Source: Candidatus Micrarchaeota archaeon
GTDB taxonomy: Archaea; Micrarchaeota; Micrarchaeia; Anstonellales; JAGGVH01
Length of the DNA: 64,000 nt
Assembly: GCA_020854835.1 (NCBI GenBank)
Contig: JAHKLX010000007.1
Location: forward strand, 36,044-100,043
Direction: 5' to 3'
The notes beneath the pieces are model-generated. The model was not told the origin of the DNA and made no database searches. It saw only the letters and a list, made by a program, of their open reading frames with translations. How positions within the stretch are numbered: the first letter of the stretch is position 1; each line of letters opens with the position of its first letter. This document shows, one piece after another, positions 1 to 64,000 of this stretch. The position numbers and the translations under genes were made by a program.

Positions 1-218
1 CCATAAGTTAAAACTATTTCGATACCTGCAGTCTCATAATTTATAAGACCTTTTTTGTATTTGTTTATGATTTTGTGCAAATTTTCCAGTTCTCGTTTAT
101 CAAATAAACCTCTTTTAGCTAAAAATTCAGGGAACTTCAATATATAAAATCCTTTAGAAAGAGTTCCATCAACATCCGACAGTAATACAGGCTTATTTAA
201 AGATTTGGGTGTAACCAT
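1..218 (-). CDS. HAD-superfamily phosphatase, N-terminal part (runs off window start)
   Basis: Not in ORF track; manual translation from ATG at 218: MVTPKSLNKPVLLSDVDGTLSKGFY..., with HAD motif I DxDGT. Confidence 0.75.
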   Translation of the reverse strand, partial: MVTPKSLNKPVLLSDVDGTLSKGFYILKFPEFLAKRGLFDKRELENLHKIINKYKKGLINYETAGIEIVLTY

Positions 219-250
219 AAATTTATATATAATACCAAATATTTTTAAAC

Positions 251-877
251 TTATTGTGTTGTTTGGTTCATATCTGTCATACCATCTATAAAATCCGTTG
301 TCAGATTGGAATCATTTGTTGTGTTTAAAGTTTCATTTAAAACATTGAACAGGGAATCCGGTTCTTCCTGATCATCAGTTTGAGGTAGGTTAAATATTCC
401 AAAACCCTCTGATTCTGAAGCATCTTTAGACACTGTAGGCATTATATCTAAATCTCTATATGTTCCTGGATCTTCAAAACTTTCTTGAACAAACATAGTT
501 GGTTCTGAAGAAGACAGTGTCATTTGAGATATGAAGCCTATAAATAAAAACAATCCTAAAACTGCAAATATAATTGTACTTAAAACAATGACAACTCTTT
601 TAACATTGCGAGAGTCTTGGTCTTCACCAACCAGCCTATGGCCGTGTTTAGTTAAAGAATAATATTTCCATTTACCCCTATCTATATCCTTAACTAATTC
701 TGATTTAACCAACAAATCCATATGTTCTTTAACTGTTGATTTTGAAAGATTCAAATGTTTAGATATTTCAGATAGATTATAATCTCTTTTGCGAAGCAGT
801 TTTAAAATACTTATTCTTGTGTCTGATGCTAAAAGTTTGAAAGTTTCCTTATCCATAACTATCGCATCATCCATCAT
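251..877 (-). CDS. ArsR-family winged-helix regulator with C-terminal transmembrane anchor
   Basis: LASDTRISILKLL...SEISKHLNLSKSTVKEHMDLL HTH, then hydrophobic VVIVLSTIIFAVLGLFLFIGFI and acidic tail. Confidence 0.8.
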   Translation of the reverse strand: MMDDAIVMDKETFKLLASDTRISILKLLRKRDYNLSEISKHLNLSKSTVKEHMDLLVKSELVKDIDRGKWKYYSLTKHGHRLVGEDQDSRNVKRVVIVLSTIIFAVLGLFLFIGFISQMTLSSSEPTMFVQESFEDPGTYRDLDIMPTVSKDASESEGFGIFNLPQTDDQEEPDSLFNVLNETLNTTNDSNLTTDFIDGMTDMNQTTQ

Positions 878-910
878 AACACTTCTTTTAGATAAATTAG
901 TATATAAATA

Positions 911-2143
911 TTATATTTCTTGTTCGGTTTCTTCCGAACTGTCAATATTTAAGAATTTTGAATCCAATAAATAGACCATAAGGGAAGGAAATATGTTTGT
1001 TACTAAAATCACCATAAAAACGATTTCCTCTAGATACATTATCATAACATCTCCGCCTACATAAGTTACAAGAACTGCTGCTGCCAGACCTCGGGGGATC
1101 ATACTATTTAGAATTATTTTTTCTTTGGAATCGCAATCTTTGAATATTATAAAACTTCCAATACTTCTCGCGACCACTGCAATTGCCAAAACCAACAAAC
1201 TGAAATAAATTGTTATGAAATTGACATATTTTACGCTCAAAAGCAAACCAATGTAAACAAAAAAGAAAGTGCGTACAAAAAATGTGACTTCATCTTGAAA
1301 CAATAAAAACTTTTTATCCACCTTTCGATCATTATCAAAATTTATAAGGGCATTTATTTCTTCCATATGGCCCATCAAAAGACCAAAAACAAAAACTGCA
1401 ATTGCACCGTTGCCCCCATTATATTCAGTTATGGAATATAAGAAAAACAAAATGGCTAATGTAAGCATATAGAAAAATGAATTTTTTGGCATTTTTGATA
1501 AGATAAAAATCCATATTGCTCCTGCTGCAATTCCCAAAACAATAGAAACTGAAAATGTTGAAACAAAAAATGTTGTTATACTGTTTACAGCAAAATCAGT
1601 TCCTCCCCCTATGATAATTTTAAGTATTAAAACACTAGTCAAAACACATAAAACATCTGTTAATGTTGATTCGAGAATTAAAGAATCTTTAACTTTTGCA
1701 GATACGGGGAGCTTATCAACCAAAGATATAACAATTGGGGAACTTATACCCCCAACAATAGCGCCCAAAAGAAGACCAGATAAAATATTCATCCCTGCAA
1801 TATACTTCAAAAAAAATCCTAATGAAAAAACAGTTACTACAAATACAAAAATAGTAAATGCTGTTGACTTTGGTGCTGTTTTAATTAAACGAATTACATT
1901 TGTTTTTGTACCTGCATCAAATAATATTAAAATGAATGCCAAAGCACCCACAATTGGATAAATTTCTTTTATAATTTCTCCCTCTGAAACATCAACTATG
2001 CCTAAGAGAGGACCTATTAAAAAACCTAAAAACATTAATAAGATCACACTAGATATCTTAAATTTACTGAACACTATATCTGCTATGAAACCCATGAATA
2101 TAATGGCACCGATAACAAGAAATATTTCTTCGATGCCAGTCAT
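911..2143 (-). CDS. Cation:proton antiporter (CPA1/NhaP type)
   Basis: About 12-13 hydrophobic segments, LESTLTD and PRGLAAAVL motifs. Confidence 0.9.
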   Translation of the reverse strand: MTGIEEIFLVIGAIIFMGFIADIVFSKFKISSVILLMFLGFLIGPLLGIVDVSEGEIIKEIYPIVGALAFILILFDAGTKTNVIRLIKTAPKSTAFTIFVFVVTVFSLGFFLKYIAGMNILSGLLLGAIVGGISSPIVISLVDKLPVSAKVKDSLILESTLTDVLCVLTSVLILKIIIGGGTDFAVNSITTFFVSTFSVSIVLGIAAGAIWIFILSKMPKNSFFYMLTLAILFFLYSITEYNGGNGAIAVFVFGLLMGHMEEINALINFDNDRKVDKKFLLFQDEVTFFVRTFFFVYIGLLLSVKYVNFITIYFSLLVLAIAVVARSIGSFIIFKDCDSKEKIILNSMIPRGLAAAVLVTYVGGDVMIMYLEEIVFMVILVTNIFPSLMVYLLDSKFLNIDSSEETEQEI

Positions 2144-2147
2144 TCAT

Positions 2148-2450
2148 TCACCCAAAAAGATTGCCAAAACCTTCGCTTGCTCGATCTTTTTCTTGTTTTA
2201 TTGATAAAGCTATTTCATTTGTTTTATCCTCGGCCAGTTTCTTAACAAGATCGCCGAATTGTTCTTCTGCCCATTTAATAAAATCTTCATCTGCTTCCAG
2301 GTATATAATCCAACCCTCAACACCATATGTTTTTCCATCTTTGAAATCATAACCTTGTCTCGCAAAGGAAATTTTTTCAGTGGTATCTTTTTGAAGGATT
2401 GATTCAACTTTACCTTTTAAATCAGTAGAACATGAATAAACTACTTTCAT
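2148..2450 (-). CDS. Hypothetical protein
   Basis: 100-aa ORF preceded by AGGTGA SD, packed into an operon with its neighbours. Confidence 0.75.
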   Translation of the reverse strand: MKVVYSCSTDLKGKVESILQKDTTEKISFARQGYDFKDGKTYGVEGWIIYLEADEDFIKWAEEQFGDLVKKLAEDKTNEIALSIKQEKDRASEGFGNLFG

Positions 2451-2463
2451 CTTAAATCACCCT

Positions 2464-2739
2464 TTAGTCCTTAACGCTTTTCATTACAAATATGAATCCT
2501 ACTCCTATTAATATTAGCGACAGTGCAGAGGGTATATCAAGAACAAAACCTGTGTAATTAATATAGACTAATAGCCCCAATCCAACGGTGATTGCTAACA
2601 ATCCGAACACTAGATTGTCTTCTCCCTCAATTCCTTGTAATCTCTCTAAAGTTTTTTTGTCTACTGTTTTGATTCTCTTTTTAGATACAGCTTTTCTCTT
2701 CTTATTTTTAGTCTTTCTTTTGGCTACCATACCCAACAA
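2464..2739 (-). CDS. Small membrane protein with basic N-terminus
   Basis: Lys-rich N-terminus plus two hydrophobic segments. Confidence 0.65.
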   Translation of the reverse strand: MLGMVAKRKTKNKKRKAVSKKRIKTVDKKTLERLQGIEGEDNLVFGLLAITVGLGLLVYINYTGFVLDIPSALSLILIGVGFIFVMKSVKD

Positions 2740-2784
2740 TACAAATGTAATATTTAAAAATCTTTATATTAAAACTAATAGATT

Positions 2785-2955
2785 ATGTCAGTTAAAAAAG
2801 TTGGATATAAAATGCCTCGCTCAATGGCGGGTGTTATGGGCTCAGGAGAAACAGAAACAGGCGGAATACCTATCGATCCAAAATGGTTCTTAATAGTTGT
2901 TCTTGGATTAATAATATTGATAAATATAGTAAATCTATATATCTCATATTTCTGA
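2785..2955 (+). CDS. secG: Preprotein translocase subunit Sec61beta
   Basis: Missed by ORF track; MSVKKVGYKMPRSMAGVMGSGETETGGIPIDPKWFLIVVLGLIILINIVNLYISYF (56 aa) fits the P-x-S-x-AG...I.IDP plus single TM pattern. Confidence 0.8.
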   Translation: MSVKKVGYKMPRSMAGVMGSGETETGGIPIDPKWFLIVVLGLIILINIVNLYISYF

Positions 2956-2956
2956 T

Positions 2957-5308
2957 TTACATTGTTGCTTTTTTTAACATTGTTTCTTTTCTTATCTGAT
3001 TAATCTGTGATTGCAAAGTCAGATAGCTACTGCGGTCAATAAGACCCCCTGTAACAAATCCATTTGTAAAATCAAGAATATTGTCCAATACGCGATGGAA
3101 TTCTACATCTTTTAGATTATCCGATGACAAAATATATTCATATTCATTGTTTTTTACTTTTAATCCTATTTGCAACATATTGTTTTGGCCATCATAATTT
3201 ATGGAAAAATTATTTTTAGATGCCCATAAATTTTTGACAAATTCATCGGCGTTGAAATTTTTAGTGGGAATTAAATCTTGTGTTTCAGGTTCAATTCCTT
3301 CTAATGTATCTGTTTCTTTTACATTTTGTAAGGGTTTTTGTTGAGTTGTATCAGGTCGTGGAGGAGGAGGGGGTACTCTGTACCCTTCGGGAGGGGGCGG
3401 AGGAGGAACTTCACCTATTTCCACTTTGGGCCTTTCCCCTAAAAATTCATCAGGTTGGAATTTTTTAGTTGTAGAAGTTGCAGGAATTTTTTCAGTTTGT
3501 TTAACAACCTGCTGCTGACCTATGTAAAGTGGGGGAGTGTAACCTAAAAATCTTTCAAAATCAACTAACGCCCTCTCACATTCTTCAATATTTAATGTTG
3601 TTGAAGACCAGTATCTTAAATAATCATGAAAACTATCAAGAGTGTCCTTTAGATTTTCTTTTCTCATCACGTCTAAACCTGCAAACATTTTGATATCTTC
3701 AAAATCAAAAACATGATTTATTCCGTTTAAATCAGTTATAGTTAAAGTATGTGTTTCTTGGTTAAAATTAAATGGAAAAATACCAGATTCTATTGCGTCC
3801 TGTGCATAACCTAACGCAGTTTCAAAATCATATAACCTTTGGTGTACATCAGTTGTTTTTTTTCTTGCTGTGATTTGTCGAACATTACTGATTAATTTTT
3901 GTCTTTCAGTTTCTGGAAGTCTTCCTTTTAATATATTGAAAAGTTTAGTGATTTCCTCATTGGAAAGTGATGAAATCGTTTCATCGTTTATTGTGAATTC
4001 TCTTGTTGAATTTATTGCTGCCCCTGGAGAATATGATAATCTCAAAACGGGATATCCCTGGTCATTATAGAAAATTTCGGTCGATTTCTTTCCAGATGCA
4101 CTTATTCTATCTTGAAGATACATAACCCTGTAAACTTCATCTATATTCTTGTCCGATAAAATATTCTGTTTGAGTATATTGGTTGGCGATAAAGTAGCAG
4201 ACGCGGCCGAAGGACCTGCAGTTTGTGTTTGGGGAAAGGGGAGATGCGATTTTATTTTGTTGATAAACGCAGAATCCAATGAATATCCCAAAACAGTTTC
4301 TAATTCTGATAAATTTTCTAAAAGTTTTTGAGCACCGAACGAATTCAAAGTTTTTTGATCAATAATATAATCATAAACTGTAAGGTTTGCATCACCTTTG
4401 CGAGTAGGTGGTTGGGGCACGTGAATATGCAACCAGCCATTAGAATCATAATTTATCGAAACCTCGCCCCGATTATATTCCCTTGAGCTTTTTATATCAA
4501 ATAACATGAGCTCAAAATGTCGCGTATTTGTAACCGAATTTAATAGATACAATGTCTCAGTTTTTTGCTTAGGTTCTGGAGTTTCCTTGGGAGCTTCGGT
4601 CCAATATAATTGAGGGAGATCTTCTTCAGTTATTTTTGGTTTAATAGTATCGGGAGAAGCAACCCATTCTTGATTTAATGAAGAGGGTCTTTCTTGGGAT
4701 ATATTTGAATTACCGTTTGTTGCGTGATATAAAGTTCCATCTTCTTCAGGAGCATGGAATAATTGTTCAGCAACAAACTCTGGAGATATTGATTCTGTGG
4801 AATTTGTTGAATCTTTTTTTTGTGTATTATCTATATATGCGGGTGTGGCCGACAATTCCTGTTTTATTTCAGTTGCATGTTCTTCAAGCTTTTGATTCGA
4901 CCAGGTAGAATAAAATGCATAAACATTCGGGGAATTTTGCAAAGCTTGGTCCATAGTTCCCCCATCAAGAAGAACTTTTATTGTTTGATCAACTTTGGTT
5001 TTCCCAATCGCATACCCATAATAATACCACTCCAAGGTAAGAGCAGTTTTAACTTTTTCTTGTTCTGTAGTTGTTAAACCTACAAACTCAGGAATTGTAC
5101 TCATTAAAGTGCATGCTCGAACGTATGATTCTGTTAATTTTGTTGTTATGTTTTCGGGTGTTGACTTGGAAAACACTCTTGAATGAAAAGAATCATTTGA
5201 TAAAAAATTCTGAAGACTTTGAATGAAATTTTTGTTTTGTTCAAATTCATTTACATTTAAATTTTTAAGTTGGTTTTCCCAATAATTTTCTATCTTAAAA
5301 TTTCCCAT
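2957..5308 (-). CDS. Large orphan protein with internal repeated modules and polyproline tract
   Basis: 783-aa ORF with AGGTGA SD; PPPPPPEGYRVPPPPPRP; no recognised family. Confidence 0.75.
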   Translation of the reverse strand: MGNFKIENYWENQLKNLNVNEFEQNKNFIQSLQNFLSNDSFHSRVFSKSTPENITTKLTESYVRACTLMSTIPEFVGLTTTEQEKVKTALTLEWYYYGYAIGKTKVDQTIKVLLDGGTMDQALQNSPNVYAFYSTWSNQKLEEHATEIKQELSATPAYIDNTQKKDSTNSTESISPEFVAEQLFHAPEEDGTLYHATNGNSNISQERPSSLNQEWVASPDTIKPKITEEDLPQLYWTEAPKETPEPKQKTETLYLLNSVTNTRHFELMLFDIKSSREYNRGEVSINYDSNGWLHIHVPQPPTRKGDANLTVYDYIIDQKTLNSFGAQKLLENLSELETVLGYSLDSAFINKIKSHLPFPQTQTAGPSAASATLSPTNILKQNILSDKNIDEVYRVMYLQDRISASGKKSTEIFYNDQGYPVLRLSYSPGAAINSTREFTINDETISSLSNEEITKLFNILKGRLPETERQKLISNVRQITARKKTTDVHQRLYDFETALGYAQDAIESGIFPFNFNQETHTLTITDLNGINHVFDFEDIKMFAGLDVMRKENLKDTLDSFHDYLRYWSSTTLNIEECERALVDFERFLGYTPPLYIGQQQVVKQTEKIPATSTTKKFQPDEFLGERPKVEIGEVPPPPPPEGYRVPPPPPRPDTTQQKPLQNVKETDTLEGIEPETQDLIPTKNFNADEFVKNLWASKNNFSINYDGQNNMLQIGLKVKNNEYEYILSSDNLKDVEFHRVLDNILDFTNGFVTGGLIDRSSYLTLQSQINQIRKETMLKKATM

Positions 5309-5338
5309 ATGATCACCTATTAATATTAAATGTTATAA

Positions 5339-5351
5339 GAAAGTTTATAAA
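5339..5351 (+). promoter_or_regulatory. BRE-TATA promoter for trmI (probably leaderless)
   Basis: GAAAG-TTTATAAA ending 22 nt before the trmI ATG. Confidence 0.55.
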
Positions 5352-5373
5352 TCTATTTTGATGTCTTTAAACC

Positions 5374-5967
5374 ATGGGAAAAAACGATATTCTTGTAAGA
5401 CTTAATCCAAATCTTAAAAAACTTAAGCGAGGGCCGTATGGCGGACCGCAAATCATACTGCCAAAAGATATTGGTGTTGTTTTTGGATACACAGATTTAG
5501 GAAGAAACAGTAAAATTGTTGAAGCAGGAAGTGGTGCAGGATTTTTCACAGTGTCATTAGCAAATATCTGCAAAACTGTTTATTCTTACGAAGTCAGAGA
5601 AGATTTTTATATTGCTGCAAAAAAAAATATTGAAAAAATGGGTATGAAAAATGCGAAACTCAAAAATAAGGATATTTCGAAAGGAATAAAAGAAAAAAAC
5701 GTTGATGCTGTTTTTTTGGATATGCCAAAATCTGACCTAATTGTTCCACTGGCTTTCAAGGCAGTAAAAGAAAATGGGTGGATAATTGGCTATTTACCAA
5801 ATGTTGAACAAGTTAAAGAATTTTATATAGCATGTGAAAAAGCTGGATTCAAAGATTTGTTTGTAATTGAATCAATAAACAGAGAATGGGTTGTGAGAGA
5901 ACATGGGGTTAGACCACAACATAAAGGACTTGTTCACACGGCGTTTATTGTTTTTGGAAGGAGATGA
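5374..5967 (+). CDS. trmI: tRNA (adenine57/58-N1)-methyltransferase
   Basis: PQIILPKDIG, VEAGSGAG, YEVREDF, FLDMP, VRP...HTAFIVFGR motifs. Confidence 0.9.
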   Translation: MGKNDILVRLNPNLKKLKRGPYGGPQIILPKDIGVVFGYTDLGRNSKIVEAGSGAGFFTVSLANICKTVYSYEVREDFYIAAKKNIEKMGMKNAKLKNKDISKGIKEKNVDAVFLDMPKSDLIVPLAFKAVKENGWIIGYLPNVEQVKEFYIACEKAGFKDLFVIESINREWVVREHGVRPQHKGLVHTAFIVFGRR

Positions 5968-5970
5968 AAA

Positions 5971-6528
5971 ATGAAAGTTTTTGGGAATATGTATGTCATG
6001 GCATCAAGATTTCTTTTTTTAATTGCACTTATTTTTTTGTTTGTCGGCATATTGTTTATTTCAATAAATATGGACCTATCTAATTTTGTCAAGTTAGGTC
6101 TTCTTATTTTAGCAATGATAATACCACTTATACTTTTTCCATTACAGATGATTACAGGAATTAAATGGGATCAGGCAGAAATTGATTATTATGGAATAAA
6201 GATTTCAAATTTGTTGAAAAAAGAATATATAAGGTTTGAAAATATTGAACACATTGAATGCACATTTGATTTACCCAGTGTTAAATTTAAAGGAAAGGAT
6301 CAAAAATATTTTCATACAAAAAGAAATTTTTTACCATCTCTAGTAGTGCATACTGCTGAAAAAAGTTATGTTGTTACGGGCAGAATGCTAGGTAAAGAAA
6401 AGTTCAAAAATATTTCTGAAAAAATTGCTCAGTCAGTACCTGACCACATAAAAGTAACGTATGCTGATGTTTCTTTTTTTGGATTGAAAAAAGGTGAAAC
6501 AATAGTTCTGAAAAAAGGAGAAGAATGA
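5971..6528 (+). CDS. Membrane protein (2 TM plus soluble, possibly PH-like domain)
   Basis: Two N-terminal hydrophobic helices followed by a beta-rich region. Confidence 0.65.
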   Translation: MKVFGNMYVMASRFLFLIALIFLFVGILFISINMDLSNFVKLGLLILAMIIPLILFPLQMITGIKWDQAEIDYYGIKISNLLKKEYIRFENIEHIECTFDLPSVKFKGKDQKYFHTKRNFLPSLVVHTAEKSYVVTGRMLGKEKFKNISEKIAQSVPDHIKVTYADVSFFGLKKGETIVLKKGEE

Positions 6529-8130
6529 TCATTTTCTTTTTAAGCAAGCTCTAACAAAACCAAAGAATAAAGGAGCGGGTTTTTCAAATCTTGATTTTAA
6601 CTCAGGATGTGCTTGTGTTGCAACAAAATAAGGATGATCTTTCAACTCTATAAATTCAACCAATTTTTTGTTCGGGCTCAACCCAGAAAATATTAAACCA
6701 TTTTTCTTTAAAGTTTCATGATATTCTGGATTAACTTCATATCTATGCCTATGTCTCTCTTGAACAACATCACTGTTGTATAAATTGTAAACTTTTGTAC
6801 CTTTATCTAAGTTTGCAGGATAAGCACCTAATCTCATTGTTCCGCCTTTTGTCGTAATATCTTTTTGCTCAGGTAAGATATCTATAACTGGATTTTCAGT
6901 TTCAGGATTTATTTCTTTTGAACTCGCATCCTTCAAACCACAAACATTCCTAGCAAATTCAATAACCGCCAACTGCATACCATAACATAAACCCAAATAA
7001 GGAACATCATTTTCGCGAGCGTGTTGTATTACTTTTATTTTGCCCTCAACACCCCGAGAACCAAACCCGCCTGGAACAAGAATTCCATCTGCATTTCCAA
7101 TCGCATCCTGAATAGATAGAACTCCCGATTCAATATCTGTTGTTTCAACCCATTTTATCTCGATTTCCGTTCTTAGATGCGCACCTGCATGTTTTAAAGC
7201 CTCAACCACACTGGCATAAGAATCGTGAAGATCTGTATATTTTCCGCAGATTGCAATTGTGAGTTTGTTGGTTGGATTTTTCATATTGTTTAAAACTTCC
7301 TCCCATTTTGAGAGATCCACGTCTATTTTTTCATGTAAAACATCTGATAAAGAATCCACCATACCATTTTCATAAAACATTAGAGGAATCTCATATATAT
7401 TATTCATATCAATTGCAGAAATTATTTGTTTTGGATTTAAATTCAATTCATTGAATTTGTGTTTTATTCTTTCTGGAAGAACATAATGACTTCTTGCAAT
7501 TACCAGATCAGGATTTATTCCCATTGAACGCAACAAAGCTATATCTCTTTTGGCAGGTTTTGTCTTAAGTTCGCCAGTATTATACAACATAGGAAGATAT
7601 GTTAAATGAATATATGCAATATTATCAATTCCTATATTGTGTGAAAGCCGGTGGGCTGCCTCAATGAACCAAAAATTTTCATTGTCCCCTATAGTACCAC
7701 CTATTTCAATAAGCATATAATCTGGTTTGTGTTTCTCAGCAAGCTCAATCCACCAATCAATAACTTCATTCACTGCATGAGGAACAATTTGAATTGTTTT
7801 TCCTAAGAACTTTCCTTCTCTTTCCTTATCTATTAATCTTAAAAATAACTTTCCAGATGTTATATTCCAATCTCCTTCTCCCTCTGTTCCAATGAATCGT
7901 TCATAATGTCCGAAATCCATATCAACTTCAGTACCGTCATTCAATACAAAAACTTCGCCGTGTTCAATAGGATTCATTGTTCCAGGATCTACATTCAAAT
8001 AACCGTCACATTTAACAACTATTATTTTTTTATCGCCGTGATTTTTTAGAAGACGTCCGATAGAGGCAGTTGCAATACCTTTTCCAATTCCAGATAAAAC
8101 TCCCCCTGTAATAAATATAAATTTTGACAT
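6529..8130 (-). CDS. pyrG: CTP synthase
   Basis: KFIFITGGVLSGIGKG, GLCYGMQ, ERHRHRYEVN, HPE triad. Confidence 0.98.
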   Translation of the reverse strand: MSKFIFITGGVLSGIGKGIATASIGRLLKNHGDKKIIVVKCDGYLNVDPGTMNPIEHGEVFVLNDGTEVDMDFGHYERFIGTEGEGDWNITSGKLFLRLIDKEREGKFLGKTIQIVPHAVNEVIDWWIELAEKHKPDYMLIEIGGTIGDNENFWFIEAAHRLSHNIGIDNIAYIHLTYLPMLYNTGELKTKPAKRDIALLRSMGINPDLVIARSHYVLPERIKHKFNELNLNPKQIISAIDMNNIYEIPLMFYENGMVDSLSDVLHEKIDVDLSKWEEVLNNMKNPTNKLTIAICGKYTDLHDSYASVVEALKHAGAHLRTEIEIKWVETTDIESGVLSIQDAIGNADGILVPGGFGSRGVEGKIKVIQHARENDVPYLGLCYGMQLAVIEFARNVCGLKDASSKEINPETENPVIDILPEQKDITTKGGTMRLGAYPANLDKGTKVYNLYNSDVVQERHRHRYEVNPEYHETLKKNGLIFSGLSPNKKLVEFIELKDHPYFVATQAHPELKSRFEKPAPLFFGFVRACLKRK

Positions 8131-8195
8131 TGTGCTTATATAAAATCAAAAAATTTAAATAGGTGTGGGATTAGACTAAAACTATAGGAGATAAA

Positions 8196-8579
8196 ATGAA
8201 ATTTAATATTACGACAAAAGGAAAATATGATATTGTAGATATAACTTCTAGTGTAAAAAATCTTGTAAATATCAACGAAGGCATATGTGTTGTTTGTGTC
8301 CTACATACAACTGCAGGATTAGTTGTAAATGAATTTGAACCGAATATTGCAGAGGATTATATTGAATTTTTTAAAAACCTCGCCCCAGATAAAAACTGGA
8401 AACACAATAAAATTGATGCAAACGCAGAAGCCCATTTACTTTCTACAATAACTGGATCTTCAAAAACATTTATTGTTAAAAATAATAAATTAATTTTGGG
8501 AACATGGCAAAGAATACTTTTATGCGAATTTGACGGACCAAGAAACAGAGAAGTGATTGTTTATTCAAAATCAGAATAA
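8196..8579 (+). CDS. yjbQ: YjbQ/UPF0047 family protein
   Basis: HTTAGL.VNE, NAEAHL, LGTWQ...EFDGPR. Confidence 0.93.
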   Translation: MKFNITTKGKYDIVDITSSVKNLVNINEGICVVCVLHTTAGLVVNEFEPNIAEDYIEFFKNLAPDKNWKHNKIDANAEAHLLSTITGSSKTFIVKNNKLILGTWQRILLCEFDGPRNREVIVYSKSE

Positions 8580-9007
8580 AATTGTTTGTTTAAATAATTT
8601 TTAACCACTATTTCACTTGGAAAAAACATAGGATGGGGTAAATTGTTTATATCAAACCAAGACCATTCAGTTATTTTATTTGGTTCCGTTACTTTTGGTT
8701 CTCCGTCAAATTCTTCAACCAACAAACCAATAGTAACAAAATGCGCCCCTTTTGTTTTATCATTTGAAACACATATAATTTTTGGGTTTTTGATTTTGAT
8801 TCCTGTTTCTTCCAACGTTTCTCTACAAGCACATTCCTTGAACGATTCTCCAAAATCAAGTTTTCCGCCGGGCATAGTCCAAGAGCCTTGTCCACTTAAA
8901 AGAGACGAAGCTTTCAAAGGATCGGTGTGTCTTTTTCCCAGAAGTATTTTACCCTCTTTAATAACCATAACTCCGACTCCGACACCCACTCTTTTCCAAT
9001 CATCCAT
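8561..9007 (-). CDS. NUDIX hydrolase
   Basis: Nudix box GGKLDFGESFKECACRETLEETG. Confidence 0.93.
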   Translation of the reverse strand: MDDWKRVGVGVGVMVIKEGKILLGKRHTDPLKASSLLSGQGSWTMPGGKLDFGESFKECACRETLEETGIKIKNPKIICVSNDKTKGAHFVTIGLLVEEFDGEPKVTEPNKITEWSWFDINNLPHPMFFPSEIVVKNYLNKQFYSDFE

Positions 9008-9025
9008 TTTTTCACCTATAAAAAA

Positions 9026-9099
9026 CGGGTCCGAAGGGATTTGAACCCTTGGCCTACTGGTTAAAAGCCAGCCGCTCTACCAAGCTGAGCTACGGACCC
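9026..9099 (-). tRNA. tRNA-Lys(UUU), intron-less, no encoded CCA
   Basis: Reverse complement GGGTCCGTAGCTCAG...GCTGG CT TTT AA CCAGT...GGTTCAAATCC...CGGACCCG folds as a cloverleaf. Confidence 0.97.
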
Positions 9100-9195
9100 A
9101 CAAAAAAAGACAATAAATGTTTTAGTTTGGTTAAATAATTAAGGAATATATTTAAAAAGCTCACCGTTGATTTTATGTAAAATGATTATAGAGGG

Positions 9196-10023
9196 ATGTT
9201 TATGTTAATTCTACCAAAACAAAGAGAAGCATATTGGATAGCAGTAGGAATTGGTGGATTTGGAGTAATTGTAGGACTTGTAGGAGGAGGACAAATATTG
9301 TCATTCATAGGGCTGCTTGCTGCAGGTTTAGGTGCGGTATTATCCCTATTAATTTATCAATACGGGTATTTGATTGTTCCTATTTTTACTAAATTTTCAA
9401 GAATTGTAGTTGTAACTCCAGATAAAGAATATGAGATACCTCCTTCACAAGATGTTATTATTAAAAAAACAGGAGATTCATACTACGCAACAAAATTTTT
9501 GGGAGTTCAGATTTTTGAATCCGCAGCTGAAAAAAGCACCGAGGAAAATGTAACTTACATGCTCGCTTTTGAACGTGCAATTTCATCTGTAAAACATGTA
9601 ACAAAGTTTTCAATGATGGTTTATGTTTTAGATATAACAGAAAAAAAGAGAGATATTGAAACAAGAAAATATGAAGCACAACTCAAGCTGGCAAAACAAA
9701 GAGAAAAAGGTCAAGATATGGATGTGCTTTTAATTGATAAATACGAACATGAAATATCAATGTGGGAAAAAGAACTTGAAAAAATCTCAAGAGGTGAAAA
9801 ACCTATGGCAGTTGTGGCGTATATTATGACAACTGCAATCGGGGTTTCAAAAGAAGCTGCCATGGCCGCTGCAAATGGACAAGCAAACGAAATACGTGCA
9901 TCAGTTTCTAATGCACTTAATGCAAAAATAGAAATCATGAAAGCAGATGATATGCTTAGGTGCTTCCAGTGGGAATATCTTCTCCCAGTGTCATATGCAG
10001 AATGGAAACAGCAGGTTGATTAA
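9196..10023 (+). CDS. Membrane protein with coiled coil, possible VirB3/VirB4-N-terminal-like partner of the ATPase
   Basis: Two Gly-rich TM helices, alpha/beta region, charged coiled coil; 2 nt upstream of the ATPase gene. Confidence 0.6.
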   Translation: MFMLILPKQREAYWIAVGIGGFGVIVGLVGGGQILSFIGLLAAGLGAVLSLLIYQYGYLIVPIFTKFSRIVVVTPDKEYEIPPSQDVIIKKTGDSYYATKFLGVQIFESAAEKSTEENVTYMLAFERAISSVKHVTKFSMMVYVLDITEKKRDIETRKYEAQLKLAKQREKGQDMDVLLIDKYEHEISMWEKELEKISRGEKPMAVVAYIMTTAIGVSKEAAMAAANGQANEIRASVSNALNAKIEIMKADDMLRCFQWEYLLPVSYAEWKQQVD

Positions 10024-10025
10024 AT

Positions 10026-11600
10026 ATGGGATGGTTAAAAATACGAGATATATCTAATATTACTCTCGCAAGAAGAAATATTCTAGTTAGACCTCCTGAA
10101 CCCCCTCCAGAAATGCTCTGGTCCGATCCCAGTAATTCCATATTCACTGGAAAAACTAAAATATTTAACATACCCTTTTATTGGAATTATAATGAATTAA
10201 CAAATCCTCATCTGGCAATAGTCGGAATAACAGGTTCAGGTAAATCATATTTCATTAAAACTTTTTTAACCCGTGCAGCTTTGGTTTGGGACAGCAATGC
10301 ATTTATTATTGACTGGGCAGGAGAATACCGAGAATGGGTTAAATCTGCAGGAGGAACAGTTATCTCACTTGGAAAAGGATCTTATATTAATTTGTTGGAT
10401 ACTGGAGGAATGACTCCAAATAATAGAATCAAACAAATAATAAGAACTCTTGAAATATTGACAGATATAAATCAATATCCTGAACAAAAAAGATTAACTG
10501 AATTGGCAATAGAAGAAGCTTATAAAAAAGCTAATTTCAAAATGGATTCTATAGTTCAAAAAGACAGTTCTGGAACTGAATTGATTGCCCCAACATTGAA
10601 AGATGTTGTTGAAAATTTAGAAAAAACTTACAAAAGGGGAGGATATGAATATCCTGCCGAACTGCAAAATTCTATTTACAGATTGAAACAATACACAAAA
10701 ACAGGTCAAGATTTTTTTGCACAACAAAGCACTCTTGATTTAGATAAATTAACAAATTCGGGTTTAGTATCACTGGATTTGTCAGGTTTGCCAGATGAAA
10801 TATTTAGAGCGTTGGCTGCCCTTTCAATGCTCCAATTCATTAAAGAAAAAATGAGGGCAGCAGGCTGGAAAAAGAGAAAAGGAATTCAACTATTTGTTGT
10901 GTTGGATGAAGCTTGGAAAATTGCAGGAGATGAAAACAGTGATGCAGTTATGATAGTTAGAGAAGGTCGTAAATATAATTTTAGTTTGATTGTTGCGAGC
11001 CAGAACCCAACAGATATTAATGAGGCAATATTTTCAAACGTAGGAACCACATTCGTATTTAAAGTTAAATTTGAAAGATATTTGAATTATATACAAGGAA
11101 CTTTAAACTTCAGTGATTTCATTCGAGAAGAAATTTCAAAATTGGGTGTTGGACAATGCGCAGTCAATATGGCTTTTACCACGAGTGCGAATTATCCATC
11201 AACTTTTCTAGTTCAGAAAATTGAAGGTGAAGAACCTTTGGTAGAATACTTCCTTGATGTTGGCAGTGTGCTCACTGAGGAAGAAAGGAGGGATGTAAGA
11301 GTGGCAAGAAGTGTAGCAATTGAAAGAGAAGAGATGAGGAAGAGGCTTAGAATGTATGGTCTCAATGAATCTCAGCTTGAAGAAATTTCATCTCTTTTTG
11401 ATAAGAAAAATAAACATATTGACATAGTTTCATTTGTAATTCTTTTACAGAGATATGGATTAGCACGAAACAAAATAACAGCATTGTTAAAAGATTTTGG
11501 TGTTGCAGATTCAACAATCATCAACATCTTTATTAAAGCTGACTTTAAAGTTCATTCGGCGACAAGCCAGGATATTATGGATATTATTTTAGAGGAATAG
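10026..11600 (+). CDS. VirB4/HerA/FtsK-superfamily ATPase (DUF87-like)
   Basis: NPHLAIVGITGSGKS Walker A, IIDWAGEY, VVLDEAW Walker B, REGRKY..LIVASQNP. Confidence 0.9.
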   Translation: MGWLKIRDISNITLARRNILVRPPEPPPEMLWSDPSNSIFTGKTKIFNIPFYWNYNELTNPHLAIVGITGSGKSYFIKTFLTRAALVWDSNAFIIDWAGEYREWVKSAGGTVISLGKGSYINLLDTGGMTPNNRIKQIIRTLEILTDINQYPEQKRLTELAIEEAYKKANFKMDSIVQKDSSGTELIAPTLKDVVENLEKTYKRGGYEYPAELQNSIYRLKQYTKTGQDFFAQQSTLDLDKLTNSGLVSLDLSGLPDEIFRALAALSMLQFIKEKMRAAGWKKRKGIQLFVVLDEAWKIAGDENSDAVMIVREGRKYNFSLIVASQNPTDINEAIFSNVGTTFVFKVKFERYLNYIQGTLNFSDFIREEISKLGVGQCAVNMAFTTSANYPSTFLVQKIEGEEPLVEYFLDVGSVLTEEERRDVRVARSVAIEREEMRKRLRMYGLNESQLEEISSLFDKKNKHIDIVSFVILLQRYGLARNKITALLKDFGVADSTIINIFIKADFKVHSATSQDIMDIILEE

Positions 11601-12143
11601 GTGGTTCATATGGATTTGTTTAAATTGTTTAAAGGAAAAGAAAAAAAAGAAAAGACATTTGAAAATTTTGATGTTAAAAATTCAAATGTTTGTATGGAAT
11701 GTGGAAAAATAGTTATTCCATCTAAAGCTGTACCAGTAAAGGATGACTTTGTGTTGAATGTTATCAAATCCATAAAACAAAAAACAAAAACAATAAAAAA
11801 CAACAAATTATTTATATGTCCAAGTTGCTGGCCAGAATATGAAAAAAACAGAAAAAGATTTGTAAATGGAGTATTTTTCTGGAGTGTTTTGCTAGGGGTT
11901 TTTTTAGTAGTGTTATTGGTAACTCCTTTGTTAACTCAGAATTCATATCCGCTACTTAATGTTGTTTTTCTGTTGTTGGGAATTTTTGCATTTTGGGTGC
12001 TTTTAATGATCATGCAAATTTATTCTTCATATAGGCCCGGAACTGAATTTGATATTAAAAACCTTAAAGAATACACTCCTAGCAAGAAAAAAAATATTGT
12101 GGCAAAAGCTAAAAAATCAAAGAAAAAGAGGGTGAAAAAATGA
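11601..12143 (+). CDS. Zinc-binding membrane protein
   Basis: CMECG...CPSC pair, two TM helices, basic tail. Confidence 0.7.
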   Translation: MVHMDLFKLFKGKEKKEKTFENFDVKNSNVCMECGKIVIPSKAVPVKDDFVLNVIKSIKQKTKTIKNNKLFICPSCWPEYEKNRKRFVNGVFFWSVLLGVFLVVLLVTPLLTQNSYPLLNVVFLLLGIFAFWVLLMIMQIYSSYRPGTEFDIKNLKEYTPSKKKNIVAKAKKSKKKRVKK

Positions 12144-12916
12144 GTGGTCTGCCATTCCCAGGAAAACCTCAGCAAAAACAAGATAAAAAAAAGGTTAAAG
12201 ATGAAGTTAAAGAACCCCTTGTAGAGGGGTTTGAAATACCTGGAAAAAGATTGGGTTCCTCACAAGATATATTGCAGTCTTTATCACAAGTCTCATACAT
12301 TCAAACAATTGTTGATAAAGAAGATTATGTGATATTGAACGTTGAAAGCAGAGACCTAACCAATAAACCATATCTATTTTCAATAATTCACTTAAAACCA
12401 GATACTATTCAGGTTCTTTACACTGTAACCCCTGGAATGAGTCCTAGGAAAAGAAGAGTAGATATATTAAGATATTTTTTTACGGTTTTATCCATGGTTA
12501 GTGAATATTACGAAATCAGAATGGCAGTGGTTTATCAGCTTTTTGAAGATTCTATAGATAAAATTAGTGAATATGTGACGTTAGATTATGAAGAAATGTA
12601 CGCCAGATATGACTCCATAAAATCAGAAAATGAAAGATTGAAATCAGACATTGCAAAAATAAGTGAAACTAGCCGAGAAATATCAAAAGAAAATTACGAT
12701 CTTAAAACTAAAATTGACGATCTTAAAATAAAGCTCGATAGGTTGAGCAAACACAGTGACGATTCACTTAAAGTAAGATTAATGGAATGGATAAATGAGC
12801 ATCAGGGAGAAATAAATGTTCCTGAAGTTGCAAGAATGTATTCAGTGCCTGATGCAAAAATAGAAGAACTCCTTAATGAATTAATGAGAGAAGGATATTT
12901 GAAATCTATAAGTTAA
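12140..12916 (+). CDS. Coiled-coil protein with C-terminal winged-helix-like domain
   Basis: Heptad region followed by GEINVPEVARMYSVPDAKIEELLNELMREGYL. Confidence 0.7.
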   Translation: MSGLPFPGKPQQKQDKKKVKDEVKEPLVEGFEIPGKRLGSSQDILQSLSQVSYIQTIVDKEDYVILNVESRDLTNKPYLFSIIHLKPDTIQVLYTVTPGMSPRKRRVDILRYFFTVLSMVSEYYEIRMAVVYQLFEDSIDKISEYVTLDYEEMYARYDSIKSENERLKSDIAKISETSREISKENYDLKTKIDDLKIKLDRLSKHSDDSLKVRLMEWINEHQGEINVPEVARMYSVPDAKIEELLNELMREGYLKSIS

Positions 12917-12930
12917 CTGAGGGATAATAA

Positions 12931-15321
12931 TTGAAAATAAAAATCAAAAAACAAACATATAAATTTCAGATGAAAAAACCTTTTAGTTATCGTAAAAGAT
13001 TTACAAAAATTAAAGATTTTGTTAAAACTCCGATGGAGATTATAAAAGAAAAGATATCTGGAATAACTCCAAAAACGATTGTGATGTCAGGCATATTCCA
13101 GATACTTGTTTTGTTGATCGGATTTATATATATTGTCATAGGTGCAGCACCTTTTTTTACACCTTCCGAAACATTGTCCTCAAGCTCACCACCCTATTCA
13201 CTCGAGCAGTGGATAGGCCATGAAAAAATAATTAATGATTTAACCTATATGGAAACTATTTCATATCTTGGAAGTTCAAATGATATCAAACATACTTTTG
13301 CTTTGTATGGTCCTAGCAACTATACAATACGGACATCGAAAAATGGGGTCCCTTCAGTTATCTATTTTTTAGAAGTTCCTAATCAGAGATATTCATCTGG
13401 GATGCTTTCTGGAAAAGACTTATTCAAAGAATTACTAAAAGTCAAATTAAAAAACAATGGATACACCCTCATATCAATCGGTATCGAGGATATGCAAAGA
13501 TTAAAAAACGATGATGTAGTCGTCGCACCCACAGGATATTTTCCTGTTGAGTTCGCAAATAATTTAAAAACTACTATGATATTTATTGGTTCTGATATAA
13601 GGGGAGTAGATATTGATATTGAAGAAAAAGGCGCCCAGAGTGGAATAAGATCATCTAAATTAAACATATATAATGCCAGATATCTGATACGATCACCAAC
13701 AAAAAAAACATATGGGGATGTTATCGATATGTTTGAATATGATGAAGGCAAAATTGTTACAGTTCCGGGAGAATTTGAAAACGGAAGAAATTGGAATTCA
13801 ATTGATGATGCAGTTGACGATGTTGTTAAAATAATTACAGAATCACCTTGGGATGAAGTGTATGGAAATAGATATATAACTGAGGGAGTGTTGGGATTTG
13901 GCTCGGAATTTAGTGGTGACGAAGCTTATTTTTTAATTAAAAATGACGAAGGAAAGATTATAAGCTCGGGAAAAGGAGTAAGTAAAAATAGTTTGAGAGT
14001 GTATACGGCTACAAAAAACATCCCGCCCTATGGAATACATCGAAGCAGAGATGAGATATTTATTAAACCTGAAAAAATGTTTTTATCGAATGAAGAAGTT
14101 GGGAGGTATAGGGGAGAAGTTTATACTGCTCCACCTGTTGAATCCTCGCCAGTAAAAATTGCATCGATAACTACTTCAGAAATTGTTGTGGAAAACCGAA
14201 GAGAACCCTTTTTCGGACCAGGGAATTATTTGTTGGTAATATCAGATGGCCCAGTAACTGCGGGCAAGATTGGCACAATACACGGATTTACGGTTGTCGA
14301 ACCAATTATAAGCATCAACCCCAATCCTGAAACAAATACCCATATAATAACTATAGCGTGCGGAGATAGATGTGATGTTTTTGATTATGATTCAGTTGTT
14401 GTTTATATAGATGAAAAACAAGTTGGAAAATTCCAGAACAATGAAAAAACAATAACCTTGAGAGATCTTAAAATAAATCCTGAAAATCATGTGTTGACAT
14501 TAGGATTTGTTAGAGCAGATGGGAGAGAATATAGAGTTTCCAAAGAATTTTATGTTCAAAGTGTTGGACTCGACCAGTATCTAAATAATCCGATATATCT
14601 CGTTGTTGGATCAATTTTGGTGATTGTAGTTGCAGCTGCAATACAACTCAGAAGAAAGGATAAAATTGTTTATAATTTAGATATTCCTGATTTCCCACCC
14701 CTTTCTAGAATAACTGTACCATTGAAAAAAAGTACAGTAATTTCTTTGTTTGACAAGATAAACAAAGAATATGGTTGGCATTATTTGCCAATATCAAGCG
14801 AGGAATTCCAAAGTGCATTGATGAGGCTTTCTTATAGGGGAAGACCAATAAGCGCCAGCATAAATAATATTGAAAGAATATTGGATTTGTTGTGTTCAGA
14901 GGGTTATGCAAAAGTGTATAATGAGTATTACGGACTAAGCAGATGGGAAGAAGAATTAGGTATAAGTATTAAACACCTATCAATATTAAGAAAACTAAGA
15001 GATTTGTTTATAAACAATGTTCTGAGATTCGAGCCTTTTGGAACAATAAAACATTCTGATACAAAAATATACATATCTGGAAATGAATATTATGTTATTT
15101 TATTCAAAAATGCCAAAGACACCATACTGAATTCTATTGGTCCCCTATCTGAAGAAAATGTGATTATAATATTTGAAAGTACATATCAAAAAGATGAATT
15201 TCTTGAAACGCTTTATTCCAAAGACAATGAAGTTTTGGCATTCAAATTAGAATTGAATTCGCATAGAATAAAAACTTTCACAATTGAAGAGTTTGAGAGC
15301 TTTGTTAAAAGTGAGAAATAG
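12931..15321 (+). CDS. Large membrane protein (2 TM, big extracellular region, ~220-aa cytoplasmic tail)
   Basis: Hydrophobic segments near residues 55-75 and 555-573; last gene of the five-gene run. Confidence 0.7.
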   Translation: MKIKIKKQTYKFQMKKPFSYRKRFTKIKDFVKTPMEIIKEKISGITPKTIVMSGIFQILVLLIGFIYIVIGAAPFFTPSETLSSSSPPYSLEQWIGHEKIINDLTYMETISYLGSSNDIKHTFALYGPSNYTIRTSKNGVPSVIYFLEVPNQRYSSGMLSGKDLFKELLKVKLKNNGYTLISIGIEDMQRLKNDDVVVAPTGYFPVEFANNLKTTMIFIGSDIRGVDIDIEEKGAQSGIRSSKLNIYNARYLIRSPTKKTYGDVIDMFEYDEGKIVTVPGEFENGRNWNSIDDAVDDVVKIITESPWDEVYGNRYITEGVLGFGSEFSGDEAYFLIKNDEGKIISSGKGVSKNSLRVYTATKNIPPYGIHRSRDEIFIKPEKMFLSNEEVGRYRGEVYTAPPVESSPVKIASITTSEIVVENRREPFFGPGNYLLVISDGPVTAGKIGTIHGFTVVEPIISINPNPETNTHIITIACGDRCDVFDYDSVVVYIDEKQVGKFQNNEKTITLRDLKINPENHVLTLGFVRADGREYRVSKEFYVQSVGLDQYLNNPIYLVVGSILVIVVAAAIQLRRKDKIVYNLDIPDFPPLSRITVPLKKSTVISLFDKINKEYGWHYLPISSEEFQSALMRLSYRGRPISASINNIERILDLLCSEGYAKVYNEYYGLSRWEEELGISIKHLSILRKLRDLFINNVLRFEPFGTIKHSDTKIYISGNEYYVILFKNAKDTILNSIGPLSEENVIIIFESTYQKDEFLETLYSKDNEVLAFKLELNSHRIKTFTIEEFESFVKSEK

Positions 15322-15322
15322 A

Positions 15323-15901
15323 TTATAGTTTTGAAACATTCTCAGTAAATATATCTAGACGTTTAAAAATTCTGTTTAAAAGAATGTTTGAAGATTCAAC
15401 AACATATCTTCCATATTTTTCATCTATTAAAATTTCATTTTGATCAACTACTGGAACTGATATTCCTTCTGTCCCAAATATTTCTAAAAAAGGGTATTCT
15501 TTGAAATAAAAAATACCTCCCCTTTTAATACCTGATTTTCTAGTTATTTCTAAAAACTTTTGTGCACTTTCCAAATCTTTTGCGTAAATATGGAAAATGA
15601 ATGGCTCTGCACGAAACCACAATTTTTCAGATTTGTCATAATCTTGAATTGCTTTCCACACCTCATTGAAATCAACTGTTCTGTGCCATTTATGATAAAA
15701 AGAAGAATCTTTTTTTCCTTTGTTGAATTTCAGCAACATTATTCTTCCAGAACAAGAAGATGTGGTCACGTAATTAGGTTTGGAATTCACCTCATTGATC
15801 AAAGGTATGGCTTTTTCATCAACCAAACCTGCATCAAAAGCTTTTTTATAAGCATTTAGCTTATTTTGCTTTAATAATTCCCAGGGCACCATTAAAATCA
15901 A
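15323..15901 (-). CDS. taw3: tRNA wyosine methyltransferase Taw3/Tyw3
   Basis: VDEKAIPLINEVN...TTSSCSGRI...KWH signature. Confidence 0.92.
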   Translation of the reverse strand: MILMVPWELLKQNKLNAYKKAFDAGLVDEKAIPLINEVNSKPNYVTTSSCSGRIMLLKFNKGKKDSSFYHKWHRTVDFNEVWKAIQDYDKSEKLWFRAEPFIFHIYAKDLESAQKFLEITRKSGIKRGGIFYFKEYPFLEIFGTEGISVPVVDQNEILIDEKYGRYVVESSNILLNRIFKRLDIFTENVSKL

Positions 15902-15995
15902 CCAACATCTAAAAGCTGTTTTAGTAACCTATCCAAAATCAATAGTTTAAAGTAATTATAACAAAAACTTATAAACTTAATCGCAATAATTTAAA

Positions 15996-16814
15996 TTGGT
16001 GAATTTGATGGAAAAAAAAACAATTTTTATAATATTGTTCATTTTGGTTAGTTTTGTTTATCCTGCTAACACTATTGAAGTGATTGCCCCAATGGAAACC
16101 ACAGTTTCTGAAGGGGATATGTTGTATCTGGGCACAATAGGTCCTGGTCAAACAATTTATGTAGATTTTGATCCAAAAGTCGACGGTGGAAGAGCTTGGT
16201 GGGATTTTGCCAAAGTTACTGGTTTACCAGAGGGGTGGAATGCTCGTGAAAGCAAATTATACGAAGACCCTCTCCATGTTAGAATAACTACATCAAAACA
16301 CGCTCAAGAAGGAGATTATACTTTTAAAATAACAATTGAAGATGAGGGTGATGTGAGCGAATTAGGAACGATAACAATAACATGTAAAGTTACTATCAAA
16401 CACGACATAATGGATATGGAAGTTACACCAACAAAAAAAAGTGTTGGTGCAGGCCAACCAGCAAGATTTGATATAACTATAAAAAATTTAGGAAACACCG
16501 AAGATGAGTTTGTTGTTAGATCAGAAGGAATAAAGGAATGGGCTTTTAGAAAAAATGTGTATATCCCTGCTCAAAGCGAAAAAACAATTGTTTATGAAAT
16601 TGTGAGATATGAGGAAGAAAATTCAGAGGTTAAAATAATTGCAGAATCCTATAATTCTCCAGAGATAATAAAAGAAGAAACAACTGTTTTTGTGGAGTTT
16701 AAACCTGATTTGATATCAGATATGAAAGCCACTAACAATGGACTTATTTTGTTTCCAATAATCAACACTCCGATGCACGCATTATTAGGACTTTTCTCAA
16801 ACTTGTTTCAATAG
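15996..16814 (+). CDS. Secreted/surface protein with Ig-like (NEW3/CARDB-like) domains
   Basis: Signal peptide, LPEGW...A.EGDYTFKITI and ITIKNLGNTED motifs, hydrophobic C-tail. Confidence 0.65.
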   Translation: MVNLMEKKTIFIILFILVSFVYPANTIEVIAPMETTVSEGDMLYLGTIGPGQTIYVDFDPKVDGGRAWWDFAKVTGLPEGWNARESKLYEDPLHVRITTSKHAQEGDYTFKITIEDEGDVSELGTITITCKVTIKHDIMDMEVTPTKKSVGAGQPARFDITIKNLGNTEDEFVVRSEGIKEWAFRKNVYIPAQSEKTIVYEIVRYEEENSEVKIIAESYNSPEIIKEETTVFVEFKPDLISDMKATNNGLILFPIINTPMHALLGLFSNLFQ

Positions 16815-16817
16815 ATA

Positions 16818-18407
16818 GTGATTAACTTGGATAAAATTGCTAGAGAGATAGCTGATAAATTAATAGAAGAGTATGATAAAAATAAATTCAAAGGTTATAC
16901 TCCAAAAGAAATTCTAAAAATTGTTGATAAACTGAAAAAAGAAGTCGCTGGAAAATACGGAGTACAGGTGGTAAAAAACTCTCAGATTAGTAAACATATT
17001 GAAAACAAAAATTTGAAAAGACATCTTATAAAAGTTCCATCAAGAACCATATCTGGAGTGACGCCTGTTGCAATTATGAGTGTCAGCAGTTGTCCACATG
17101 GAAAATGTTTATACTGCCCGAAAGGAAAATGCGCACCACAAAGTTATACTGGTGAAGAACCTGCAAGTCTAAGAGCAAGACAAAATATGTTTGACCCCTA
17201 TATGCAGGTTAAAGCAAGACTTCGCCAGTATAAAGAAATAGGTCACCCCACTGATAAAATTGAATTGATTGTTATGGGGGGAACTTTTTTAGCTCAAAAT
17301 TCTAGATACAAAAAAGAGTTTATTTTGAAATTATATGAGGCATTAAACGGGACAAGATGTGAAACTTTAGAAGATGCCAAAAAAATAAATGAGACTGCGC
17401 TACATAGAGTAGTTGGGTTAACTATTGAAACAAGACCTGATTGGTCCAAAAAAACACATATAAACGAAATGCTCAATTATGGCTCAACTAGAGTTGAACT
17501 TGGAGTCCAGACATTAAGTGATTCGGTTTATAAAAAAGTTAAACGTGGACATGAAATTAAAGATGTTGTTGAATCAACACAACTTCTTAAAGATTCGGCT
17601 TTTAAAATTGTTTATCATATGATGCCAGGACTTTTTTGCTCTCCTGAAGAAGATATTCAGCATATTAAATCATTATTTGTTGACCCAAATTTTCAACCCG
17701 ACATGCTGAAAATTTATCCGACTTTGGTTTTGAAAAACACAGAATTGTATGATATGTGGGAAAGGGGAGAATACAAACCTTATGATTCTGAAAATGCTGC
17801 AGAAGTAATATCTGAAGCCTTGAGATATGTTCCAAAATATGTAAGAGTAATGAGAATCCAGAGAGATATACCTTCACCTTTAGTCGTGGCAGGAGTTAAA
17901 CACTCAAATTTGAGGCAAATTGTTGAACAAAAAATGAAGGAAAAAAATATACAATTAAAAGAGATTAGATCGCGAGAGATCGGAGTTGCAGTTAACACTT
18001 ATAAACGAAAACTAGAGTTATCAAAACTAGAACAAACTATTACTGAATATAAGGCAAGTAATGGAAAAGAGTATTTTATTGCATATGAAGATTTGGATGA
18101 TGATGTTATTCTTGGTTTTGTTAGATTGAGAATTCCCTACGCACCTTTTAGACCTGAAATTGATAAACAAACTGGTTTAATTAGAGAACTTCATGTATAT
18201 GGCTCTGAAGTAGGAATTGGGGGATTGCCTGAAAGTTTCCAAACCCAACACCGAGGCCTTGGAAAAAATTTGCTTGAAAAAGCTGAAGAAATTGCCAAAC
18301 AAAATGGCATGGAAAAAATGATTGTTATAGCAGGTTCAGGAGTGAGGCCATATTACTATAAACAAGGTTATTCATTAAATAAAAATTATGTTGGCAAAAA
18401 AATATAA
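16818..18407 (+). CDS. elp3: Elp3 tRNA uridine(34) acetyltransferase (radical SAM + GNAT)
   Basis: CPHGKCLYCP, TIETRPD, RELHVYG, QHRGLGK. Confidence 0.97.
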   Translation: MINLDKIAREIADKLIEEYDKNKFKGYTPKEILKIVDKLKKEVAGKYGVQVVKNSQISKHIENKNLKRHLIKVPSRTISGVTPVAIMSVSSCPHGKCLYCPKGKCAPQSYTGEEPASLRARQNMFDPYMQVKARLRQYKEIGHPTDKIELIVMGGTFLAQNSRYKKEFILKLYEALNGTRCETLEDAKKINETALHRVVGLTIETRPDWSKKTHINEMLNYGSTRVELGVQTLSDSVYKKVKRGHEIKDVVESTQLLKDSAFKIVYHMMPGLFCSPEEDIQHIKSLFVDPNFQPDMLKIYPTLVLKNTELYDMWERGEYKPYDSENAAEVISEALRYVPKYVRVMRIQRDIPSPLVVAGVKHSNLRQIVEQKMKEKNIQLKEIRSREIGVAVNTYKRKLELSKLEQTITEYKASNGKEYFIAYEDLDDDVILGFVRLRIPYAPFRPEIDKQTGLIRELHVYGSEVGIGGLPESFQTQHRGLGKNLLEKAEEIAKQNGMEKMIVIAGSGVRPYYYKQGYSLNKNYVGKKI

Positions 18408-18415
18408 GTGATGTT

Positions 18416-18955
18416 ATGGAACATGAGATTCGAGCAGTTTTAACAAAAGAAAAATATGATGAGTTAAACAAACTGTTTAATGATAAGTACAATAAAATAT
18501 TGGATGATAAAAGCATAACTGAAAAATTTAGAATGGATGCTGTTGGAAAAGATATTCGTATTAGATATTCAGAAAATATAAGCGAAATGGTTATCAAAAG
18601 CAATGATCCTACTAATGTATCAAGACTTGAAACCAGCATTTATCTTAAGTCTGCCGAGGACTGTAAAAAAATGATTGAATTCTTGGGAGAAGCAGGATTG
18701 AAACAAGATCCTCCTTGGCTGAAAACTAAACAAGAATTTGAAATGATATATAATGGGAAAAAATATGTTCTTTCACTCCAACATATTGAGAAATTTGCTT
18801 ATATTCTAGAAGTGGAATTGCAGACAGAAAACTTTACAGAGGAACACCTATATGAAATGAATCAAATTCTCAGAATGTTTGGGTGCTCGAGAGTGGATGC
18901 AAATTTATTTAAAAAAATGATAAAAGAGTATATTAATACTCATCAAAAATCTTAG
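18416..18955 (+). CDS. CYTH-domain protein
   Basis: N-terminal EHEIR (ExExK-like), IRIR, LEVE motifs. Confidence 0.75.
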   Translation: MEHEIRAVLTKEKYDELNKLFNDKYNKILDDKSITEKFRMDAVGKDIRIRYSENISEMVIKSNDPTNVSRLETSIYLKSAEDCKKMIEFLGEAGLKQDPPWLKTKQEFEMIYNGKKYVLSLQHIEKFAYILEVELQTENFTEEHLYEMNQILRMFGCSRVDANLFKKMIKEYINTHQKS

Positions 18956-20207
18956 GCCCTTTTGAATTGTAACCCAATATTTCTAATTCTTTTGAGAATT
19001 CTTCTGTGTTCTCTCCATGAACAACAAAAATATTTTCAGGTTTGATTAGACGGTATAATTTAATTAAATCGGTTTTATCAGGATGTGCTGAAAAAGAATG
19101 CTGCCTTATACTTGCAGAAACTTTAGTTTCAATTCCATCAACAGTTATTGTTTCGCTACCATCAATTAATTTCCTACCATTTGAACCTTCAACACAATAT
19201 CCAGTAAATATAATTGTGTCTTGAGAAAACAAACGATTTGCATACCAAAGAAAAGGTCCCCCTTCACCCATTCCTGCAGTTGTTATTATAATGTTGTTAC
19301 CCGATATTGCCTTTTTACGGTTAGGTCCTGTAGCAATTTGAGAAGCTTGTTTTAAATTTTGAAAAAGATTTTCTGATTTTTTAACGTCACAAGAATTAAA
19401 TGAAAGCTTTGTTGCTTTTATACCCATGCCATCAACATAAATTTTTTGTTTGTTTGGGAAATGTTTTAGTAAAACTCTAAGTATCTCTGCTGTTCTCTCA
19501 ATTGCAAAGGAAGGTAAAACCACACAACCCGTTTCCAATCCTGCTTTAACACTTTCAATAAATTTTCGCTCCAGAGTGTCCCGAGATTGGTGAAATGCGT
19601 TTGAATAAGTTGATTCAGTGATTAAATGTGAAATGGGTATGTCTATATTTTGAAATGCTGACAAATCAGCAGGTTCCATTAATAATCTATTTTCATTCAA
19701 ACAAAAATCTCCAGTGTATATTATTCTTTCATCTTGGAATCTAATATCAACCATCGCAGATCCAGGGATATGTCCTGCTGAAAAAAATGAAAAAGTTGTT
19801 TCTCCTATTCGAATAGTTTTGTTTAGAGAAATTGGCATTAAATTATCCTTAACAATATCAACAATTGGCTGTATCATACACTCGGAACCTCCAATTTTAA
19901 CAGAATCATCAAGAAGAAGAGTCGTTAATTTTTTAGTTGTTAGAGTCGAGTATATGGGAATGTCCAGGGCATTCGAAGTTTTGCTGAAAAGATACGGCAG
20001 TCCGCCAACGTGATCTAAATGTGCATGAGACAATATAACTGCATCAACTTTTTCATCAGGAACTTCAGGAAATATAAGCTGTCTCTCGCCTGGAATTTGT
20101 TTGGCCCCAAAATCCAACAAAATATTTCTATCAGTTTTGACTAGTATTGCATTTCTGCCAACCTCGCCAGTCCCCCCGTAGAATTTAATTTTTGTTTTTA
20201 GTGTCAT
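18933..20207 (-). CDS. Beta-CASP metallo-beta-lactamase ribonuclease
   Basis: GGTGEVGRN, SHAHLDH, AGHIPGS, YTGD, ESTY, FSAH, VHGE. Confidence 0.92.
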   Translation of the reverse strand: MTLKTKIKFYGGTGEVGRNAILVKTDRNILLDFGAKQIPGERQLIFPEVPDEKVDAVILSHAHLDHVGGLPYLFSKTSNALDIPIYSTLTTKKLTTLLLDDSVKIGGSECMIQPIVDIVKDNLMPISLNKTIRIGETTFSFFSAGHIPGSAMVDIRFQDERIIYTGDFCLNENRLLMEPADLSAFQNIDIPISHLITESTYSNAFHQSRDTLERKFIESVKAGLETGCVVLPSFAIERTAEILRVLLKHFPNKQKIYVDGMGIKATKLSFNSCDVKKSENLFQNLKQASQIATGPNRKKAISGNNIIITTAGMGEGGPFLWYANRLFSQDTIIFTGYCVEGSNGRKLIDGSETITVDGIETKVSASIRQHSFSAHPDKTDLIKLYRLIKPENIFVVHGENTEEFSKELEILGYNSKGPKIFDEY

Positions 20208-20310
20208 AATATAATTAAATATGGAGATTGGTTTTTAAAGGTAGTCTATTTGAACTTTAACGAATGCTTTTTATATTTAACTTCTCCAATACTTAATAGG
20301 TGATTAACAT

Positions 20311-20703
20311 ATGTTAAAAAAAATAAGTTTAGTTGTTGTAGTTATGATGCTCATGTTTTATGGGCTTGCGTTTGCTCAAGATGTTTTGGCACAAACATTA
20401 GTGGGCCTATGCGATGATTTGATGGGTTTGGTAGGGCCCTTAGCATATTTATTAGTTGTTTTCGCTGCATTGGTTTATTTGGCAGGCCAATTTGGTGATG
20501 CCCAAATGAGAGCTAAAAGCAGTGTTTGGGCACAGTCTTGTATATTTGGTGCAATTATAGGTTGGGCAATAATCACAATAATTCCTTATATTTTAGCTGC
20601 CTTGTTAAAAGCAAGCGGAGTTAGTATGGGAACTGCCTGTTCAGGGATTGGTACTGCCGGACGCCCTTGTAGTGATATAATACAAAATCAATTCTGTAAT
20701 TAA
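20311..20703 (+). CDS. VirB2/TrbC-like pilin
   Basis: Sec-type signal ending AFA, two hydrophobic helices separated by GDAQMRAKS; no class III signal peptide. Confidence 0.65.
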   Translation: MLKKISLVVVVMMLMFYGLAFAQDVLAQTLVGLCDDLMGLVGPLAYLLVVFAALVYLAGQFGDAQMRAKSSVWAQSCIFGAIIGWAIITIIPYILAALLKASGVSMGTACSGIGTAGRPCSDIIQNQFCN

Positions 20704-20712
20704 GGTGATTAA

Positions 20713-22086
20713 TTGGGGTTGGGATGGCATATTGAAAAAACTGGAGAATATAAAATCAACCTGCCCATTTTAAGCGATGACGAAATTGAAGCTATAAAGC
20801 ACATGGCAAACATGTTCAAAGAAGTTACCAAATACAAAGAACTTGACAATCCTGACAAAGCAAAAAAAGAACTTAAAAATCTTTTGATTAAATTCTGCGA
20901 CAAGGAAGGAATTGTAATTGACAAAGAACAAGAGAATTATTTAACACAAATGGCTTTTTATAATATTTATGGGTTTGCAGGCATGGAAGAAATACTCAAG
21001 GACGAAGAAATAGAAGAAATTGGAATAATTGGTTTGGGCAAGCCAGTTTATGTTTTTGTTAGAAAACAAGGGTGGAAAAAAACAAATTTATATTATGATG
21101 AATTAGATTTTACAATTAACTTGATTAATAAAATGTCAAGAAGCATTGGGAGAAGGATAACTTATAAAAATCCTAGATTGAATGCTGTTCTTCCTGACGG
21201 TTCAAGAATGCACGCATCTATTCCCCCAATATCCAATGTGGAAGTGACAATCAGAAAATTCAAAGAAAATCCAATGACTGTGTTTGATTTGTTGAATTAT
21301 CACACAATTTCTGAAGAAGCAATGGCCTTATTATGGTTTTTAATGCAGGCAGATATATCTATTTTGATAACAGGAAACACTGCAAGCGGAAAAACAACCA
21401 CAATGAATTCTATTTTCTCATTTGTTCCTTTAAATGAAAGAATTTTAATAACAGAAGAAACTCCTGAAATAAACATACCTCACAAACATGTCGTTAAACT
21501 TGTAGCAAATCAGGAACTTGATATAAGTTTGTCTCCTTTGGTTGCAGATTCGCTTAGGATGAGACCTGACAGAGTTATTGTTGGAGAAGTTAGAAATACT
21601 GAAGAGGTTCATGCATTAATGGATACTATATTGAGTGGACAAGCAAGAGGAAGTTATGCAACTTTTCACGCACAGTCATCAAAAGAAACCTTGTCTAGAT
21701 TAAGATCCTTGGGAGTTTTGGAAATTGATCTGCCTTCGATTGATATAATTGTAATCCAAAGAAGAATGATGAAATATAATGTTAAAACAAGAAAATCCGA
21801 AGAGATTAGAAGAATTGTTGAAATAGTAGAAGTTGATAAAAACAATCCTGGAAAAACAACTCCCCTTTTCATATATGATTATGAAAAAGACAGTTGGAAA
21901 GCAGATTATCAAAATTCAGAGATTTTGAAAAGATTGTCTCTTTCACTAGGAGTTCCGCAAAAAGAAATGGAAAACGAAATAAAAACACGAACAGAATTCT
22001 TAAAGAAAAATATAAAAAAGAAATGGAATTTTGAAACTGCTGTAAACGAAATTCAAAAGTTTGCCTACGGGCTTTCGTTAGATTAG
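20713..22086 (+). CDS. Type II/IV secretion ATPase (TadA/CpaF/VirB11 family)
   Basis: LPDGSR, TIRKF, GNTASGKTT, EETPE, LRMRPDRVIVGEVR, TFHA. Confidence 0.95.
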   Translation: MGLGWHIEKTGEYKINLPILSDDEIEAIKHMANMFKEVTKYKELDNPDKAKKELKNLLIKFCDKEGIVIDKEQENYLTQMAFYNIYGFAGMEEILKDEEIEEIGIIGLGKPVYVFVRKQGWKKTNLYYDELDFTINLINKMSRSIGRRITYKNPRLNAVLPDGSRMHASIPPISNVEVTIRKFKENPMTVFDLLNYHTISEEAMALLWFLMQADISILITGNTASGKTTTMNSIFSFVPLNERILITEETPEINIPHKHVVKLVANQELDISLSPLVADSLRMRPDRVIVGEVRNTEEVHALMDTILSGQARGSYATFHAQSSKETLSRLRSLGVLEIDLPSIDIIVIQRRMMKYNVKTRKSEEIRRIVEIVEVDKNNPGKTTPLFIYDYEKDSWKADYQNSEILKRLSLSLGVPQKEMENEIKTRTEFLKKNIKKKWNFETAVNEIQKFAYGLSLD

Positions 22087-22094
22087 GTGAACTG

Positions 22095-23855
22095 ATGAAA
22101 GAATGGGTTGTGAAAATATCAAATAGATTCGGAAAAGGAATAGGAAATGCCTTTTCAAAAGAAGCAAGAACTAAAATAAACAAAAATCTTGAAACTGCAA
22201 ATATGAATGTTTCAGCAGAAAAATATCTTTCTTTTGGAATACTGCTTGCTTTTATTTCTGCAGTTTATTTTGGAACTATATCTTTTTTTATTTTGAATGA
22301 TTTTGTTTGGACAATAATAATTGTTCTTTTATCTTTTGTTTTGATTTATGTTGCAGTGAAATTTTATCCAGGTTTTGAGGCAAAGAGAAGAGGAAAACAA
22401 ATTGAAGCAGAACTTCCCACAGTTTTAAGAATGGTGGGAATACAGTTGGATATTAATATTCAGTTTGAAAAAATTATTGAAAATTTGGCAAACGAAGATT
22501 ATGAGGTTTCAAAAGAATTTGGCATTGTGTTCAGAGAGATTGGTTCAGGTGTTTCAATACCTCTTTCTCTCCAGCACATGACAGACAGGGTTGAATCTGA
22601 AATATTTAGCAGAACTGTAAACCAATTAGTTATGAATTATGAAAAAGGAGGAAAAGGCGGCGAACTTAAAAGAGTTGCAAATCAATTAGCAGAAATGCAA
22701 GTATCTGAACTTAAAGCTTTTGAATCAAAAATGGCTTTTACAGGACTTATATTTATTGCAGTTTCATGCTTGATGCCTGCTTTTTTCCAAATATTTATAG
22801 CAATAGGTGGAATTTTGGGAAATGTATCTGTAAGTTCATTACATATTTGGATAATCTTTGTTTTTGTGTTTCCAGTAATCAGCCTTATTGCTTTGCTTTT
22901 CATAAATATTTCAACTCCACCGATTGCAACTATGCACAAATCAACGTTTGAAAAAGATTTGATAATTATCCAAAGGTTTATGAAAGAGAAAAAGTGGATT
23001 ACGATAACAGATGAAAACGATGCTTCGCCAGTTAAAAAACTCGGAATCAAATTTACTATAGGGGCAGGAATAATTGCAGTTATTTTTCTTATAGGTGGAT
23101 TGATGTTCCATGATGCATTTTATGTATTGTTTTTTGTTTCTTTGGTATCCCCTTTCGTATCATATTTTTATTTCCTATTTTTGGCAGAGGACAGAATACT
23201 TAAAATGGAAAAAAAGCTTCCTGAAGCACTTACACACGCAGCAATGCTTCAAAAAGGAATGAGCACCGAACAAATTATTGGTGAAATGAGCAAACAAAAA
23301 GGACCGCTCGGAAATGAATTTAAAATTGCTTACAGACAAATCTCAGCAGGAGCAGATGTTGAAAGTTCACTTATGGCAATAGCAGAACGAAATAATTCAC
23401 TCCTTATCAAAAGGGCTGTTAAATTGATAATACATGGATACTATGCTGGAGCAGATATGTATTCTGCATTGAGGGAAACGGCAGAGGATATATACTCTTT
23501 ATTTATATTGATATCACAACGAAAATCTGTTCTTGCTTTGCAAAAATATACTCTTCTTTTGGGGGGAGCTATATTGGTGCCTTTAATTTTGGGGAGTATT
23601 CTGCAAGTGGTTGGTTCATTGAATACACACGGATTGGTGTCTGTTTTAACAGATAAAGAAATAACAGACACAGCAGATATATTAGAGACCATTAAGTCTG
23701 CAACATTTGTATATCTAATGATATTTAGTATTATATCTGGGATTATGATTGCACAACAAGAGGGAGAATCAAAAAAAGCAATAGTTTATGCAGTAATTAT
23801 TGTTATTTGTGCAGCAGTGTTATACACATTGGCGCTTAGCTCAAAAATAATTTGA
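22095..23855 (+). CDS. T2SSF-family platform protein (TadB/TadC/ArlJ-like, two GspF domains)
   Basis: Two repeats (IEAELP...SKEF and MEKKLP...GNEF) each flanked by TM helices; follows the ATPase. Confidence 0.88.
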   Translation: MKEWVVKISNRFGKGIGNAFSKEARTKINKNLETANMNVSAEKYLSFGILLAFISAVYFGTISFFILNDFVWTIIIVLLSFVLIYVAVKFYPGFEAKRRGKQIEAELPTVLRMVGIQLDINIQFEKIIENLANEDYEVSKEFGIVFREIGSGVSIPLSLQHMTDRVESEIFSRTVNQLVMNYEKGGKGGELKRVANQLAEMQVSELKAFESKMAFTGLIFIAVSCLMPAFFQIFIAIGGILGNVSVSSLHIWIIFVFVFPVISLIALLFINISTPPIATMHKSTFEKDLIIIQRFMKEKKWITITDENDASPVKKLGIKFTIGAGIIAVIFLIGGLMFHDAFYVLFFVSLVSPFVSYFYFLFLAEDRILKMEKKLPEALTHAAMLQKGMSTEQIIGEMSKQKGPLGNEFKIAYRQISAGADVESSLMAIAERNNSLLIKRAVKLIIHGYYAGADMYSALRETAEDIYSLFILISQRKSVLALQKYTLLLGGAILVPLILGSILQVVGSLNTHGLVSVLTDKEITDTADILETIKSATFVYLMIFSIISGIMIAQQEGESKKAIVYAVIIVICAAVLYTLALSSKII

Positions 23856-24400
23856 TGATTAAGATGGAAAACATAAAAAAACTTCTGATATTACAATTTA
23901 AAAAAGATGGGATAAATAAAAAAGAATATTTGGAATTAAACGAAAAAGAAAAGCGTTTTCTGGAAATTAAAAAATCAAAATATTATGTTAAAGAAAAATA
24001 TAGAAAAAAAATAAAAGTGGTTATGACTGGAGGAGTTTTTGATATACTCCATTACGGGCACATAAAAATGCTTGAAAAAGCTAAAAAATGTGGGGATTTG
24101 TTGGTTGTTGTTTTGGCTAATGATAAAAATGTTAAAAAATACAAGAACATTACTCCATTCCACAATGAAAAACAAAGATGCAGTATACTTGAATGTTTAA
24201 ATCTTGTCGATGTTGTTATTGTAGGTAAAGATAACAGAGAAGACTCTTTAAAAAGAATAAATCCAGATGTTTTGGTTTATGGATATGATCAAAAAACATT
24301 TATCACGCATACTAAAACAGTTAAGTTCAAATGTAAAGAAAAAGGCTTTAATTCATCACAGATGAGGGATGCGATTAATAATAAAGAATATAAATGTTAA
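23852..24400 (+). CDS. ribL: Cytidylyltransferase family, FAD synthase-like
   Basis: GGVFDILHYGH, LVVVLAND, PDVLVYGYDQ. Confidence 0.75.
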   Translation: MMIKMENIKKLLILQFKKDGINKKEYLELNEKEKRFLEIKKSKYYVKEKYRKKIKVVMTGGVFDILHYGHIKMLEKAKKCGDLLVVVLANDKNVKKYKNITPFHNEKQRCSILECLNLVDVVIVGKDNREDSLKRINPDVLVYGYDQKTFITHTKTVKFKCKEKGFNSSQMRDAINNKEYKC

Positions 24401-24418
24401 CATTGAGTTTAGTTAAAG

Positions 24419-25171
24419 GTGTTGGTTATGGTCGGGAAAAAAATAGAAATAAGAATGATTAAAAAAATAAAGCCAAAAAAAGGAGCAACATTTATTGAAG
24501 GCCTTCCAGGAATAGGTCTTGTGGGCACAATCGCCGCATCATATGTAAAACAAAAAATGGATATGGAATTGGTGGGCTACGTATATTCATACAACTTCCC
24601 TCCAATCATAGCAATTCATAAATTCAAACCTTCGTACCCTATGAGGTTATATTATTCACAGAAAGAAAATTTGTTTGTTTTGGTATCAGAATTTGTCGTA
24701 CCAACACCCTTAGTTGTTGAATTATCTGAATTGATATTTGATTTTGTGAAGAAATATAAAATTTCAAAAATTGTTTCGCTGGGCAGTATAACTATCAAAG
24801 GAGAACAGGACACAGTTTATGCCATAGCAACACATGATAAAGATTTGAGAATGCTTTCAAAAATAAAAACTGTGGAGCTTATTAAAGAAGGAGCGACGAC
24901 AGGCGTGACAGCAATGCTCCTCGCAAGAGGAATCGCATCAAACACTGAAGTTGTTTCCCTTTTAGCAGAAGCGAGAGAAGAGTATATTGATCCAGGAGCT
25001 GCAGCAATGGTAATTAAAGTGTTGAATGATGTAATAGTTCCAAATATAGATACCGACACTCTAGAACAAGAAGCCAAAGATATAGAAAAAGAAATGAAAG
25101 ATGTTGTTTCAAAAGTAAAAAATGAGAATTCTAGATACAAGAAGATGGAATCATTTGGATTCTATGGATAA
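24419..25171 (+). CDS. Proteasome assembly chaperone (PAC2 family)
   Basis: IEGLPGIGLVGTIAA, P..PMRLY, DPGAAA. Confidence 0.9.
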   Translation: MLVMVGKKIEIRMIKKIKPKKGATFIEGLPGIGLVGTIAASYVKQKMDMELVGYVYSYNFPPIIAIHKFKPSYPMRLYYSQKENLFVLVSEFVVPTPLVVELSELIFDFVKKYKISKIVSLGSITIKGEQDTVYAIATHDKDLRMLSKIKTVELIKEGATTGVTAMLLARGIASNTEVVSLLAEAREEYIDPGAAAMVIKVLNDVIVPNIDTDTLEQEAKDIEKEMKDVVSKVKNENSRYKKMESFGFYG

Positions 25172-25281
25172 GAATCTATTAACTGGAAAATAGGTGTTAG
25201 AAAAACAAATTATGCCCAATTTTGATAATGCTAAAATTATCACAGTTAGATTTATATTCTTAAGTTACCACAATAAATAAC

Positions 25282-26019
25282 ATGATGCTCAAATCCAATA
25301 CTAGAAAAATTATAGCTACAAGCAATGAATTTAATTTAGTTCAACAAACAAATGCCCGTGGAAGCTCTTTATGTCTTCTTGGACCAGGCGGAAAACTAAT
25401 TGGGGCAAATGATGTGCCAACAGAATTATTTCAATATATTGCAACAGGATGTGATTCAATAGTCTATAAATTTGGAGAAACCGCAGTGAAAGTTTATTGG
25501 CAGGCAGAATGGATAAAGGAACGCAGAGGGATAGACTGCAAAGAATCTGTGGAAAAACTTAAACAATATCAGACAATACTGAAAAAGATGGCGACGGTGA
25601 CAAAAAATAAGGTACTTTTGAAAAATACGGCATATGGCAATGTAAAAGTAGAAATAGTCCCAATTGATTCAATTTGTGAGGAGATTGACGCTGAATTGGC
25701 CACAGTATTGAAAACACTTAGTTATGAATGTCAATATCTGCCCTCTTGCATCAGAACGATGTCATTTGCAGGGATGCCGGTTTGCACACAAGAATATGCA
25801 ACTGGCAAACATACGGCCTGGGAGTTCACTGAGTGCCATCCCTTGATTGAACAATTGGAACATTTTATCCGTCACCAAATAAGAAAACATGATGAAAAAG
25901 GTACTTTTGAAAAAATCTATCCAATAAATTTGTGCAATGTGAGGGCAGTTCAAACTCAAAACGAGATGACTTTTGTTGTTACAGACCCGCTCACTGTTGT
26001 TTTGGATATGCCATCCTGA
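25282..26019 (+). CDS. Orphan protein with protein-kinase-like N-lobe
   Basis: IATGCDSIVYKFGETAVKVY resembles a Gly loop plus VAIK; NV...VVTD near the C-terminus. Confidence 0.55.
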   Translation: MMLKSNTRKIIATSNEFNLVQQTNARGSSLCLLGPGGKLIGANDVPTELFQYIATGCDSIVYKFGETAVKVYWQAEWIKERRGIDCKESVEKLKQYQTILKKMATVTKNKVLLKNTAYGNVKVEIVPIDSICEEIDAELATVLKTLSYECQYLPSCIRTMSFAGMPVCTQEYATGKHTAWEFTECHPLIEQLEHFIRHQIRKHDEKGTFEKIYPINLCNVRAVQTQNEMTFVVTDPLTVVLDMPS

Positions 26020-26045
26020 TTTTTTTATTATAAAAATATATCTAA

Positions 26046-26486
26046 TTACCAACCATACATCTGTTCAATGGCTTTAGATAATAAGATCCTAAGTAAAATT
26101 CCCTCCCCTTTAGAAATATTTACATTGACTGCTTTCAAACCCTCATTTGTTTGCTGACTAACTCTTACAGAAAAACCCATACTAGAAGATGAAAAATTCA
26201 CAACTGCATTCTTAACGCTTTCAGCGGTTTTATATTCTCCTTTAGAAGGTTGATGAAAAAGTTTAACTTCACTAGTACAACCTTCTAAAACCTCCAAAAT
26301 CCTGCCCATATCAGATGCTGAAAGTTTGACAGTTATTTTATTGTCCCAGTCAAATCTATCCTCAGATTTCTGGTTAGCGCATTCCATAAAAACTGATTGT
26401 TTTAGTTTGTTGAAATCTACCTGTAAAGCAGATCCATTGATGTTTTTATTTGCTTTGTATATTGCAAAAGACTTACTTCTTTCCAT
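26046..26486 (-). CDS. Whirly-like single-stranded nucleic-acid-binding protein
   Basis: FAIYK...SAL, FDWDNK...LS..DMG, LFHQPSKG and terminal GW align by eye with the plant Whirly domain. Confidence 0.75.
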   Translation of the reverse strand: MERSKSFAIYKANKNINGSALQVDFNKLKQSVFMECANQKSEDRFDWDNKITVKLSASDMGRILEVLEGCTSEVKLFHQPSKGEYKTAESVKNAVVNFSSSSMGFSVRVSQQTNEGLKAVNVNISKGEGILLRILLSKAIEQMYGW

Positions 26487-26538
26487 AAAAATTTAGAAAA
26501 CAAAGTTGTTTAAAAAGCTTTTTATAGTAGATTTCCAG

Positions 26539-28038
26539 TTAAGATTTTTTGGGAGGGTTTTCTCCGAAAGCAATTTTACATGCTGCCAAGATGTTTTTAT
26601 TCCACATGCTCAACACATTATCATAAACTTTAGCATCCACTTCTTCAAGCCTTTTAACTCCGATTGTCCCACTGTTTATTTCAACTGCCAAAAGAAATAT
26701 CCCAATTTGAGGAACATAAACAGGCGTAAAATCAACAGAACCAAATTTTAAATTCATGGTTGAAGGACACAGATATTCTTTTTTTCCTTTGTTTGAAGTG
26801 TTTATGTCTTTTGACTTATCAAGCAAAGTCTGAAAAATCATTGCTGATTGTTTTTCCATGTTTTTAATTTCTTTTTCAGCTACTTCCATAATTTTGTTGT
26901 CAGGAACATACGGCCAAATCTTCTTTAGTATGGATTGTAAAACATCCATGCTGTTTGCAGGATTGCCAGATAAAGATAGGTTTGCAACGAAATCTGAATC
27001 GCCTACTTTTGAATAATTTGCAGTACTTTTAAATTTTCCATTGACTTCTTGGACAACAAATCTAAATTCAATTTTTGTAGGCATTGAGGAGAGATGATAT
27101 TCTTCTTCTAAGAGAAAATTTGTCTCGCCCCCTAAAACTTTGTGAAAATATGGAAAATAAGTTTTCAATAAAACTCTTTTAACCATCTGTTTGTGCGTTT
27201 CTTTTTTCTTGGGGACAAAATAAAGAATTTTTTCATTTTTGGAATCGGGTTTTCCACCGTGTTTTTTCAATAATTTTTGTAATCTGTCATCGCTCGTTTG
27301 AATAAAAAACTTTTTTTCTTTGATACCGATTTTAACTACTCCCATGCCACAGCCAGTATGAAGAACTGGTTTTAGATAAGATGCCTTTCCTAGATCTGCA
27401 TTGCGATAAAAAAAATCCAAGAACTTTGCGCTTTCTTCTTTTGCTTCGATTAAAGGATAGTCAGCAGGATCAATTAATGTCGAATTGTTTTTGGCACCGT
27501 GATATAAACGTGTTTTGACATTTGGAACATTTATATCCCTAACAGTAGTGTTGAAGTGATAAAGAACTTGACTTAAAACACTTTTTTGTAAAATTTCATT
27601 TATTGGTTTTGTAGGAGGTATTAATTCGCCCACCCCATCAATAATTCTTTCTATAAAGGGAACATACCTAACTGAAACGTTGGGCATTGTTAAGTTATAA
27701 TCAGAGAGAATGCTTTGAGTGAAGGATTTGTTGTCAAAATAACGTGGCAAACTTGTTGTAACGGGAAGAAGTTCTCCTTTTTTATAATAATCCCAATGTG
27801 CCTGCTCTTGAAGCCAAAACTCTGTTACAGCAACCTGTTTGGGATCAACAAGATAAACTTTTTCTTTTTCATCTTGCACTTTCCATTTATTTTGGCAGAG
27901 AATAGTTTCCCACTCTTCCCTCTCGCCTGCAAGAGTGTAAACAGGGTATTTTCTAAGTTCATCTTTCACATTTGTGAATGTTCGAATTAAAACTATTCTT
28001 TTATCTTTTGGAATTTCCTTCAATTTTTCTCCCTTCAT
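26539..28038 (-). CDS. ATP-grasp domain protein (YheC/YheD-like)
   Basis: LKPVLHTGCGMGV, EFRFVVQ, VANLSLSG, GSVDF, VEINSG motifs. Confidence 0.65.
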   Translation of the reverse strand: MKGEKLKEIPKDKRIVLIRTFTNVKDELRKYPVYTLAGEREEWETILCQNKWKVQDEKEKVYLVDPKQVAVTEFWLQEQAHWDYYKKGELLPVTTSLPRYFDNKSFTQSILSDYNLTMPNVSVRYVPFIERIIDGVGELIPPTKPINEILQKSVLSQVLYHFNTTVRDINVPNVKTRLYHGAKNNSTLIDPADYPLIEAKEESAKFLDFFYRNADLGKASYLKPVLHTGCGMGVVKIGIKEKKFFIQTSDDRLQKLLKKHGGKPDSKNEKILYFVPKKKETHKQMVKRVLLKTYFPYFHKVLGGETNFLLEEEYHLSSMPTKIEFRFVVQEVNGKFKSTANYSKVGDSDFVANLSLSGNPANSMDVLQSILKKIWPYVPDNKIMEVAEKEIKNMEKQSAMIFQTLLDKSKDINTSNKGKKEYLCPSTMNLKFGSVDFTPVYVPQIGIFLLAVEINSGTIGVKRLEEVDAKVYDNVLSMWNKNILAACKIAFGENPPKKS

Positions 28039-28098
28039 AATACATAAATTAGAATAAAAAGTTTTAAACCTTAGGATTTGGCAGATATTGTTTTAAAA

Positions 28099-28422
28099 TT
28101 AGAAAAGAACCAATTCGTCTCCGTTTTTAACATCACTTTTTTTGATTCCTTCCAAAACCAATGCGGCTTTATCCCTTTTATTGATAACTTCGGCATTTTT
28201 GTGGTTGACCTCTATTTTAATTATTCTGACATTTTTACCAGATATGTTGGTTCTAGAATTGAGATTTATTGAACCTGATAAAACTTCTCCTGTAATAATT
28301 GGTCCCCTTCCTGTAATATTGAAAACATCATGAACTTTGAAAACTCCTTCGCCTTTGCTTTCGACAGAAGTAGGCTTTTCAATTGTCTCAGATTTTCCAA
28401 CAAGTTTATCCCAAAATCCCAT
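28099..28422 (-). CDS. Stand-alone EF-Tu domain-2-like beta-barrel protein
   Basis: FKVHDVFNITGRGPIITGEVLSG...IEVNHK...GDEL. Confidence 0.85.
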   Translation of the reverse strand: MGFWDKLVGKSETIEKPTSVESKGEGVFKVHDVFNITGRGPIITGEVLSGSINLNSRTNISGKNVRIIKIEVNHKNAEVINKRDKAALVLEGIKKSDVKNGDELVLF

Positions 28423-28457
28423 ATAATCACCCTTGATAACATTCTAGTTTCGAAAAT

Positions 28458-28766
28458 TCAAACCCCTTCAAAATATTTGTTGAAAATGTCAAAAAACTCA
28501 TCAATAACTTTGGCTTTACCATACACTATAAAAATCCAGTATTTCTCCCCACGGAAAATATTGACATCAAGACCTTTAGAACTTAACTCAGTATAGCCAA
28601 AAATACCTGACTTAGAAAGCTTAAATTTCTCACCAAGTTCCTTCCTGAAACGCAGATAGTTTCTACGAATTGACGAGTCAACCTTTACCCGAACATAAGC
28701 CTTACGCAAAGATTTAGACAGGTTTTCCAACTTTTGATTGTGTATGTCCATCACTTTTCCTTTCAC
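28458..28766 (-). CDS. Hypothetical protein
   Basis: 102-aa ORF with AGGTGA SD just downstream of tRNA-Thr. Confidence 0.6.
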   Translation of the reverse strand: MKGKVMDIHNQKLENLSKSLRKAYVRVKVDSSIRRNYLRFRKELGEKFKLSKSGIFGYTELSSKGLDVNIFRGEKYWIFIVYGKAKVIDEFFDIFNKYFEGV

Positions 28767-28783
28767 AACATCACCTTGATGAA

Positions 28784-28905
28784 AGCCTCAGAGGGGAATT
28801 GAGCCCCCGACCTCATCCTTTTCATGACCTTTTCTTTTGGTGAAGCTTTTCTTCTTAAGAAAAGGTTCTACCAAGGATGCGCTCTACCGACTGAGCTACT
28901 GAGGC
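28784..28905 (-). tRNA. tRNA-Thr(GGU) with 49-nt intron at 37/38 (28820-28868)
   Basis: GCCTCAG acceptor, CATCC TT GGT A|intron|A GGATG; intron hairpin ACCTTTTCTT/AAGAAAAGGT; 73-nt mature length. Confidence 0.92.
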
Positions 28906-28964
28906 ATTAACAAAATTAATGCTAGATACAATTGAATTATTAAGAAGCAAATCATTTTTAAAGT

Positions 28965-29759
28965 TTAGTCCTCTGCCATAAGCCTCGAATATATCTTATA
29001 AAACAGTTCTCCATAAACTTTTTTAATATCTTCAGAAAGAATAAATTCATCTGTTGAATAGATTATACCGTTTCCATTTGAAACAGGATTGTAGAAAACT
29101 CCCTGAAAATCTTCAATAGAAACCCTAGTTGGAACGAACCCCGCTATATCTAAAGGGGCTTTTTCAAAAGGAACAAAAATCCCTTCTTTTCCTAAATTCT
29201 CAAATTGAGGTGTTTTGTTGATATTGCGATTAGAAGGAGAGAATTTTATTGGGTTGAAATATTTAGCTAAACCTTTGTCTATTTGTTCGGGTATAATATC
29301 TAATGACGACATAAAAATACATGCTTCCATGCCCTCTCCAAAATCTTGGATATGGGGTATGATGCCCATTGGTTTCAGCCCTACAGAATAAAGTAAGTGT
29401 TGTGTTTTGGGATTTTTTGCTCTTGCTACTGTTGACATAATACCTTTTCTTTGTTTTATAAATTCCGCTCTAACTTCAACCAATGCTCTGCCAATTCCCT
29501 GACCTTGATACTCTTTAACAACAAAATTATTCCCGAGGAAATGTATATCTACACCTTTAAAACTCCCATTTATTCCAGTCATTCCACTGCCCACTATCAT
29601 ACCATCTGCTTCTGCAACAAAAACTGTGAAGTCTTTAATATGTTTTTCTTTTGCTTCAGGTGAATAAGCTGATACATATGCTGGCTCACATGCCTTTTTG
29701 AAAGCTTCAAAAATTTGGTTTCCCTCGCCTTGGCGAGCAATACGAATCCTATACGCCAT
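28965..29759 (-). CDS. GNAT-family acetyltransferase
   Basis: FVVKEYQGQGIGRAL acetyl-CoA motif A. Confidence 0.85.
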   Translation of the reverse strand: MAYRIRIARQGEGNQIFEAFKKACEPAYVSAYSPEAKEKHIKDFTVFVAEADGMIVGSGMTGINGSFKGVDIHFLGNNFVVKEYQGQGIGRALVEVRAEFIKQRKGIMSTVARAKNPKTQHLLYSVGLKPMGIIPHIQDFGEGMEACIFMSSLDIIPEQIDKGLAKYFNPIKFSPSNRNINKTPQFENLGKEGIFVPFEKAPLDIAGFVPTRVSIEDFQGVFYNPVSNGNGIIYSTDEFILSEDIKKVYGELFYKIYSRLMAED

Positions 29760-29966
29760 GGATTATATTATGGTAAAATGTGTTTTTAGACATTTTAGAA
29801 TAAAAATTGTTAAAAAAAGGAAAAAATGGGTAATTTTCTTGTTTAGATTGAATTATTTTACCTTCCCAAAATAATAATGTCCAAATTATTAAATCAATGT
29901 TTTATGTTGCTCGATAGAGATAATTAAACAAATACATTTAAATTGATTATCTTAGAATATATCCCT

Positions 29967-31478
29967 ATGGATGAAAAATTATATGACAAAATACTTGAAA
30001 TATCCCTAAAACGGTCGATATTTATTCCTGGCGCAGAAATATATAATTCTGTGGCAGGATTTTATGATTACGGCCCCATAGGAAAATTGATAAAAAACAA
30101 GATTGAAAATACTTGGAGAAAAATGTTTGTTAAAAAACACGGTTTTCATGAGATAGAATCTTCAACAATCTATCCAGAAATTGTTTTTAAGGCAAGCGGA
30201 CATGCAGAGCATTTTGCAGATCCTATTGCAACCTGTAAAAAATGTAAAGCAAAACATAGTGCAGACAAACTTCTTGCCGAAAACATAGGCGGAAATTATG
30301 AGGGGGTGCCCGAAGAAGAATTAACAAAATTAATAAAAGCAAATAATATCAAATGCTCCTTATGTAAAGGAGAACTTACTGATGTTGCAAAATTTGCTTT
30401 GATGTTTCAAACAACATACGGTGGCGATTCTTCGAATATTGCATATCTAAGGCCTGAAACTGCCCAAGGAATGTTCTTGAATTTTCCGAGAGTATTTGGA
30501 ACATATCAAAATAAGCTGCCGTTGGGGATAGCTCAAATTGGAAAAGCATATAGAAATGAAATCGCACCCCGTAGACTCTTAATAAGGCTCAGAGAGTTTA
30601 ATCAAATGGAACTTGAGTATTTTTTCAATCCTGAGATAGATAAAACAATTGAAGGGTATGAACAAATAAAAGACGAAAAGATTGAAATAATGGGTGCAGA
30701 CAAAACAAACATTGAAAAACTATCAGTGGAACAAGCAGTAGAGAAAAAATATATAACTAACAAAATTCATGGTTATCTTGTATTTTTAACAAAACAATTC
30801 TATGAAAAAATGGGAGTTAAAAATTATAGATTTAGACAGCTTAACGATAAAGAAAAAGCCCATTACGCAGTCGGGGCAGTGGATCTGGAAGTTGAAACAT
30901 CATTTGGGTGGACTGAATGTGTAAGTTTGGCAAATAGGGGGAATTATGATATAACATCTCACTCCAACACTAGTAAAAAAGATTTGAGCGTTTTTGATGA
31001 TAGAAATGGAAAAAAGATAGTCCCCCATGTCATTGAACCTTCTTTTGGTTTTGACAGGCTTTTTTGGTGTATTCTTGAATCAAGCTATAGACCTGCAAGC
31101 GATGAAAAAAAATGGGAATGGTTTGATTTGCCCATGTTTATCTCACCTTATCATGCTGCAATTTACCCTTTAGTTAAAAAAGAGCTTTTACAAAATATGG
31201 GAAAAACACTCTTGGAAGAATTAAGAGAAAAAGGATTAGATGTAATATATAAGGAAAGTGGCTCTATAGGGAGACGATATGCAAGAGCTGATGAGATAGG
31301 TGTTGCCTATTGTATAACAATTGATTTTGATTCAATTGAAAACAAAACAGTTACAATACGATTTAGAAATGATGGAGGGCAAATTCGAGTGCCATTAGAT
31401 AAAATTTATGATATGGTTTGTAAATTCACTGATAATGATGTTAGAACACTTGAAGATTTTGAAAAATGCCCCAGGTGA
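29967..31478 (+). CDS. glyS: Glycyl-tRNA synthetase (alpha2 type)
   Basis: GFYDYGP, LRPETAQG, GKAYRNEI, IEPSFG.DR, SIGRRYARADEIG; start set at MDEK. Confidence 0.97.
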   Translation: MDEKLYDKILEISLKRSIFIPGAEIYNSVAGFYDYGPIGKLIKNKIENTWRKMFVKKHGFHEIESSTIYPEIVFKASGHAEHFADPIATCKKCKAKHSADKLLAENIGGNYEGVPEEELTKLIKANNIKCSLCKGELTDVAKFALMFQTTYGGDSSNIAYLRPETAQGMFLNFPRVFGTYQNKLPLGIAQIGKAYRNEIAPRRLLIRLREFNQMELEYFFNPEIDKTIEGYEQIKDEKIEIMGADKTNIEKLSVEQAVEKKYITNKIHGYLVFLTKQFYEKMGVKNYRFRQLNDKEKAHYAVGAVDLEVETSFGWTECVSLANRGNYDITSHSNTSKKDLSVFDDRNGKKIVPHVIEPSFGFDRLFWCILESSYRPASDEKKWEWFDLPMFISPYHAAIYPLVKKELLQNMGKTLLEELREKGLDVIYKESGSIGRRYARADEIGVAYCITIDFDSIENKTVTIRFRNDGGQIRVPLDKIYDMVCKFTDNDVRTLEDFEKCPR

Positions 31479-31484
31479 GGTAAA

Positions 31485-32195
31485 ATGGATTTTAACATAA
31501 GAAAGATGGTTGAATATCCCTCATGGAAAGAAATGCTTTTAGATTTAGTTACAAAACAGGAGCTCAATCCCTGGGATATAGATATCAATGCTTTATCTGA
31601 GAGTTTTGTTGAAGAAATAAAAAAAATGCAAAGAATTGATTTTCATATGCCTGCAAATTTAATTTTGGCAGCATCCATACTACTTAGGTTTAAATCATAC
31701 AGACTTGAATTTGAACCAGATATAATTGCCGAAGATGAAGTCTATATTGAGGATGACGGTCCGGTTGAAGTCACTATGTTAGAGCTCCACAAGCGCCTTC
31801 CTAGAAAAAGGCCTGTAACACTTAATGAGTTGCTGGTAGCAATGGATCAAGTTTTCAAAAAAGAAGAGGAAAGAGCAGTGATACTCGCTGAACGAAGAGC
31901 TCGCGAAGCAAGCAAAAAACCATATAAAAAAATGGTTGTTCAGGTTTCAAAATATGATATTGAAAAAGAACAAGAAAGAACACTTGAACTTATTAAACAA
32001 AATGTTGATGATAAAAAACTCATTACGTTTTCTCATCTTAAAGAATTGAGAAAAGATGACTCAGCAGTTTATACACTTCTTCCTTTATTATACATATATC
32101 AAAAAGGTATGATTGATATTAAACAAAAAACAATGTTTAATGAGATAATAATACAGCATACGGGTGATTTAAATGGAAAAATTAGCAATACTTGA
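31485..32195 (+). CDS. scpA: Segregation/condensation kleisin ScpA
   Basis: LNPWDIDI, AASILLRFKS, VTLNELL. Confidence 0.9.
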   Translation: MDFNIRKMVEYPSWKEMLLDLVTKQELNPWDIDINALSESFVEEIKKMQRIDFHMPANLILAASILLRFKSYRLEFEPDIIAEDEVYIEDDGPVEVTMLELHKRLPRKRPVTLNELLVAMDQVFKKEEERAVILAERRAREASKKPYKKMVVQVSKYDIEKEQERTLELIKQNVDDKKLITFSHLKELRKDDSAVYTLLPLLYIYQKGMIDIKQKTMFNEIIIQHTGDLNGKISNT

Positions 32196-32631
32196 AGCCA
32201 TGCTTTTTATGTCCCCAAACCCTGTTTCAAACAGAAAACTTATGAAAGCAGTTGGAGAGCATAACAGCAATAAAATAAAATCAATGGTTGAAGAACTCAA
32301 TAAAATATATGAAGAAAGAAACAGCCCAATTAGAATATTTGAAAAAGAAGATGGCTATATTATGAATATTTTTCCAAAATATGCTGAATATGTTAAATCT
32401 TTTGCTTTGGAAACTGAAATAACAAAAGGTGAAACTCGGGTTTTAGGATATATTGCAAAACATAAAGGAATATTGAAATCAACCGTAGTTAAGAGGCTTG
32501 GCCCAGTTTATGAAAAAATAAAATCCTTGGAAGAAAAAGGTTTTGTAAAAGAAGAGCCAGATGGTAGAAGCTCAAAATTATTCACAACAAAAAAATTCAA
32601 AGATTATTTTGGGGATATGAAAGATTTGTGA
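32173..32631 (+). CDS. scpB: SMC-Scp complex subunit ScpB
   Basis: LEAMLFMS..PV, LGYIA, TTKKFKDYFG; follows scpA. Confidence 0.9.
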   Translation: MEKLAILEAMLFMSPNPVSNRKLMKAVGEHNSNKIKSMVEELNKIYEERNSPIRIFEKEDGYIMNIFPKYAEYVKSFALETEITKGETRVLGYIAKHKGILKSTVVKRLGPVYEKIKSLEEKGFVKEEPDGRSSKLFTTKKFKDYFGDMKDL

Positions 32632-32861
32632 TATTCGCATATTAAATTCTGATTGTGTTTAGTGTAAAAAAAATTAACAAACAAATTAGTATCTAATATT
32701 AATAAATAAAGTGAGTATATTGGAAGTGTTTAAATCCTGCAATATAACTAGTGTAAATATTTGCCAAAAATTTATTCTTTTTTAGTAAGATATTTATAAT
32801 TAATGCTCACGCTAATTAAAAAATTTATAAAAAATAAAAAAAAGAAAAAAAGAGAGAAAAT

Positions 32862-35675
32862 TTAATTCTCTACTAATTGGCTTATGAAATCATTTGCAGC
32901 TTGGAGTGTATCTGCAGCTTCTTTACCAGCGACAACTATGCTACTTGTGCCTTCAACTTCCATGATTACTGGTGCTTTGTCGAAGTCATAAGTTACGCCA
33001 GTTAAGAGTTGTTGGGTTACAGTATTGACTACTGGACCACCAACTGAGATAACACTTGCAGAGCCTGCGTTTGAATCCATGACAATCAAATTGTTTGGAT
33101 TGACTGCACCTGGAACAGCTTGTTTAACGGTTAAAGTTGATTGTCCGTTAATTGTAGCAACTGCATCATTTTGGAATACACAGTTTGCTGCACCGCCAGT
33201 TCCTACGCCGCATGATGTTAAGATTTGGTCAATTTCAACAACTTCGATTGTAACGCCGCCTTTGACTGTGCTTTCTCCTTCTCTCAAAGTTTCTTGTGTT
33301 GAGTGAGGATCAGCTGCGCCTTCTAATGTTGAGAAACTGAATTGCATCATACCGACACGTTTTGCAATGTCGAAAACAACATCAGAACCAGTTCTTGTAA
33401 AGGTTTTTATTTCAGAGCCTCTGTCAGTGATTAATTCACCTTGGCCGAATGATCCTTCATTAACTGTTCTTGCTGCTAATGGTGCTACGCCATCATCGTT
33501 GTGTACTGCATAGTAGATTATTTCATCATCATCAATGTCGTCCCATGTTGGGCCGAATTCTTCATCAGAAACATTGAAAGCAAATGATAAAATATCCATT
33601 GCATTGTCGTTGATAACTTTACCAGCGTTTTCAGTTACGTTGATGAGTACGTAATCCATTGGATCAGTGACATCTCCGCCACTCAATTCAAAATCATCGA
33701 ATGCCAATGTGATCATTCCATCAGAGCCTGCAGTTTTGTAGGGAATTTCAACTACTACATCTGTATCAGTGTGATTTTCACCAGGTGAGTAATATCTCCA
33801 GCAACTTTGTGAGCTGGTTTCATACCACATGTAGATTTCACCGATACGGCCTGCGTTTTCAGTTGATTCGAGATTTGCATCTGTAATGTTTTCTCCACCA
33901 GTAACTACAAAGATTTTGTTTGTTGCGGTTGTTGCACCATTGCTTAAATGGCCTGTATATTCATCAACTGCAACTTTTCCTAATAGTCTCTGACTGGATG
34001 TTCCAGATTCAATGTAGAAACCTGAAACTGTTTTGGCATTTGGTCTACTGTCGTCACAGAAATTGAATGATCTAACATTGCTTTTGTAAGAGAATGTTAA
34101 TGGTTCATAGTCATCAGCAGTTAAGTCTAATCCATGGTAGGTCAAAGCATATACTTGGTTTTTGTCCTCATAAAGAAGAGGTACTGTGTCACCTTCATAC
34201 AACTCAATATCGTTTCTACCATATTTAGTTGAATAGAAGATAATGCTTCTCAATGAATCAGGATCAGATCTGTCTTCTGTTGCGTCTTTGTTTTTCCAAA
34301 TAAGTGCAGCTGTCCATTCTTTGTTGTCATTTGTAGTATGCAATATTTTGTTATCTTGTAATTTCCATAATTCTGCTAAAATGGAAACTTCTGCCCATCT
34401 TTGGAACAATTCATAACCATAGGTTGTATGATAGACTTTTACTCTGGTTGTATCATCAGTACCAGGAACGTCCCATTCTTCAATGCCATCAAAACAACCA
34501 ACACAATCGCTTGGGCCATCACAATCGCTTGGGAAGATTTTCTTGATGTTTGCATCTTGGTATTCGAGAGGTTCGCCTGTTGTTGAGTCAACAATATCAA
34601 ACAAAGCTGCATGGCAGTTACCTGCTGTTTCAGCAACACCGATATCTGTCAATTTAAGTTCATAACCTGCACTTAAACCGATTGTGTCGCCTAATTGCAT
34701 GATTTTTCTGTCTGATTCTTTTGCCAAAGTAACTGAACCGCCAGAGCATCTAAATTCATTTTGTGTTAGATTGCATTGGGCGATTGAAGAGCCGACTTCA
34801 GGAGCAACCATTTTTGTGATTATCCATTCTTCACCTAAAACTTCAATTTTAACTCTTTTTTCTCCAGTTTTGTCTTTGCCAGCAGGACAGCCAGTCCAGT
34901 CGTCATTAACAGGATTTGCTGCACAAACAGGGATACCATAATCAGTACCATAGAAATGTACACCATATGCCAAAGAATCTATCACAGTGATTAATTCATA
35001 TTCAGATGTGTCGAATTCTGTGCTTCCCACAACATATGCTGCAGTTTTTTGTGTGTAAGTCTTTGATGCTCTTGATGCAGGATAGGAAATTGTATAATCT
35101 CTGAATGGAGAGAATGCAACACCATCAATTCTCAAGATAGCTTCTTCATCTAAATGATTGTTGCTAACAAATGTGTCACTTCCATCTGTCCAAGGATTTG
35201 CATATTCCCATCTCTCATCGCCATCTTCAAAATCGAACATATCTTCTGTTTGATTGTCAACTCTGTTAGTTAAATAGTTGTCTAAATAATCGTGGATATT
35301 TGCTTCAAATTCATACGCTCCTGACAAGCCTGGGGCTGTAAATTTCAATGTTACCCATTTGTCAATTACGTCGCACTCACCGCCGACTGCTTCGCCTTCG
35401 CCTGCTGCAGCACATGTTCCGCCAGAGACTGTTGGTGTATAAGTCTTGGTTTGATATGTTGCGCTTGCGATTCTTGCTGCGATTCTTGCAGCTGCTACGC
35501 CGTCAGATGCTGCTGCATTTGTACCAACAACAACACTTACTCTTGGTGCTCCTGTATCATCTACTAATGGAGTAGTACCAAAAGTCAATGCTGCCATAGC
35601 TACGCCAGATACTGCTAACAATGCAGCGCCGGCAACAGCAGCGATTTTTTTTACATTCATGCTTTTCACATACAT
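32862..35675 (-). CDS. S-layer protein
   Basis: KKIAAVAG signal, VVVGTNAAASDGVAAARIA N-domain, SVGGPVVN...VVAGKEAADT C-domain, acidic; start ATG 35675 or GTG 35669 after AGGTGA. Confidence 0.9.
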   Translation of the reverse strand: MYVKSMNVKKIAAVAGAALLAVSGVAMAALTFGTTPLVDDTGAPRVSVVVGTNAAASDGVAAARIAARIASATYQTKTYTPTVSGGTCAAAGEGEAVGGECDVIDKWVTLKFTAPGLSGAYEFEANIHDYLDNYLTNRVDNQTEDMFDFEDGDERWEYANPWTDGSDTFVSNNHLDEEAILRIDGVAFSPFRDYTISYPASRASKTYTQKTAAYVVGSTEFDTSEYELITVIDSLAYGVHFYGTDYGIPVCAANPVNDDWTGCPAGKDKTGEKRVKIEVLGEEWIITKMVAPEVGSSIAQCNLTQNEFRCSGGSVTLAKESDRKIMQLGDTIGLSAGYELKLTDIGVAETAGNCHAALFDIVDSTTGEPLEYQDANIKKIFPSDCDGPSDCVGCFDGIEEWDVPGTDDTTRVKVYHTTYGYELFQRWAEVSILAELWKLQDNKILHTTNDNKEWTAALIWKNKDATEDRSDPDSLRSIIFYSTKYGRNDIELYEGDTVPLLYEDKNQVYALTYHGLDLTADDYEPLTFSYKSNVRSFNFCDDSRPNAKTVSGFYIESGTSSQRLLGKVAVDEYTGHLSNGATTATNKIFVVTGGENITDANLESTENAGRIGEIYMWYETSSQSCWRYYSPGENHTDTDVVVEIPYKTAGSDGMITLAFDDFELSGGDVTDPMDYVLINVTENAGKVINDNAMDILSFAFNVSDEEFGPTWDDIDDDEIIYYAVHNDDGVAPLAARTVNEGSFGQGELITDRGSEIKTFTRTGSDVVFDIAKRVGMMQFSFSTLEGAADPHSTQETLREGESTVKGGVTIEVVEIDQILTSCGVGTGGAANCVFQNDAVATINGQSTLTVKQAVPGAVNPNNLIVMDSNAGSASVISVGGPVVNTVTQQLLTGVTYDFDKAPVIMEVEGTSSIVVAGKEAADTLQAANDFISQLVEN

Positions 35676-35784
35676 CACCTCAAATCTTTGCCCCCTATGA
35701 AGCATAATAGGCTAAAGGGGGGCTCTTCTTTTATATTCAAACAGATGATTAAATCCGTTTGTTAATGGGACTTCTTGCGTAAGA

Positions 35785-35836
35785 TTTATAAACTTTTCCA
35801 AGTTTGTTAAACTTTTGTTTATAAATAAAAGTTTAA
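35785..35836 (-). promoter_or_regulatory. S-layer promoter (GAAAAG-TTTATAAA) with upstream 30-bp palindrome
   Basis: BRE/TATA on minus strand at 35785-35798; TTAAACTTTT-G-TTTATAAA-T-AAAAGTTTAA at 35807-35836. Confidence 0.55.
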
Positions 35837-35950
35837 ATTTCGTCAATTCCACACATACTGTTTTGAATTGTTTGAAGTATGCCATAATACTCCATTTATT
35901 ACAATTAATAGTATTATTTATAATTTGATTCACCATATAACATCTTTCCT

Positions 35951-37105
35951 TCAGCTTACGATTTCAGCATATCCCTTACACATTAGATATAATCCATAAC
36001 AAATAGGAAGCTCTGCTTCCCCCATATTTAATTCATCATAGTTAGTTCCTTTTATATTAAATACAGGAACCTTTTTAAGTATATTTACTTTAACGTTTTC
36101 GCTGTCAGTGAACGCTACTGCGTGTATTAACGGATCGAACTTGTCAATAAACTTATAATCAAACTCCTTAGCACACAAAGAACTGCCACTGTGAATGGTG
36201 TCAGGAATTCGTAAAACCTTGGTTGTGTCAATTGTAACATTGACATCAGTTGGCTCGCCAACCATGACTGCACTATAATTAACAAGATCTTTCCAAACCT
36301 CTTCTTTTTTAGCAACCTTTACTTTGTCCCAATGACCTTCTTCAACACCCTGTTTAAATTTTTCAAGCTTTGGTTTTGACCTTAATTCCTTGGGCAGTAT
36401 ATCTGATTTGTGATCCTGCTTCATTAAAATACGAGCTATTCTTCCTGCCCATCCAAAATCATCAGGCCGAGGACCTTTAGAAATTATTGTTATTGGACGG
36501 CCCAACTCATGGATTTGTTTTTGTTGGATTTCAAAGAAATTTTCAAATTTCAATCCTCTGCCTGCTATATAATCAACAATCTCACGTCGTTCCTTAGAAG
36601 AAAGATTTTTAACCGAATTGTCATAAACTCTTATGTGGTATCCTCGGTTTCCAGAAAAGTTTATTGAAATATTATCTTTGTTGAATCCAAAATCAGGTAT
36701 TAGAAAGTCATCTACCAATTTCAATGCGATTTCTTTAACCTTTTCAAAAGCAAGCGGATGCATTAAGCTATGATATTCTTTGTACTGGTTTTTTGGATCC
36801 CATTCTTCAGGATGGAGATCCAAATCAAAAACCAGATCTGCACCCTGCCAAACCTTGCTGGCCATAGGTCTTGCGTCCGGTTTGTCATAATATGCAGATG
36901 ATGCAGAAACATAAAACGGAACTGTGTTCCTTAAAAAATCATTGAATTCTTGATTGTTTTTAAACCCTAGATGTCTTACTGCTATTTTCTGCTCTAAAGT
37001 TCCATATCCTACTTCTCTGGCACCAATATCTCGAGGATTAACACTAACTGAATCATAATATTGTTTTATCATATGCTTTAAATATTGCTGTGATTTTTCA
37101 TTCAT
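35951..37105 (-). CDS. priS: DNA primase catalytic subunit
   Basis: GADLVFDLD, FSGNRGYH, D..VTID...LRIP..IH. Confidence 0.95.
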   Translation of the reverse strand: MNEKSQQYLKHMIKQYYDSVSVNPRDIGAREVGYGTLEQKIAVRHLGFKNNQEFNDFLRNTVPFYVSASSAYYDKPDARPMASKVWQGADLVFDLDLHPEEWDPKNQYKEYHSLMHPLAFEKVKEIALKLVDDFLIPDFGFNKDNISINFSGNRGYHIRVYDNSVKNLSSKERREIVDYIAGRGLKFENFFEIQQKQIHELGRPITIISKGPRPDDFGWAGRIARILMKQDHKSDILPKELRSKPKLEKFKQGVEEGHWDKVKVAKKEEVWKDLVNYSAVMVGEPTDVNVTIDTTKVLRIPDTIHSGSSLCAKEFDYKFIDKFDPLIHAVAFTDSENVKVNILKKVPVFNIKGTNYDELNMGEAELPICYGLYLMCKGYAEIVS

Positions 37106-37986
37106 TTTTTCTTACCCCTATAACTCACAGGAGATTTAATTCTGCAATCGGCAACGCATATCCCTTGGGATTTTAAAGATTCACAAGATGGAACTGAATA
37201 ATTTTTTTCTATCATGTAATTAATATGATAAGTAGTAAGCTTTGGCTCAAAATTAGGAGTGCGAGAGAATAGAGATATGAGTGCATCTTCAGACCATCCT
37301 GCTTTGTTTAAATAAACAGCTATGGTCCATCTTGCCATATGTGGAACATTCTCTCCTTTATTTAGTTTATCTATTATCTCCTGCATGCACGGAGCCATAT
37401 CAGTTATTTTTGAAACTTTGAATTCTGATTTCATAGGTATGCTCGCCATAACAGTTTCAGCTGCTTTTTTTGCTTTATCGTTTTTGATTTTTGGAAGCGT
37501 TTCAATAAAAGTTCTTTCAAGATGTTTTTGAATAACATCCCAAATATCTTGTTCAGATAAATAAACAACACCTTGCTGCACAGGTTTGTTTACAAGTTTG
37601 TGATCATAGGGCAAATCTGCGAGATAATCCGCAACTGCCATTTTATTGTCTTTTATTTTGAGATTTAAAAGCTGTATTGCTTTTTCTACGTCGCTTTCTT
37701 GTTTAAGTGTTGAAACCCACAATTTGGAAAAAGTTCGAGATATCCTATTAGAGAAACTGTAATTCATTTGGGAGGTTATAAGCCTTATGACAGGGTAAAG
37801 AATAAGATCTTCTCTTGCCTGAATGTCTGATATATATTTTATAGTTGAAGGCTCTCGCATTAATAAATAAATTAATTTTTCCTGTGCTTTGTGAAGGAGC
37901 TCGTCTGAAAATTGAGGATTGATCTCTTTTATAGTATTTTTAGCCTCATCAGTATAAGGATGTTTTGCCAACCATTCAAAATCCAT
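37102..37986 (-). CDS. priL: DNA primase large subunit
   Basis: APCM...GENVPHMAR...PSCESL...C..C Fe-S domain; overlaps priS start. Confidence 0.92.
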   Translation of the reverse strand: MDFEWLAKHPYTDEAKNTIKEINPQFSDELLHKAQEKLIYLLMREPSTIKYISDIQAREDLILYPVIRLITSQMNYSFSNRISRTFSKLWVSTLKQESDVEKAIQLLNLKIKDNKMAVADYLADLPYDHKLVNKPVQQGVVYLSEQDIWDVIQKHLERTFIETLPKIKNDKAKKAAETVMASIPMKSEFKVSKITDMAPCMQEIIDKLNKGENVPHMARWTIAVYLNKAGWSEDALISLFSRTPNFEPKLTTYHINYMIEKNYSVPSCESLKSQGICVADCRIKSPVSYRGKKK

Positions 37987-38023
37987 AAAGTATTGTTAAT
38001 AAGGGATACTTTAAAATATTTAT

Positions 38024-38087
38024 TATTGTATAAAAAAGGAGATTCAATGGAAAACTATTGTATAAAAAAGGAGATTCAATGGAAAAC
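38024..38087 (+). repeat. Perfect 32-bp tandem duplication over the flippase RBS/start
   Basis: TATTGTATAAAAAAGGAGATTCAATGGAAAAC at 38024-38055 and 38056-38087. Confidence 0.95.
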
Positions 38088-39983
38088 TTAACAAAAGATT
38101 TAACTATACTCTCAATTTTGATTTTGTTTTTTATATGTTCATCTCAATTTTTAACATCTGAAGAATTGCTTGCTCCCTTTTTAATTTTGGCAGTAGTTTT
38201 CTTTTGTTTGAAAGTTGATCCAAGATTTTTTGGAGTTTTAGCAATTGTATTGTTGGTGTTTTCTGCATTTAATCTGGCTTTGGTAGAAGATAAAGAATTT
38301 TCAAATTATCTGGCAATCGGCGCATATTATTCTCTGTGCGCTACAGTTGTGATGTTGCTGGCAAATGAAGTATTGAAAAGGAAAAACAGTTTGGAATTGG
38401 AAGAGATGATCCCTAAGCTTGATTTGAAACCAGAAAGAGAAACTAAATCTAAAAAAACAACCCATCCTCTCCAAATAGAAAATATGAAAACCAGGATTTT
38501 AAAATCAAAAAATTATGAACTTCTTAAGAAAATAAGCAATGAATATTTGGTCCCTTTGATAATCATAACAGGAATTTTGGGTTTGGGCTTTGCTTATTTT
38601 TATACCCTTAATCTGAAAAACCCTTATATTTACCCGGGAGCTGCCATAAAAATACTTTTTATTTTACTGCCTTTCATATGTGTAACCAGTGTTTTGTTCT
38701 CTGTTAGAATTTTTGAGTTGATTTCAAAGTCACTCAATAAAAAAATGTGGTCCAATGTATTTATTTTTTCGATATTAAGTCTTTTAGGGAATGTGTTCGT
38801 TTATTTTTATCATTTGATGGCTGCGAGAGAACTTTCGCCAACAGATTATGGTATATTGAATGCAGTTATGTTTGTTTTTATGCTCATTATGATGCTTTCT
38901 TCATCAATGGGGAAACTAGTTACTAAAGTGATTAGTGAGTTTCATGCTAAAAACCAAAAACAGCATATGAAACAAGTGTTGGTCTTGTTGTCTATTGTTA
39001 AAATAATTGTTGCTTTGTTTTTTGCAGTTATTTTGATTTTGGGGAAACAGTATATTCTTGATTATTTGCATATCGAATCTGATATAATAATTTGGTTTTT
39101 GGCAGCTGCCACAATATTTTCTGCTCTTTTAAACATACTGTCAACATACCTGCAAGGTGTTAAGTCATTTGTAAAAGCAGGGATTGGAACCTTTTTCAGT
39201 ACAGGGGGAAGATTCTTGTTTTTGATTTTAACACTTTATTTTGTAACTGCCACTATAGAAAATGTTTTTATATCGACTGTGCTTGCCTTAATATCTGGAA
39301 TGGTTATACTAGGAGTTATATCCTTTAAAGAAATAAAAGAGATTTTGAGTGTGAAGATTGAAAAGAAATTAGATATTGATTATAAAAAATACTTTGCTTC
39401 TTTTGTTTCTATTTTGATGCTTGCTTTTGGAAGTTATTTGCTTTTTGGACCAGAGGTAACTATTCTGACACATAGATTTGTTGGTGAGGAAATGGGGTTC
39501 TATTCAGTTGCTTCCAATCTTTCCAGGATTATAATTTACATTCTCTTGCCCGTAACTGCAGTTTTCTTTTCTTATTTCGCAAGCCAAAAAGATAAAGATG
39601 ATTTAAATTTAATTAAAAAATCTCTTTTAGCCATAGGTGGTTTTGGGTTTTTGATGTTTTTAGGATACGCACTTTTCCCAGAATTAATTATCTCAATTAT
39701 GTTCACAACAAAATATCTTGAAGCTCAAACTTATTTGCTTTTCTTGAGTGCCGCTGCAGTCATATACACACTAAATATATTATTGGTTAATTATCTGATA
39801 ACTAGAAACAATGTAATTGGGAGCTTCATTTTGGTTTTGAGCGGTGTTGGTTTAATGATTGAAATGAACTTTGTAACAGATATATATATGGGCAGTTTTT
39901 TTGTTTTGTTGAATAATATACTTTGTTTGATTGCTATTAGTGCGGTTGTGATAATAGAAATAATGAAAAAACAATTACCCTAA
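38079..39983 (+). CDS. Oligosaccharide flippase (Wzx/MOP family) with extra N-terminal membrane domain
   Basis: ARELSPTDYG, EEMGFYSVA motifs, many TM helices; start at second GGAG-ATG copy. Confidence 0.85.
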   Translation: MENLTKDLTILSILILFFICSSQFLTSEELLAPFLILAVVFFCLKVDPRFFGVLAIVLLVFSAFNLALVEDKEFSNYLAIGAYYSLCATVVMLLANEVLKRKNSLELEEMIPKLDLKPERETKSKKTTHPLQIENMKTRILKSKNYELLKKISNEYLVPLIIITGILGLGFAYFYTLNLKNPYIYPGAAIKILFILLPFICVTSVLFSVRIFELISKSLNKKMWSNVFIFSILSLLGNVFVYFYHLMAARELSPTDYGILNAVMFVFMLIMMLSSSMGKLVTKVISEFHAKNQKQHMKQVLVLLSIVKIIVALFFAVILILGKQYILDYLHIESDIIIWFLAAATIFSALLNILSTYLQGVKSFVKAGIGTFFSTGGRFLFLILTLYFVTATIENVFISTVLALISGMVILGVISFKEIKEILSVKIEKKLDIDYKKYFASFVSILMLAFGSYLLFGPEVTILTHRFVGEEMGFYSVASNLSRIIIYILLPVTAVFFSYFASQKDKDDLNLIKKSLLAIGGFGFLMFLGYALFPELIISIMFTTKYLEAQTYLLFLSAAAVIYTLNILLVNYLITRNNVIGSFILVLSGVGLMIEMNFVTDIYMGSFFVLLNNILCLIAISAVVIIEIMKKQLP

Positions 39984-40149
39984 TTCAGTGGAGAACAATA
40001 CTTTTCTGCAGGTGCAATAATTCCCCAAATGGCAAACGGCAAGTTTAGAAGCAACAAAATCAATGTTTACCTCTTGGTTTTCTATTTTCGATATTCCTAG
40101 AGTTATATGCAGGTATAACTACTGAAACTTTGATCTTTTCATCTCCCAC
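39980..40149 (-). pseudogene. Remnant of a GT2 glycosyltransferase gene
   Basis: 40149-40060 reads VGDEKIKVSVVIPAYNS...stop; SVVIPAYN is the GT2 N-terminal signature. Confidence 0.6.
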
Positions 40150-40219
40150 GCCAGTATAAACACTGTTAATGCTTAAAAATGTTGTGAATGAATATACTCA
40201 AAATAAAAAGGTGATTTAT

Positions 40220-41380
40220 ATGTCTTCAAAGAAATATTATTTTACTTCAGAATCTGTAACCGAAGGTCATCCTGACAAAGTGTGTGATCAAATCTCAGAC
40301 GCCATTTTAGATGAGCTTTTAAAACAAGATCCAAAAACAAGATGCGCTGTTGAAACAGCAGTAACAACAGGCTTGGTAGTTGTTATGGGAGAAATAACAA
40401 CTAAAGGATATGCAGAATTTCAACAAATCGCAAGAAACACGATAAAAGAAATAGGTTATACAAAACCCGAATATCTTTTTGATTATCAATCATGTGGGGT
40501 TTTATCCTCTATTCATGAACAGTCTCCAGATATTTCAGAAATGGTTACTGAAGAGGGAGAGCATGAACAGGGTGCAGGAGACCAAGGAATTATGTTTGGG
40601 TTTGCAACAAATGAAACTCCCGAATTAATGCCATTGCCAATTGTTTTGGCACACAAACTTGCAATGAAATTAACAGAAGTCAGAAAAAACAATACATTGA
40701 AATATTTAAGACCAGATGGAAAAACACAGGTAACAATAGAATATGAAGGTGCGAAACCATTAAGGTGCCACACTGTTGTGGTTGGTGCACAGCACGATCC
40801 AGATGTTTCAGCTGAAAAAATTAGAAACGATATAATAGAACATGTTGTAAAACCAATCTGCGGAAAATGGTTTGATGAAAAAACATTAGTTTATGTGAAT
40901 GGGACTGGAAAATTTGTTTTGGGCGGACCTGCAGCAGATTCTGGAGTAACTGGAAGAAAAATCATAGTTGATACTTACGGAGGAAGAGGACATCATGGAG
41001 GGGGCGCATTCTCTGGAAAAGATCCTTCAAAAGTTGACCGTTCAGGATCATATATGGCGAGATATGTTGCAAAAAATATTGTTGCAGCAGGTTTAGCAGA
41101 ACAGTGTGAAGTTCAAATTTCCTACGTTATAGGTGTAGCAAAACCATTATCTGTTTTTGTTGATACAAGAGAAACAAACAAAATACCTGTTGAAAAGATT
41201 GAGGAATTGATTGAAAAAAACTTTTCTTTCAAGCCAAAAGACATAATAAAAAAACTAGATCTTTTAAGACCCATTTACAGAAAGACTTCTTCATATGGCC
41301 ATTTCGGAAGAAATGATGCTGATTTCACATGGGAAAACACAGATATGGCAGAGGAATTGAAAAAACAAGCAGGAATATAA
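40220..41380 (+). CDS. metK: S-adenosylmethionine synthetase, bacterial/eukaryotic type
   Basis: [35 protein letters not shown]; ATG after AGGTGA. Confidence 0.97.
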
Positions 41381-41482
41381 ATTAGGAATATTCCCTTTTT
41401 TTATTTTTATGAATAGTATTTCCAAATCTACCCCTCTCCCACAAACTTAAGTTATTTTTAACTTTGGAAGGGTTTAAACGTA

Positions 41483-42778
41483 TTATTTTATTTTCCTGCA
41501 TTCTAGATAAAATCTTTTTTCTTCTGCTTCGCCCATTGAAAATGTTTTTCTTGGAAGTGCACCATCTAATATGACCGTTTTAAATAAATCGGATTTTTTC
41601 ATTGAAGGTAAATAAAATCCACAATTTCCTTGTTTTGCGCCAAGATCACAAGTGGGTTTTGAACCATGCACATAATCAATCTTTTCAGCATGTTCTTTTA
41701 CAAACTTGTCTAAGAATTCCTGAAGTGTTCCAACTGCTAAATTATTCGCAGGGTTTGTTATTTTTATCATTCCAAATTCTCCTGATTCTATAAACCCAAT
41801 CAAATGATCTGCAGAGCCTTTTTCAACCATTTGAATCATATGTTCTTTTGAACATTTTTCATAATGAAAATCATCTCCAAAATATTCTTTCATTTCCTCT
41901 AAAATAGGTTTTTGGATATTGAAAACAACTCTATGGATTGGCTCAAATTCCAGTGCTTCGTCATGAACATTAACCAGTTCAACTAACGCATACCTCTCCA
42001 AACCATCGGTTTTTCCTTGTTTTTTAGCTTCTTCCCATATTGCCTTGGCAGTAGCTAAAGAATGATTGCCATCTCCCATTGCAAAAAGAAGAACCTCAAC
42101 TGATTTTTCAAGTGAGTATTTTTCTGTGAAGGTTCCTTTGTCAGCTAGTGAAAATAATGCATCAATTATCTGTTCGCCATCAACAGCATAACCTTTCAAA
42201 TCTCCGCCACCCATCATCAATTCAAAATCATAGATCTTTTCCTTTTTTTTATCAGATAGGGGTTCGATAACTGTTCTTTCAGGATCATCTATCAAGACCA
42301 TGATGTGTGGAAGTTCTAAAGGCGCATCTTTTCTCACTTCAATTCTTGGCGGAAGTCTTTCCAAAACAGTTCCTTCTGTTGCTCTAATTAAACTTTGGCT
42401 TCCTTTGTTGTAATCATATCTTTCCAAATCAATACAAACCATCAATCCTTTTCTTGTTTTTCCATTAACAGTTCTTTCCAAATAAACAAAACCTTGCTTT
42501 TCTTCAAGAACATTTTCCAAGTAATTTTTCATGTTTTTGTTTATGTTTTCGATTCTTTCCTGTTTTTTATTTTCGTTTTCTTCAAGATAAACTTCAGGAT
42601 ATATTATATTAAATGTTGAAGGCAAATCGCCCACAAAATCTTTAACCTTTTCCCAATATTCTGGCTCAGATGTGTATTGATCGCATGCAACAACAGACCA
42701 TTTTTTCAAATCAATTTCTTTTTTTGGCAAAAGAATTTTTGGTATCCTTACACCTATGCTTTCAAGTTTTTCATCCAT
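41483..42778 (-). CDS. DUF1015 family protein
   Basis: WSVVACDQYTS, IRATEGTV, AMGDGNHSLATAK, LPRKTFSMG. Confidence 0.88.
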   Translation of the reverse strand: MDEKLESIGVRIPKILLPKKEIDLKKWSVVACDQYTSEPEYWEKVKDFVGDLPSTFNIIYPEVYLEENENKKQERIENINKNMKNYLENVLEEKQGFVYLERTVNGKTRKGLMVCIDLERYDYNKGSQSLIRATEGTVLERLPPRIEVRKDAPLELPHIMVLIDDPERTVIEPLSDKKKEKIYDFELMMGGGDLKGYAVDGEQIIDALFSLADKGTFTEKYSLEKSVEVLLFAMGDGNHSLATAKAIWEEAKKQGKTDGLERYALVELVNVHDEALEFEPIHRVVFNIQKPILEEMKEYFGDDFHYEKCSKEHMIQMVEKGSADHLIGFIESGEFGMIKITNPANNLAVGTLQEFLDKFVKEHAEKIDYVHGSKPTCDLGAKQGNCGFYLPSMKKSDLFKTVILDGALPRKTFSMGEAEEKRFYLECRKIK

Positions 42779-42852
42779 AAAAATCACCTTTTTCACTTAT
42801 GATAAACTAAATTATACAAATATATTTAAACGTATCTCTTGAAAAACAATTT

Positions 42853-43953
42853 ATGGACATTGAAAGTAAAATTGATTTAGTTAAAAGAGAACCAATGCAG
42901 GAAATTGTTACGGATGAGGATTTAAAACAAGTTTTTGAAAATTACTCAAACCCAAAACATTATATCGGTTTTGAAATTTCTGGCAAGGTTCATTTGGGTT
43001 CAGGTTTGCTAACTGCTTTGAAAATTCAGGATTTTTTGAAAGCAGGTGTAAAACCAATTATAGTTTTAGCAGATTATCACACATGGTTAAATAAAAAAAT
43101 GGGTGATGATTTAGATCTTATACGTGATATTGCTGGAAACTATTTCAAACACGCCTTTATTTCTATGGGATTAACAGAAGACAAGGTCGAATATATTTTA
43201 CTAAGTGATATTTATGATAAAGATTACTGGGAAACAGTTATTCAAATATCAAAAAACACTTCAATAAAAAGAATGCTTAGATGCACTACAGTTATGGGGA
43301 GAAAGGAAGGTGAAGGAAACGACTGCTCGTTTATAATGTATCCTGCAATGCAGGCAGCAGACATTTTCAAATTGGATGTGCAGTTCGCTCATGCAGGCAT
43401 GGATCAAAGAAATGTCCATATGCTGGCAAGAGAAGTAGCACCAAAGATAAACAAACAAAAGCCAGTTGCTTTACACCATAAAATCTTGTTTGGTCTTCAA
43501 GGTCCTGGTACTAGAATGGAGCAATATGTTACTGCAACAGACAAGGCAAAAATATTGGAAGGACAAATAGACATGAAAATGTCAAAAAGCAAACCCGACA
43601 CATGTATTTTTGTTCATGATTCTCCTGAAGAAATTAAAAGAAAAATCAAAAAAGCATACGCCCCAGAAAAGATCACGGAAAACAATCCTATTTTCCAATA
43701 TGCAGAAATGGCAGTTATCCGCGAAGGAAAATTCAAAATTGAAAGACCTGAGAAGTTTGGCGGAGATCTGGAAATTGGAAGTGCGGAAGAACTGAAAAAA
43801 ATGTACGAAAGTGCAGAGCTTTTCCCATTGGATTTGAAAAATGCTGTTGCTGATTGGTTGATAAAAACTTTGGAACCTAGTAGAACTTATTTTGAAAAAA
43901 AGGAAAACCAAAAATATATCGATCAAATACAAAAGATAATTGAAACTAGATAA
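42853..43953 (+). CDS. tyrS: Tyrosyl-tRNA synthetase (archaeal type)
   Basis: YIGFEISGKVHLG, YPAMQAAD, GMDQR, KMSKS. Confidence 0.96.
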   Translation: MDIESKIDLVKREPMQEIVTDEDLKQVFENYSNPKHYIGFEISGKVHLGSGLLTALKIQDFLKAGVKPIIVLADYHTWLNKKMGDDLDLIRDIAGNYFKHAFISMGLTEDKVEYILLSDIYDKDYWETVIQISKNTSIKRMLRCTTVMGRKEGEGNDCSFIMYPAMQAADIFKLDVQFAHAGMDQRNVHMLAREVAPKINKQKPVALHHKILFGLQGPGTRMEQYVTATDKAKILEGQIDMKMSKSKPDTCIFVHDSPEEIKRKIKKAYAPEKITENNPIFQYAEMAVIREGKFKIERPEKFGGDLEIGSAEELKKMYESAELFPLDLKNAVADWLIKTLEPSRTYFEKKENQKYIDQIQKIIETR

Positions 43954-43987
43954 AAATTAAAAATTGTAAAAAAATACTAATTCGGAA

Positions 43988-46120
43988 TTAGTTGGTATTT
44001 GCATCTATTTTTTTTCTTATAGAAGGTTTTAACAAGGAATAGGGTATCAGTAATCTATCATTGGGTTTATACATAGTAAATATGTTTGATGTTAATTGAA
44101 TTGTTTGCATATTCTCTCTTGATGCTCCACCAATACAAAATTCTTCTAAAGCCGTTATTGTTTTTTCGCGTGTGTTGTCAGATATTATTATTTCGCCCAA
44201 TTCTGGACCATTGAATCTAACATAATCAACAGGAACCCAAAAAACTTGTGCAGTTTTCATTGGATCTTTTGAATCGCGGTCCCCAGTACTTGTAAGAGTT
44301 TCTATATTGTTGAAAGTCTCTATATCTCCAACTAAATTTTCATTAGATTCTTTCAAAACAGGAGTTAGTGAAAATACAGGGGTTGCCCATTGGGGATAAG
44401 AAAAAGTGTAAAACTCTACAACATCTCCTTTTTCATAACCTTGGATATCACTTTTTGCTCGGTTTGATTGAACAATTAAATTTCTTTTCGTCCCCAACCT
44501 ACATTCAAAAGATATATCTTCTTTTGGTTTTTCTTTAGAAGATTTTTCTAGCTCTAATTCAACAACCTCTTTTTTTTCTCTTTTGAACAAGCGGGTAAAA
44601 AAATTGTCAATTTTATCGCCCAGCGCAGGCAAAGAAAAAACATCCGGAGAAGAATTTGATGACACCAATTCTTCTTCAATTTGCCATCGCGAAACTATTT
44701 CTCCAACATTCATTGATGTTCTTGCGTGCTCATCTGCACCGCTCCTAAGCCTATCTATAAATTTATCTGTAAGCGCATCCAAACTAATTGTGTTTATTGA
44801 ATTGGGGAAATTTTTGTTGTTTTCTCTTAAGGGCAAATAACCTTCCAACACTCTTTGAAAACAAGTTCGGGGGTATTTCTCCCCTAAATGATGAAACGCT
44901 GCTGTCATTGCTGAAACAAATTTGAATCTTTCTGCCTCTGAAGCTTTTGAAAAAAGAGACACGAAAAAAAAGCTTCTTTCTGTCATATTGTCTTCGTTCA
45001 TATAAATGTTCATAAACTTTTTGAAATTATACAATGCGAGATAATAACTAAATAAAATTTGATCTTTTGGATTAACACATTCCTTGAATTCTGAAGGCAG
45101 TTGTAAATAGTTTTTTTGTTCATCAGTTAAAGATAAAAAAACACTTCTGTCAAAAAAATTAAAAAATTTGGATATTGAATTGCGCGTCATATCAACAAAC
45201 TTGGGTGTTTTTGCACCATCATAGCCAATAAGTCCTTCGTAGGTTGCTTTAATTGCTTGTGTGTGTCCAAAACTAATTTCCTTATCATAAATCGCAAAAC
45301 AAGTATAGGGATTATACCCTGCAGTGAGCATAAGCTCAAACATTTTGGCCCTTACTAAATCTGTGGGTATTCTTTTTTCTTCTTTTCTATTTCTTTGTCC
45401 GCTTATGATATTATCGGGATTTTTAGGCAGAATAATTGTTTTTGTTCCTTTTGGACTAGTTTCTTGACAACTTATACCAATTAAAGTTGCAGCATTTACA
45501 TAATTAAAAGGTGAGGGAATAACAACACTGTCAAATCCATTTAAAGAATATGTTTTATCTGAAAAATCCACTATTCCCAAATCCTGAACATAAGATATGA
45601 TTTCGTGAGTTTCTTCATAATAAGATGATAAATTATAAGTTGGGTATTCTACAACATCCATGTTTTCTTTTATACTATCTATTGTCTTTTTATCAGAAAC
45701 TAATCTTTTTTTTCGGTTGAACAGAAAATCAGGTTGCAAATATGTTATATACTCATCATTTGGGGAAATTCCGTAAATCTCAATAAATGATATGCAGATA
45801 TCTAAGTTTACTCTTTGTTCGTCCGTAAGATTAAGTGTATTGGGATCTTTGTATAAAAACTCTCCAACCTCATCATATATTGCTTTTATATTGTTTAAAT
45901 CTAATCCCTGTAATAAATTGACAATTTGTTGTTCTGATAAATTTGGATTGTAAATAATCGGCTCAATTTTATAATACATTGAAAATCTAGGAAAATCAAC
46001 TTTTTCACCAGTCTTGGTTATTCTAATTATGCCCATATCCTTTAGAGTGGATGATATATTGTCATTTTGATTCACGATATCCAACACATGTGTTTCTGCT
46101 CTGGTTTTAGTCTGGGCCAT
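43988..46120 (-). CDS. Large orphan protein, possible divergent lytic transglycosylase plus LysM-like domains
   Basis: 710-aa ORF; LIGISCQET, SFGHTQ...TY, NPKDQI...YL, AAFHHLG; C-terminal ...PNDRLLIP. Confidence 0.5.
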   Translation of the reverse strand: MAQTKTRAETHVLDIVNQNDNISSTLKDMGIIRITKTGEKVDFPRFSMYYKIEPIIYNPNLSEQQIVNLLQGLDLNNIKAIYDEVGEFLYKDPNTLNLTDEQRVNLDICISFIEIYGISPNDEYITYLQPDFLFNRKKRLVSDKKTIDSIKENMDVVEYPTYNLSSYYEETHEIISYVQDLGIVDFSDKTYSLNGFDSVVIPSPFNYVNAATLIGISCQETSPKGTKTIILPKNPDNIISGQRNRKEEKRIPTDLVRAKMFELMLTAGYNPYTCFAIYDKEISFGHTQAIKATYEGLIGYDGAKTPKFVDMTRNSISKFFNFFDRSVFLSLTDEQKNYLQLPSEFKECVNPKDQILFSYYLALYNFKKFMNIYMNEDNMTERSFFFVSLFSKASEAERFKFVSAMTAAFHHLGEKYPRTCFQRVLEGYLPLRENNKNFPNSINTISLDALTDKFIDRLRSGADEHARTSMNVGEIVSRWQIEEELVSSNSSPDVFSLPALGDKIDNFFTRLFKREKKEVVELELEKSSKEKPKEDISFECRLGTKRNLIVQSNRAKSDIQGYEKGDVVEFYTFSYPQWATPVFSLTPVLKESNENLVGDIETFNNIETLTSTGDRDSKDPMKTAQVFWVPVDYVRFNGPELGEIIISDNTREKTITALEEFCIGGASRENMQTIQLTSNIFTMYKPNDRLLIPYSLLKPSIRKKIDANTN

Positions 46121-46228
46121 ATAATATTTTTCAAGTTAAATATTAAAAATACTTGTATTAGTTTGCGAAACAAAGAACGATTTGCAAAAAGAGAATGTTT
46201 TTTAAATTAACAGATATTATAAATCCTA

Positions 46229-47266
46229 ATGAAATTGTTTGAGCCTTTGTATCAACTTAAAATACAACCCACAGAAGTAGAATGTAAAATTATCAATTCT
46301 TATTGGTTTCAAAGATTGAAATACATTCATCACGCAGGAGTGGATTTTACACACACATACAAAACACATACTAGATACCAGCACTCTATTGGAGTTTATG
46401 CTCTAGCAACAAAATTCTATAAAGAAAACCATATGATGAGAGTTGCGGCACTTCTTCACGACGTAGGTCACCTTCCTTTTTCACATGCGGTTGAAGATGC
46501 TTATGGATATAAAAACAACAAATCAATACATCACGAATTTACAAAACATATTATATTGAAAACAGAAATATCAGATATTCTTAGATATGAAGCTCTCCCT
46601 CCTCGATTGATTCTGGATTTTATTGAAGGGAAATTCAAAAGCCCAATAAAACCCTTGACGAATATATTGGGTTTGGATTTGTTTGATTGTTTTATTAGAG
46701 ATACATTTTATAGCGGAACCTTGAAAATTAAACCTTCTAAACTAATCAATCAAATAAACGCAATAGATGATGGAATAACTTGTGATGCAAAAACTGCAAT
46801 GAAAATCCATAGAGTAATATTAAAAGACCACGAACAAGTTTTCAGCAGTTATGCTTTGATTAGAAATGGCCTTGTCCAAAGGTTGTTTAAATTGGTAGTT
46901 GACAAAATAGGAACAAGTGAAAAAATATATGAATATACAGAATATGAAATTATGGCTGAGATTTTCAATATTGCAAAACACGATAAAAAAATTAAGGATA
47001 TATTAAATCACTTGTTGTATGTCAATGATTACAAAGTTTCATTTAAACCAAAAATATTTGAAGAGGATGTTCTGGACCAAGATATCATAAAATATTCAGT
47101 TAAAAAAGTATACCCCAAAACAGTTTTTGTTGACGGCAGACCTTATTCAGATATCAATGAAAAAGTAAAATCGCAGCTTAAAAGTCTAGATAAATATATT
47201 GGAACTTACTATATATCTGAAAATCAAAACGAAGGTAAGATTTTTAAATGTATTAATAAAAAGTGA
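46229..47266 (+). CDS. HD-domain phosphohydrolase (SAMHD1/dNTPase-like)
   Basis: FQRLKYI, HTRYQHSIGV, ALLHDVGHLPFSHAVE, D.FIRD. Confidence 0.9.
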   Translation: MKLFEPLYQLKIQPTEVECKIINSYWFQRLKYIHHAGVDFTHTYKTHTRYQHSIGVYALATKFYKENHMMRVAALLHDVGHLPFSHAVEDAYGYKNNKSIHHEFTKHIILKTEISDILRYEALPPRLILDFIEGKFKSPIKPLTNILGLDLFDCFIRDTFYSGTLKIKPSKLINQINAIDDGITCDAKTAMKIHRVILKDHEQVFSSYALIRNGLVQRLFKLVVDKIGTSEKIYEYTEYEIMAEIFNIAKHDKKIKDILNHLLYVNDYKVSFKPKIFEEDVLDQDIIKYSVKKVYPKTVFVDGRPYSDINEKVKSQLKSLDKYIGTYYISENQNEGKIFKCINKK

Positions 47267-47270
47267 GGAT

Positions 47271-47981
47271 ATGGCAGAAGAGAGGAAGATTATAAAAACA
47301 GGAACTCCAGGTCTTGATGAAATACTGGGTGGCGGGATTGAAGAAAAAAGCATAACTGCCTTAACTGGGGGACCAGGTTCTGGAAAAACAACTTTTGTTT
47401 TGCAGTATTTATATTTTGGAGCAAAAAAATACAAAGATCCTGGAATGTTTATATCTTTTGAAGAAACAAAAGAAGATATTTATTTTCATTATTTAAAATT
47501 TGGTTGGGATTTGGAAAAGCTAGAAGAAGAAAATCTCTTCACAATACTAACCTACAAACCTTATGAAATTAAAAAATTGTTTGAAAGGGGGGGAAGTATG
47601 CTCAGGGATGTTATAACCTCCATGGATGTAAAAAGAATAGGTATAGACTCAATAACCACATATTCTCTGCTTTTTGAAAACATTTATGAAGCTAGAAACG
47701 GCCTCATAAGCATGTTTGAGAATTTTAAAAAATGGGAATGCACTACACTAGTTACATCTGAAAGGGACAGCGTATTGGATGAAAAATCAAGAATCGGAAT
47801 AGAATACATGGTTGACGGATTGGTTAATATTTATTATAGAAGGCAGAAAAAGGGCAGAACCCGGGCTATTGAAATTGTTAAAATGAGGGGCCTGGAGCAC
47901 AAAGAAGATATATATACTTTTAAAATCACAAAAACAGGTATCGCAGTAGATACTGAAAAAAACATATTCTTTGAAGTTTAA
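47271..47981 (+). CDS. KaiC-like (RecA-superfamily) ATPase, single domain
   Basis: TGTPGLDEILGGG, GGPGSGKT, ISFEE, IDSIT, IVKMRG. Confidence 0.92.
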   Translation: MAEERKIIKTGTPGLDEILGGGIEEKSITALTGGPGSGKTTFVLQYLYFGAKKYKDPGMFISFEETKEDIYFHYLKFGWDLEKLEEENLFTILTYKPYEIKKLFERGGSMLRDVITSMDVKRIGIDSITTYSLLFENIYEARNGLISMFENFKKWECTTLVTSERDSVLDEKSRIGIEYMVDGLVNIYYRRQKKGRTRAIEIVKMRGLEHKEDIYTFKITKTGIAVDTEKNIFFEV

Positions 47982-48074
47982 AATTGAAAAACTTGATAAA
48001 AATATTTAACTTGTACTTGATTAATATTTTATAAATAAAATTAAAGAAAAAGAAAAAAACGCGCATTTAATAAT

Positions 48075-48548
48075 TTATGCGCATTTACCAACTAAAGCTT
48101 TTTCTCCACGTTGAGTGTTGCCAGTGATATCATTTGTATTGTATAAAAATGATACATACATTTCAAATGAATCGCCTGAAGAGCATGATGGTGCGTTATC
48201 TATTTCTAGTGTAACAGTGTTTCCTGAACCTACAGATCCGCTGCTGGATGGTGTCCAAACAACCGGTGTTCCGCCAGGTCCCGGCGTGAGAGTTACATTC
48301 GCAATTTCAAGAGATTCTGTTCTTGAATTTCGTACAACCAATGTCAAATCAGTTCCAGAATATCTGAAATCTGTTATCTGAAAAGGACTGGCTGTACCTG
48401 CCCAATATGCTCTAGATTGTGTTTCTTTGGCATCACTGCTAAGTCCTGGGAAAAAACCCAATAGTGCGATAGCAACTAAAGCTACTATCAATACTACACC
48501 CAATAGTACTAAATATTCTGTTGCCCCTTGTCCTTTCACATAAATCAC
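48075..48548 (-). CDS. Archaeal type IV pilin (class III signal peptide)
   Basis: KG/QGATEYLVLLGVVLIVALVAIALL cleavage motif. Confidence 0.9.
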   Translation of the reverse strand: MIYVKGQGATEYLVLLGVVLIVALVAIALLGFFPGLSSDAKETQSRAYWAGTASPFQITDFRYSGTDLTLVVRNSRTESLEIANVTLTPGPGGTPVVWTPSSSGSVGSGNTVTLEIDNAPSCSSGDSFEMYVSFLYNTNDITGNTQRGEKALVGKCA

Positions 48549-48610
48549 CGATTAACAATATAAAGATTAAATTTATAAATAGTGATGTTGGGTTCTCCCT
48601 CATTAAAAAA

Positions 48611-49903
48611 TTATTTTTTGCGTGATTTTGTGAAAGCATTTATCAATATAAATAAAATTGGGAATAGCAATATCCACCAATATTTTGACATTTCTCCGAC
48701 AATGAACTCGTCATTATTGAAAATGACGGGGTGATTATTAACTTCGAAATTTCCATTGTATTCGAACCCGAACATATTTAGATTATAAGGGACTTTATAA
48801 TTGCCTTGATTTAATTCCATTATATCTGCTTTTCGCAATAAAACCTTTTTTTCATACGGCGCAAGAACAGTTATTCCTTTCTGATGCCCCCCTACCTCAA
48901 TTGGCAAAACCAAAGTGGTGGGAATAAAATAAAATTTGTTTTCTTGGTTTTCCAAAAGAATTTTTATTTCAAAATAAGAATCATATTTTGTAACATCGTG
49001 TGAAACTACAAAATAAATTTTTCGGTCATTTGTTTTGATCTTTTCTATATTAACTGAAGATGTAAAACTTATATCAAAATCACCATATCCTTCTGCCGAA
49101 ACAGAATCTGTGAAAGCATCATCTTGTTCGTCAGACGATGAAAGAATTATTCTGTTGCCGGACAAATAAATATATTCACCAAAAGTGGGATCAACAGGGA
49201 GCCAGCCATATTCTAGATTATAATACTCCGTCCATGCATGAAACTCCCATGTGTTATTTGAGAAAACATAGCCTTTTACAAATCGCGAAGGTATTCCAAT
49301 AGAACGAAACATTGCAATTGACAAATGCGAGAATTCATCACAAGTTCCTTTTTTATTATGAAAAACATATGTTGCTGGCATTTTGTGTTCTGTATATTCT
49401 TCATCGTATTCAACATTCTTATACACCCATTCAGTTATTGCAACAGTGCTTGAAAAAACATTTTCTTGATCAAAAGTTTGTGAAAATTGTTTTATTTCTT
49501 GGTTAGGGACTGCTAAAGCACCAGATCTTTCTGCATCCAAATCTTCATAATCTTTTTTGAGGATTGGGTGTTTTATATCCCAATTATCATAATCAGTTTT
49601 GATATTTGCTATCATCTTAATTTTTTCGGTTGAAGAAGGATCTGTCACCCGGATAATATAAAATCCATCCTCAATGAAATACGGTCTGTTAAAATCAACT
49701 TCGACTTTTTGAACATTGTTAGAAGGTATTTCAGCTACCTTCAATACAATCGTGTGGACCTGACTTGCATTCTCTGTTTGGAGAGTCCATTCTTTTTCAA
49801 AAACAAATTCTCCCCCAGATATAGAGTTATGGGCATAAGAATAAGATAATACTAGAAAAACAAACAAAAACCAAAACTTCATGTTTAGAATTATCATAAC
49901 CAT
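48611..49903 (-). CDS. Secreted, membrane-anchored transglutaminase-like protein
   Basis: GTCDEFS, GIPSRFVKG, HAWTEYY, WLPVDPT triad; signal peptide and C-terminal TM. Confidence 0.9.
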   Translation of the reverse strand: MVMIILNMKFWFLFVFLVLSYSYAHNSISGGEFVFEKEWTLQTENASQVHTIVLKVAEIPSNNVQKVEVDFNRPYFIEDGFYIIRVTDPSSTEKIKMIANIKTDYDNWDIKHPILKKDYEDLDAERSGALAVPNQEIKQFSQTFDQENVFSSTVAITEWVYKNVEYDEEYTEHKMPATYVFHNKKGTCDEFSHLSIAMFRSIGIPSRFVKGYVFSNNTWEFHAWTEYYNLEYGWLPVDPTFGEYIYLSGNRIILSSSDEQDDAFTDSVSAEGYGDFDISFTSSVNIEKIKTNDRKIYFVVSHDVTKYDSYFEIKILLENQENKFYFIPTTLVLPIEVGGHQKGITVLAPYEKKVLLRKADIMELNQGNYKVPYNLNMFGFEYNGNFEVNNHPVIFNNDEFIVGEMSKYWWILLFPILFILINAFTKSRKK

Positions 49904-49937
49904 ATTTTAAAAATCTTTTGAGATTAATATACAACTT

Positions 49938-50393
49938 ATGAATACTGATGGTTATTGGTTGTTTACACATTTATTCAATAAAACAGTCAAAAATAAAGAT
50001 GAAGATGAAGGTGTGGATGGGACAGAAGAAGGGACAGAATTTATTCAAATCATTAAATCTGCACCCAGCTACAATGTATTGGAATTTGAAAGAATAGTTT
50101 CATCTTCCTGGAACAAAAAAATTAATCCAGTCATAACTAAAGTCATATTAGATATAGTAACGGAGAAAATTGAAAAAATTGAAAAAAAGAAATTTCATCA
50201 TCAATCTATTCAAGAGGATTTTGATTTTGTCATGGATATTTCAACCCTCATACCAAATCCTTATTCACACTCCCCCCTCCTTGGAAAAGATATTGCAAAA
50301 ATAACAAATTTAAAATATAAAATAAACAAGCTGATAGATGACGCAGAAATGGAAAACAAAATAGAAAATTCAATGTTTGATAATGAATTTTGA
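49938..50393 (+). CDS. Hypothetical protein
   Basis: 151-aa ORF filling the gap between divergent/convergent genes. Confidence 0.55.
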   Translation: MNTDGYWLFTHLFNKTVKNKDEDEGVDGTEEGTEFIQIIKSAPSYNVLEFERIVSSSWNKKINPVITKVILDIVTEKIEKIEKKKFHHQSIQEDFDFVMDISTLIPNPYSHSPLLGKDIAKITNLKYKINKLIDDAEMENKIENSMFDNEF

Positions 50394-50636
50394 ATCGTAA
50401 TACTCTTCATTTGTTTTTGATATTAAGATTTTGTTTGTTCTTATTGGCAGGGGTGCCGAATAAATTTTATCTATAAATTCTGAAAGATTTTGTTCGTTTA
50501 AATCGCCAATAATACGCACGGTTCCATCAGACATGTTTTCAACATATCCTCTGACGTCCATTTTGATTGCGATATCTTTGACATAGGCCCTAAAAAATAC
50601 TCCTTGAACTCTTCCCTCAATTATTAATTCGTACAT
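50370..50636 (-). CDS. acyP: Acylphosphatase
   Basis: GRVQGVFFR, GYVENMSDGTV. Confidence 0.93.
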   Translation of the reverse strand: MYELIIEGRVQGVFFRAYVKDIAIKMDVRGYVENMSDGTVRIIGDLNEQNLSEFIDKIYSAPLPIRTNKILISKTNEEYYDSKFIIKH

Positions 50637-50637
50637 G

Positions 50638-51390
50638 CTACCAAACCCCCCGTTGATAGTCTCTCATTATTATTTTTGCAGCTTCATCAATATTGTATTC
50701 TCCACCTTTGAGTTTTAGATTTCTTTTTTTGGCAACATGCTCAAGAAGATCCTCAACAATTAATTCTATATCAGATTCTTTGGTTTTGAAACTGTAATAT
50801 TCCAATCTTGATATTTCATCTTTTTTTAATAATCTCTTGATTATTTTAACAATAACCGGAACTGCGTCTGCGATCTGTTCTGGGGAAATCGCCCCTTTAA
50901 TTGCTAAAGAAGTTAATGAATCTTTATCAAATACGCCAGGGGTATCAACCAAAAGAATCTCTTCACTGAGGCGTATAAACTGCTGTCCCCTCGTGGTGTT
51001 GGCAATAGGAGATACTCTTGCTTTCTTAGATCCTGAAAGATAGTTAATTAAGGAGGACTTTCCAACATCAGGATACCCAACTATGGCAACATAAATTCTT
51101 TTGTTCCTCACACGGCTTTGCAATAATTCTAAAAGCTCTTCTTTTCCGAACCTTTTTTTAGATGAAACAGTAATTATGCCTGAATTTCTCAGTATTTTTT
51201 GCTGTTCTTCAGAAATTAAATCGCTTTTGGTTGCAACAGTTATCAAATATCTCCTCATTTTTTTTGTTAGATTTATTAATTGGGGTAAACGAGTTTCATC
51301 AGGCATTCTGCTATCAACCAACATAATTACTACATCGCATGTTTTCATAACTTTTTTAACTCTTTTTTCGAAACGTTGCATTTTAATCAC
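50638..51390 (-). CDS. Circularly permuted ribosome-biogenesis GTPase (YlqF/RbgA family)
   Basis: TKSD (G4) precedes GYPDVGKS (G1) and DTPG (G3). Confidence 0.9.
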   Translation of the reverse strand: MIKMQRFEKRVKKVMKTCDVVIMLVDSRMPDETRLPQLINLTKKMRRYLITVATKSDLISEEQQKILRNSGIITVSSKKRFGKEELLELLQSRVRNKRIYVAIVGYPDVGKSSLINYLSGSKKARVSPIANTTRGQQFIRLSEEILLVDTPGVFDKDSLTSLAIKGAISPEQIADAVPVIVKIIKRLLKKDEISRLEYYSFKTKESDIELIVEDLLEHVAKKRNLKLKGGEYNIDEAAKIIMRDYQRGVW

Positions 51391-52249
51391 TCTTGAGTAT
51401 TGAATCTTCAGTTTCCTTTAAAATATCCATAGCAACTTCATAAGAATCAGAATTTTTTAGTTTTTGAATTATATTGTTTAGTTGAGGAATAAATGCATCT
51501 TGGTTTTTTTGATAAATAAAAGGCATTAATTTTTTTAATTTCCATATAACATTCTTTTTTTCTGTATCGCTTAAAGAAGGCATGGACTCTGAAACTTCCA
51601 TACTTATAGACAACAATATATTGTTGAAAAGATCTGTTTTTTTCTTCTCGTTCGCAGCATTAACTAAAGACTTGCATACGGTTTTAAATTCGTATATATT
51701 TTTTGAATTGAAAACTCTTTTTAAACTATTTTTAACTAATCTTTCATATTGTTTATCAGAAACAGTGCATTCGGTCAATGGTTCTAAAAGCAAAGAATTT
51801 GTTTGGTTAACAAATTCAGTTTCTCCGATTGAAATAATCAAAGGGTGTTTTTTGTCCATTCTTAGAAGTAGTCTTTGGAGAATCAAATTTCCTAATTTTA
51901 ATTTTTTTTTCAGGTCATGCTGCATATTGTTTTGCAGATGATTTGGCAAATCTGGAGAATCAATTGGATTAAAAAATTGAACATCATCTATCTGGTATAA
52001 ATACTCAATTTTGATAAGAAGTCCTTTTATTTCAAATTTTATATTATAACCTTTATCTTGTAATTCTCTGAGTGCAGGTTCCATATACTTTACAGCTTCT
52101 TTTAAATCATAATTTGTATTGTAGGTTATCAAAACAAATGCTTTTTTTGAATCGAGAAAATCTATAACTTTTCTTTTTTCATCTTTCCCCACTTTAAACT
52201 TGGTGAGAATTTTTTCAACTTCAGTTTTTTGAGTATCGCCCAATTTCAT
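51383..52249 (-). CDS. Hypothetical protein
   Basis: 288-aa ORF overlapping the GTPase start. Confidence 0.65.
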   Translation of the reverse strand: MKLGDTQKTEVEKILTKFKVGKDEKRKVIDFLDSKKAFVLITYNTNYDLKEAVKYMEPALRELQDKGYNIKFEIKGLLIKIEYLYQIDDVQFFNPIDSPDLPNHLQNNMQHDLKKKLKLGNLILQRLLLRMDKKHPLIISIGETEFVNQTNSLLLEPLTECTVSDKQYERLVKNSLKRVFNSKNIYEFKTVCKSLVNAANEKKKTDLFNNILLSISMEVSESMPSLSDTEKKNVIWKLKKLMPFIYQKNQDAFIPQLNNIIQKLKNSDSYEVAMDILKETEDSILKSD

Positions 52250-52301
52250 AACACATCAATCTCAAGAAAGATTTATAAAAGTAAAAGGTCTCTAGAAGAA
52301 C

Positions 52302-52649
52302 ATGATATTGGAGTTGGGAGATGTTGAAAATATAATATACTACGGATTCATATTATTAAATTTACTTTATGGTTTGTATTTGGTTTATTGGTTTATAAAA
52401 AGAATGAATGCAAATGATAAAATCTCTCTCAATTATTCGTATTATTTATTTGCTTTAACAATGGTTTTGGTTGTTTTTATACCAGTTCTTGAACTATTCC
52501 AGGCTTTACCTGGATGGCCATGGCACATCATTAAAATGATAAGTTTGTTTTTGTTTTTGATCAGTCTGAAATTTGTAATGGGGCAGGTGGATTCCACTAT
52601 AACTGCTTATGAACATCTAAAAAAACCAAAATATAAAAGAGAAGGTTAG
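52302..52649 (+). CDS. Small membrane protein (3 TM)
   Basis: Three hydrophobic segments. Confidence 0.65.
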   Translation: MILELGDVENIIYYGFILLNLLYGLYLVYWFIKRMNANDKISLNYSYYLFALTMVLVVFIPVLELFQALPGWPWHIIKMISLFLFLISLKFVMGQVDSTITAYEHLKKPKYKREG

Positions 52650-52674
52650 ATCTTAATTAAAAAGGGGAATTGGA

Positions 52675-53220
52675 ATGGAAATTATTTATTTGGTTACCTC
52701 TAATAAAAATAAAGTTAATGAGGTTAAAAAAATATTTGATAGAAAAATAGAAACTGCAGATCTGGAAATTAGGGAAATTCAATCACTTGAGGTTGAGGAA
52801 GTTGTTAAAGAAAAGGCCAAACAAGCTTTTGAAATTTTAAAAAAAACAGTAATAACTGAAGACACCGGATTATATTTAGATGAATTGAATGGTTTTCCAG
52901 GTGCATTGATTAAATGGGTTTTGCAAACTAGCGGAAGACAGGGAATTTGCAACCTTATTAAAGATAATAGAACAGCTGTGGCAAAATGTAGCATATGTTT
53001 TTATGATGGCAAAGAAATGAAAGTTTTCACAGGAAAAGTAAAAGGTAAAATAACTGAAAAACCAAGAGGAGAAAGCAGCTTTGGCTGGGATCCTGTTTTT
53101 CAACCTGAAGGATATGATAAAACGTTTGCTGAAATGAGCATGGAAGAAAAAAACAAGATATCTCATAGGAAAAAAGCATTGGAAAAATTAAAGATATATC
53201 TAAAAAGAAATGATTTTTGA
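52675..53220 (+). CDS. rdgB: Non-canonical purine NTP pyrophosphatase (HAM1/ITPase)
   Basis: TSNKNK, EDTGL, GFPG, FGWDPVF, KISHR. Confidence 0.95.
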   Translation: MEIIYLVTSNKNKVNEVKKIFDRKIETADLEIREIQSLEVEEVVKEKAKQAFEILKKTVITEDTGLYLDELNGFPGALIKWVLQTSGRQGICNLIKDNRTAVAKCSICFYDGKEMKVFTGKVKGKITEKPRGESSFGWDPVFQPEGYDKTFAEMSMEEKNKISHRKKALEKLKIYLKRNDF

Positions 53221-53230
53221 TAAATAGGAA

Positions 53231-53347
53231 TGTTAGCAGCAGTACGTCTTCCCGCCTAAGAAGGCAGTACAAACAATACCGTGCACGAGCTTAACTTCCG
53301 TGTTCGAGAAGGGAACGGGTGTTTCCTCGCGCCTATGGCCGCTAACA
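53231..53347 (-). rRNA. rrf: 5S rRNA (unlinked from 16S/23S)
   Basis: Reverse complement TGTTAGCGGCCATAG...CACCCGTTCCCTTCTCGAACACGGAAGTTAAG...GCTGCTAACA, 117 nt with paired ends. Confidence 0.95.
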
Positions 53348-53402
53348 AAGAATATTAAAGATTAGAAATGTTTAAAAACATATCTTTACCAAACAAATTA
53401 AG

Positions 53403-53507
53403 TTGAATATAGGGCTTCCGCATGGAAGTGTGGTTTTATAGTTCTCATGACCACACAGCTGGAAACAGCAGCAAAGAGGACGCTTATTGCAAAGATCCTA
53501 TATACAA
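53403..53507 (+). ncRNA. Candidate structured non-coding RNA of unknown class
   Basis: Closing stem 53403-53414/53496-53507; hairpins CTTCC/GGAAG, GTGTGGT/ACCACAC, GCTG-GAAA-CAGC; GC-richer than flanks. Confidence 0.55.
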
Positions 53508-53520
53508 TATATTAATCTGC

Positions 53521-53667
53521 GCCGGGGTGGCGGAATCTGGTAACGCGCACGCCTGGAAATTTTTGTGTTGAACACAAATTAAAAACAGGCAGCGTGTGCT
53601 CGAAAGGGCTTAAGGGTTCAAAACATTTTCTTTTAAATGGGAAAATGGGAGTATCCCTTCCCCGGCG
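53521..53667 (+). tRNA. tRNA-Ser(GGA) with two introns (37/38: 53559-53590; T-loop 59/60: 53623-53653)
   Basis: GCCGGGG/CCCCGGC acceptor, CACGC CT GGA A|..|A GCGTG, long variable arm; removing both introns gives an 84-nt tRNA with TTCAAAT loop. Confidence 0.92.
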
Positions 53668-53691
53668 TTTAAATACTGAGGTGAAAATAAT

Positions 53692-54309
53692 ATGGCAAAA
53701 GCTAAAAAAGGTGGAAAGCAAGCAGCAAGCAAAAAGAAAAAAGGTACAAGCAAACCTAAAAAGAAAACTGAGAAAAAAGAAAAAAAAGATAGACAACCTA
53801 AAGTTAAAGAAATAAGAAAAATTACAACTGAAGAAGCCAAAGGTATTATTCGTGTATGTGGGAAAGAAGTTAATGGTGTACATCCGATATGCAGAGCGTT
53901 AACAGATATTGAAGGTATCGGAGAACAATATGCAAGTGCAATATCATATGCAATTGAAAAGGAAATGGGTGTTGATCCATGGACAAAACCTTTGGGAGAA
54001 TTGGACGAAGCAGATATTGAAAGAGTTGAAGAAATTGTTAATAATCCCTTAAAATATAATGTTCCCGAATGGATGATTAATAGAAGACGCGATGTTGAAA
54101 CAAACCAAAACAAACATCTTGTTGGAAATGAATTGAGATACAGTATTAGAAGTGATATTGAAAGAGAAAGATCCTCAAGAAGCTGGGTTGGTTTCAGACA
54201 TTCCTATGGAAAAAGGAAAGTTAGGGGGCAAAAAACCAGATCTAGAGGTAGACGCGGAGGCGTAGTCGGTGTCGTAAAAAAGAAAGGCGATAAAGGCGGA
54301 AAGAAATAG
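53692..54309 (+). CDS. rps13: 30S ribosomal protein S13
   Basis: ALTDIEGIG, PEWMINRRRD, RKVRGQKTRS. Confidence 0.96.
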   Translation: MAKAKKGGKQAASKKKKGTSKPKKKTEKKEKKDRQPKVKEIRKITTEEAKGIIRVCGKEVNGVHPICRALTDIEGIGEQYASAISYAIEKEMGVDPWTKPLGELDEADIERVEEIVNNPLKYNVPEWMINRRRDVETNQNKHLVGNELRYSIRSDIERERSSRSWVGFRHSYGKRKVRGQKTRSRGRRGGVVGVVKKKGDKGGKK

Positions 54310-54319
54310 GTGATTTATT

Positions 54320-54904
54320 ATGGGTGATCCAAGAAAATTGAAAAAAAGATATGAAAGGCCAAAAATGCTTTGGGACAAATCCAGAATAGATGAAGAAAAA
54401 GGTTTAATCAATGAATACGGTCTTAAAAATATGAGGGAATTATGGAAAGCAAATACTCAGCTTAGAAAAATTAGAAGACAGGTTCGAGGATTCCTTGTTC
54501 TTGGCGAAGGAGCACAAGAACATGCATCTGAACTAATGAAAAGGTTGAAAAAACTTGGAATTATTAAAGAAGATGCAACGATTGATGACGTTCTGGGTTT
54601 GGATGTTAAGGATATGTTAGATAGAAGATTGCAAACGATAGTATACAAAAAAGGAATGGCGATGACAATGAAACAATCCAGACAGTTAATAACTCATGGA
54701 TTCATTAAAATTAATGGCAGCATTGTTAAATCCCCAGGATACATGATCGGGATTAAAGAAGAAGTTGACATTAACTACACCAAACCTATAAATATAAAGG
54801 CAGGAATTAAAACTAAAGATATTCCTGAAGAATTGAAACAGCCTGAAACCAAAGTTGTTGGAGAAGCTGAAAAAATAGAGGAGGGTGATGAAAATGAAGA
54901 GTAA
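54320..54904 (+). CDS. rps4: 30S ribosomal protein S4
   Basis: [30 protein letters not shown]. Confidence 0.96.
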
Positions 54905-55280
54905 TGTGGCTATTTTGAATGTTTATTCTTCTAAAAATAATACAAAAATAATCGCAACAGACATTACAGGTGCTGAAACACTTGCAAAAGCAACAGGTGG
55001 AATGATTGTTAAATCTGCCAGAGAAGAAGGAAAACCTTATGCAGCAATGCAAGCAGCTTTACAAATTGCAGATGCACTGAAGTTAAAAGGCTTTGACAAA
55101 GTTATTGTGAAAATACGCGCTCCGGGAGGGCATAAAGCCAAAAGTCCTGGATCTGGAGCCCAAGCAGCAATAAGACAGCTTGCAAGATCTGGCATTAAGA
55201 TTCAAAGAATTGAAGATGTAACTCCAATCCCGACAGACACTACAAGAAGACCTGGTGGAAGAAGAGGAAGGAGGGTGTAA
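54885..55280 (+). CDS. rps11: 30S ribosomal protein S11
   Basis: [26 protein letters not shown]; true start may be 54894. Confidence 0.96.
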
Positions 55281-55282
55281 TC

Positions 55283-55864
55283 ATGGAAACTAAAATCATT
55301 AAAGATGATGAAGAATTTTTTGTTTTCAAATTAAACAAAGGAGAAGTTTGGTTAACAAATCTATTGCGAAGACATATACTGGGACAAGTATCTGCTTTGG
55401 CAATCGATAAAGTAACTTTTTATGAAAACAACTCCTATATGTTTGATGAATATCTTGCCCACAGGATAGGTATGGTGCCAATATTAACTCCAAAAGATGT
55501 TAAACCAAGTGAAGAAATATTTTTCACTTTGGATGTTCAAGGCCCTGGAGAAGCAGTTTCAGGAGATCTTAAATCAAAATCAAAAGATATTAAAACTGTT
55601 TATGACAACATGCCATTAATCCAACTAAGAGAAAAACAATCTATAAGATTGGAATGTGTTGCTAAAATGGGAATACCAAAAATACATCAAAAATTCCAGG
55701 CAGGGTTGGTATCATATGATTACAGCAACTCTTCATCAATATTGTTCACAGTTGAATCATATAAAAATTATCCAATGGCGCATGATATTGTGAAAAACGC
55801 ATCAGAGAATATTAAAACTAAAATTGAATATTATTTGAGTGAATTAGATAAAATAGAGGTGTAG
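55283..55864 (+). CDS. rpoD: RNA polymerase subunit Rpo3 (D)
   Basis: NLLRR, AIDKV.FYEN, DEYLAHRIGMVP, H.KFQ. Confidence 0.93.
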   Translation: METKIIKDDEEFFVFKLNKGEVWLTNLLRRHILGQVSALAIDKVTFYENNSYMFDEYLAHRIGMVPILTPKDVKPSEEIFFTLDVQGPGEAVSGDLKSKSKDIKTVYDNMPLIQLREKQSIRLECVAKMGIPKIHQKFQAGLVSYDYSNSSSILFTVESYKNYPMAHDIVKNASENIKTKIEYYLSELDKIEV

Positions 55865-55867
55865 AAT

Positions 55868-56230
55868 ATGAAAAGATCATTTGAAAACCCCAATATGTTG
55901 GAAACTTTGAATCGTTTAAGGAAAAATAAAAAACCATTATGGAAAAGAGTTAGAGAAATTTTGGCTTCTCCAACGAGAAAAAGAATTTCAATTAATGTAA
56001 GCAGGCTCAGCAAACTTTCAAAAAAACACAAAGATGTTGTTTTTGTAGTGCCTGGAAAAATACTTGGTTCTGGCGCAATAAAAAACAAATTCGATGTTTT
56101 GAGTTTTTCAGTTTCAGATTCTGCAGTTCAAAAAATGAAACAAGCAGGATGCAAACATTATGATTTAAAAGAAAGTGTTGACCAGAAAGGACAAATTAGT
56201 GTCAAAGGAAATTTTATGATTTTGAGGTGA
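55868..56230 (+). CDS. rpl18e: 50S ribosomal protein L18e
   Basis: W.RV...L..PTR....INVSRL, VVPGKILGSG. Confidence 0.93.
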   Translation: MKRSFENPNMLETLNRLRKNKKPLWKRVREILASPTRKRISINVSRLSKLSKKHKDVVFVVPGKILGSGAIKNKFDVLSFSVSDSAVQKMKQAGCKHYDLKESVDQKGQISVKGNFMILR

Positions 56231-56235
56231 TATAT

Positions 56236-56670
56236 ATGAAAATATACAACGGCGAAGGATATATACTTGGAAGATTTGCCTCAATCGTGGCAAAGGAATT
56301 GCTTAAAGGAGAAAAAGTTATTGTCTATAATTCTGAAAAATTATTTATAACTGGAACAAAAAGCAACATACTGGAAAAATATGTAAAAAGAAGAGCAGTG
56401 AAATCTCATCAAAACCCCGAACACTCTCCAAAATGGCCCAGAAGACCAGACCTTTTAGTTAAAAGAATCATAAGAGGTATGCTTCCTTGGAGCAAACCTA
56501 GAGGAAGACTGGTTTTTAAAAACTTGAAAGTATATATGGGAAAACCTGAATTAGTAGATAAATTTGCTGATAAAGAAATAACACTTGAAAAAGCACAAAT
56601 AAAAGAAGGCCAAAACGGCATAACTATAGAAAAACTTTGTAGCTCATTGGGGTACCATATTAAAGGGTGA
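56236..56670 (+). CDS. rpl13: 50S ribosomal protein L13
   Basis: ILGRFAS.VAK.LL, PRRPD...KRIIRGMLP. Confidence 0.95.
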   Translation: MKIYNGEGYILGRFASIVAKELLKGEKVIVYNSEKLFITGTKSNILEKYVKRRAVKSHQNPEHSPKWPRRPDLLVKRIIRGMLPWSKPRGRLVFKNLKVYMGKPELVDKFADKEITLEKAQIKEGQNGITIEKLCSSLGYHIKG

Positions 56671-56675
56671 TTTTT

Positions 56676-57299
56676 ATGACAGAAAAAGACGATAAAAAAA
56701 TTGAAGATAAAAAAACTGAGGTTGAAAAAGAAGACAAAAAACCTAAAACAGAGAAAAAAGAAAGTCCTAAAAAAGTTAAAGACGACACTAAAAACGAACA
56801 AAAAAAAGAAGTTAAAAAAGCAAAAAAACCAAAAAAAGAAGCTTCGGAAAAACCTAAAACAACTTCTCCTAAGAAAAAACGTTCTGCCCCTAAAAGCAAG
56901 AAAAAAGTTGCTATGCAGAGAGGAAAACGTAAAAAAGCAATTGCAAGAGCAGTTGTCAAAGAAGGAAAAGGCAATTTTAGAATAAACAAATCAAATATTG
57001 AAACCATAACAAACACATATTTGAAAGAAATAATGTATGAACCCCTTAAAATAGTTCCAGATATAGCATCAAAAGTAGATATATCTGTAAGTGTCAAGGG
57101 AGGAGGGCCTGTGGGGCAAGCACAGGCAGTTCGTTCATCAGTTGCTAGGGCAATATATGAATACACAGGAGATGAATCAATAAAAAATATGTTTATTGAA
57201 AGAGACAGATTTATGTTTGTTGAAGACTCACGAAGAATTGAACCTAAAAAATGTATGGGTCCGAAAGCAAGGGCAAGAAAACAAAAATCATACAGGTGA
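56676..57299 (+). CDS. rps9: 30S ribosomal protein S9 with Lys/Glu-rich N-terminal extension
   Basis: GKRKKAIARA, GGGPVGQAQA, ARARKQKSYR. Confidence 0.95.
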   Translation: MTEKDDKKIEDKKTEVEKEDKKPKTEKKESPKKVKDDTKNEQKKEVKKAKKPKKEASEKPKTTSPKKKRSAPKSKKKVAMQRGKRKKAIARAVVKEGKGNFRINKSNIETITNTYLKEIMYEPLKIVPDIASKVDISVSVKGGGPVGQAQAVRSSVARAIYEYTGDESIKNMFIERDRFMFVEDSRRIEPKKCMGPKARARKQKSYR

Positions 57300-57304
57300 T
57301 TGGA

Positions 57305-57502
57305 ATGGAATTTCCTATTAGATGTTTTACATGTGGTCGTCCCATTGCACAGGATTATCATGAATATGAAAAAATGCTTAAAGAAGGTAAAACTCAAAAA
57401 GAAGCGCTTGATGCACTTGGAGTTAAAAGATACTGCTGTAGGAGAATGTTTATTTCATATGTTGATCTAACAGAATTAGTATCAAAATACAAACGCACTT
57501 GA
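57305..57502 (+). CDS. rpoN: RNA polymerase subunit Rpo10 (N)
   Basis: PIRCFTCG...RYCCRRM; ATG after AGGTGA. Confidence 0.95.
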   Translation: MEFPIRCFTCGRPIAQDYHEYEKMLKEGKTQKEALDALGVKRYCCRRMFISYVDLTELVSKYKRT

Positions 57503-57506
57503 GTAT

Positions 57507-57602
57507 GGGGCCGTAGTGTAACCTGGTCATCATGCCAGCTTGGGGATGTTTTTTAAAAACAACAAAATGCTGGTGATTTGGGTTCAAATCCCAGCGGCCC
57601 CA
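57507..57602 (+). tRNA. tRNA-Pro(GGG) with 22-nt intron at 37/38 (57546-57567)
   Basis: GGGGCCG/CGGCCCC acceptor, CCAGC TT GGG G|intron|T GCTGG, GGTTCAAATCC. Confidence 0.93.
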
Positions 57603-57648
57603 TATTTACGGGGTCAAGTATTTGGCCACTCGAACATGAGGTGAAAAC

Positions 57649-58443
57649 ATGACAGAAAAAGAAATTGAAGAAACCGACAACGCTGGAAATGAAACAAAAT
57701 CAAACCTGCTTCTCCCTCAGGAGAAATATCTTGAAGCAGGATGCCATATAGGAACAAAATTTAAAAATGGCAGTATGAAAGAATTCATTTACAGAAGAAG
57801 AAGAGATAGATTATTTGTTATGGATATATCTAAAATTGATGAACAGCTTAGAAAAGCTGCAGAAAAACTTGCAGAATATGAACCTAAAGATATTGTTGTT
57901 ACTGCAGTTAGGGCATATGCAAACGCAGCATCTTCCAAAATGAGTTTGATTTTGGGAACGAAAGTTATTTCAAAAAGATTTATCCCTGGAAGTTTCACAA
58001 ATACTCAGATCAAGTATTTTGTAGAACCGGAAATTCTTTTAGTTTGCGATCCAAAAGCCGAAGCCGAAGCTATTCGCGAAGCAAATATAATGAAGGTACC
58101 TGTAATTTCATTGGCAGACACTGAGAACGATACCAAAGGTATTGATGTTGTTATTCCTTGCAATAATAAAGGAAAAAGATCGCTTGCTCTTGTATTCTAC
58201 ATATTAACAAGAGAATATATGATGAAAAAAGGTATGATTAAAACATATTCTGACTTTAAATACAAACCAAGAGATTTTGAGGATTTAGATGCAGTTTCAG
58301 AATATGAACAATTTGTACAGGATGAAGAAACTGTTGAAACCCCTCCCGAAGAGGAAAAAAAGGTTGAAGAACCAGAACAAAAACCTGAAGCTCCTAAAGA
58401 GGAAAAAATAGTTAAAAAACGACAAACCAAAAAAAGAGATTAA
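57649..58443 (+). CDS. rps2: 30S ribosomal protein S2
   Basis: YLEAGCHIGTK, RFIPGSFTN, IPCNNKG. Confidence 0.96.
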   Translation: MTEKEIEETDNAGNETKSNLLLPQEKYLEAGCHIGTKFKNGSMKEFIYRRRRDRLFVMDISKIDEQLRKAAEKLAEYEPKDIVVTAVRAYANAASSKMSLILGTKVISKRFIPGSFTNTQIKYFVEPEILLVCDPKAEAEAIREANIMKVPVISLADTENDTKGIDVVIPCNNKGKRSLALVFYILTREYMMKKGMIKTYSDFKYKPRDFEDLDAVSEYEQFVQDEETVETPPEEEKKVEEPEQKPEAPKEEKIVKKRQTKKRD

Positions 58444-59531
58444 CCAAACATCTCTTTATTTTTCTTTTTCTCCCCTATTTTGTATTTGTTAGTACTGATT
58501 ACTGCCAATTTTCTTTTGTATGCTATTTCCATTAAAGGGTCAAGAGAAATTGCATGTTCATAAAGTTTTAGGGCTTCGTCAAATTTGTGCATATGTGATA
58601 AAATATCTCCTTTTCTAATGTGATAATGAGGATTTAAAGGATTGTGTTTTATTGCATTATCAATTTGCTTTAACGCATCCTTTGTTTTTCTAAGAATTAG
58701 CAAATACATGGATAAATCATAATAATAGTTTGGTTGTTTATTTAGTTTGATTGCTTGCTCACACAATTTAACTGCTTCATCAGGTTTTTGTATTGAATTT
58801 GCGAACTTGGCTTTTATCCATAAAAAACCTGCTTTTTCTTTGTCGGAATCAGAAAGTTGAATTGCTTTTGTTATTGTTTTGTATCCCTCTTCATAATTTT
58901 CAAGCTCCCAATAACATCTTGTTAAATAGTCGTAAAGCTCTGTGGATTCCTTGAATTTTTGAGCTTCTTTTAATATATCCAATGCACTTCTTGGTTCTTT
59001 GTTTTTTAGATGTTTTGATGCCGAATCCAAAAGAAATTTCAAAGGATCGATGACATCAGAGATAACCTCCGCAATTGACTTTCTTTTTTTAATCAATTGG
59101 GGGTGGCCAGGCATAATTTTTAAACCCTCCTCCACAACGTCCATTGCTTTTTTATAATCTCCCATAGCAATATGTATATTTGCCAAAACATCAAAAAGTT
59201 TTACATCGTTCGGAGATATTTTTTTTGCAGTTTCAACTGCTTCAATTGCTTCTTGGAATCTTTTTAAACGCACTAAAGCGAATGCTTTATTCGAATAAAA
59301 AAAGTGGGGAGTTGGTTTGTTGAATTTTTTGGATTCTTCAATAGCGGAACTATACATTTTTTCAGCAACTTCAGGGTTGTTTAAATTCATATAAACAATT
59401 CCTTTCATATTGTATATTTCAGGATCGTTTAAACCACATTCGTTCAAGAATTTTAAAGCTTCTTTAAATTCTTTTTTATCAAGATACGTATTAATCTGTT
59501 TCAAAACTTCTTTAACATCCATAAAACTCAC
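58440..59531 (-). CDS. Tetratricopeptide-repeat protein
   Basis: Multiple 34-aa TPR-like units (e.g. YHIRKGDILSHMHKFDEALKLYEHAISLDP). Confidence 0.9.
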   Translation of the reverse strand: MSFMDVKEVLKQINTYLDKKEFKEALKFLNECGLNDPEIYNMKGIVYMNLNNPEVAEKMYSSAIEESKKFNKPTPHFFYSNKAFALVRLKRFQEAIEAVETAKKISPNDVKLFDVLANIHIAMGDYKKAMDVVEEGLKIMPGHPQLIKKRKSIAEVISDVIDPLKFLLDSASKHLKNKEPRSALDILKEAQKFKESTELYDYLTRCYWELENYEEGYKTITKAIQLSDSDKEKAGFLWIKAKFANSIQKPDEAVKLCEQAIKLNKQPNYYYDLSMYLLILRKTKDALKQIDNAIKHNPLNPHYHIRKGDILSHMHKFDEALKLYEHAISLDPLMEIAYKRKLAVISTNKYKIGEKKKNKEMFG

Positions 59532-59536
59532 CCAAA

Positions 59537-60538
59537 TTATTCAAAAAATGAATAACACGATCTTTTCGAACTGTCAGAGCTTATTTTCGCGCAGTAGGTA
59601 TTATCGTTTTCCTGTTGAGATGCTTTTATATAACACTGGTCCCTCCAAGAATAATCTAGAATATTGTCACAATCTTCTACATCAATTTTTTCAGAAGTGT
59701 GAAGAACATAATTATAACAATTTAGTCTTTTTGAGGTAATTACATTATCACAGTATGACATTCTTCCAAATTTTACTGCAGGATTATAGTAACATGTAAA
59801 AGAATTTATATCTTTTATAAATAATTTATCGCATATGGATATATCTCCTGTTGCATCAACAAAACTTAGATAACATTCATCTTTATCTCCTGATTTAAGT
59901 GTTCTTTCACAATATTTAACATCCTTGGCGTTGATTGCCGAATAGGAATAACAATCAATTCTTAAACTTTTAATTTCTTTTATCATGTCACAGTATGCGT
60001 AATTGTTTGTGTAAAGCACAAAATGGTAGTAACACCTATCAGATACTCTATCAAAATTCGTATCCTCGCACACTAAACCATTATTATTTGCAATTGCTTT
60101 ACAGGATAAGCTTTGATATTCTAATGAAAACATATCACAAACGGTGTTGTCTCTAAAAGTTTTTGCATATTCTAAAACACATTCAAAATCATCTTTGCAA
60201 TAGGATACATCCTTTGTTTCTTTCATCATACAAATATCATATTCCGAATCTGTATATATATCACAAACATGAATATCAATAGGTTCTTCTTCATCTATTG
60301 TTTCGTTTACAAAATCGTCAACTTCAATATCATCATCTGCTATATCCTCATCAACTGTATTGTTGATAAGGGGATTTGTGGTGCCAAATCTAATATCCAT
60401 TTCTTCAGAGAATAATACTCCGACAATTAATAAAACTGCTAAAAATGCGACGGCAAGAACTACAAACGCACCTATGAAAAGTGGCCCTTTACCCAGGTTA
60501 TATTTGGCTCTTTGAACAGATTTTTTAACTTGCTTCAT
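59537..60538 (-). CDS. Membrane-anchored cysteine-rich repeat surface protein
   Basis: One TM, acidic linker, then ~26-aa repeats D.CY...A....D...C; start moved to MKQV to avoid overlap with the next gene. Confidence 0.75.
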   Translation of the reverse strand: MKQVKKSVQRAKYNLGKGPLFIGAFVVLAVAFLAVLLIVGVLFSEEMDIRFGTTNPLINNTVDEDIADDDIEVDDFVNETIDEEEPIDIHVCDIYTDSEYDICMMKETKDVSYCKDDFECVLEYAKTFRDNTVCDMFSLEYQSLSCKAIANNNGLVCEDTNFDRVSDRCYYHFVLYTNNYAYCDMIKEIKSLRIDCYSYSAINAKDVKYCERTLKSGDKDECYLSFVDATGDISICDKLFIKDINSFTCYYNPAVKFGRMSYCDNVITSKRLNCYNYVLHTSEKIDVEDCDNILDYSWRDQCYIKASQQENDNTYCAKISSDSSKRSCYSFFE

Positions 60539-60617
60539 GTTTCTAATCTCATAAGTAAAATTTAAAAATCTATCCTGTGTTAGAACAAATACATAAATAC
60601 TCATATGAGGTGGTAAA

Positions 60618-61148
60618 ATGGATATAGTCGGAACAATAAAAGAGGGTTTTGACAGATCTATCAAAGATATTGTAAAAACAATAGTAATGTTTGTAGGAAT
60701 GTATATCCCTTTGGTTAATTTTTGGGCAATGGGGTATATGTTAGATGTTGTTCAAACAACCAAGAAAAAGACAATGCCAGATTTTAACTGGGTCCATCAA
60801 TTCATTGAAGGAATAAAAACCACAGTGATATTGTTGATCTATATAGTCATTGGTGTTGTTTTAACTATGGTTCTCGGTATTGTGGGAGCAATGTTAGATC
60901 CTATGATTGGAATGGTTTTAGGTTTAATTGGTATGGTTTTATCAATCCTCCTGACATTAATGGGTTTTGTAGGAGTTATGAAATATGCTATGTCAAGAAA
61001 ATTCGGGGATGGATTTGCTATCATGGCAATCATAAAAAGAATCATAAGTGTTGATTTCATTGTTACATTAATAATCAGCATTTTAGGAATGATTCCAATA
61101 ATCGGTCCTGTTATGACAGCAACATTCTGGGGCAAATTAGATTATTAA
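60618..61148 (+). CDS. DUF4013-like membrane protein
   Basis: IPLVNFWAMGY...MPDF.W...FIEG pattern, several TM helices. Confidence 0.75.
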   Translation: MDIVGTIKEGFDRSIKDIVKTIVMFVGMYIPLVNFWAMGYMLDVVQTTKKKTMPDFNWVHQFIEGIKTTVILLIYIVIGVVLTMVLGIVGAMLDPMIGMVLGLIGMVLSILLTLMGFVGVMKYAMSRKFGDGFAIMAIIKRIISVDFIVTLIISILGMIPIIGPVMTATFWGKLDY

Positions 61149-61230
61149 TTTCCCTTTTTTATTTTTTTATTTTTTAATTGGAAAACTACTCTTGTTAGTT
61201 ATTTAAATTAAACTATTTTTTAATTTTTTT

Positions 61231-62235
61231 ATGCATAAAGCTGTAAATTTGCCCTTACATCCTGGAAAAGCACCAAGATGGTTGTTAACACGAATGGTTG
61301 AATTGTCAACTGTAATAACCAAATATATTGTTGATGAAAAAGGAACAGAAGAGTTTTTGAAAAGACTATCTGATCCAAACTGGTTTCAAGCCTTGGGGTG
61401 TGTTTTGGGATTTGATTGGCATTCTTCTGGATTAACGACTACAACAACTGGAGCTTTGAAAGAAGCTTTAAAAAAAATAAATCAAAAAGGAAATATTGGT
61501 TTGTGGTGCGCAGGAGGAAAAGGAAGAAATTCTATAAAAACCCCTGAGGATATAGCAAGTTTTTGTAAAAACACAAATTTGGATACGGAACAATTGATAG
61601 GTGCAAGCAAATTGATAGCAAAAATAGATAATTCTTGTATTCAAGACGGTTTTTCCTTATATCATCACTGCTTTTTCTTCAATGAGCAGGGTAAATACTC
61701 TATTGTCCAACAGGGAATGGGTGGCAAATGGGCACGAAGATACCATTGGTTTTGTCCCCCAGAGTGGTTCAACGAACAAGAAAAAGTTTCATGCGATAAA
61801 AAAATAGAAAATGTGTTGAATCTTGTTTCAACAAAGAGCAAAATAAATAGGGAAAATGGATTGATTATCGTTAGGGAATTACCCGAACACCATATGATTT
61901 TAAAAAAGTTTCTCAAAGATAAAGAAATTAATTTATTGAAGAGCCTGTATGAAATACAACCTGAGAAATATGAGGAATTGCTCATGTTTAGGGGTTTTGG
62001 ACCAAAAAAAATCAGAGCTTTGGCTTTGACATCAAAAATAATCTTTGGGGCTGAAGCAGACTGGCAAGACCCTGTGAAATATGCGTTCGCCCATGGTGGA
62101 AAAGACGGAATACCTTTTCCAGTTGAAAGAGGCATATACGATGACAATATATCCCTAATAAAAGAAGCTCTTGAAAAAAAGAATAGGGGAAATGAAACTA
62201 TACACCGAGCTTTGATAAAGTTGGGAAAGTTGTAA
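61231..62235 (+). CDS. DUF763 family protein
   Basis: LPLH.GKAPRWL, GFDWHSSG.TT, QDGF.LYHH, FAHGGKDG.PFPV. Confidence 0.9.
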   Translation: MHKAVNLPLHPGKAPRWLLTRMVELSTVITKYIVDEKGTEEFLKRLSDPNWFQALGCVLGFDWHSSGLTTTTTGALKEALKKINQKGNIGLWCAGGKGRNSIKTPEDIASFCKNTNLDTEQLIGASKLIAKIDNSCIQDGFSLYHHCFFFNEQGKYSIVQQGMGGKWARRYHWFCPPEWFNEQEKVSCDKKIENVLNLVSTKSKINRENGLIIVRELPEHHMILKKFLKDKEINLLKSLYEIQPEKYEELLMFRGFGPKKIRALALTSKIIFGAEADWQDPVKYAFAHGGKDGIPFPVERGIYDDNISLIKEALEKKNRGNETIHRALIKLGKL

Positions 62236-62304
62236 TAATGTGTACAAAGGTTTATAAACATAAATACACATTAATTAACATAGTATAACATAAAGGTGAC
62301 ACCC

Positions 62305-63357
62305 ATGAAAATGCAAAGATTAATAAAATATCCATTCGGCGAAAAGCCAAATTCAAAAAGCATTAGGTGCAGCCCTCCCGATGATATCTCTGTTAAACCT
62401 GGCAGTATTGTAAAAAATTATGTCGATAATGAAAAAAGCATTGCTGGAGAAATTAGAAATTTAAAAGAAAATGAGAGAAAGTTTAGTAAAGACCATACTG
62501 TGCTTGCCAATTTAGAAATTGATTCACCAGAAATTCAAAGAATAATGGGCGAATTTAAAGAAGGTATTGAAAATAATGAAAATAGGGTCGAAAGATTAAG
62601 AGAGATTATTGGTTCAAATATTGAAATAGCGATGAATGCACTTTATGATAAGAGGATGGAATTGTGGAAAAAAGAAGCACAAAGGGAATTTATTGTTCCG
62701 TTTTTTGGAAAAGAAGGCAGAGTCCCATATCCTTTCAACACTATATTTCCAACAAGTTGCATTAGTGAACATACAATCGCTTTCTTAGATGTTGATTACT
62801 TGAAAAAAATTAATGATCAGAAAGGTCACATATATGCAGATATGGTTTTAAGACAAATATATAAAACAATTAATTTAGTTGCCAAAGAATATGATGGAAT
62901 GGCATTTAGATATGGTGGTGACGAAGTTATTGTTTGGTTTATGTGTGACGTAGAAAAAGCTGAAAAAGCAATTGTTGAAATGAGGAGAAGAATAGCAGAA
63001 ATTGAGGTAGATAAATACTTTTTAGATTGTGGCACAAATAGAACATATATCACCTTATCTGCAGGATTAACAAAAATTAATGGAACTTTTGAAAGAACTT
63101 TGGATATTGCCGATAAATTATTATACAGATCAAAAGACGGCAATGAAGATGTCGCAGGCAGAGATTGTATAACCATAAACAATATAAAAATTGATAATCT
63201 AACTGAAGAAGATATGGAAAGATGGACACCTGTGAAATTTAAGGAATATATTGATTACCAAAACCTGGAAAGAAAATATGCGGTTGTAATGAAAGATGAA
63301 AAACCTGTTTTAATAGATAAAGAAACAAATGAGGTTTTGGATATTTTAGAAGATTAA
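62305..63357 (+). CDS. GGDEF-domain (diguanylate cyclase-like) protein
   Basis: FLDVDYLKKINDQKGHIYAD, FRYGGDEV, TLSAG, ADKLLY.SK...GRD; TTTATAAA at 62251 and AGGTGA SD. Confidence 0.88.
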   Translation: MKMQRLIKYPFGEKPNSKSIRCSPPDDISVKPGSIVKNYVDNEKSIAGEIRNLKENERKFSKDHTVLANLEIDSPEIQRIMGEFKEGIENNENRVERLREIIGSNIEIAMNALYDKRMELWKKEAQREFIVPFFGKEGRVPYPFNTIFPTSCISEHTIAFLDVDYLKKINDQKGHIYADMVLRQIYKTINLVAKEYDGMAFRYGGDEVIVWFMCDVEKAEKAIVEMRRRIAEIEVDKYFLDCGTNRTYITLSAGLTKINGTFERTLDIADKLLYRSKDGNEDVAGRDCITINNIKIDNLTEEDMERWTPVKFKEYIDYQNLERKYAVVMKDEKPVLIDKETNEVLDILED

Positions 63358-63825
63358 TCATTTTTTGCTTGCAGAATATGAAGCATAAACTTCTTTCATA
63401 TTGTCAAAAATACTGTCCAAATTTGAATCTATCTTTTTTCTTAAAGATTGAATAGGATCATTGGTCAAATTTCCTTTTATCCAGGTATATTGTCTTTTTT
63501 TACGTTCAATTAAACCTATTTTTAAAAGACGAGTGAGATGATACCTGGTTGCTTTATCAATTTTTTTTATTTCGTCTTTGGCTTTTGCTTTTTGAATTTT
63601 ACAAACATCTTCAACAATCTGCTCAGATGTAAATGGGAAATCCATATTTTTTAAAATTGATTCCAGAACATCTAAAACTAATGTCCTTGACTCGCCTGGA
63701 GAAATCAAACCCAAACTTAAAGCCAACCAACGAATTTGTTTTTGTTTTGAAAGCTTGACATCAGGAGGTAGAACTAAATCCCGTATTAAAATTTCGCTTT
63801 TAACTAGTTCAGATTCAGGAATCAT
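63358..63825 (-). CDS. Winged-helix domain protein
   Basis: WLALSLGL..., TSEQI..., TRYHLTRLLKIGLIER. Confidence 0.7.
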   Translation of the reverse strand: MIPESELVKSEILIRDLVLPPDVKLSKQKQIRWLALSLGLISPGESRTLVLDVLESILKNMDFPFTSEQIVEDVCKIQKAKAKDEIKKIDKATRYHLTRLLKIGLIERKKRQYTWIKGNLTNDPIQSLRKKIDSNLDSIFDNMKEVYASYSASKK

Positions 63826-63865
63826 AAGCTTATTTTAAAAATAATGTTTAAAAACATATCTAAAA

Positions 63866-64000
63866 CTATTTTAGAATTTTACCGGTTTCCATATACCACA
63901 AATACAAATCTAATTCTGCTAAATTCAAACCTGTTGCTTTCGCAAGTTTCCTTAAAACATCTTCAATTTCTAAATATTTTTTCTTGTTTAGATTTTTTGG
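63866..64000 (-). CDS. ogg: 8-oxoguanine DNA glycosylase/AP lyase (Ogg2 type), C-terminal end
   Basis: Manual translation ...KKYLEIE...LAELDLYLWYMETGKILK-stop, the characteristic Ogg2 C-terminus. Confidence 0.85.
   Translation of the reverse strand, partial: PKNLNKKKYLEIEDVLRKLAKATGLNLAELDLYLWYMETGKILK

Follow-up and report, generated by a model that had tools for sequence, protein, structure and literature searches.

Does a DPANN archaeon encode a lytic transglycosylase-like protein that standard annotation does not see, and on what would such a protein act? The question is raised by one minus-strand open reading frame (ORF) in a 64,000-nucleotide stretch of a Candidatus Micrarchaeota genome, the whole of which is called the window here. 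A first-pass annotation had read this ORF as a possible cryptic SLT-type enzyme with a LysM-like tail. We analyzed the predicted fold, homology signal, residue conservation and distribution of the encoded protein, and from these we infer its catalysis, substrate and localization. The protein is probably a very divergent member of the GH23 (SLT/goose-lysozyme) superfamily, in which a helical N terminus and a catalytic core are followed by a pair of LysM-like modules at the C terminus. Its features are as follows.

43988..46120, minus strand: whole ORF (P0001), 710 aa plus stop, from the ORF listing
45521..46120, minus strand: N-terminal helical region, residues 1-200; AF2 helices, pLDDT ~80-95
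44681..45520, minus strand: GH23/SLT-like lysozyme-fold core, residues 201-480; VIA-align, and hhalign against 29 PF01464 segments
45458..45493, minus strand: predicted catalytic helix, residues 210-221 (AATLIGISCQET); secondary structure and alignment
45461-45463, minus strand: codon of E220, candidate general acid; invariant in 13/13 members, at the C-terminal end of helix 210-221
45320..45457, minus strand: family-specific insertion, residues 222-267; beta-hairpin 227-250 plus helix 254-266, with alignment gaps in P0008-P0014
45284-45286, minus strand: codon of invariant D279, just upstream of motif II; 13/13 in the alignment
45257..45274, minus strand: motif II SFGHTQ, residues 283-288, equivalent to SLT GLMQ; alignment and hhalign
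44441..44680, minus strand: length-variable linker, residues 481-560, with a short terminal beta-hairpin (537-549); low-confidence model
44210..44425, minus strand: LysM-like unit 1, residues 566-637, ending QVFWVP; beta-alpha-alpha-beta, from the domain model and hhalign
44030..44209, minus strand: LysM-like unit 2, residues 638-697, ending DRLLIP; beta-alpha-alpha-beta, from the domain model

All motif strings quoted by the first-pass annotation were located in the translation of this ORF: LIGISCQET at residues 213-221, SFGHTQAIKATY at 283-294, NPKDQILFSYYL at 350-361 and AAFHHLG at 407-413, followed in the C-terminal part by IETFNNI (600-606), QVFWVP (625-630), SNIF (678-681) and PNDRLLIP (686-693). 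Searches of the 710-aa protein against Pfam, NCBIfam, PHROGs and the PDB, by phmmer or with profiles, returned nothing meaningful. The best PDB profile match, a crotonase (E 0.0038), lay over the linker region and was judged spurious. Relatives of the protein carry Micrarchaeota/Micrarchaeia labels, and the family alignment used below holds 13 members with 22-59% identity to the window's protein; family lengths range from 570 to 750 aa. The position of the start Met agrees within a few residues among the full-length relatives (43-58% identity). Standard annotation calls the family "hypothetical," and one source labels a fragment of it a "predicted nucleotidyltransferase." The language-model neighbors of the protein were wall-hydrolase clusters (scores 0.82-0.86), which count as leads only.

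We then considered the predicted structure. The AF2 model had a pLDDT of ~90 across residues 1-480, and residues ~160-480 gave a lysozyme-like fold whose nearest relatives in VIA-align were GH23 lytic transglycosylases. The family 1 enzymes (PF01464) Pseudomonas aeruginosa Slt (5o2n_A, Z 10.8, rmsd 3.1, 159 residues aligned) and Escherichia coli MltC (Z 10.4), Slt70 (Z 9.8) and MltE (Z 9.2) aligned over 159-161 residues, a Z of 10.8 for a helix-rich model being within the range that may reflect a common arrangement. The top nine rows were all SLT-type enzymes (Z 10.8-8.5, rmsd 2.7-6.5, 145-181 residues aligned), and 35 of the best 37 were titled lytic transglycosylases, lysozymes/muramidases, wall hydrolases, chitinases/chitosanases or related glycanases. 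GH23 hydrolases shared the same predicted fold: the alignment with an archaeal chitinase (5xsv) was the longest of all (201 residues, Z 8.4), and a goose-type lysozyme complex (4g9s_A, Z 7.0) and the Ralstonia A-471 chitinase (3w6b_A, Z 6.4) also aligned. These hydrolases had no sequence-level match with the family. Foldseek returned no match at E <= 0.001 for the whole and domain models against the PDB or for the whole model against BFVD; its highest-probability rows, a viral SLT protein (probability 0.69) and MltE (probability 0.51, TMt 0.48), had nonsignificant E values.

The N-terminal 200 residues had no usable match in the Atlas. Slt-type chains aligned from model residue 67 and single-domain enzymes from residues 157-162, so that helix 164-180, the last of the N-terminal region, already falls within the stretch that the single-domain lytic transglycosylases cover. 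Both folds on which the first-pass annotation had staked its proposal, the lysozyme-like and the LysM fold, were predicted, and for the core the structural resemblance is joined by the profile match to SLT described next.

The Pfam model PF01464 did not match P0001, P0003, P0006 or P0008-P0011 even at E <= 10, and a PF01464 scan of the organism's own genome did not match ORF 43988..46120. We therefore compared alignments of the family with 29 genuine PF01464 SLT segments using hhalign, in which reversed-sequence controls scored 10.5-13.7. The unedited core of a first 10-member set was not significant (E 0.08-0.1), and the window's own clade with the insertion kept gave E 0.25, compared with 0.21 for the reversed control. 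When residues 222-267 were treated as an insertion, all 13 members matched SLT with E 2.2e-5 (score 36.0), the 7 distant members with E 1.2e-6 and the 6 close members with E 0.0073. Removal of the insertion lifted the score from 21.7 to 36.0, whereas two control deletions brought no gain. An unbiased scan tried 76 deletion windows, of which 220-265 ranked first and was the sole one scoring >30.

In this pairing, E220 and T221 fall on the SLT Glu and Ser, each kept in 29/29 segments, and the insertion interrupts the canonical Glu-Ser...G-(F/Y)-N-P stretch; distant members have a shorter version of it. The failure of sequence models (HMMs) to see the family can be attributed to these 46 residues, which directly follow the predicted catalytic Glu. 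Motif II pairs with GLMQ, G285 matching the SLT Gly (27/29) and Q288 the SLT Gln (26/29). Together with S283 and D279, these two residues are invariant in 13/13 members, while between Gly and Gln the window's protein has H-T, and distant members have L-G, A-F or A-Y. The structural alignments agree with this placement of the Glu. Chains with their catalytic Glu on the first helix begin to align at model residues 201-210, and chain residue 2 of the "E19A" chitosanase 7c6d_A falls on model residue 204, which would put E19 near residue 221 by an inferred offset.

A different register was also considered. In the unedited distant-member alignment, the canonical Glu-Ser falls on positions 266/267, which are Thr-Ala in the window's protein. 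We rejected position 266 as the canonical Glu, since the residue in its column varies (T, S, N, N, A, M, N, E, E, R, R, T, D), with Glu only in P0009 and P0010, and since the insertion model scores far higher. Motifs I and II of the first-pass annotation were upheld. The register of its motifs III and IV is ambiguous between the 13-member and distant-member alignments: the A-Y-N-A-G motif corresponds to L363-Y364-N365 in the former and to the AAFHHLG column in the latter, where P0011-14 read AAMYNSG and P0009 reads AAYHNFG. Canonical residues are degraded in the window's protein, with GHTQ for GLMQ, Thr for Ser after the Glu, and Phe401 at the Tyr column of the SLT profile. Overall, the family resembles PF01464 enzymes in having a helix-end Glu followed by Ser/Thr and a G-x-x-Q in the next hairpin. 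It differs from them in the insertion, in motif II, in the A-Y-N-A-G register, in its invisibility to the Pfam model, in the size of its core (~280 versus ~120-170 residues) and in the absence of a signal peptide or lipobox.

These departures raise the question of whether the protein still cuts anything. A pseudo-enzyme that had lost cutting, keeping the GH23 fold and the LysM-like modules for glycan binding or adhesion, for example to grip the wall or sheath of a partner cell, would be in keeping with the degraded motifs of the window's clade, with the lack of an SLT match for the close clade's unedited profile and with the fast divergence of the protein relative to a neighboring gene. Against it, E220, D279, S283, G285 and Q288 are all invariant in a family whose members share only 22-59% identity with the window's protein, a pattern that would be expected of a maintained active site, and we consider loss of activity unlikely. 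If the protein is indeed an active GH23-type enzyme, E220 would be the putative general acid with which the core cuts a beta-1,4 glycosidic bond, in a glycan containing GlcNAc that the LysM-like units would hold. Cleavage could be either of the lytic transglycosylase type or hydrolytic, with D279 as the second residue, as in lysozymes and chitinases. A second acid has a role in the mechanism of GH23 hydrolases, and the invariant D279, which sits in the hairpin region that follows the Glu, would suit hydrolysis rather than transglycosylation.

The C-terminal part bore out the LysM-like tail of the first-pass annotation. It is joined to the core by the linker, which has a pLDDT of <50 at 481-540 and 549-558 in the whole-protein model and differs in length among relatives. 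The model of the C-terminal domain had a pLDDT of 87.5 and contains two beta-alpha-alpha-beta units, in domain-model numbering strand 35-42, helices 49-56 and 64-71, and strand 94-98 for unit 1 and strand 108-114, helices 119-129 and 136-145, and strand 157-161 for unit 2. LysM-titled chains stood at ranks 2, 5, 8, 17, 29 and 44 of the structural matches with rmsd 2.1-3.7; their Z values of no more than 2.4-3.8 are what domains of this small size would be expected to give. LysM chains align to model residues 36-105 (48/51 residues of the AtlA LysM, rmsd 2.3), Ecp6 spans both units (101 residues aligned), and phage baseplate chains align to unit 2 (model 106-164, Z up to 4.0). At the profile level, unit 1 matched nine genuine PF01476 segments with a probability of 82% and E 1.1e-5 (reversed control, E 0.3); for unit 2, the full-length register gave a weak match (E 0.009; reversed control, 0.69). 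Judged by their reversed controls, the resemblances of the core to SLT and of unit 1 to LysM exceed chance. The PF01476 model itself did not match the protein at E <= 10, and the own-genome PF01476 scan also missed the ORF.

A GH23 domain followed by LysM modules is the arrangement of MltD-type enzymes, and the LysM of MltD is among the structural matches of the C-terminal units (8rhe_A, 1e0g). Three proteins of the same archaeal order, in genomes G084 (649 aa), G083 (522 aa) and G054 (615 aa), share this arrangement and also resemble the 710-aa protein in overall size (520-650 aa) and in having no N-terminal signal peptide obvious by eye. None showed a significant link to the family (hhalign E 0.035; BLASTP E >= 0.007), and the family differs from MltD-type and archaeal SLT+LysM proteins in that its LysM units are missed by PF01476.

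In every characterized case known to us, LysM modules and SLT-type enzymes have their polymer substrates outside the membrane, and it is odd for an enzyme whose substrate is extracellular to lack a leader. The first-pass annotation had seen no signal peptide, and rightly so: in a Kyte-Doolittle scan, 19-residue windows never reach 1.6 (maximum, 1.16 at residue 199) and no membrane segment was found in the 710-aa protein. Signal peptides and membrane segments are absent from 11/13 aligned members, as judged by Kyte-Doolittle for P0001-P0010 and by eye for P0011-P0014. This would suit a cytoplasmic salvage enzyme that trims imported muropeptides or chito-oligosaccharides as an amino-sugar source for a biosynthesis-poor organism, as would the 15/29 canonical SLT proteins sampled from the phylum in which a crude measure shows no hydrophobic segment at the N terminus. 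However, the site of action of the characterized proteins and the N-terminal hydrophobic segments of the distant members P0009 and P0010 (Kyte-Doolittle 2.05 and 1.43) argue against salvage, which we regard as quite improbable. The two segments suggest that the ancestral location was outward facing. Since a leaderless state is common to many recognizable SLT proteins of the phylum, the question becomes by which route wall-cutting enzymes are delivered.

One route had been proposed in the first-pass annotation, namely that the protein may serve, or be exported by, a VirB4/VirB2-like system. The same window does contain an operon for a HerA/VirB4-like ATPase (9196-15321) and the ATPase/platform pair of an archaeal type IV pilus (20713-23855), and a VirB1-like helper could open the wall for a VirB4-containing apparatus or leave the cell through it. 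However, the only VirB4/HerA-like gene of the window (10026-11600) is ~32 kb away and the pilus genes are 20 kb away, with housekeeping genes between. The ORF is surrounded in the window by tRNA synthetase, DUF1015, MetK, HD and KaiC-like genes, and the conserved neighbors of the gene are the tRNA synthetase and DUF1015. Co-occurrence with VirB4, which had been put forward as a check, proved uninformative because an orthologue of the ATPase is found in 261/301 genomes of the phylum and the family in 4/301, a disparity that itself speaks against such a pairing. We thus give the proposal very little credence.

The same neighborhood bears on a viral origin. A remnant of a virus or mobile element, such as an endolysin or a virion-associated lysin, would account for the missing signal peptide, endolysins being typically leaderless, and the structural matches include phage lysins (phi6, phiKZ gp144, phi29 gp13) and LysM-like baseplate proteins. 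Yet the gene has kept its chromosomal position among housekeeping genes in three genomes, its GC content equals that of its surroundings, no BFVD match was found at E <= 0.001, and the best PHROGs match of the 710-aa protein reached only E 0.031; such an origin is hardly credible. Archaeal ribosomal, primase and S-layer genes are also present in the window and, like the labels of the relatives, agree with the Micrarchaeota assignment. The adjoining Trp/Tyr-tRNA synthetase gene is conserved next to the family gene in two relatives, in which the synthetase is 85-87% identical versus 51-58% for the family protein. The gene is a chromosomal one, vertically inherited within a narrow Micrarchaeota clade and fast evolving.

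What, then, would a GH23-type enzyme of this clade cut? No SEDS or GT51 murein polymerase match (PF01098, PF00912) was found in the 87%-complete genome; the genome gave one Mur-ligase-type match, as archaeal control genomes do too. Because a murein polymerase gene was not found, the likeliest substrate would be a foreign wall polymer, most simply the bacterial peptidoglycan of the sludge habitat, although arguments from absence are weak for this genome, since the bin is twice the size of those of its relatives and 5.6% contaminated. The interaction with bacteria at which the first-pass annotation had hinted may be conjectured. As the substrate-contacting motifs have strongly diverged and the owner is an archaeon living in sludge, the target could instead be an archaeal wall glycan, e.g., the pseudomurein glycan of a methanogen host, which we hold to be very improbable. 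It would imply that a DPANN symbiont breaches its host with an enzyme that cuts the glycan of pseudomurein; the pseudomurein enzymes known to us cut peptides only.

The protein is best regarded as a hidden form of an already familiar type of enzyme, recognizable SLT genes having been reported in Micrarchaeota before. Woese-/Pacearchaeota have been described as carrying large SLT-domain proteins that are extracellular, and Micrarchaeota as carrying lytic transglycosylases (PMC8204110, PMC9723730, PMC5864196); the recognizable SLT genes of Micrarchaeota are read as a hint of interaction with bacteria (PMC5864196). Since SLT enzymes in DPANN archaea and Micrarchaeota have thus been published as a hint of bacterial contact, the surprise is moderate. 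Like those proteins, the present family would place a bacterial-type wall-cutting domain, taken in those reports as a sign of bacterial contact, in a DPANN archaeon. The reported proteins were found by standard annotation, can be as long as 3,000 aa and have been assigned an extracellular location or Sec-dependent export (PMC8204110, PMC9723730, PMC5864196), whereas the cryptic family is invisible to standard annotation and has members of 570-750 aa, those of the window's clade having no leader. Word searches of the literature, which are blind to unnamed families, did not return a description of the family.

Canonical SLT domains (PF01464) occur in 58/301 genomes of the phylum, and the four genomes with the cryptic family include three (G000, G005 and G007) in which PF01464 matched nothing at the search threshold. 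If the family is active, surveys of GH23/SLT genes from which wall attack or attachment by DPANN archaea is inferred would undercount. The family also provides a clear example of a catalytic motif divided by an insertion. Across the phylum, four genomes have the SLT+LysM architecture in recognizable form, and three of these belong to the same order as the window's organism.

The minus-strand reading frame at 43988-46120 codes for a 710-residue protein, in which all eight strings quoted in the first-pass annotation were recovered (residues 213-221, 283-294, 350-361, 407-413, 600-606, 625-630, 678-681 and 686-693). As was also claimed there, a signal peptide is absent: the protein has no hydrophobic segment, and its 19-residue Kyte-Doolittle mean peaks at 1.16. 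Searches of Pfam, NCBIfam, PHROGs and the PDB sequence set with the protein gave no meaningful match, nor did a comparison of the family profile with the PDB. Database searches returned six relatives at 43-58% identity, the named ones being MAG records labelled Micrarchaeota or Micrarchaeia, together with three distant ones (P0008-P0010; E 5e-13 to 7e-5), and a weak match in genome G005 led to a further subgroup (P0011, at locus L013, and P0012-P0014). The family was found in 4 of 301 sampled genomes of the phylum, the window's own included, and an 88%-complete genome of the same genus gave no family match. One family member, P0007, is a 395-aa fragment of the protein at locus L008; one source names it "predicted nucleotidyltransferase", a name unsupported by any result of this analysis.

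An AlphaFold2 model built from a 10-sequence alignment had a mean pLDDT of 80.4, with about 90 at residues 1-480, very low confidence in the linker at 481-558 and moderate confidence in the C-terminal part. Foldseek with this whole-protein model gave no match at E <= 0.001; its rows of top probability were MltE entries (probability 0.51, TMt 0.48, E above 0.001), and MltC, MltF, pesticin and an archaeal chitinase followed further down the list. In a VIA-align run against 48,161 representative chains, rows 1-9 were SLT-type enzymes without exception (Z 10.8 to 8.5, below the value of about 13 under which Z may reflect an arrangement common in helical models). By title, 35 of the first 37 rows were lytic transglycosylases, lysozymes/muramidases, wall hydrolases, chitinases/chitosanases or related glycanases, and the remaining two (8kea_A and 7r6s_B) had titles without a named function. 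It is the uniformity of this list, and not Z alone, that makes the predicted SLT-like fold convincing.

Table. First nine VIA-align rows for the whole-protein model
Slt 5o2n_A: Z 10.8, rmsd 3.1, 159 residues aligned
MltC: Z 10.4
Cj0843c: Z 9.9
Slt70: Z 9.8
phi6 lysin: Z 9.5
MltF: Z 9.4
MltE: Z 9.2
P. aeruginosa Slt: Z 8.8
phiKZ gp144: Z 8.5

In the model, helix 210-221 terminates at E220, the candidate catalytic Glu, and is followed by a hairpin (227-250), a helix (254-266) and a small hairpin carrying SFGHTQ, a predicted secondary structure that fits residues 222-267 as an insertion. For enzymes with the catalytic Glu on the first helix, the VIA-align alignment starts at model residues 201-210, and residue 2 of a chitosanase entry titled 'E19A mutant' aligns at model residue 204; we infer that these start offsets agree with a putative catalytic role of E220.

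For the hhalign comparison of family profiles, genomes of the phylum supplied an SLT reference of 29 genuine PF01464 segments, from which the unpublished G029 locus was excluded. Unedited, the first 10-member set gave E about 0.1, the 13-member set E 0.009 and the seven distant members E 3.2e-4 (reversed control, E 0.19); in the last of these alignments the SLT Glu-Ser falls on positions 266/267, which are Thr-Ala in the window's protein. Position 266 is variable across the 13-member alignment, in which E220, D279, S283, G285, Q288, A407 and G413 are invariant (13/13). The stretch preceding E220 resembles the SLT catalytic helix, and G-Y-N-P past residue 267 resembles SLT sequence downstream of Glu-Ser. 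With 222-267 taken as an insertion, the 13 members scored 36.0 (probability 76%, E 2.2e-5) and the seven distant members 41.9 (probability 91%, E 1.2e-6), the four-member G005 subgroup gave E 3.3e-6, and the six close members moved from E 0.25 to 0.0073. Two control deletions of comparable size did not raise the hhalign score, and reversed controls scored only 10.5-13.7. Because the boundaries of 222-267 had been picked after the motifs were seen, a blind scan of 76 deletion windows was run; 220-265 was the best of these and the sole one to score above 30 (median, 21.6).

In the insertion-treated alignment, E220 pairs with the SLT Glu and T221 with the SLT Ser, both of which are present in 29/29 SLT segments, and the counterparts of GLMQ are G285 for the G (27/29) and Q288 for the Q (26/29). 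The Y-N of AYNAG is aligned there to Y364-N365. An alternative candidate counterpart is the AAFHHLG column, where the G005 subgroup has AAMYNSG and P0009 has AAYHNFG, so that two AYNAG registers compete.

Modelled alone, the C-terminal 178 residues reached a pLDDT of 87.5 and formed two predicted beta-alpha-alpha-beta units. Foldseek with this model found no match at E <= 0.001. LysM domains dominate its VIA-align list, at Z <= 4.0, a low value that is expected because the domains have only about 50 residues. Ecp6 aligned across both units (101 residues), the AtlA LysM over 48 of 51 residues (rmsd 2.3) and the Volvox chitinase LysM over 48 of 49; further entries were T. thermophilus LysM domains, the MltD LysM region and several phage or contractile-system baseplate proteins. 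Against nine genuine PF01476 segments, unit 1 gave a probability of 82% and E 1.1e-5 (reversed control, E 0.3), and unit 2 aligned at full length and in the correct register but with a weak E of 0.009.

Predicted fold and profile comparison thus support the earlier proposal of a cryptic domain resembling lytic transglycosylases, followed by a LysM-like tail, and the product is best described as a putative enzyme of this kind. The novelty lies in a divergent GH23+LysM variant, missed by every curated model, with an insertion splitting its catalytic motif; the occurrence of such enzymes in these archaea was already known. Three papers report DPANN SLT-domain proteins, taken as tools against bacterial walls (PMC8204110, PMC10936187, PMC9723730), and a fourth describes three Micrarchaeota genomes with lytic murein transglycosylase genes (PMC5864196). 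Within the phylum, recognisable SLT domains are common (58/301 genomes, unpublished G029 counted) and recognisable LysM domains rare (5/301), and four genomes combine the two within one open frame. Three such proteins, each from a different genome, belong to the same taxonomic order as the window's archaeon:

L052, 1480-3429: recognisable SLT + LysM, 649 aa
L053, 1580-3148 (-): recognisable SLT + LysM, 522 aa
L054, 1214-3061: recognisable SLT + LysM, 615 aa

These proteins share the overall architecture and size of the present family and, by eye, also lack a signal peptide, but neither sequence nor profile comparison linked them significantly to it. Among 29 SLT proteins sampled from the phylum, a crude measure of hydrophobicity shows an N-terminal hydrophobic segment in 11 and none in 15; the other 3 have open 5' ends.

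Neither a SEDS nor a GT51 polymerase was found in the window's own genome bin, and its one Mur-ligase-type match is also given by archaeal control genomes. This bin (145 contigs, 2.04 Mb) is 87% complete and 5.6% contaminated, and it is twice as large as its relatives (about 0.6-1.6 Mb); the missing SEDS/GT51 is weak evidence because the bin is incomplete, contaminated and oversized. Elsewhere in it, weak PF01464 matches and PF01476 matches were seen on high-numbered contigs (C71, C103, C119, C122, C128 and C135), and these may belong to another organism. The sequencing runs in which window DNA was found are labelled sludge metagenome and may mostly be the source sample; none of those listed was an RNA run.

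The gene content of the window, which includes ribosomal proteins, primase subunits, an S-layer protein and aminoacyl-tRNA synthetases, is that of an ordinary archaeal chromosome, and its GC content is even (0.30-0.38). The reading frame is flanked on one side by MetK, DUF1015 and a Trp/Tyr-tRNA synthetase and on the other by HD-domain and KaiC-like genes. In two relatives the synthetase neighbour is kept at 85-87% identity, whereas the protein under study reaches only 51-58%, and DUF1015 is kept in one of the two at 73%. Accordingly, the gene is vertically inherited and fast-evolving, and it is no obvious mobile element.

The suggested link to a VirB4/VirB2-like system found no positional or distributional support: the VirB4/HerA-like ATPase lies at 10026-11600, some 32 kb away, and has orthologues in 261/301 genomes (unpublished G029 and G198 counted), 54-84% identical among the matches listed. 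Two further groups of genes were noted:

9196-15321 (+): five-gene cluster around this HerA/DUF87/AAA_10/TraG-P-loop ATPase, with four proteins lacking a Pfam match
48075-49903 (-): small protein whose signal peptide is of class III (archaeal pilin-type), adjoining a 430-aa transglutaminase-core protein hydrophobic at both ends

The breadth of ATPase conservation makes the first look like a core system rather than a mobile conjugation machine. The second, 2 kb from the reading frame, is possibly a surface or pilus-associated pair. Three other genes of this archaeal chromosome were observed:

62296-63357 (+): protein of 353 aa bearing a GGDEF diguanylate-cyclase domain (PF00990, E 1e-15)
40169-41380 (+): S-adenosylmethionine synthetase with matches to three-domain MetK (PF00438/PF02772/PF02773, E 1e-45 to 1e-66)
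26046-26486 (-): 146-aa protein with a match to Whirly single-stranded-DNA-binding proteins (PF08536, E 5e-12)

Domains of c-di-GMP signalling are unusual in archaea, and the Whirly family is known mainly from plants. The three-domain MetK family is of the bacterial/eukaryotic and not the archaeal type; the synthetase may be another bacterial-type gene in this archaeon.

Follow-up and report, generated by a model that had tools for sequence, protein, structure and literature searches.

Ribosomal protein leaders are typically narrow and lineage-specific in their distribution. The leader of the bacterial alpha operon (rpsM-rpsK-rpsD-rpoA-rplQ) is an S4-binding pseudoknot that overlaps the ribosome-binding site of rpsM. 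Another group of RNAs, which includes RtT RNA of tyrT and the 3'ETS of leuZ, consists of spacer RNAs from bacterial tRNA operons that are freed by tRNA-processing nucleases. A further architecture is that of the lysine and FMN riboswitch aptamers, where a closing P1 stem and hairpins surround a junction and a tertiary contact is made from loop to loop. To our knowledge, archaea have yielded very few structured RNAs of regulatory or leader type.

The element described here lies in a 64,000-nucleotide stretch of a Micrarchaeota contig (the window), between a 5S rRNA gene and a ribosomal protein operon. From sequence comparison, it appears to be a real, new and well defined structured RNA with five members, either tRNA-linked or an operon leader, for which a putative role is proposed below. 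Those portions of the literature that were available contained no description of such an RNA in small-genome archaeal lineages. Like the alpha operon leader, the element is located at the head of a homologous S13/S11/S4 cluster, is about 100 nt in length, contains a pseudoknot and is lineage-specific. Unlike that leader, it is separated from the cluster by a tRNA gene, has an archaeal host and shows no sequence likeness, and the binding of a ribosomal protein is hypothetical here. If the mechanism proposed below is correct, the element would resemble RtT and the 3'ETS as an RNA born in a tRNA precursor with the tRNA as the maturation signal. Those RNAs are internal or 3' spacers made of simple hairpins or repeats, whereas the element precedes the tRNA as a 5' leader, combines a five-way junction with kissing loops, heads a ribosomal protein operon and has no match to the RtT model of Rfam. 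With the lysine and FMN aptamers it shares a P1 stem, hairpins round a junction and a loop-loop contact; however, its junction is unconserved, it lacks a terminator or start-sequestering platform and it has no Rfam match.

Genomic setting of the element

The genome of the window (G000) is AT-rich and is represented by 2.04 Mb in 145 contigs with an estimated completeness of 87% and a contamination of 5.6%. The genomes of its relatives measure 0.5–1.5 Mb; at about twice their size, and with this contamination, the assembly may be a mixed bin. The 16S, 23S and 5S rRNA genes of G000 are found on three different contigs and are therefore apparently unlinked.

The 5S rRNA gene (53231-53346) is on the minus strand and diverges from the element. 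Between it and rps13, the order on the plus strand begins with a TATA-like octamer, TTTAAAAA, at 53371-53378, the putative TATA box of the element's promoter, which ends 24 nt before G53402. The element follows at 53402-53508, delimited by folding and by its homologues as a five-way junction composed of P1 and H1–H4. A spacer (53509-53520) leads to G1 of a tRNA-Ser(GGA) gene with two introns (53521-53667), and rps13 (53692-54309) is the first gene of the rps13-rps4-rps11 operon. A Shine-Dalgarno sequence, GAGGUGA, is located 7 nt upstream of the rps13 ATG and about 10 nt past the end of the tRNA. A reading of the window made from the letters alone (the sequence-only reading) had described a GC-richer block about 25 nt after a TATA-like box at the head of the tRNA-Ser/rps13 operon. 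Both points agree with the data: the GC content of 53400-53499 is 0.44, compared to 0.26-0.39 for the coding flanks and 0.29 for 53350-53449, and the element heads this operon in all five genomes that carry it.

The tRNA-Ser(GGA) gene is genuine. As it stands, it is called neither by ARAGORN nor by Rfam at the gathering score because it contains two introns. Once about 29-33 nt of the T-loop had been removed in silico, ARAGORN called tRNA-Ser(GGA) in 37 of 480 variants and placed an intron of 32 nt in its anticodon loop. The anticodon-loop intron is positioned at about 53559-53590 and the T-loop intron at about 53623-53653, the boundaries of the latter being uncertain by a few nt. ARAGORN also identified tRNA-Ser(GGA) directly 5' of rps13 in 5 of the 30 loci of relatives that were examined.

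Two more Rfam tRNA matches are present in the window, one of 122 nt at 28784-28905 on the minus strand (53.9 bits) and one of 96 nt at 57507-57602 on the plus strand (51.3 bits), and both are probably intron-bearing. ARAGORN missed the first; to the second, which sits within a cluster of ribosomal protein and RNA polymerase subunit genes, it assigned an anticodon of 4 bases, an impossible length. In the S13 protein, a lysine-rich stretch of about 45 residues (53692-53830) extends the N-terminus ahead of the conserved domain, and the S13 proteins of relatives align only from about query residue 20-48.

Predicted fold

The plus strand of 53395-53515 folds with a minimum free energy of -36.7 kcal/mol (z = -5.01), and none of 200 dinucleotide shuffles was as good. 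For the minus strand of the same region, z was -2.45 and 2 of 200 shuffles were as good. The closing stem, predicted earlier as 12 positions with one mismatch, is recovered as P1, in which 53402-53413 and 53497-53508 form 11 pairs and one A.A mismatch. Where three to four internal hairpins had been expected, there are four. H1 (53414-53429) pairs GCUUCC with GGAAGU around a GCAU loop, and H2 (53430-53454) pairs GUGGUU with GACCAC around a 13-nt pyrimidine-rich loop (53436-53448). H3 (53458-53469) pairs GCUG with CAGC and is capped by the GAAA tetraloop that the sequence-only reading had pointed out; this tetraloop belongs to the window and is replaced by UUAU, GUUUC, AUGG and GUGA in the homologues. 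H4 (53471-53490) pairs GCAA with UUGC around a 12-nt purine-rich loop (53475-53486).

When folded within a longer transcript that included the tRNA, the element retained its fold at 0.90-1.00 of positions, and no alternative pairing with the downstream sequence was found. From these calculations, the element is predicted to fold autonomously. Complementarity between the element and the tRNA was no better than that of shuffles, which counts against the leader being a processing or folding helper that protects the 5' end of the two-intron pre-tRNA-Ser or aids its folding, splicing or cleavage by RNase P. The element is always directly 5' of tRNA-Ser(GGA), and this tRNA carries two introns, as such a helper would lead one to expect; however, relatives without the element also have T-loop and anticodon-loop introns (by eye). 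A leader made only to be discarded would also hardly keep five helices and a pseudoknot by means of the compensatory changes described below. A helper role is considered unlikely.

Homologues and conservation of pairing

A BLASTN search with the element against 41 relatives produced, besides the element itself, only matches of 15-29 nt with E values of at least 0.018. The seven matches that were inspected were unrelated GC-richer sequence without the hairpins. Since BLASTN found nothing genuine, rps13 loci were gathered for a synteny comparison. S13 was detected in 39 of the 41 genomes and the upstream regions of 30 loci were read. Collecting syntenic regions, as the sequence-only reading had advised, revealed the same layout of TATA box, element and tRNA-Ser in four more genomes. 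One of these (G002) is from the same genus as G000, and its element is likewise beside a divergent 5S gene (L023). G003 belongs to family f2, and G011 and G019 both belong to family f10. The five carriers represent three families of one order.

A covariance model made from the element sequence of the window alone (R1) identified the G002 copy with 51.7 bits (E 2.6e-11). With filters off, R1 also identified the G019 copy with 22.4 bits (E 0.002) as the third-best match in 99,431 bases, the next match having 13.3 bits. The G003 and G011 copies were not among the 16 matches of R1 at E ≤ 10 over the 30 loci, and on small loci their scores were 8.5 and 6.9 bits, respectively. Because these scores are low, the homology of the G003 and G011 copies rests on synteny, architecture and a later model that contains them. 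A second model (R2), made from the four other genomes with the sequence of the window's element left out, matched the window element with 86.5 bits (E 3.7e-14), and this was its sole match in G000. The copy number is one per genome.

MAFFT misaligned H3 and the 3' part of the five sequences (A1), and covariance-model alignments were used instead. In the five-sequence alignment A9, which was fitted to the nested structure by a covariance model so that pairing is inflated, standard pairs occupy 94.6% of the 130 cells, and both sides have changed in 20 of 28 pairs. None of 500 column shuffles reached any of five measures, a control that ignores relatedness among five rows that include two pairs of close kin and are therefore effectively three lineages. 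Sliding the partners by 1-3 columns left 31-44% paired. Both-side changes are found in 6 of the 8 modelled pairs of P1. H2 and H3 are paired in 100% of cells, with both-side changes in 5 of 6 and 3 of 4 pairs, respectively. H4 is the weakest helix with 88% of cells paired. The plus strand is favoured since several columns of A9 contain G-U pairs. The junction strands and loops differ in sequence between the lineages while the shape is kept, and the homologues' own folds gave z values of -4.27 (G002), -4.22 (G003), -5.52 (G011) and -5.82 (G019).

The comparative evidence that the element is a real, conserved, structured RNA is strong. Of the readings inferred earlier, a stable RNA and an operon leader are both still candidates; the reduced SRP RNA that had been offered beside them is not, for reasons given below.

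A predicted pseudoknot between the H2 and H4 loops

In the window, GUUCUC of the H2 loop (53441-53446) is complementary to GAGGAC of the H4 loop (53476-53481). All five genomes show this complementarity between the H2 loop and the 5' part of the H4 loop, and each does so with different letters. The duplex energy was compared with that of loop shuffles in 2000 trials per genome. As good an energy was reached by 18 shuffles for G000, 34 for G002 (AUUCUC with GAGAAU), 98 for G019 (UUUCC with GGAAA), 186 for G003 (UCCUC with GAGGA) and 421 for G011 (UUUUCC with GGAAAA), the last two not being individually significant. From these counts, the pseudoknot is convincing in the family of the window and suggestive in the others. 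The pseudoknot helix played no part in the fitting of A9; there, 79.3% of its cells are paired with both-side changes in 3 of 6 pairs, and the pairing persists despite register slips in f10. The sequence-only reading had placed a pseudoknot elsewhere, between AAGTGT and ACGCTT. That pairing overlaps the H1 and H2 stems and, by eye, is complementary just in G000 and its congener. It is not a conserved feature of the element.

In the minimum free energy fold of G011 (L055), a single long helix of about 17 pairs takes the place of H2, H4 and the pseudoknot; in this helix, the 5' strand and loop of H2 are paired with the loop and 3' strand of H4. A similar but interrupted helix could form in G019, though not in G000. 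Judging from the folding calculations, the G011 helix may be a lineage-specific second conformation.

Comparison with known RNA families

The region 53340-53700 was searched with cmscan against Rfam 15, a check that the sequence-only reading had recommended, and gave no match at E ≤ 10 to any family, among them RF01857, RF00373, RF00005, RtT and the riboswitches. The five homologues produced one chance-level match to a human lncRNA region (E 1.4).

The archaeal SRP model RF01857 matched at G000:C10:10414-10681 on the minus strand (81.8 bits, E 8.6e-19, positions 1-317), a full-length match that is below the gathering score of 96.5 bits. A normal SRP RNA had been named as something to look for elsewhere in the genome. 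With this match on another contig, and with no RF01857 match for the element at E ≤ 10, an SRP RNA identity was rejected and the proposal of a strongly reduced SRP RNA is refuted. The supposed likeness to SRP helix 8, a GNRA loop followed by AGCA, is not conserved. The element does resemble the archaeal SRP Alu domain in being compact, with paired ends and loop-loop pairing between two hairpins; it differs in having four hairpins rather than two, no helix 8 motifs and no RF01857 match. An RNase P RNA (RF00373) identity was rejected in the same manner, as the element has no match and RNase P RNA was found elsewhere in all five carriers above the Rfam cut-off (90-157 bits).

The ACA trinucleotide noted earlier is present at 53455-53457, where the four homologues have ACU, GUUG, GCA and GCA. 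Since it is unconserved and is placed between H2 and H3 instead of at the 3' end, an H/ACA guide was rejected and the proposed H/ACA-like tail is unsupported. An inspection by eye of every helix in the five sequences found no K-turn or K-loop (conserved G.A/A.G) and no internal pocket. A tRNA identity was rejected in the absence of an RF00005 match at E ≤ 10, an ARAGORN call and D- or T-loop motifs. The closing stem and four arms are reminiscent of a class II tRNA with its long variable arm; however, the linkers of the element are mirrored, with 0 nt after P1 and 6-8 nt before the P1 3' strand, and it is arms 2 and 4 that kiss, without D- or T-loop motifs.

That the element belongs to a known family in reduced or divergent form, be it SRP RNA, RNase P RNA, an H/ACA guide or a tRNA-like gene, is thus very improbable. 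The likeness is loose, consisting of paired ends, kissing loops as in the SRP Alu domain and five arms as in a class II tRNA, and it is set against the lack of an Rfam match, the presence of SRP and RNase P RNAs elsewhere and the unconserved ACA.

Several other identities were considered and rejected. A riboswitch or metabolite sensor is at odds with the unconserved junction nucleotides, the lack of a terminator or start-site platform and the lack of alternative pairing. No conserved core or Rfam match is present for a self-cleaving ribozyme. By inspection, P1 has a 1x1 mismatch and none of the 3-nt bulges of a BHB-flanked circular RNA, and there are no boxes of a C/D box RNA. A 49-aa ORF at 53422-53571 extends into the tRNA, and the G003 element lacks an ATG. 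Mimicry of a Shine-Dalgarno or anti-Shine-Dalgarno sequence holds for the f1 and f2 sequences only. Comparison of the elements with their own 16S and 23S rRNAs, both sense and antisense, gave chance-level matches of about 10 nt or less at inconsistent sites, with the exception of A/T-only low-complexity matches in G011. This argues against rRNA mimicry or a guide function at the sequence level.

Promoter and transcription

In all five carriers, an A/T-only TATA-like octamer begins 31-35 nt ahead of the P1 5' strand. With this spacing, the foot of P1 is very probably where transcription starts. In the window, the TATA region is also near the divergent 5S gene, whose 5' end is 25 nt away. Since it is at promoter distance from both, 53346-53402 is suggested to be a two-way promoter region that serves the 5S gene on the minus strand and the element on the plus strand.

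A TATA-like octamer at promoter distance from tRNA G1 was found in one of the five carriers, G019, where it is 33 nt before the tRNA; there is none before the tRNA-Ser of the window. The tRNA is predicted to be without a promoter of its own in at least G000, G002 and G003. The spacer from element to tRNA is 12-16 nt in G000, 8 nt in G002, 16 nt in G003 and 19 nt in G019, and no terminator-like T run follows the element in four of the five carriers. The G011 spacer is longer at 54 nt and includes a T6 run and a hairpin. Given this spacer and the TATA-like octamer before the tRNA in G019, co-transcription of element and tRNA is possibly not universal. The rps13 start is 171-210 nt past tRNA G1 in G000, G002, G003 and G019, and the start in G011 is probably mis-assigned. 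From the position of the rps13 Shine-Dalgarno sequence so close to the end of the tRNA, the mRNA probably derives from the same transcript.

The transcript organization bears on whether the element could be a cis-acting feedback leader, to which a ribosomal protein encoded downstream would bind once in excess over rRNA and so lower the output of the transcript. By analogy with the bacterial alpha operon, S4 would be the obvious candidate, with an effect on elongation, processing or stability. The probable inclusion of rps13 in the transcript is consistent with this model, as are the location of the element ahead of rps13-rps4-rps11 in five of five carriers, the pseudoknot and the narrow lineage-specific distribution. 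The intervening tRNA is the main difficulty: it is complete, intron-bearing and 147 nt long, it stands between the element and the start of rps13, and cuts at its ends would sever the leader from the mRNA. For this reason a classical translational leader is argued against. The element is without a terminator-like T run after it in four of five carriers and showed no alternative downstream pairing; its sequence does not resemble the organism's own 16S or 23S rRNA, and its junction nucleotides are unconserved. A feedback leader is the main rival of the favoured reading given below, and is less probable than it.

Proposed role

The role proposed here takes as its starting point the established features of the element: its fold, the conservation of that fold with compensatory changes, its strand, its promoter spacing, its synteny and the autonomy of its folding. 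The favoured reading, held with about even confidence, is that the element is an undescribed, lineage-restricted structured RNA of about 100-115 nt, which forms the 5' leader of a pre-tRNA-Ser/rps13 transcript, is released by RNase P and acts through a protein. Its co-transcription, release, stability and protein-binding role are putative.

In such a mechanism, a canonical archaeal TATA promoter would fire at, or a few nt from, the base of P1. The transcript would fold by itself into a five-way junction in which H1 is set directly against H2, and H3 against H4. The pyrimidine-rich loop of H2 would kiss the purine-rich H4 loop. Transcription would continue through tRNA-Ser(GGA) into the rps13 operon. 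RNase P, whose RNA is present in all five carriers, would then cut at tRNA G1 and set the element free as an RNA of about 120 nt with paired ends, which may work via a bound protein. Selection appears to have kept the shape and not the sequence. This would be expected of an RNA that binds proteins or serves as a scaffold and is linked to the supply of translation components, more than of a ribozyme or a metabolite sensor.

A more speculative proposal, and a doubtful one, is that the element is an independently evolved archaeal counterpart of the S4/alpha operon leader, in which S4, S13 or S11 would bind the kissing-loop junction and control a precursor that contains both tRNA and mRNA, through its processing or elongation and not through translation initiation. 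If so, the output of tRNA-Ser would be coupled to that of ribosomal proteins and, in the family of the window, the shared divergent promoter would couple 5S rRNA as well.

With a genome of about 1–2 Mb, these archaea keep a five-helix pseudoknotted RNA before an essential tRNA and a core ribosomal protein operon across family-level divergence. Should the favoured reading of a released RNA be correct, the element would represent a new family of non-coding RNA and an archaeal case of a tRNA that serves as the maturation signal of its neighbour. Should it be a feedback leader, it would represent autoregulation by a ribosomal protein that acts on a tRNA-mRNA co-transcript. In either case, the element is a defined and compact target for probing, pull-downs and structural work, and the covariance model is ready for metagenome mining.

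Distribution and the 5' side of tRNA-Ser(GGA)

R2 was searched against samples of the order, the class and the phylum, which overlap and in which, above 40 genomes, stricter filters lose some weak matches. In the order sample, the element was present in 5 of 151 genomes: two of f1, including G000, one of f2 and two of f10. Families f2 and f10 comprise just one and two genomes, all of them carriers; the element was found in none of the 42 genomes of f6, the 74 of f8 and the 19 of f9. In the class sample, 5 of 151 genomes were matched without a new carrier, the fifth (G154, E 0.216) being a false match that reads as coding sequence with no S13 nearby. In the phylum sample, 4 of 151 genomes were matched, all of them known carriers. 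Weak R2 matches in G001, G004, G005 and G006 (E 0.86-5) were rejected as they are coding-like with no tRNA-Ser motif downstream. In G001, a congener that is 88% complete, neither the element nor S13 was detected and the locus is therefore probably unassembled. A metagenome scan with S13 found one locus, at 41% identity, without the element. By eye, in most other families the upstream gene's coding sequence stops no more than a few tens of nt short of the tRNA.

A quick S13+S4+S11 tree of 30 loci grouped the five carriers with G006, a member of f5 without the element (SH-aLRT 94). On this tree the carrier label requires two changes. The element may have a single origin.

Tandem hairpin repeat units were found upstream of tRNA-Ser(GGA) in three loci that lack the element, L034 (G020), L051 (G006) and L044 (G016). 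In L034, every repeat unit begins with a copy of the tRNA 5' end. In the G011 spacer (L027:907-960), the hairpin lies beside a partial copy of the tRNA 5' end. From these sequences, the 5' side of tRNA-Ser(GGA) seems to be an insertion hot spot.

This abundance of hairpin units and duplicated tRNA 5' ends, in the three loci and in the G011 spacer, is what would be expected if the element were itself a neutral or selfish insertion by the tRNA gene, either a relic of an integrated element or a hairpin mini-element. However, the element is found as a single copy per genome and keeps its position across three families that share only about 40-60% identity in their S13+S4+S11 proteins. It also shows compensatory change in 20 of 28 pairs, with the promoter spacing kept in five of five carriers. 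An insertion of this kind is quite improbable; the compensatory changes and the single copy make both it and the processing helper less likely.

The f10 genomes that carry the element also have rRNA genes with large insertions, probably introns. The G011 16S gene (L075) is 3766 nt long compared to a model of 1478 positions, and the G019 23S gene (L080) is 4978 nt long compared to 2987.

Follow-up and report, generated by a model that had tools for sequence, protein, structure and literature searches.

Can an archaeon with a small genome make c-di-GMP with an enzyme of its own? This question is raised by a GGDEF gene in contig JAHKLX010000007.1 of a Candidatus Micrarchaeota archaeon, within a stretch of 64,000 nucleotides that was analysed as a whole (subsequently referred to as the window). 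An earlier note on this DNA had regarded c-di-GMP signalling as essentially bacterial. This view no longer holds, because archaeal GGDEF hits and tested activities are in print. Braun et al. (2021, PMC8646023) list more than 300 archaeal GGDEF hits found by BLAST, many of them in Asgard and DPANN archaea, and Sidorov et al. (2026, Mol Microbiol, PMC13725321) found archaeal GGDEF proteins to act as diguanylate cyclases in Salmonella and E. coli assays, some of these proteins stemming from MAGs that belong mostly to DPANN and class II clades. Since archaeal GGDEF genes have thus been published and partly tested (PMC13725321), the protein described here is a new example and not a new idea, and the gene alone does not change the picture. 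The protein is probably a diguanylate cyclase that produces c-di-GMP as a homodimer held together by its N-terminal helical stalk.

The GGDEF gene and its archaeal surroundings

The gene and its immediate neighbours comprise the following features:

61231..62235, + strand: DUF763 protein, upstream neighbour (PF05559, 363.7 bits)
62251..62258, + strand: TTTATAAA, possible archaeal TATA box about 46 nt ahead of the ATG, read from the letters
62294..62299, + strand: AGGTGA, Shine-Dalgarno-like, ending 5 nt 5' of the ATG at 62305
62305..63357, + strand: coding sequence of the GGDEF protein, 350 residues (ORF call and PF00990)
62404..62703, + strand: N-terminal helical stalk, residues 34–133, predicted homodimer interface
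62770..63141, + strand: GGDEF catalytic core, residues 156–279 (Pfam extent), with D162, N170, D179, R202, GGDEV 204–208 and K277
63181..63354, + strand: C-terminal extension, residues 293–350, a small alpha/beta module in the AF2 model (pLDDT about 80–93)
63358..63825, - strand: winged-helix-like protein, 155 residues, convergent downstream neighbour

The open reading frame on the + strand ends at the stop codon 63355–63357 and has two possible starts, GTG at 62296 and ATG at 62305. We took the ATG as the start because AGGTGA ends 5 nt ahead of it. This hexamer occurs 35 times in the window (24.4 expected; 3 of 100 shuffles reach 35), and at least 10 of the 35 sites fall 4–8 nt ahead of listed ORF starts, so that it looks like the usual ribosome-binding site of the organism, in agreement with the earlier note. 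Of the archaeal promoter proposed there, the TTTATAAA motif is present, but with 13 matches in the window (9.2 expected; 14 of 100 shuffles reach 13) it is not enriched, and it therefore fits a promoter without being evidence for one.

The DUF763 gene also adjoins the GGDEF gene in one congeneric genome (G001) and is missing from the locus in another (G002). The winged-helix gene adjoins it in all three genomes of the genus, and in three genomes of two other families (G003, G011, G019) it adjoins a GAF-like GGDEF gene. Since 155 of the 176 genomes of the order and 61 of the 63 high-quality ones contain this gene, it belongs to the core set and is not specific, and we rejected it as a dedicated GGDEF partner.

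The gene is native to the archaeal genome. Named relatives of a protein encoded nearby carry the labels Candidatus Micrarchaeota, Diapherotrites or Bilamarchaeaceae, which points to a probable DPANN archaeon; the organism occurs in sludge communities. The opposite reading, in which the gene comes from contaminating bacterial DNA, from chimeric assembly or from a bacterial transfer of very recent date, had to be weighed, since foreign DNA is evident in the source bin (87% complete, contamination estimate 5.6%): next to about 1.2 Mb in 30 contigs at 30–35% GC, it contains 114 mostly small contigs (about 0.84 Mb in total) at 36–53%. Moreover, in a quick tree of GGDEF domains (118 rows and 140 columns, with 66 of its 115 inner branches unresolved) the GGDEF-EAL proteins of the order cluster with bacterial ones (SH-aLRT 99). 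However, the contig that carries the gene (C30) is 103 kb long, has a GC content of 32.7% and holds archaeal markers, namely an S13-S4-S11-RpoD-L13-S9 cluster, intron-bearing tRNAs and a 5S rRNA; the gene lies about 5 kb from the archaeal ribosomal-protein/RNA-polymerase operon. Its composition resembles that of its surroundings, and it uses the AGGTGA site usual in the genome. Orthologues in a conserved gene order are present in two other species of the genus (G001, 48% identity; G002, 32%). A 2,496-nt contig from a metagenome run not flagged as source (X5) covers positions 60498–62993 and thus bridges the upstream junction independently, and no joints were reported in any of four metagenome runs. 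In the tree, the family forms a clade of its own (SH-aLRT 97) that is nested in no bacterial group, with a best identity of about 39% outside the family. A foreign origin of this kind therefore appears extremely unlikely. Contamination had also been judged unlikely in the earlier note. Several GGDEF clades of the tree hold archaeal sequences only; the tree does not decide between transfer and inheritance of the gene.

The GGDEF domain and its flanking regions

The protein carries a real GGDEF domain with a predicted fold of the GGDEF type. It matches PF00990 with 58.3 bits (cut-off 23.8, E 1e-15, profile positions 33–157 of 161) and TIGR00254 with 61.3 bits (cut-off 37.4), and 41 solved GGDEF chains match it by sequence at E <= 0.001. 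The GGDEF fold has a palm-like beta-alpha-alpha-beta-beta-alpha-beta core. In the AF2 model (pLDDT 79 overall, above 90 in the core), the structural domain extends from about residue 113 to residue 307. This predicted model aligns in VIA-align with many GGDEF domains at Z 14–15 (151–160 residues, rmsd 2.4–3.4 Å), among them SadC (4wxw, Z 14.9, rmsd 2.9 Å, 157 of 165 residues, model residues 116–306). The VIA Z score alone does not separate GGDEF domains, since Cas10 and class III cyclase palms reach about 13.5–14.1; the sequence models do. The best solved match in both sequence and fold is the GGDEF domain of DosC/DgcO from E. coli (sequence: 4zve, 5.5e-10; fold: 4zvf, Z 14.8, rmsd 3.1 Å, 160 of 164 residues; Foldseek E 2.3e-9, TM 0.68 normalised by target length). 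However, the identity is about 24–28%, and the archaeal protein has no globin sensor.

All three motifs quoted in the earlier note are found in the translation: LDVD (residues 161–164, nt 62785–62796), NDxxGHxxxD as NDQKGHIYAD (residues 170–179) and RYGGDEV (residues 202–208, nt 62908–62928). In the last of these, the active-site hairpin with its preceding Arg (R202), Val takes the place of the GGDEF Phe, a position that shows V, I or F in the family and is Val or Ile in 4 of the 7 rows of the family alignment. Residues D162, D164, K167, N170, D179 and GGDE 204–207 are invariant in these seven rows, and D162, D164, N170, D179, G205 and E207 are invariant even among 74 aligned GGDEF proteins. 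The overall D/N/D/GG[DE]E pattern is kept in 6 of 6 family rows. We take D162, N170 and D179 to be equivalent to D327, N335 and D344 of PleD, that is, the metal-binding Asp and the guanine-binding Asn and Asp. The C-terminal phosphate-binding Lys and Arg of the AKxxGRN motif presumably correspond to K442 and R446 of PleD. The Lys is present (K277), and an Arg follows 9 residues after it, not 4 (SKDGNEDVAGRD). In K277...G285-R286-D287, an Arg equivalent to R446 can be placed only if five residues are taken as inserted (MAFFT, against a family member with AKLKGRN). The earlier note had also seen no RxxD inhibitory site, and indeed the expected position of the I-site, five residues ahead of GG(D/E)EF, is occupied by KEYD, which is offset by one residue; in the closest homologue KYGG stands there, so that KEYD is not kept.

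The start of the domain is strongly altered. GGDEF domains carry a DxLT motif at their N-terminal wide turn (Schirmer 2016, cited in PMC13725321). Before beta-1 of the archaeal protein, this motif is not recognisable in the sequence, and profile positions 1–32 of PF00990 are unmatched. The family instead conserves an E-x-I-x-PFFGK-x-G-x-VP-x-P-x-N stretch where DxLT is expected. The region aligns only in the predicted structure (from about residue 113), and canonical GGDEF proteins were part of the alignment from which this model was built. The DxLT feature of the GGDEF domain is not catalytic.

Ahead of the domain, long helices are predicted at residues 34–62, 64–69, 75–90, 92–120 and 123–133, in line with the N-terminal coiled coil described before. 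This stalk has no match in Pfam and belongs to no known family; among 401 sampled genomes it was clearly detected in only three, all of the genus. Two such chains are predicted to dimerize. The homodimer prediction scored 0.52, compared to 0.00 for the best control, with an interface formed by residues 34–124, and three runs agreed in at least 97% of the contacts (pLDDT >= 83). Of 30 solved homo-pairs, 20 attained the mark applied, as did 1 of 23 single chains. Because coiled-coil-stalk structures exist, the pass may partly reflect likeness to solved cyclases. The C-terminal extension is found in full only in the closest homologue among the tails compared, and an Atlas search with it gave no usable match.

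A helical or coiled-coil stalk directly before the GGDEF domain is also found in SiaD (7e6g), DgcB (6ttr) and WspR (3i5c, 3bre), and the model aligns with them (7e6g, Z 14.5, 189 residues, model residues 85–300; 6ttr, Z 14.2, 179 residues; 3i5c, Z 14.7, 186 residues). In these enzymes stalk dimerization places the two half-sites, whereas for the archaeal protein the dimer is a prediction. None of them is an equivalog of the archaeal protein: its second-best NCBIfam match, the SiaD model, gives 68.4 bits, far under the cut-off of 290, and every other NCBIfam equivalog score is likewise far under its cut-off. The protein also differs by the lack of a receiver domain and of an RxxD I-site and by a stalk of no known family.

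The archaeal GGDEF set of Sidorov et al. (PMC13725321) resembles the protein in its archaeal flanking genes, in an intact GG(D/E)EF motif and signature residues (Asp instead of Ser in the xxGD motif), and in flanking regions that are often short or undefined; receptors and phosphodiesterases are not known there. In contrast, the protein described here has no recognisable DxLT, carries GGDEV and, ahead of the last Arg, five inserted residues; its N- and C-terminal regions are specific to the genus. It is set apart from that set by description only, and a relative could be among their 20 proteins. Within the Micrarchaeota, response regulators with a REC and an inactivated GGDEF domain are described for Ca. 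Micrarchaeum by Galperin et al. (2018, PMC5847659); the present protein shares the GGDEF domain, but lacks a receiver and has kept all catalytic residues. What is specific to it is the genus-restricted architecture, the well-supported separate clade, the unrecognisable DxLT and the five residues inserted before the phosphate-binding Arg.

Predicted activity, turnover and competing readings

The most likely activity is c-di-GMP synthesis, because the protein lacks none of the catalytic and guanine-specifying residues and its small family conserves them. The protein would then be a diguanylate cyclase native to an archaeon with a small genome and specific to its lineage. The N-terminal helices of two chains (about residues 34–124) would pair into a dimeric stalk and thereby draw the two GGDEF domains together. 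Each domain would take up one GTP, for which N170 and D179 would read the guanine, D162 and D206/E207 would coordinate Mg2+, and K277, probably with R286, would bind the phosphates. The domain pair could then condense two GTP into c-di-GMP, with no product inhibition through an RxxD site.

The absence of EAL, HD-GYP and PilZ genes noted before holds for the window, where our searches found no EAL, PilZ or HD_5-type HD-GYP gene, but not for the genome. When the whole bin was searched, as the earlier note had proposed, an HD-GYP candidate of 282 residues turned up on another contig (C10, L002:1303-2148; 130 kb, 32.4% GC), beside an archaea-type ThrRS. Its HD_5 match is borderline (27.5 to 29.2 bits, cut-off 27.2). 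It carries the motifs VHDIGK, HHHERWDG and GYP, with a 12-residue insertion ahead of GYP, and among solved structures it matches the c-di-GMP phosphodiesterase PA4781 best (4r8z, 2.9e-7). An orthologue with 43% identity is present in G001, and none was found in G002 (84% complete). Judging from these sequence features, the candidate is likely the phosphodiesterase partner of the GGDEF protein, whose gene is single-copy in the genome.

EAL, PilZ and MshEN were not found in the 87% complete bin, and a search for RF01786 riboswitches gave no match. The sole c-di-GMP riboswitch match was to RF01051 (c-di-GMP-I), with 76.3 bits at positions 2783–2870 of contig C34. We discounted this match as evidence for a receptor because the contig (4.8 kb, 44% GC) is probably a bacterial contaminant; by eye, its ORFs encode a sigma-70 region 4, a ClpB N-terminus and IS200-type transposases. 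In the order, RF01051 matched in 2 of 151 genomes and in none of the 62 high-quality ones, the second match lying on a 1.7-kb contig. As the searches of the genome thus yielded none of the known receptor types (PilZ, MshEN or a riboswitch of its own), the receptors of the proposed circuit may lie outside these types. Whatever physiological role the protein may have, nothing that we found links the gene to pili, attachment or the manipulation of a partner cell, the uses that had been suggested for it.

Conceivably, the GGDEF domain has been retained for something other than catalysis, such as GTP binding or a protein-protein scaffold, and the protein forms no cyclic dinucleotide in the cell. 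Intact motifs do not guarantee cyclase activity, because in PMC13725321 the most sensitive (riboswitch) assay detected a cyclase signal for only 3 of 7 archaeal-MAG GGDEF proteins, none was consistent over all three assays, and several of the proteins caused phenotypes in Salmonella that were independent of the catalytic motif. The strong sequence divergence in the N-terminal part of the domain and the exchange of the GGDEF Phe would also fit such a role. However, the metal, base and phosphate residues are all conserved across family members that are 25–50% identical overall, which is the pattern expected under selection for catalysis. In addition, there is no I-site with which the protein could bind c-di-GMP as a receptor, and the candidate degrading enzyme is kept in two of the genus's three genomes. 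We therefore consider a non-catalytic role unlikely. Alternatively, the protein might be active but, like Hypr GGDEF proteins, form mainly a dinucleotide other than c-di-GMP, such as 3'3'-cGAMP or c-di-AMP. Its domain is an outlier in the tree, the HD-GYP candidate weakly resembles a cGAMP-specific HD-GYP (5z7c, E 1.8e-4), and seven other GGDEF domains fetched from the phylum have Asn at the base-specifying position, so that the phylum may not be uniform in specificity. On the other side, both D179 and N170 are kept in the protein and in 6 of 6 family rows. The signature of cGAMP-making GGDEF proteins, as given in PMC13725321, is a Ser that replaces the Asp of the xxGD motif; since this position is Asp (D179) in the archaeal protein, another cyclic dinucleotide is disfavoured, and we regard it as quite improbable. 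Of the archaeal cyclic-dinucleotide synthesis that the earlier note had inferred, the c-di-GMP version is thus the one that the conserved residues favour.

GGDEF genes across the order and the phylum

If the protein is active as a diguanylate cyclase, it would be an unusually clean archaeal case of c-di-GMP synthesis, with a native, single-copy gene and a candidate phosphodiesterase in the same genome. It is possible, and we put this forward tentatively, that the genus runs a minimal, drifted c-di-GMP circuit with a stalk-dimerized cyclase whose domain start is rebuilt and which lacks product inhibition, one HD-GYP and receptors outside the known classes, and that this circuit is a branch of a phylum-wide, possibly ancient use of GGDEF proteins in Micrarchaeota-like DPANN.

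The frequency of GGDEF proteins in archaea, their co-occurrence with EAL or HD-GYP and the receptors are among the questions listed as open by Sidorov et al. (2026, PMC13725321), and counts over the order and the phylum bear on them. In the order, 77 of 176 genomes hold a GGDEF domain; 29 have an HD_5 match over the cut-off, EAL turned up in 3 genomes and PilZ in 1. GGDEF is present in 21 of the 29 HD_5-positive genomes (Fisher p 7e-4 against 77 of 176 overall, a value that is overstated because related genomes are not independent). These counts suggest that HD-GYP is the usual degrading enzyme and that the c-di-GMP receptors lie outside the known types. Across the phylum, GGDEF is over its cut-off in 152 of 401 sampled genomes, far commoner than the "occasional" occurrence stated in print.

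The GGDEF gene in its archaeal surroundings

The GGDEF protein under study, P0001, is encoded near the end of the window, in the following setting:

59537-60664, minus strand: Cys-rich membrane-anchored protein, upstream of the GGDEF gene
60618-61148, plus strand: DUF4013 membrane protein, upstream of the GGDEF gene
62251-62258, plus strand: TTTATAAA, promoter motif of the earlier note
62296 (GTG) or 62305 (ATG) to the stop at 63355-63357, plus strand: P0001 reading frame
63358-63825, minus strand: winged-helix-like protein of 155 residues, convergent to the GGDEF gene

The ATG at 62305, giving 350 residues, was chosen as start because AGGTGA (62294-62299) ends 5 nt upstream of it. This hexamer is mildly enriched in the window (35 matches vs 24.4 expected; 35 were reached in 3 of 100 shuffles), and at least 10 of the 35 sites sit 4-8 nt upstream of ORF starts. 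The GGDEF gene therefore uses the ordinary translation signal of its genome. The earlier note had named an archaeal promoter as well as this ribosome binding site; TTTATAAA is indeed present, but with 13 matches vs 9.2 expected its frequency is within chance and it does not count as evidence.

The winged-helix-like neighbour belongs to no Pfam family. It is a core gene, found in 155 of 176 genomes of the order (61 of the 63 high-quality ones), and its named relatives carry the labels Candidatus Micrarchaeota, Diapherotrites or Bilamarchaeaceae archaeon, from which the organism is taken to be a Micrarchaeota-like DPANN archaeon. Convergent GGDEF genes lie beside it in families f1, f2 and f10 (including loci L133, L134 and L135); those in genomes G003, G011 and G019, from two other families, are GAF-like. 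The position of these GAF-like genes, whose N-terminal domains differ from that of P0001, could be old and shared or due to chance. Elsewhere in the window, an S-adenosylmethionine synthetase (40169-41380, plus strand) carries the bacterial/eukaryotic MetK domains PF00438, PF02772 and PF02773 in this archaeal genome. Most archaea have a different type of MAT.

The source bin G000 is composite: 30 contigs at 30–35% GC total about 1.2 Mb, and a further 114, mostly small, add about 0.84 Mb at 36–53% GC; G001 and G002, the other genomes in the genus, measure 1.0 and 1.2 Mb. Statements on presence or absence across the whole bin need care. The GGDEF gene falls in the core part: the window is G000:C30:36044-100043, C30 being a contig of 103 kb and 32.7% GC, and composition is flat along the window. 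Upstream of the gene, at about 5 kb, is an S13-S4-S11-RpoD-(unassigned ORF)-L13-S9 cluster with a tRNA and S2 after it. The window holds three tRNA matches, two of which (96 and 122 nt) are read as intron-bearing, and one 5S rRNA. In G001, an orthologue of 365 aa (48% identity) stands in the order DUF763, GGDEF, convergent winged-helix gene. The G002 orthologue is more distant (32%, 376 aa, with RRGGDEI and AKLKGRN) and lies between a DUF4013 gene and the winged-helix gene; the same pair of Cys-rich and DUF4013 genes precedes it (L005). The locus was detected in six sludge metagenome runs. Contigs of 9,312 nt cover 58000-64000 in runs X1 and X4, which may be source samples, and in X5, a run without the source flag, a contig of 2,496 nt (60498-62993) crosses the DUF4013, DUF763 and GGDEF junctions. 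No assembly joints were reported in the metagenome contigs spanning the locus. The archaeal context of C30, the gene order shared within the genus and the spanning contigs thus make contamination or chimeric assembly a very unlikely source of the gene, in agreement with what had been proposed from the archaeal neighbours.

Catalytic residues and predicted structure

GGDEF is the sole Pfam domain of P0001 (58.3 bits vs a cut-off of 23.8; residues 156-279, profile positions 33-157 of 161), and TIGR00254 scores 61.3 bits (cut-off 37.4). All NCBIfam equivalog scores are far under their cut-offs, so P0001 has no orthologue among the named bacterial cyclases. By sequence it matches 41 solved GGDEF chains at E ≤ 0.001, with DosC on top (5.5e-10).

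The motifs described earlier are all in place (LDVD 161-164, NDQKGHIYAD 170-179, RYGGDEV 202-208). The inhibitory RxxD site is absent, as had been noted: P0001 has KEYD there, one residue out of register, and the closest homologue lacks it. When P0001 is aligned with diverse GGDEF proteins (74 rows), D162, D164, N170, D179, G205 and E207 fall in invariant columns, and K167, R202, G204 and K277 in nearly invariant ones. The seven members of a family alignment, just 25–50% identical, share D162, D164, K167, N170, D179 and GGDE 204-207 without exception; in P0001 the Arg after the conserved Lys is shifted by a 5-residue insertion (SKDGNEDVAGRD vs AKLKGRN). D179 occupies the base-specifying position at which cGAMP-making GGDEFs have Ser (PMC13725321).

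The DxLT wide turn and first helix lie outside the Pfam match, where the family carries its own conserved stretch, PFFGK-x-G-x-VP-x-P. The AF2 model (pLDDT 79, core > 90; pTM 0.72), whose input alignment included canonical GGDEF proteins, matches GGDEF domains in Foldseek (4zvf, E 2.3e-9). VIA-align places model residues 116-306 on SadC 4wxw (Z 14.9, rmsd 2.9 Å, 157 of 165 residues aligned) and gives Z 14.8 for DosC 4zvf (160 of 164). The predicted structure thus does contain the wide turn and first helix.

Long helices at residues 34-133 precede the domain in the model. A homodimer prediction passed with a score of 0.52 vs 0.00 for the best of three controls (the mark is attained by 20 of the 30 solved homo-pairs and by 1 of the 23 single chains). 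Its interface comprises residues 34-124, and the runs have at least 97% contact agreement and pLDDT of at least 83. Stalk-type cyclases exist among solved structures, and the prediction supports, but does not show, dimerization via the N-terminal helices. P0001 is a real diguanylate cyclase native to a DPANN archaeon, and probably an active one.

Relatives of P0001 and GGDEF domains across the phylum

Full-length relatives are rare: among 5.8 billion clustered proteins there was one besides P0001 itself (P0003, 46% identity), and an exhaustive search added four (P0020-P0023). The N-terminal 155 residues have clear matches in only 3 of 401 sampled genomes, all of the genus, and two further matches of 18–22 bits in ORFs of about 185 aa. 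After clustering and caps, 118 of 411 distinct domain sequences entered a quick IQ-TREE run on 140 columns (5 family, 54 archaeal, 29 named bacterial and 30 unnamed rows; P0020 was left out because it is partial). The family forms one clade (SH-aLRT 97) nested in no archaeal or bacterial group. Several clades consist of archaeal sequences only, and GGDEF-EAL proteins are placed with bacterial ones (SH-aLRT 99). The backbone is unresolved, 66 of the tree's 115 inner branches being open, and the tree is compatible with vertical descent and with old transfer of the family alike.

Across this phylum of small-genome archaea, GGDEF domains occur often, with up to four matches in a genome. PF00990 exceeds its cut-off in 152 of 401 sampled genomes (171 when the limit is E ≤ 0.001; 84 of the 188 of high quality). 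One positive in this tally is an unpublished genome, G195, on which no other result here depends. Within the order PF00990 exceeds its cut-off in 77 of 176 genomes (28 of 63 high-quality), very unevenly by family (64 of 99 in f8, 1 of 42 in f6). Galperin et al. 2018 (PMC5847659) listed Ca. Micrarchaeum regulators with REC and inactivated GGDEF domains, expressing doubt about their origin; Braun et al. 2021 (PMC8646023) reported more than 300 archaeal GGDEF BLAST matches, many from Asgard and DPANN archaea. Sidorov et al. 2026 (PMC13725321) chose 20 GGDEF proteins encoded in archaeal MAGs, chiefly those of DPANN and class II clades, and three of the seven tested gave a cyclase signal in a riboswitch assay. 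P0001 is a new, rather divergent example of a kind now in print. The same authors call archaeal occurrence "occasional", describe a systematic survey as lacking and count phosphodiesterases and receptors among the open questions. Searches of the literature on Micrarchaeota and diguanylate cyclase or DPANN and c-di-GMP (including PMC9938205) yielded no published GGDEF count across the phylum. Of more use than the gene itself are two by-products, the counts across the phylum and the candidate pairing of P0001 with an HD-GYP enzyme.

Candidate partner proteins and variant domains

P0001 is the sole GGDEF protein of G000, a bin that is 87% complete. The earlier note had suggested searching for EAL, HD-GYP, PilZ and MshEN; in this bin EAL, PilZ and MshEN were not found, while one borderline HD_5 match was (27.5 bits when the genome was searched, 29.2 for the protein itself, vs a cut-off of 27.2):

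G000:C10:9346-10194 (L002:1303-2151): HD-GYP candidate of 282 residues

The candidate has the motifs VHDIGK, HHHERWDG and GYP, with a 12-residue insertion before GYP, and among solved structures it is most similar to the c-di-GMP phosphodiesterase PA4781 (4r8z, 2.9e-7). Its contig (130 kb, 32.4% GC) places it next to a ThrRS with an archaea-specific editing domain. G001 has an orthologue (43% identity); a search of G002 gave none. Among the 176 genomes of the order, EAL occurs in 3, PilZ in 1 and HD_5 over cut-off in 29, of which 21 also have GGDEF, related genomes not being independent. A c-di-GMP-I riboswitch match in the bin (RF01051, 76.3 bits, G000:C34:2783-2870, L176) was set aside. Its contig is 4.8 kb long at 44% GC, with bacterial-looking sigma-70, ClpB and IS200-type genes when read by eye, and the match is almost certainly bacterial contamination.

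We fetched 66 archaeal GGDEF domains, a sample biased toward top-scoring matches, in which 56 keep the D/N/D/GG[DE]E pattern, 7 have Asn at the base-specifying position instead of Asp and the remaining 3 are degenerate. The seven Asn-bearing domains, all from f8 (L010, L027, L137, L138, L149, L152 and L153), keep GG[DE]EF and the metal ligands; Asn at the guanine-specifying position, where cGAMP-making enzymes have Ser, may reflect a different substrate preference. Weak GGDEF-like matches (19–25 bits) were also seen in related genomes, inside giant open frames of 3,377–5,706 residues (G109:C4:25718-25996, G035:C5:46489-46827 and G076:C13:17867-18238).
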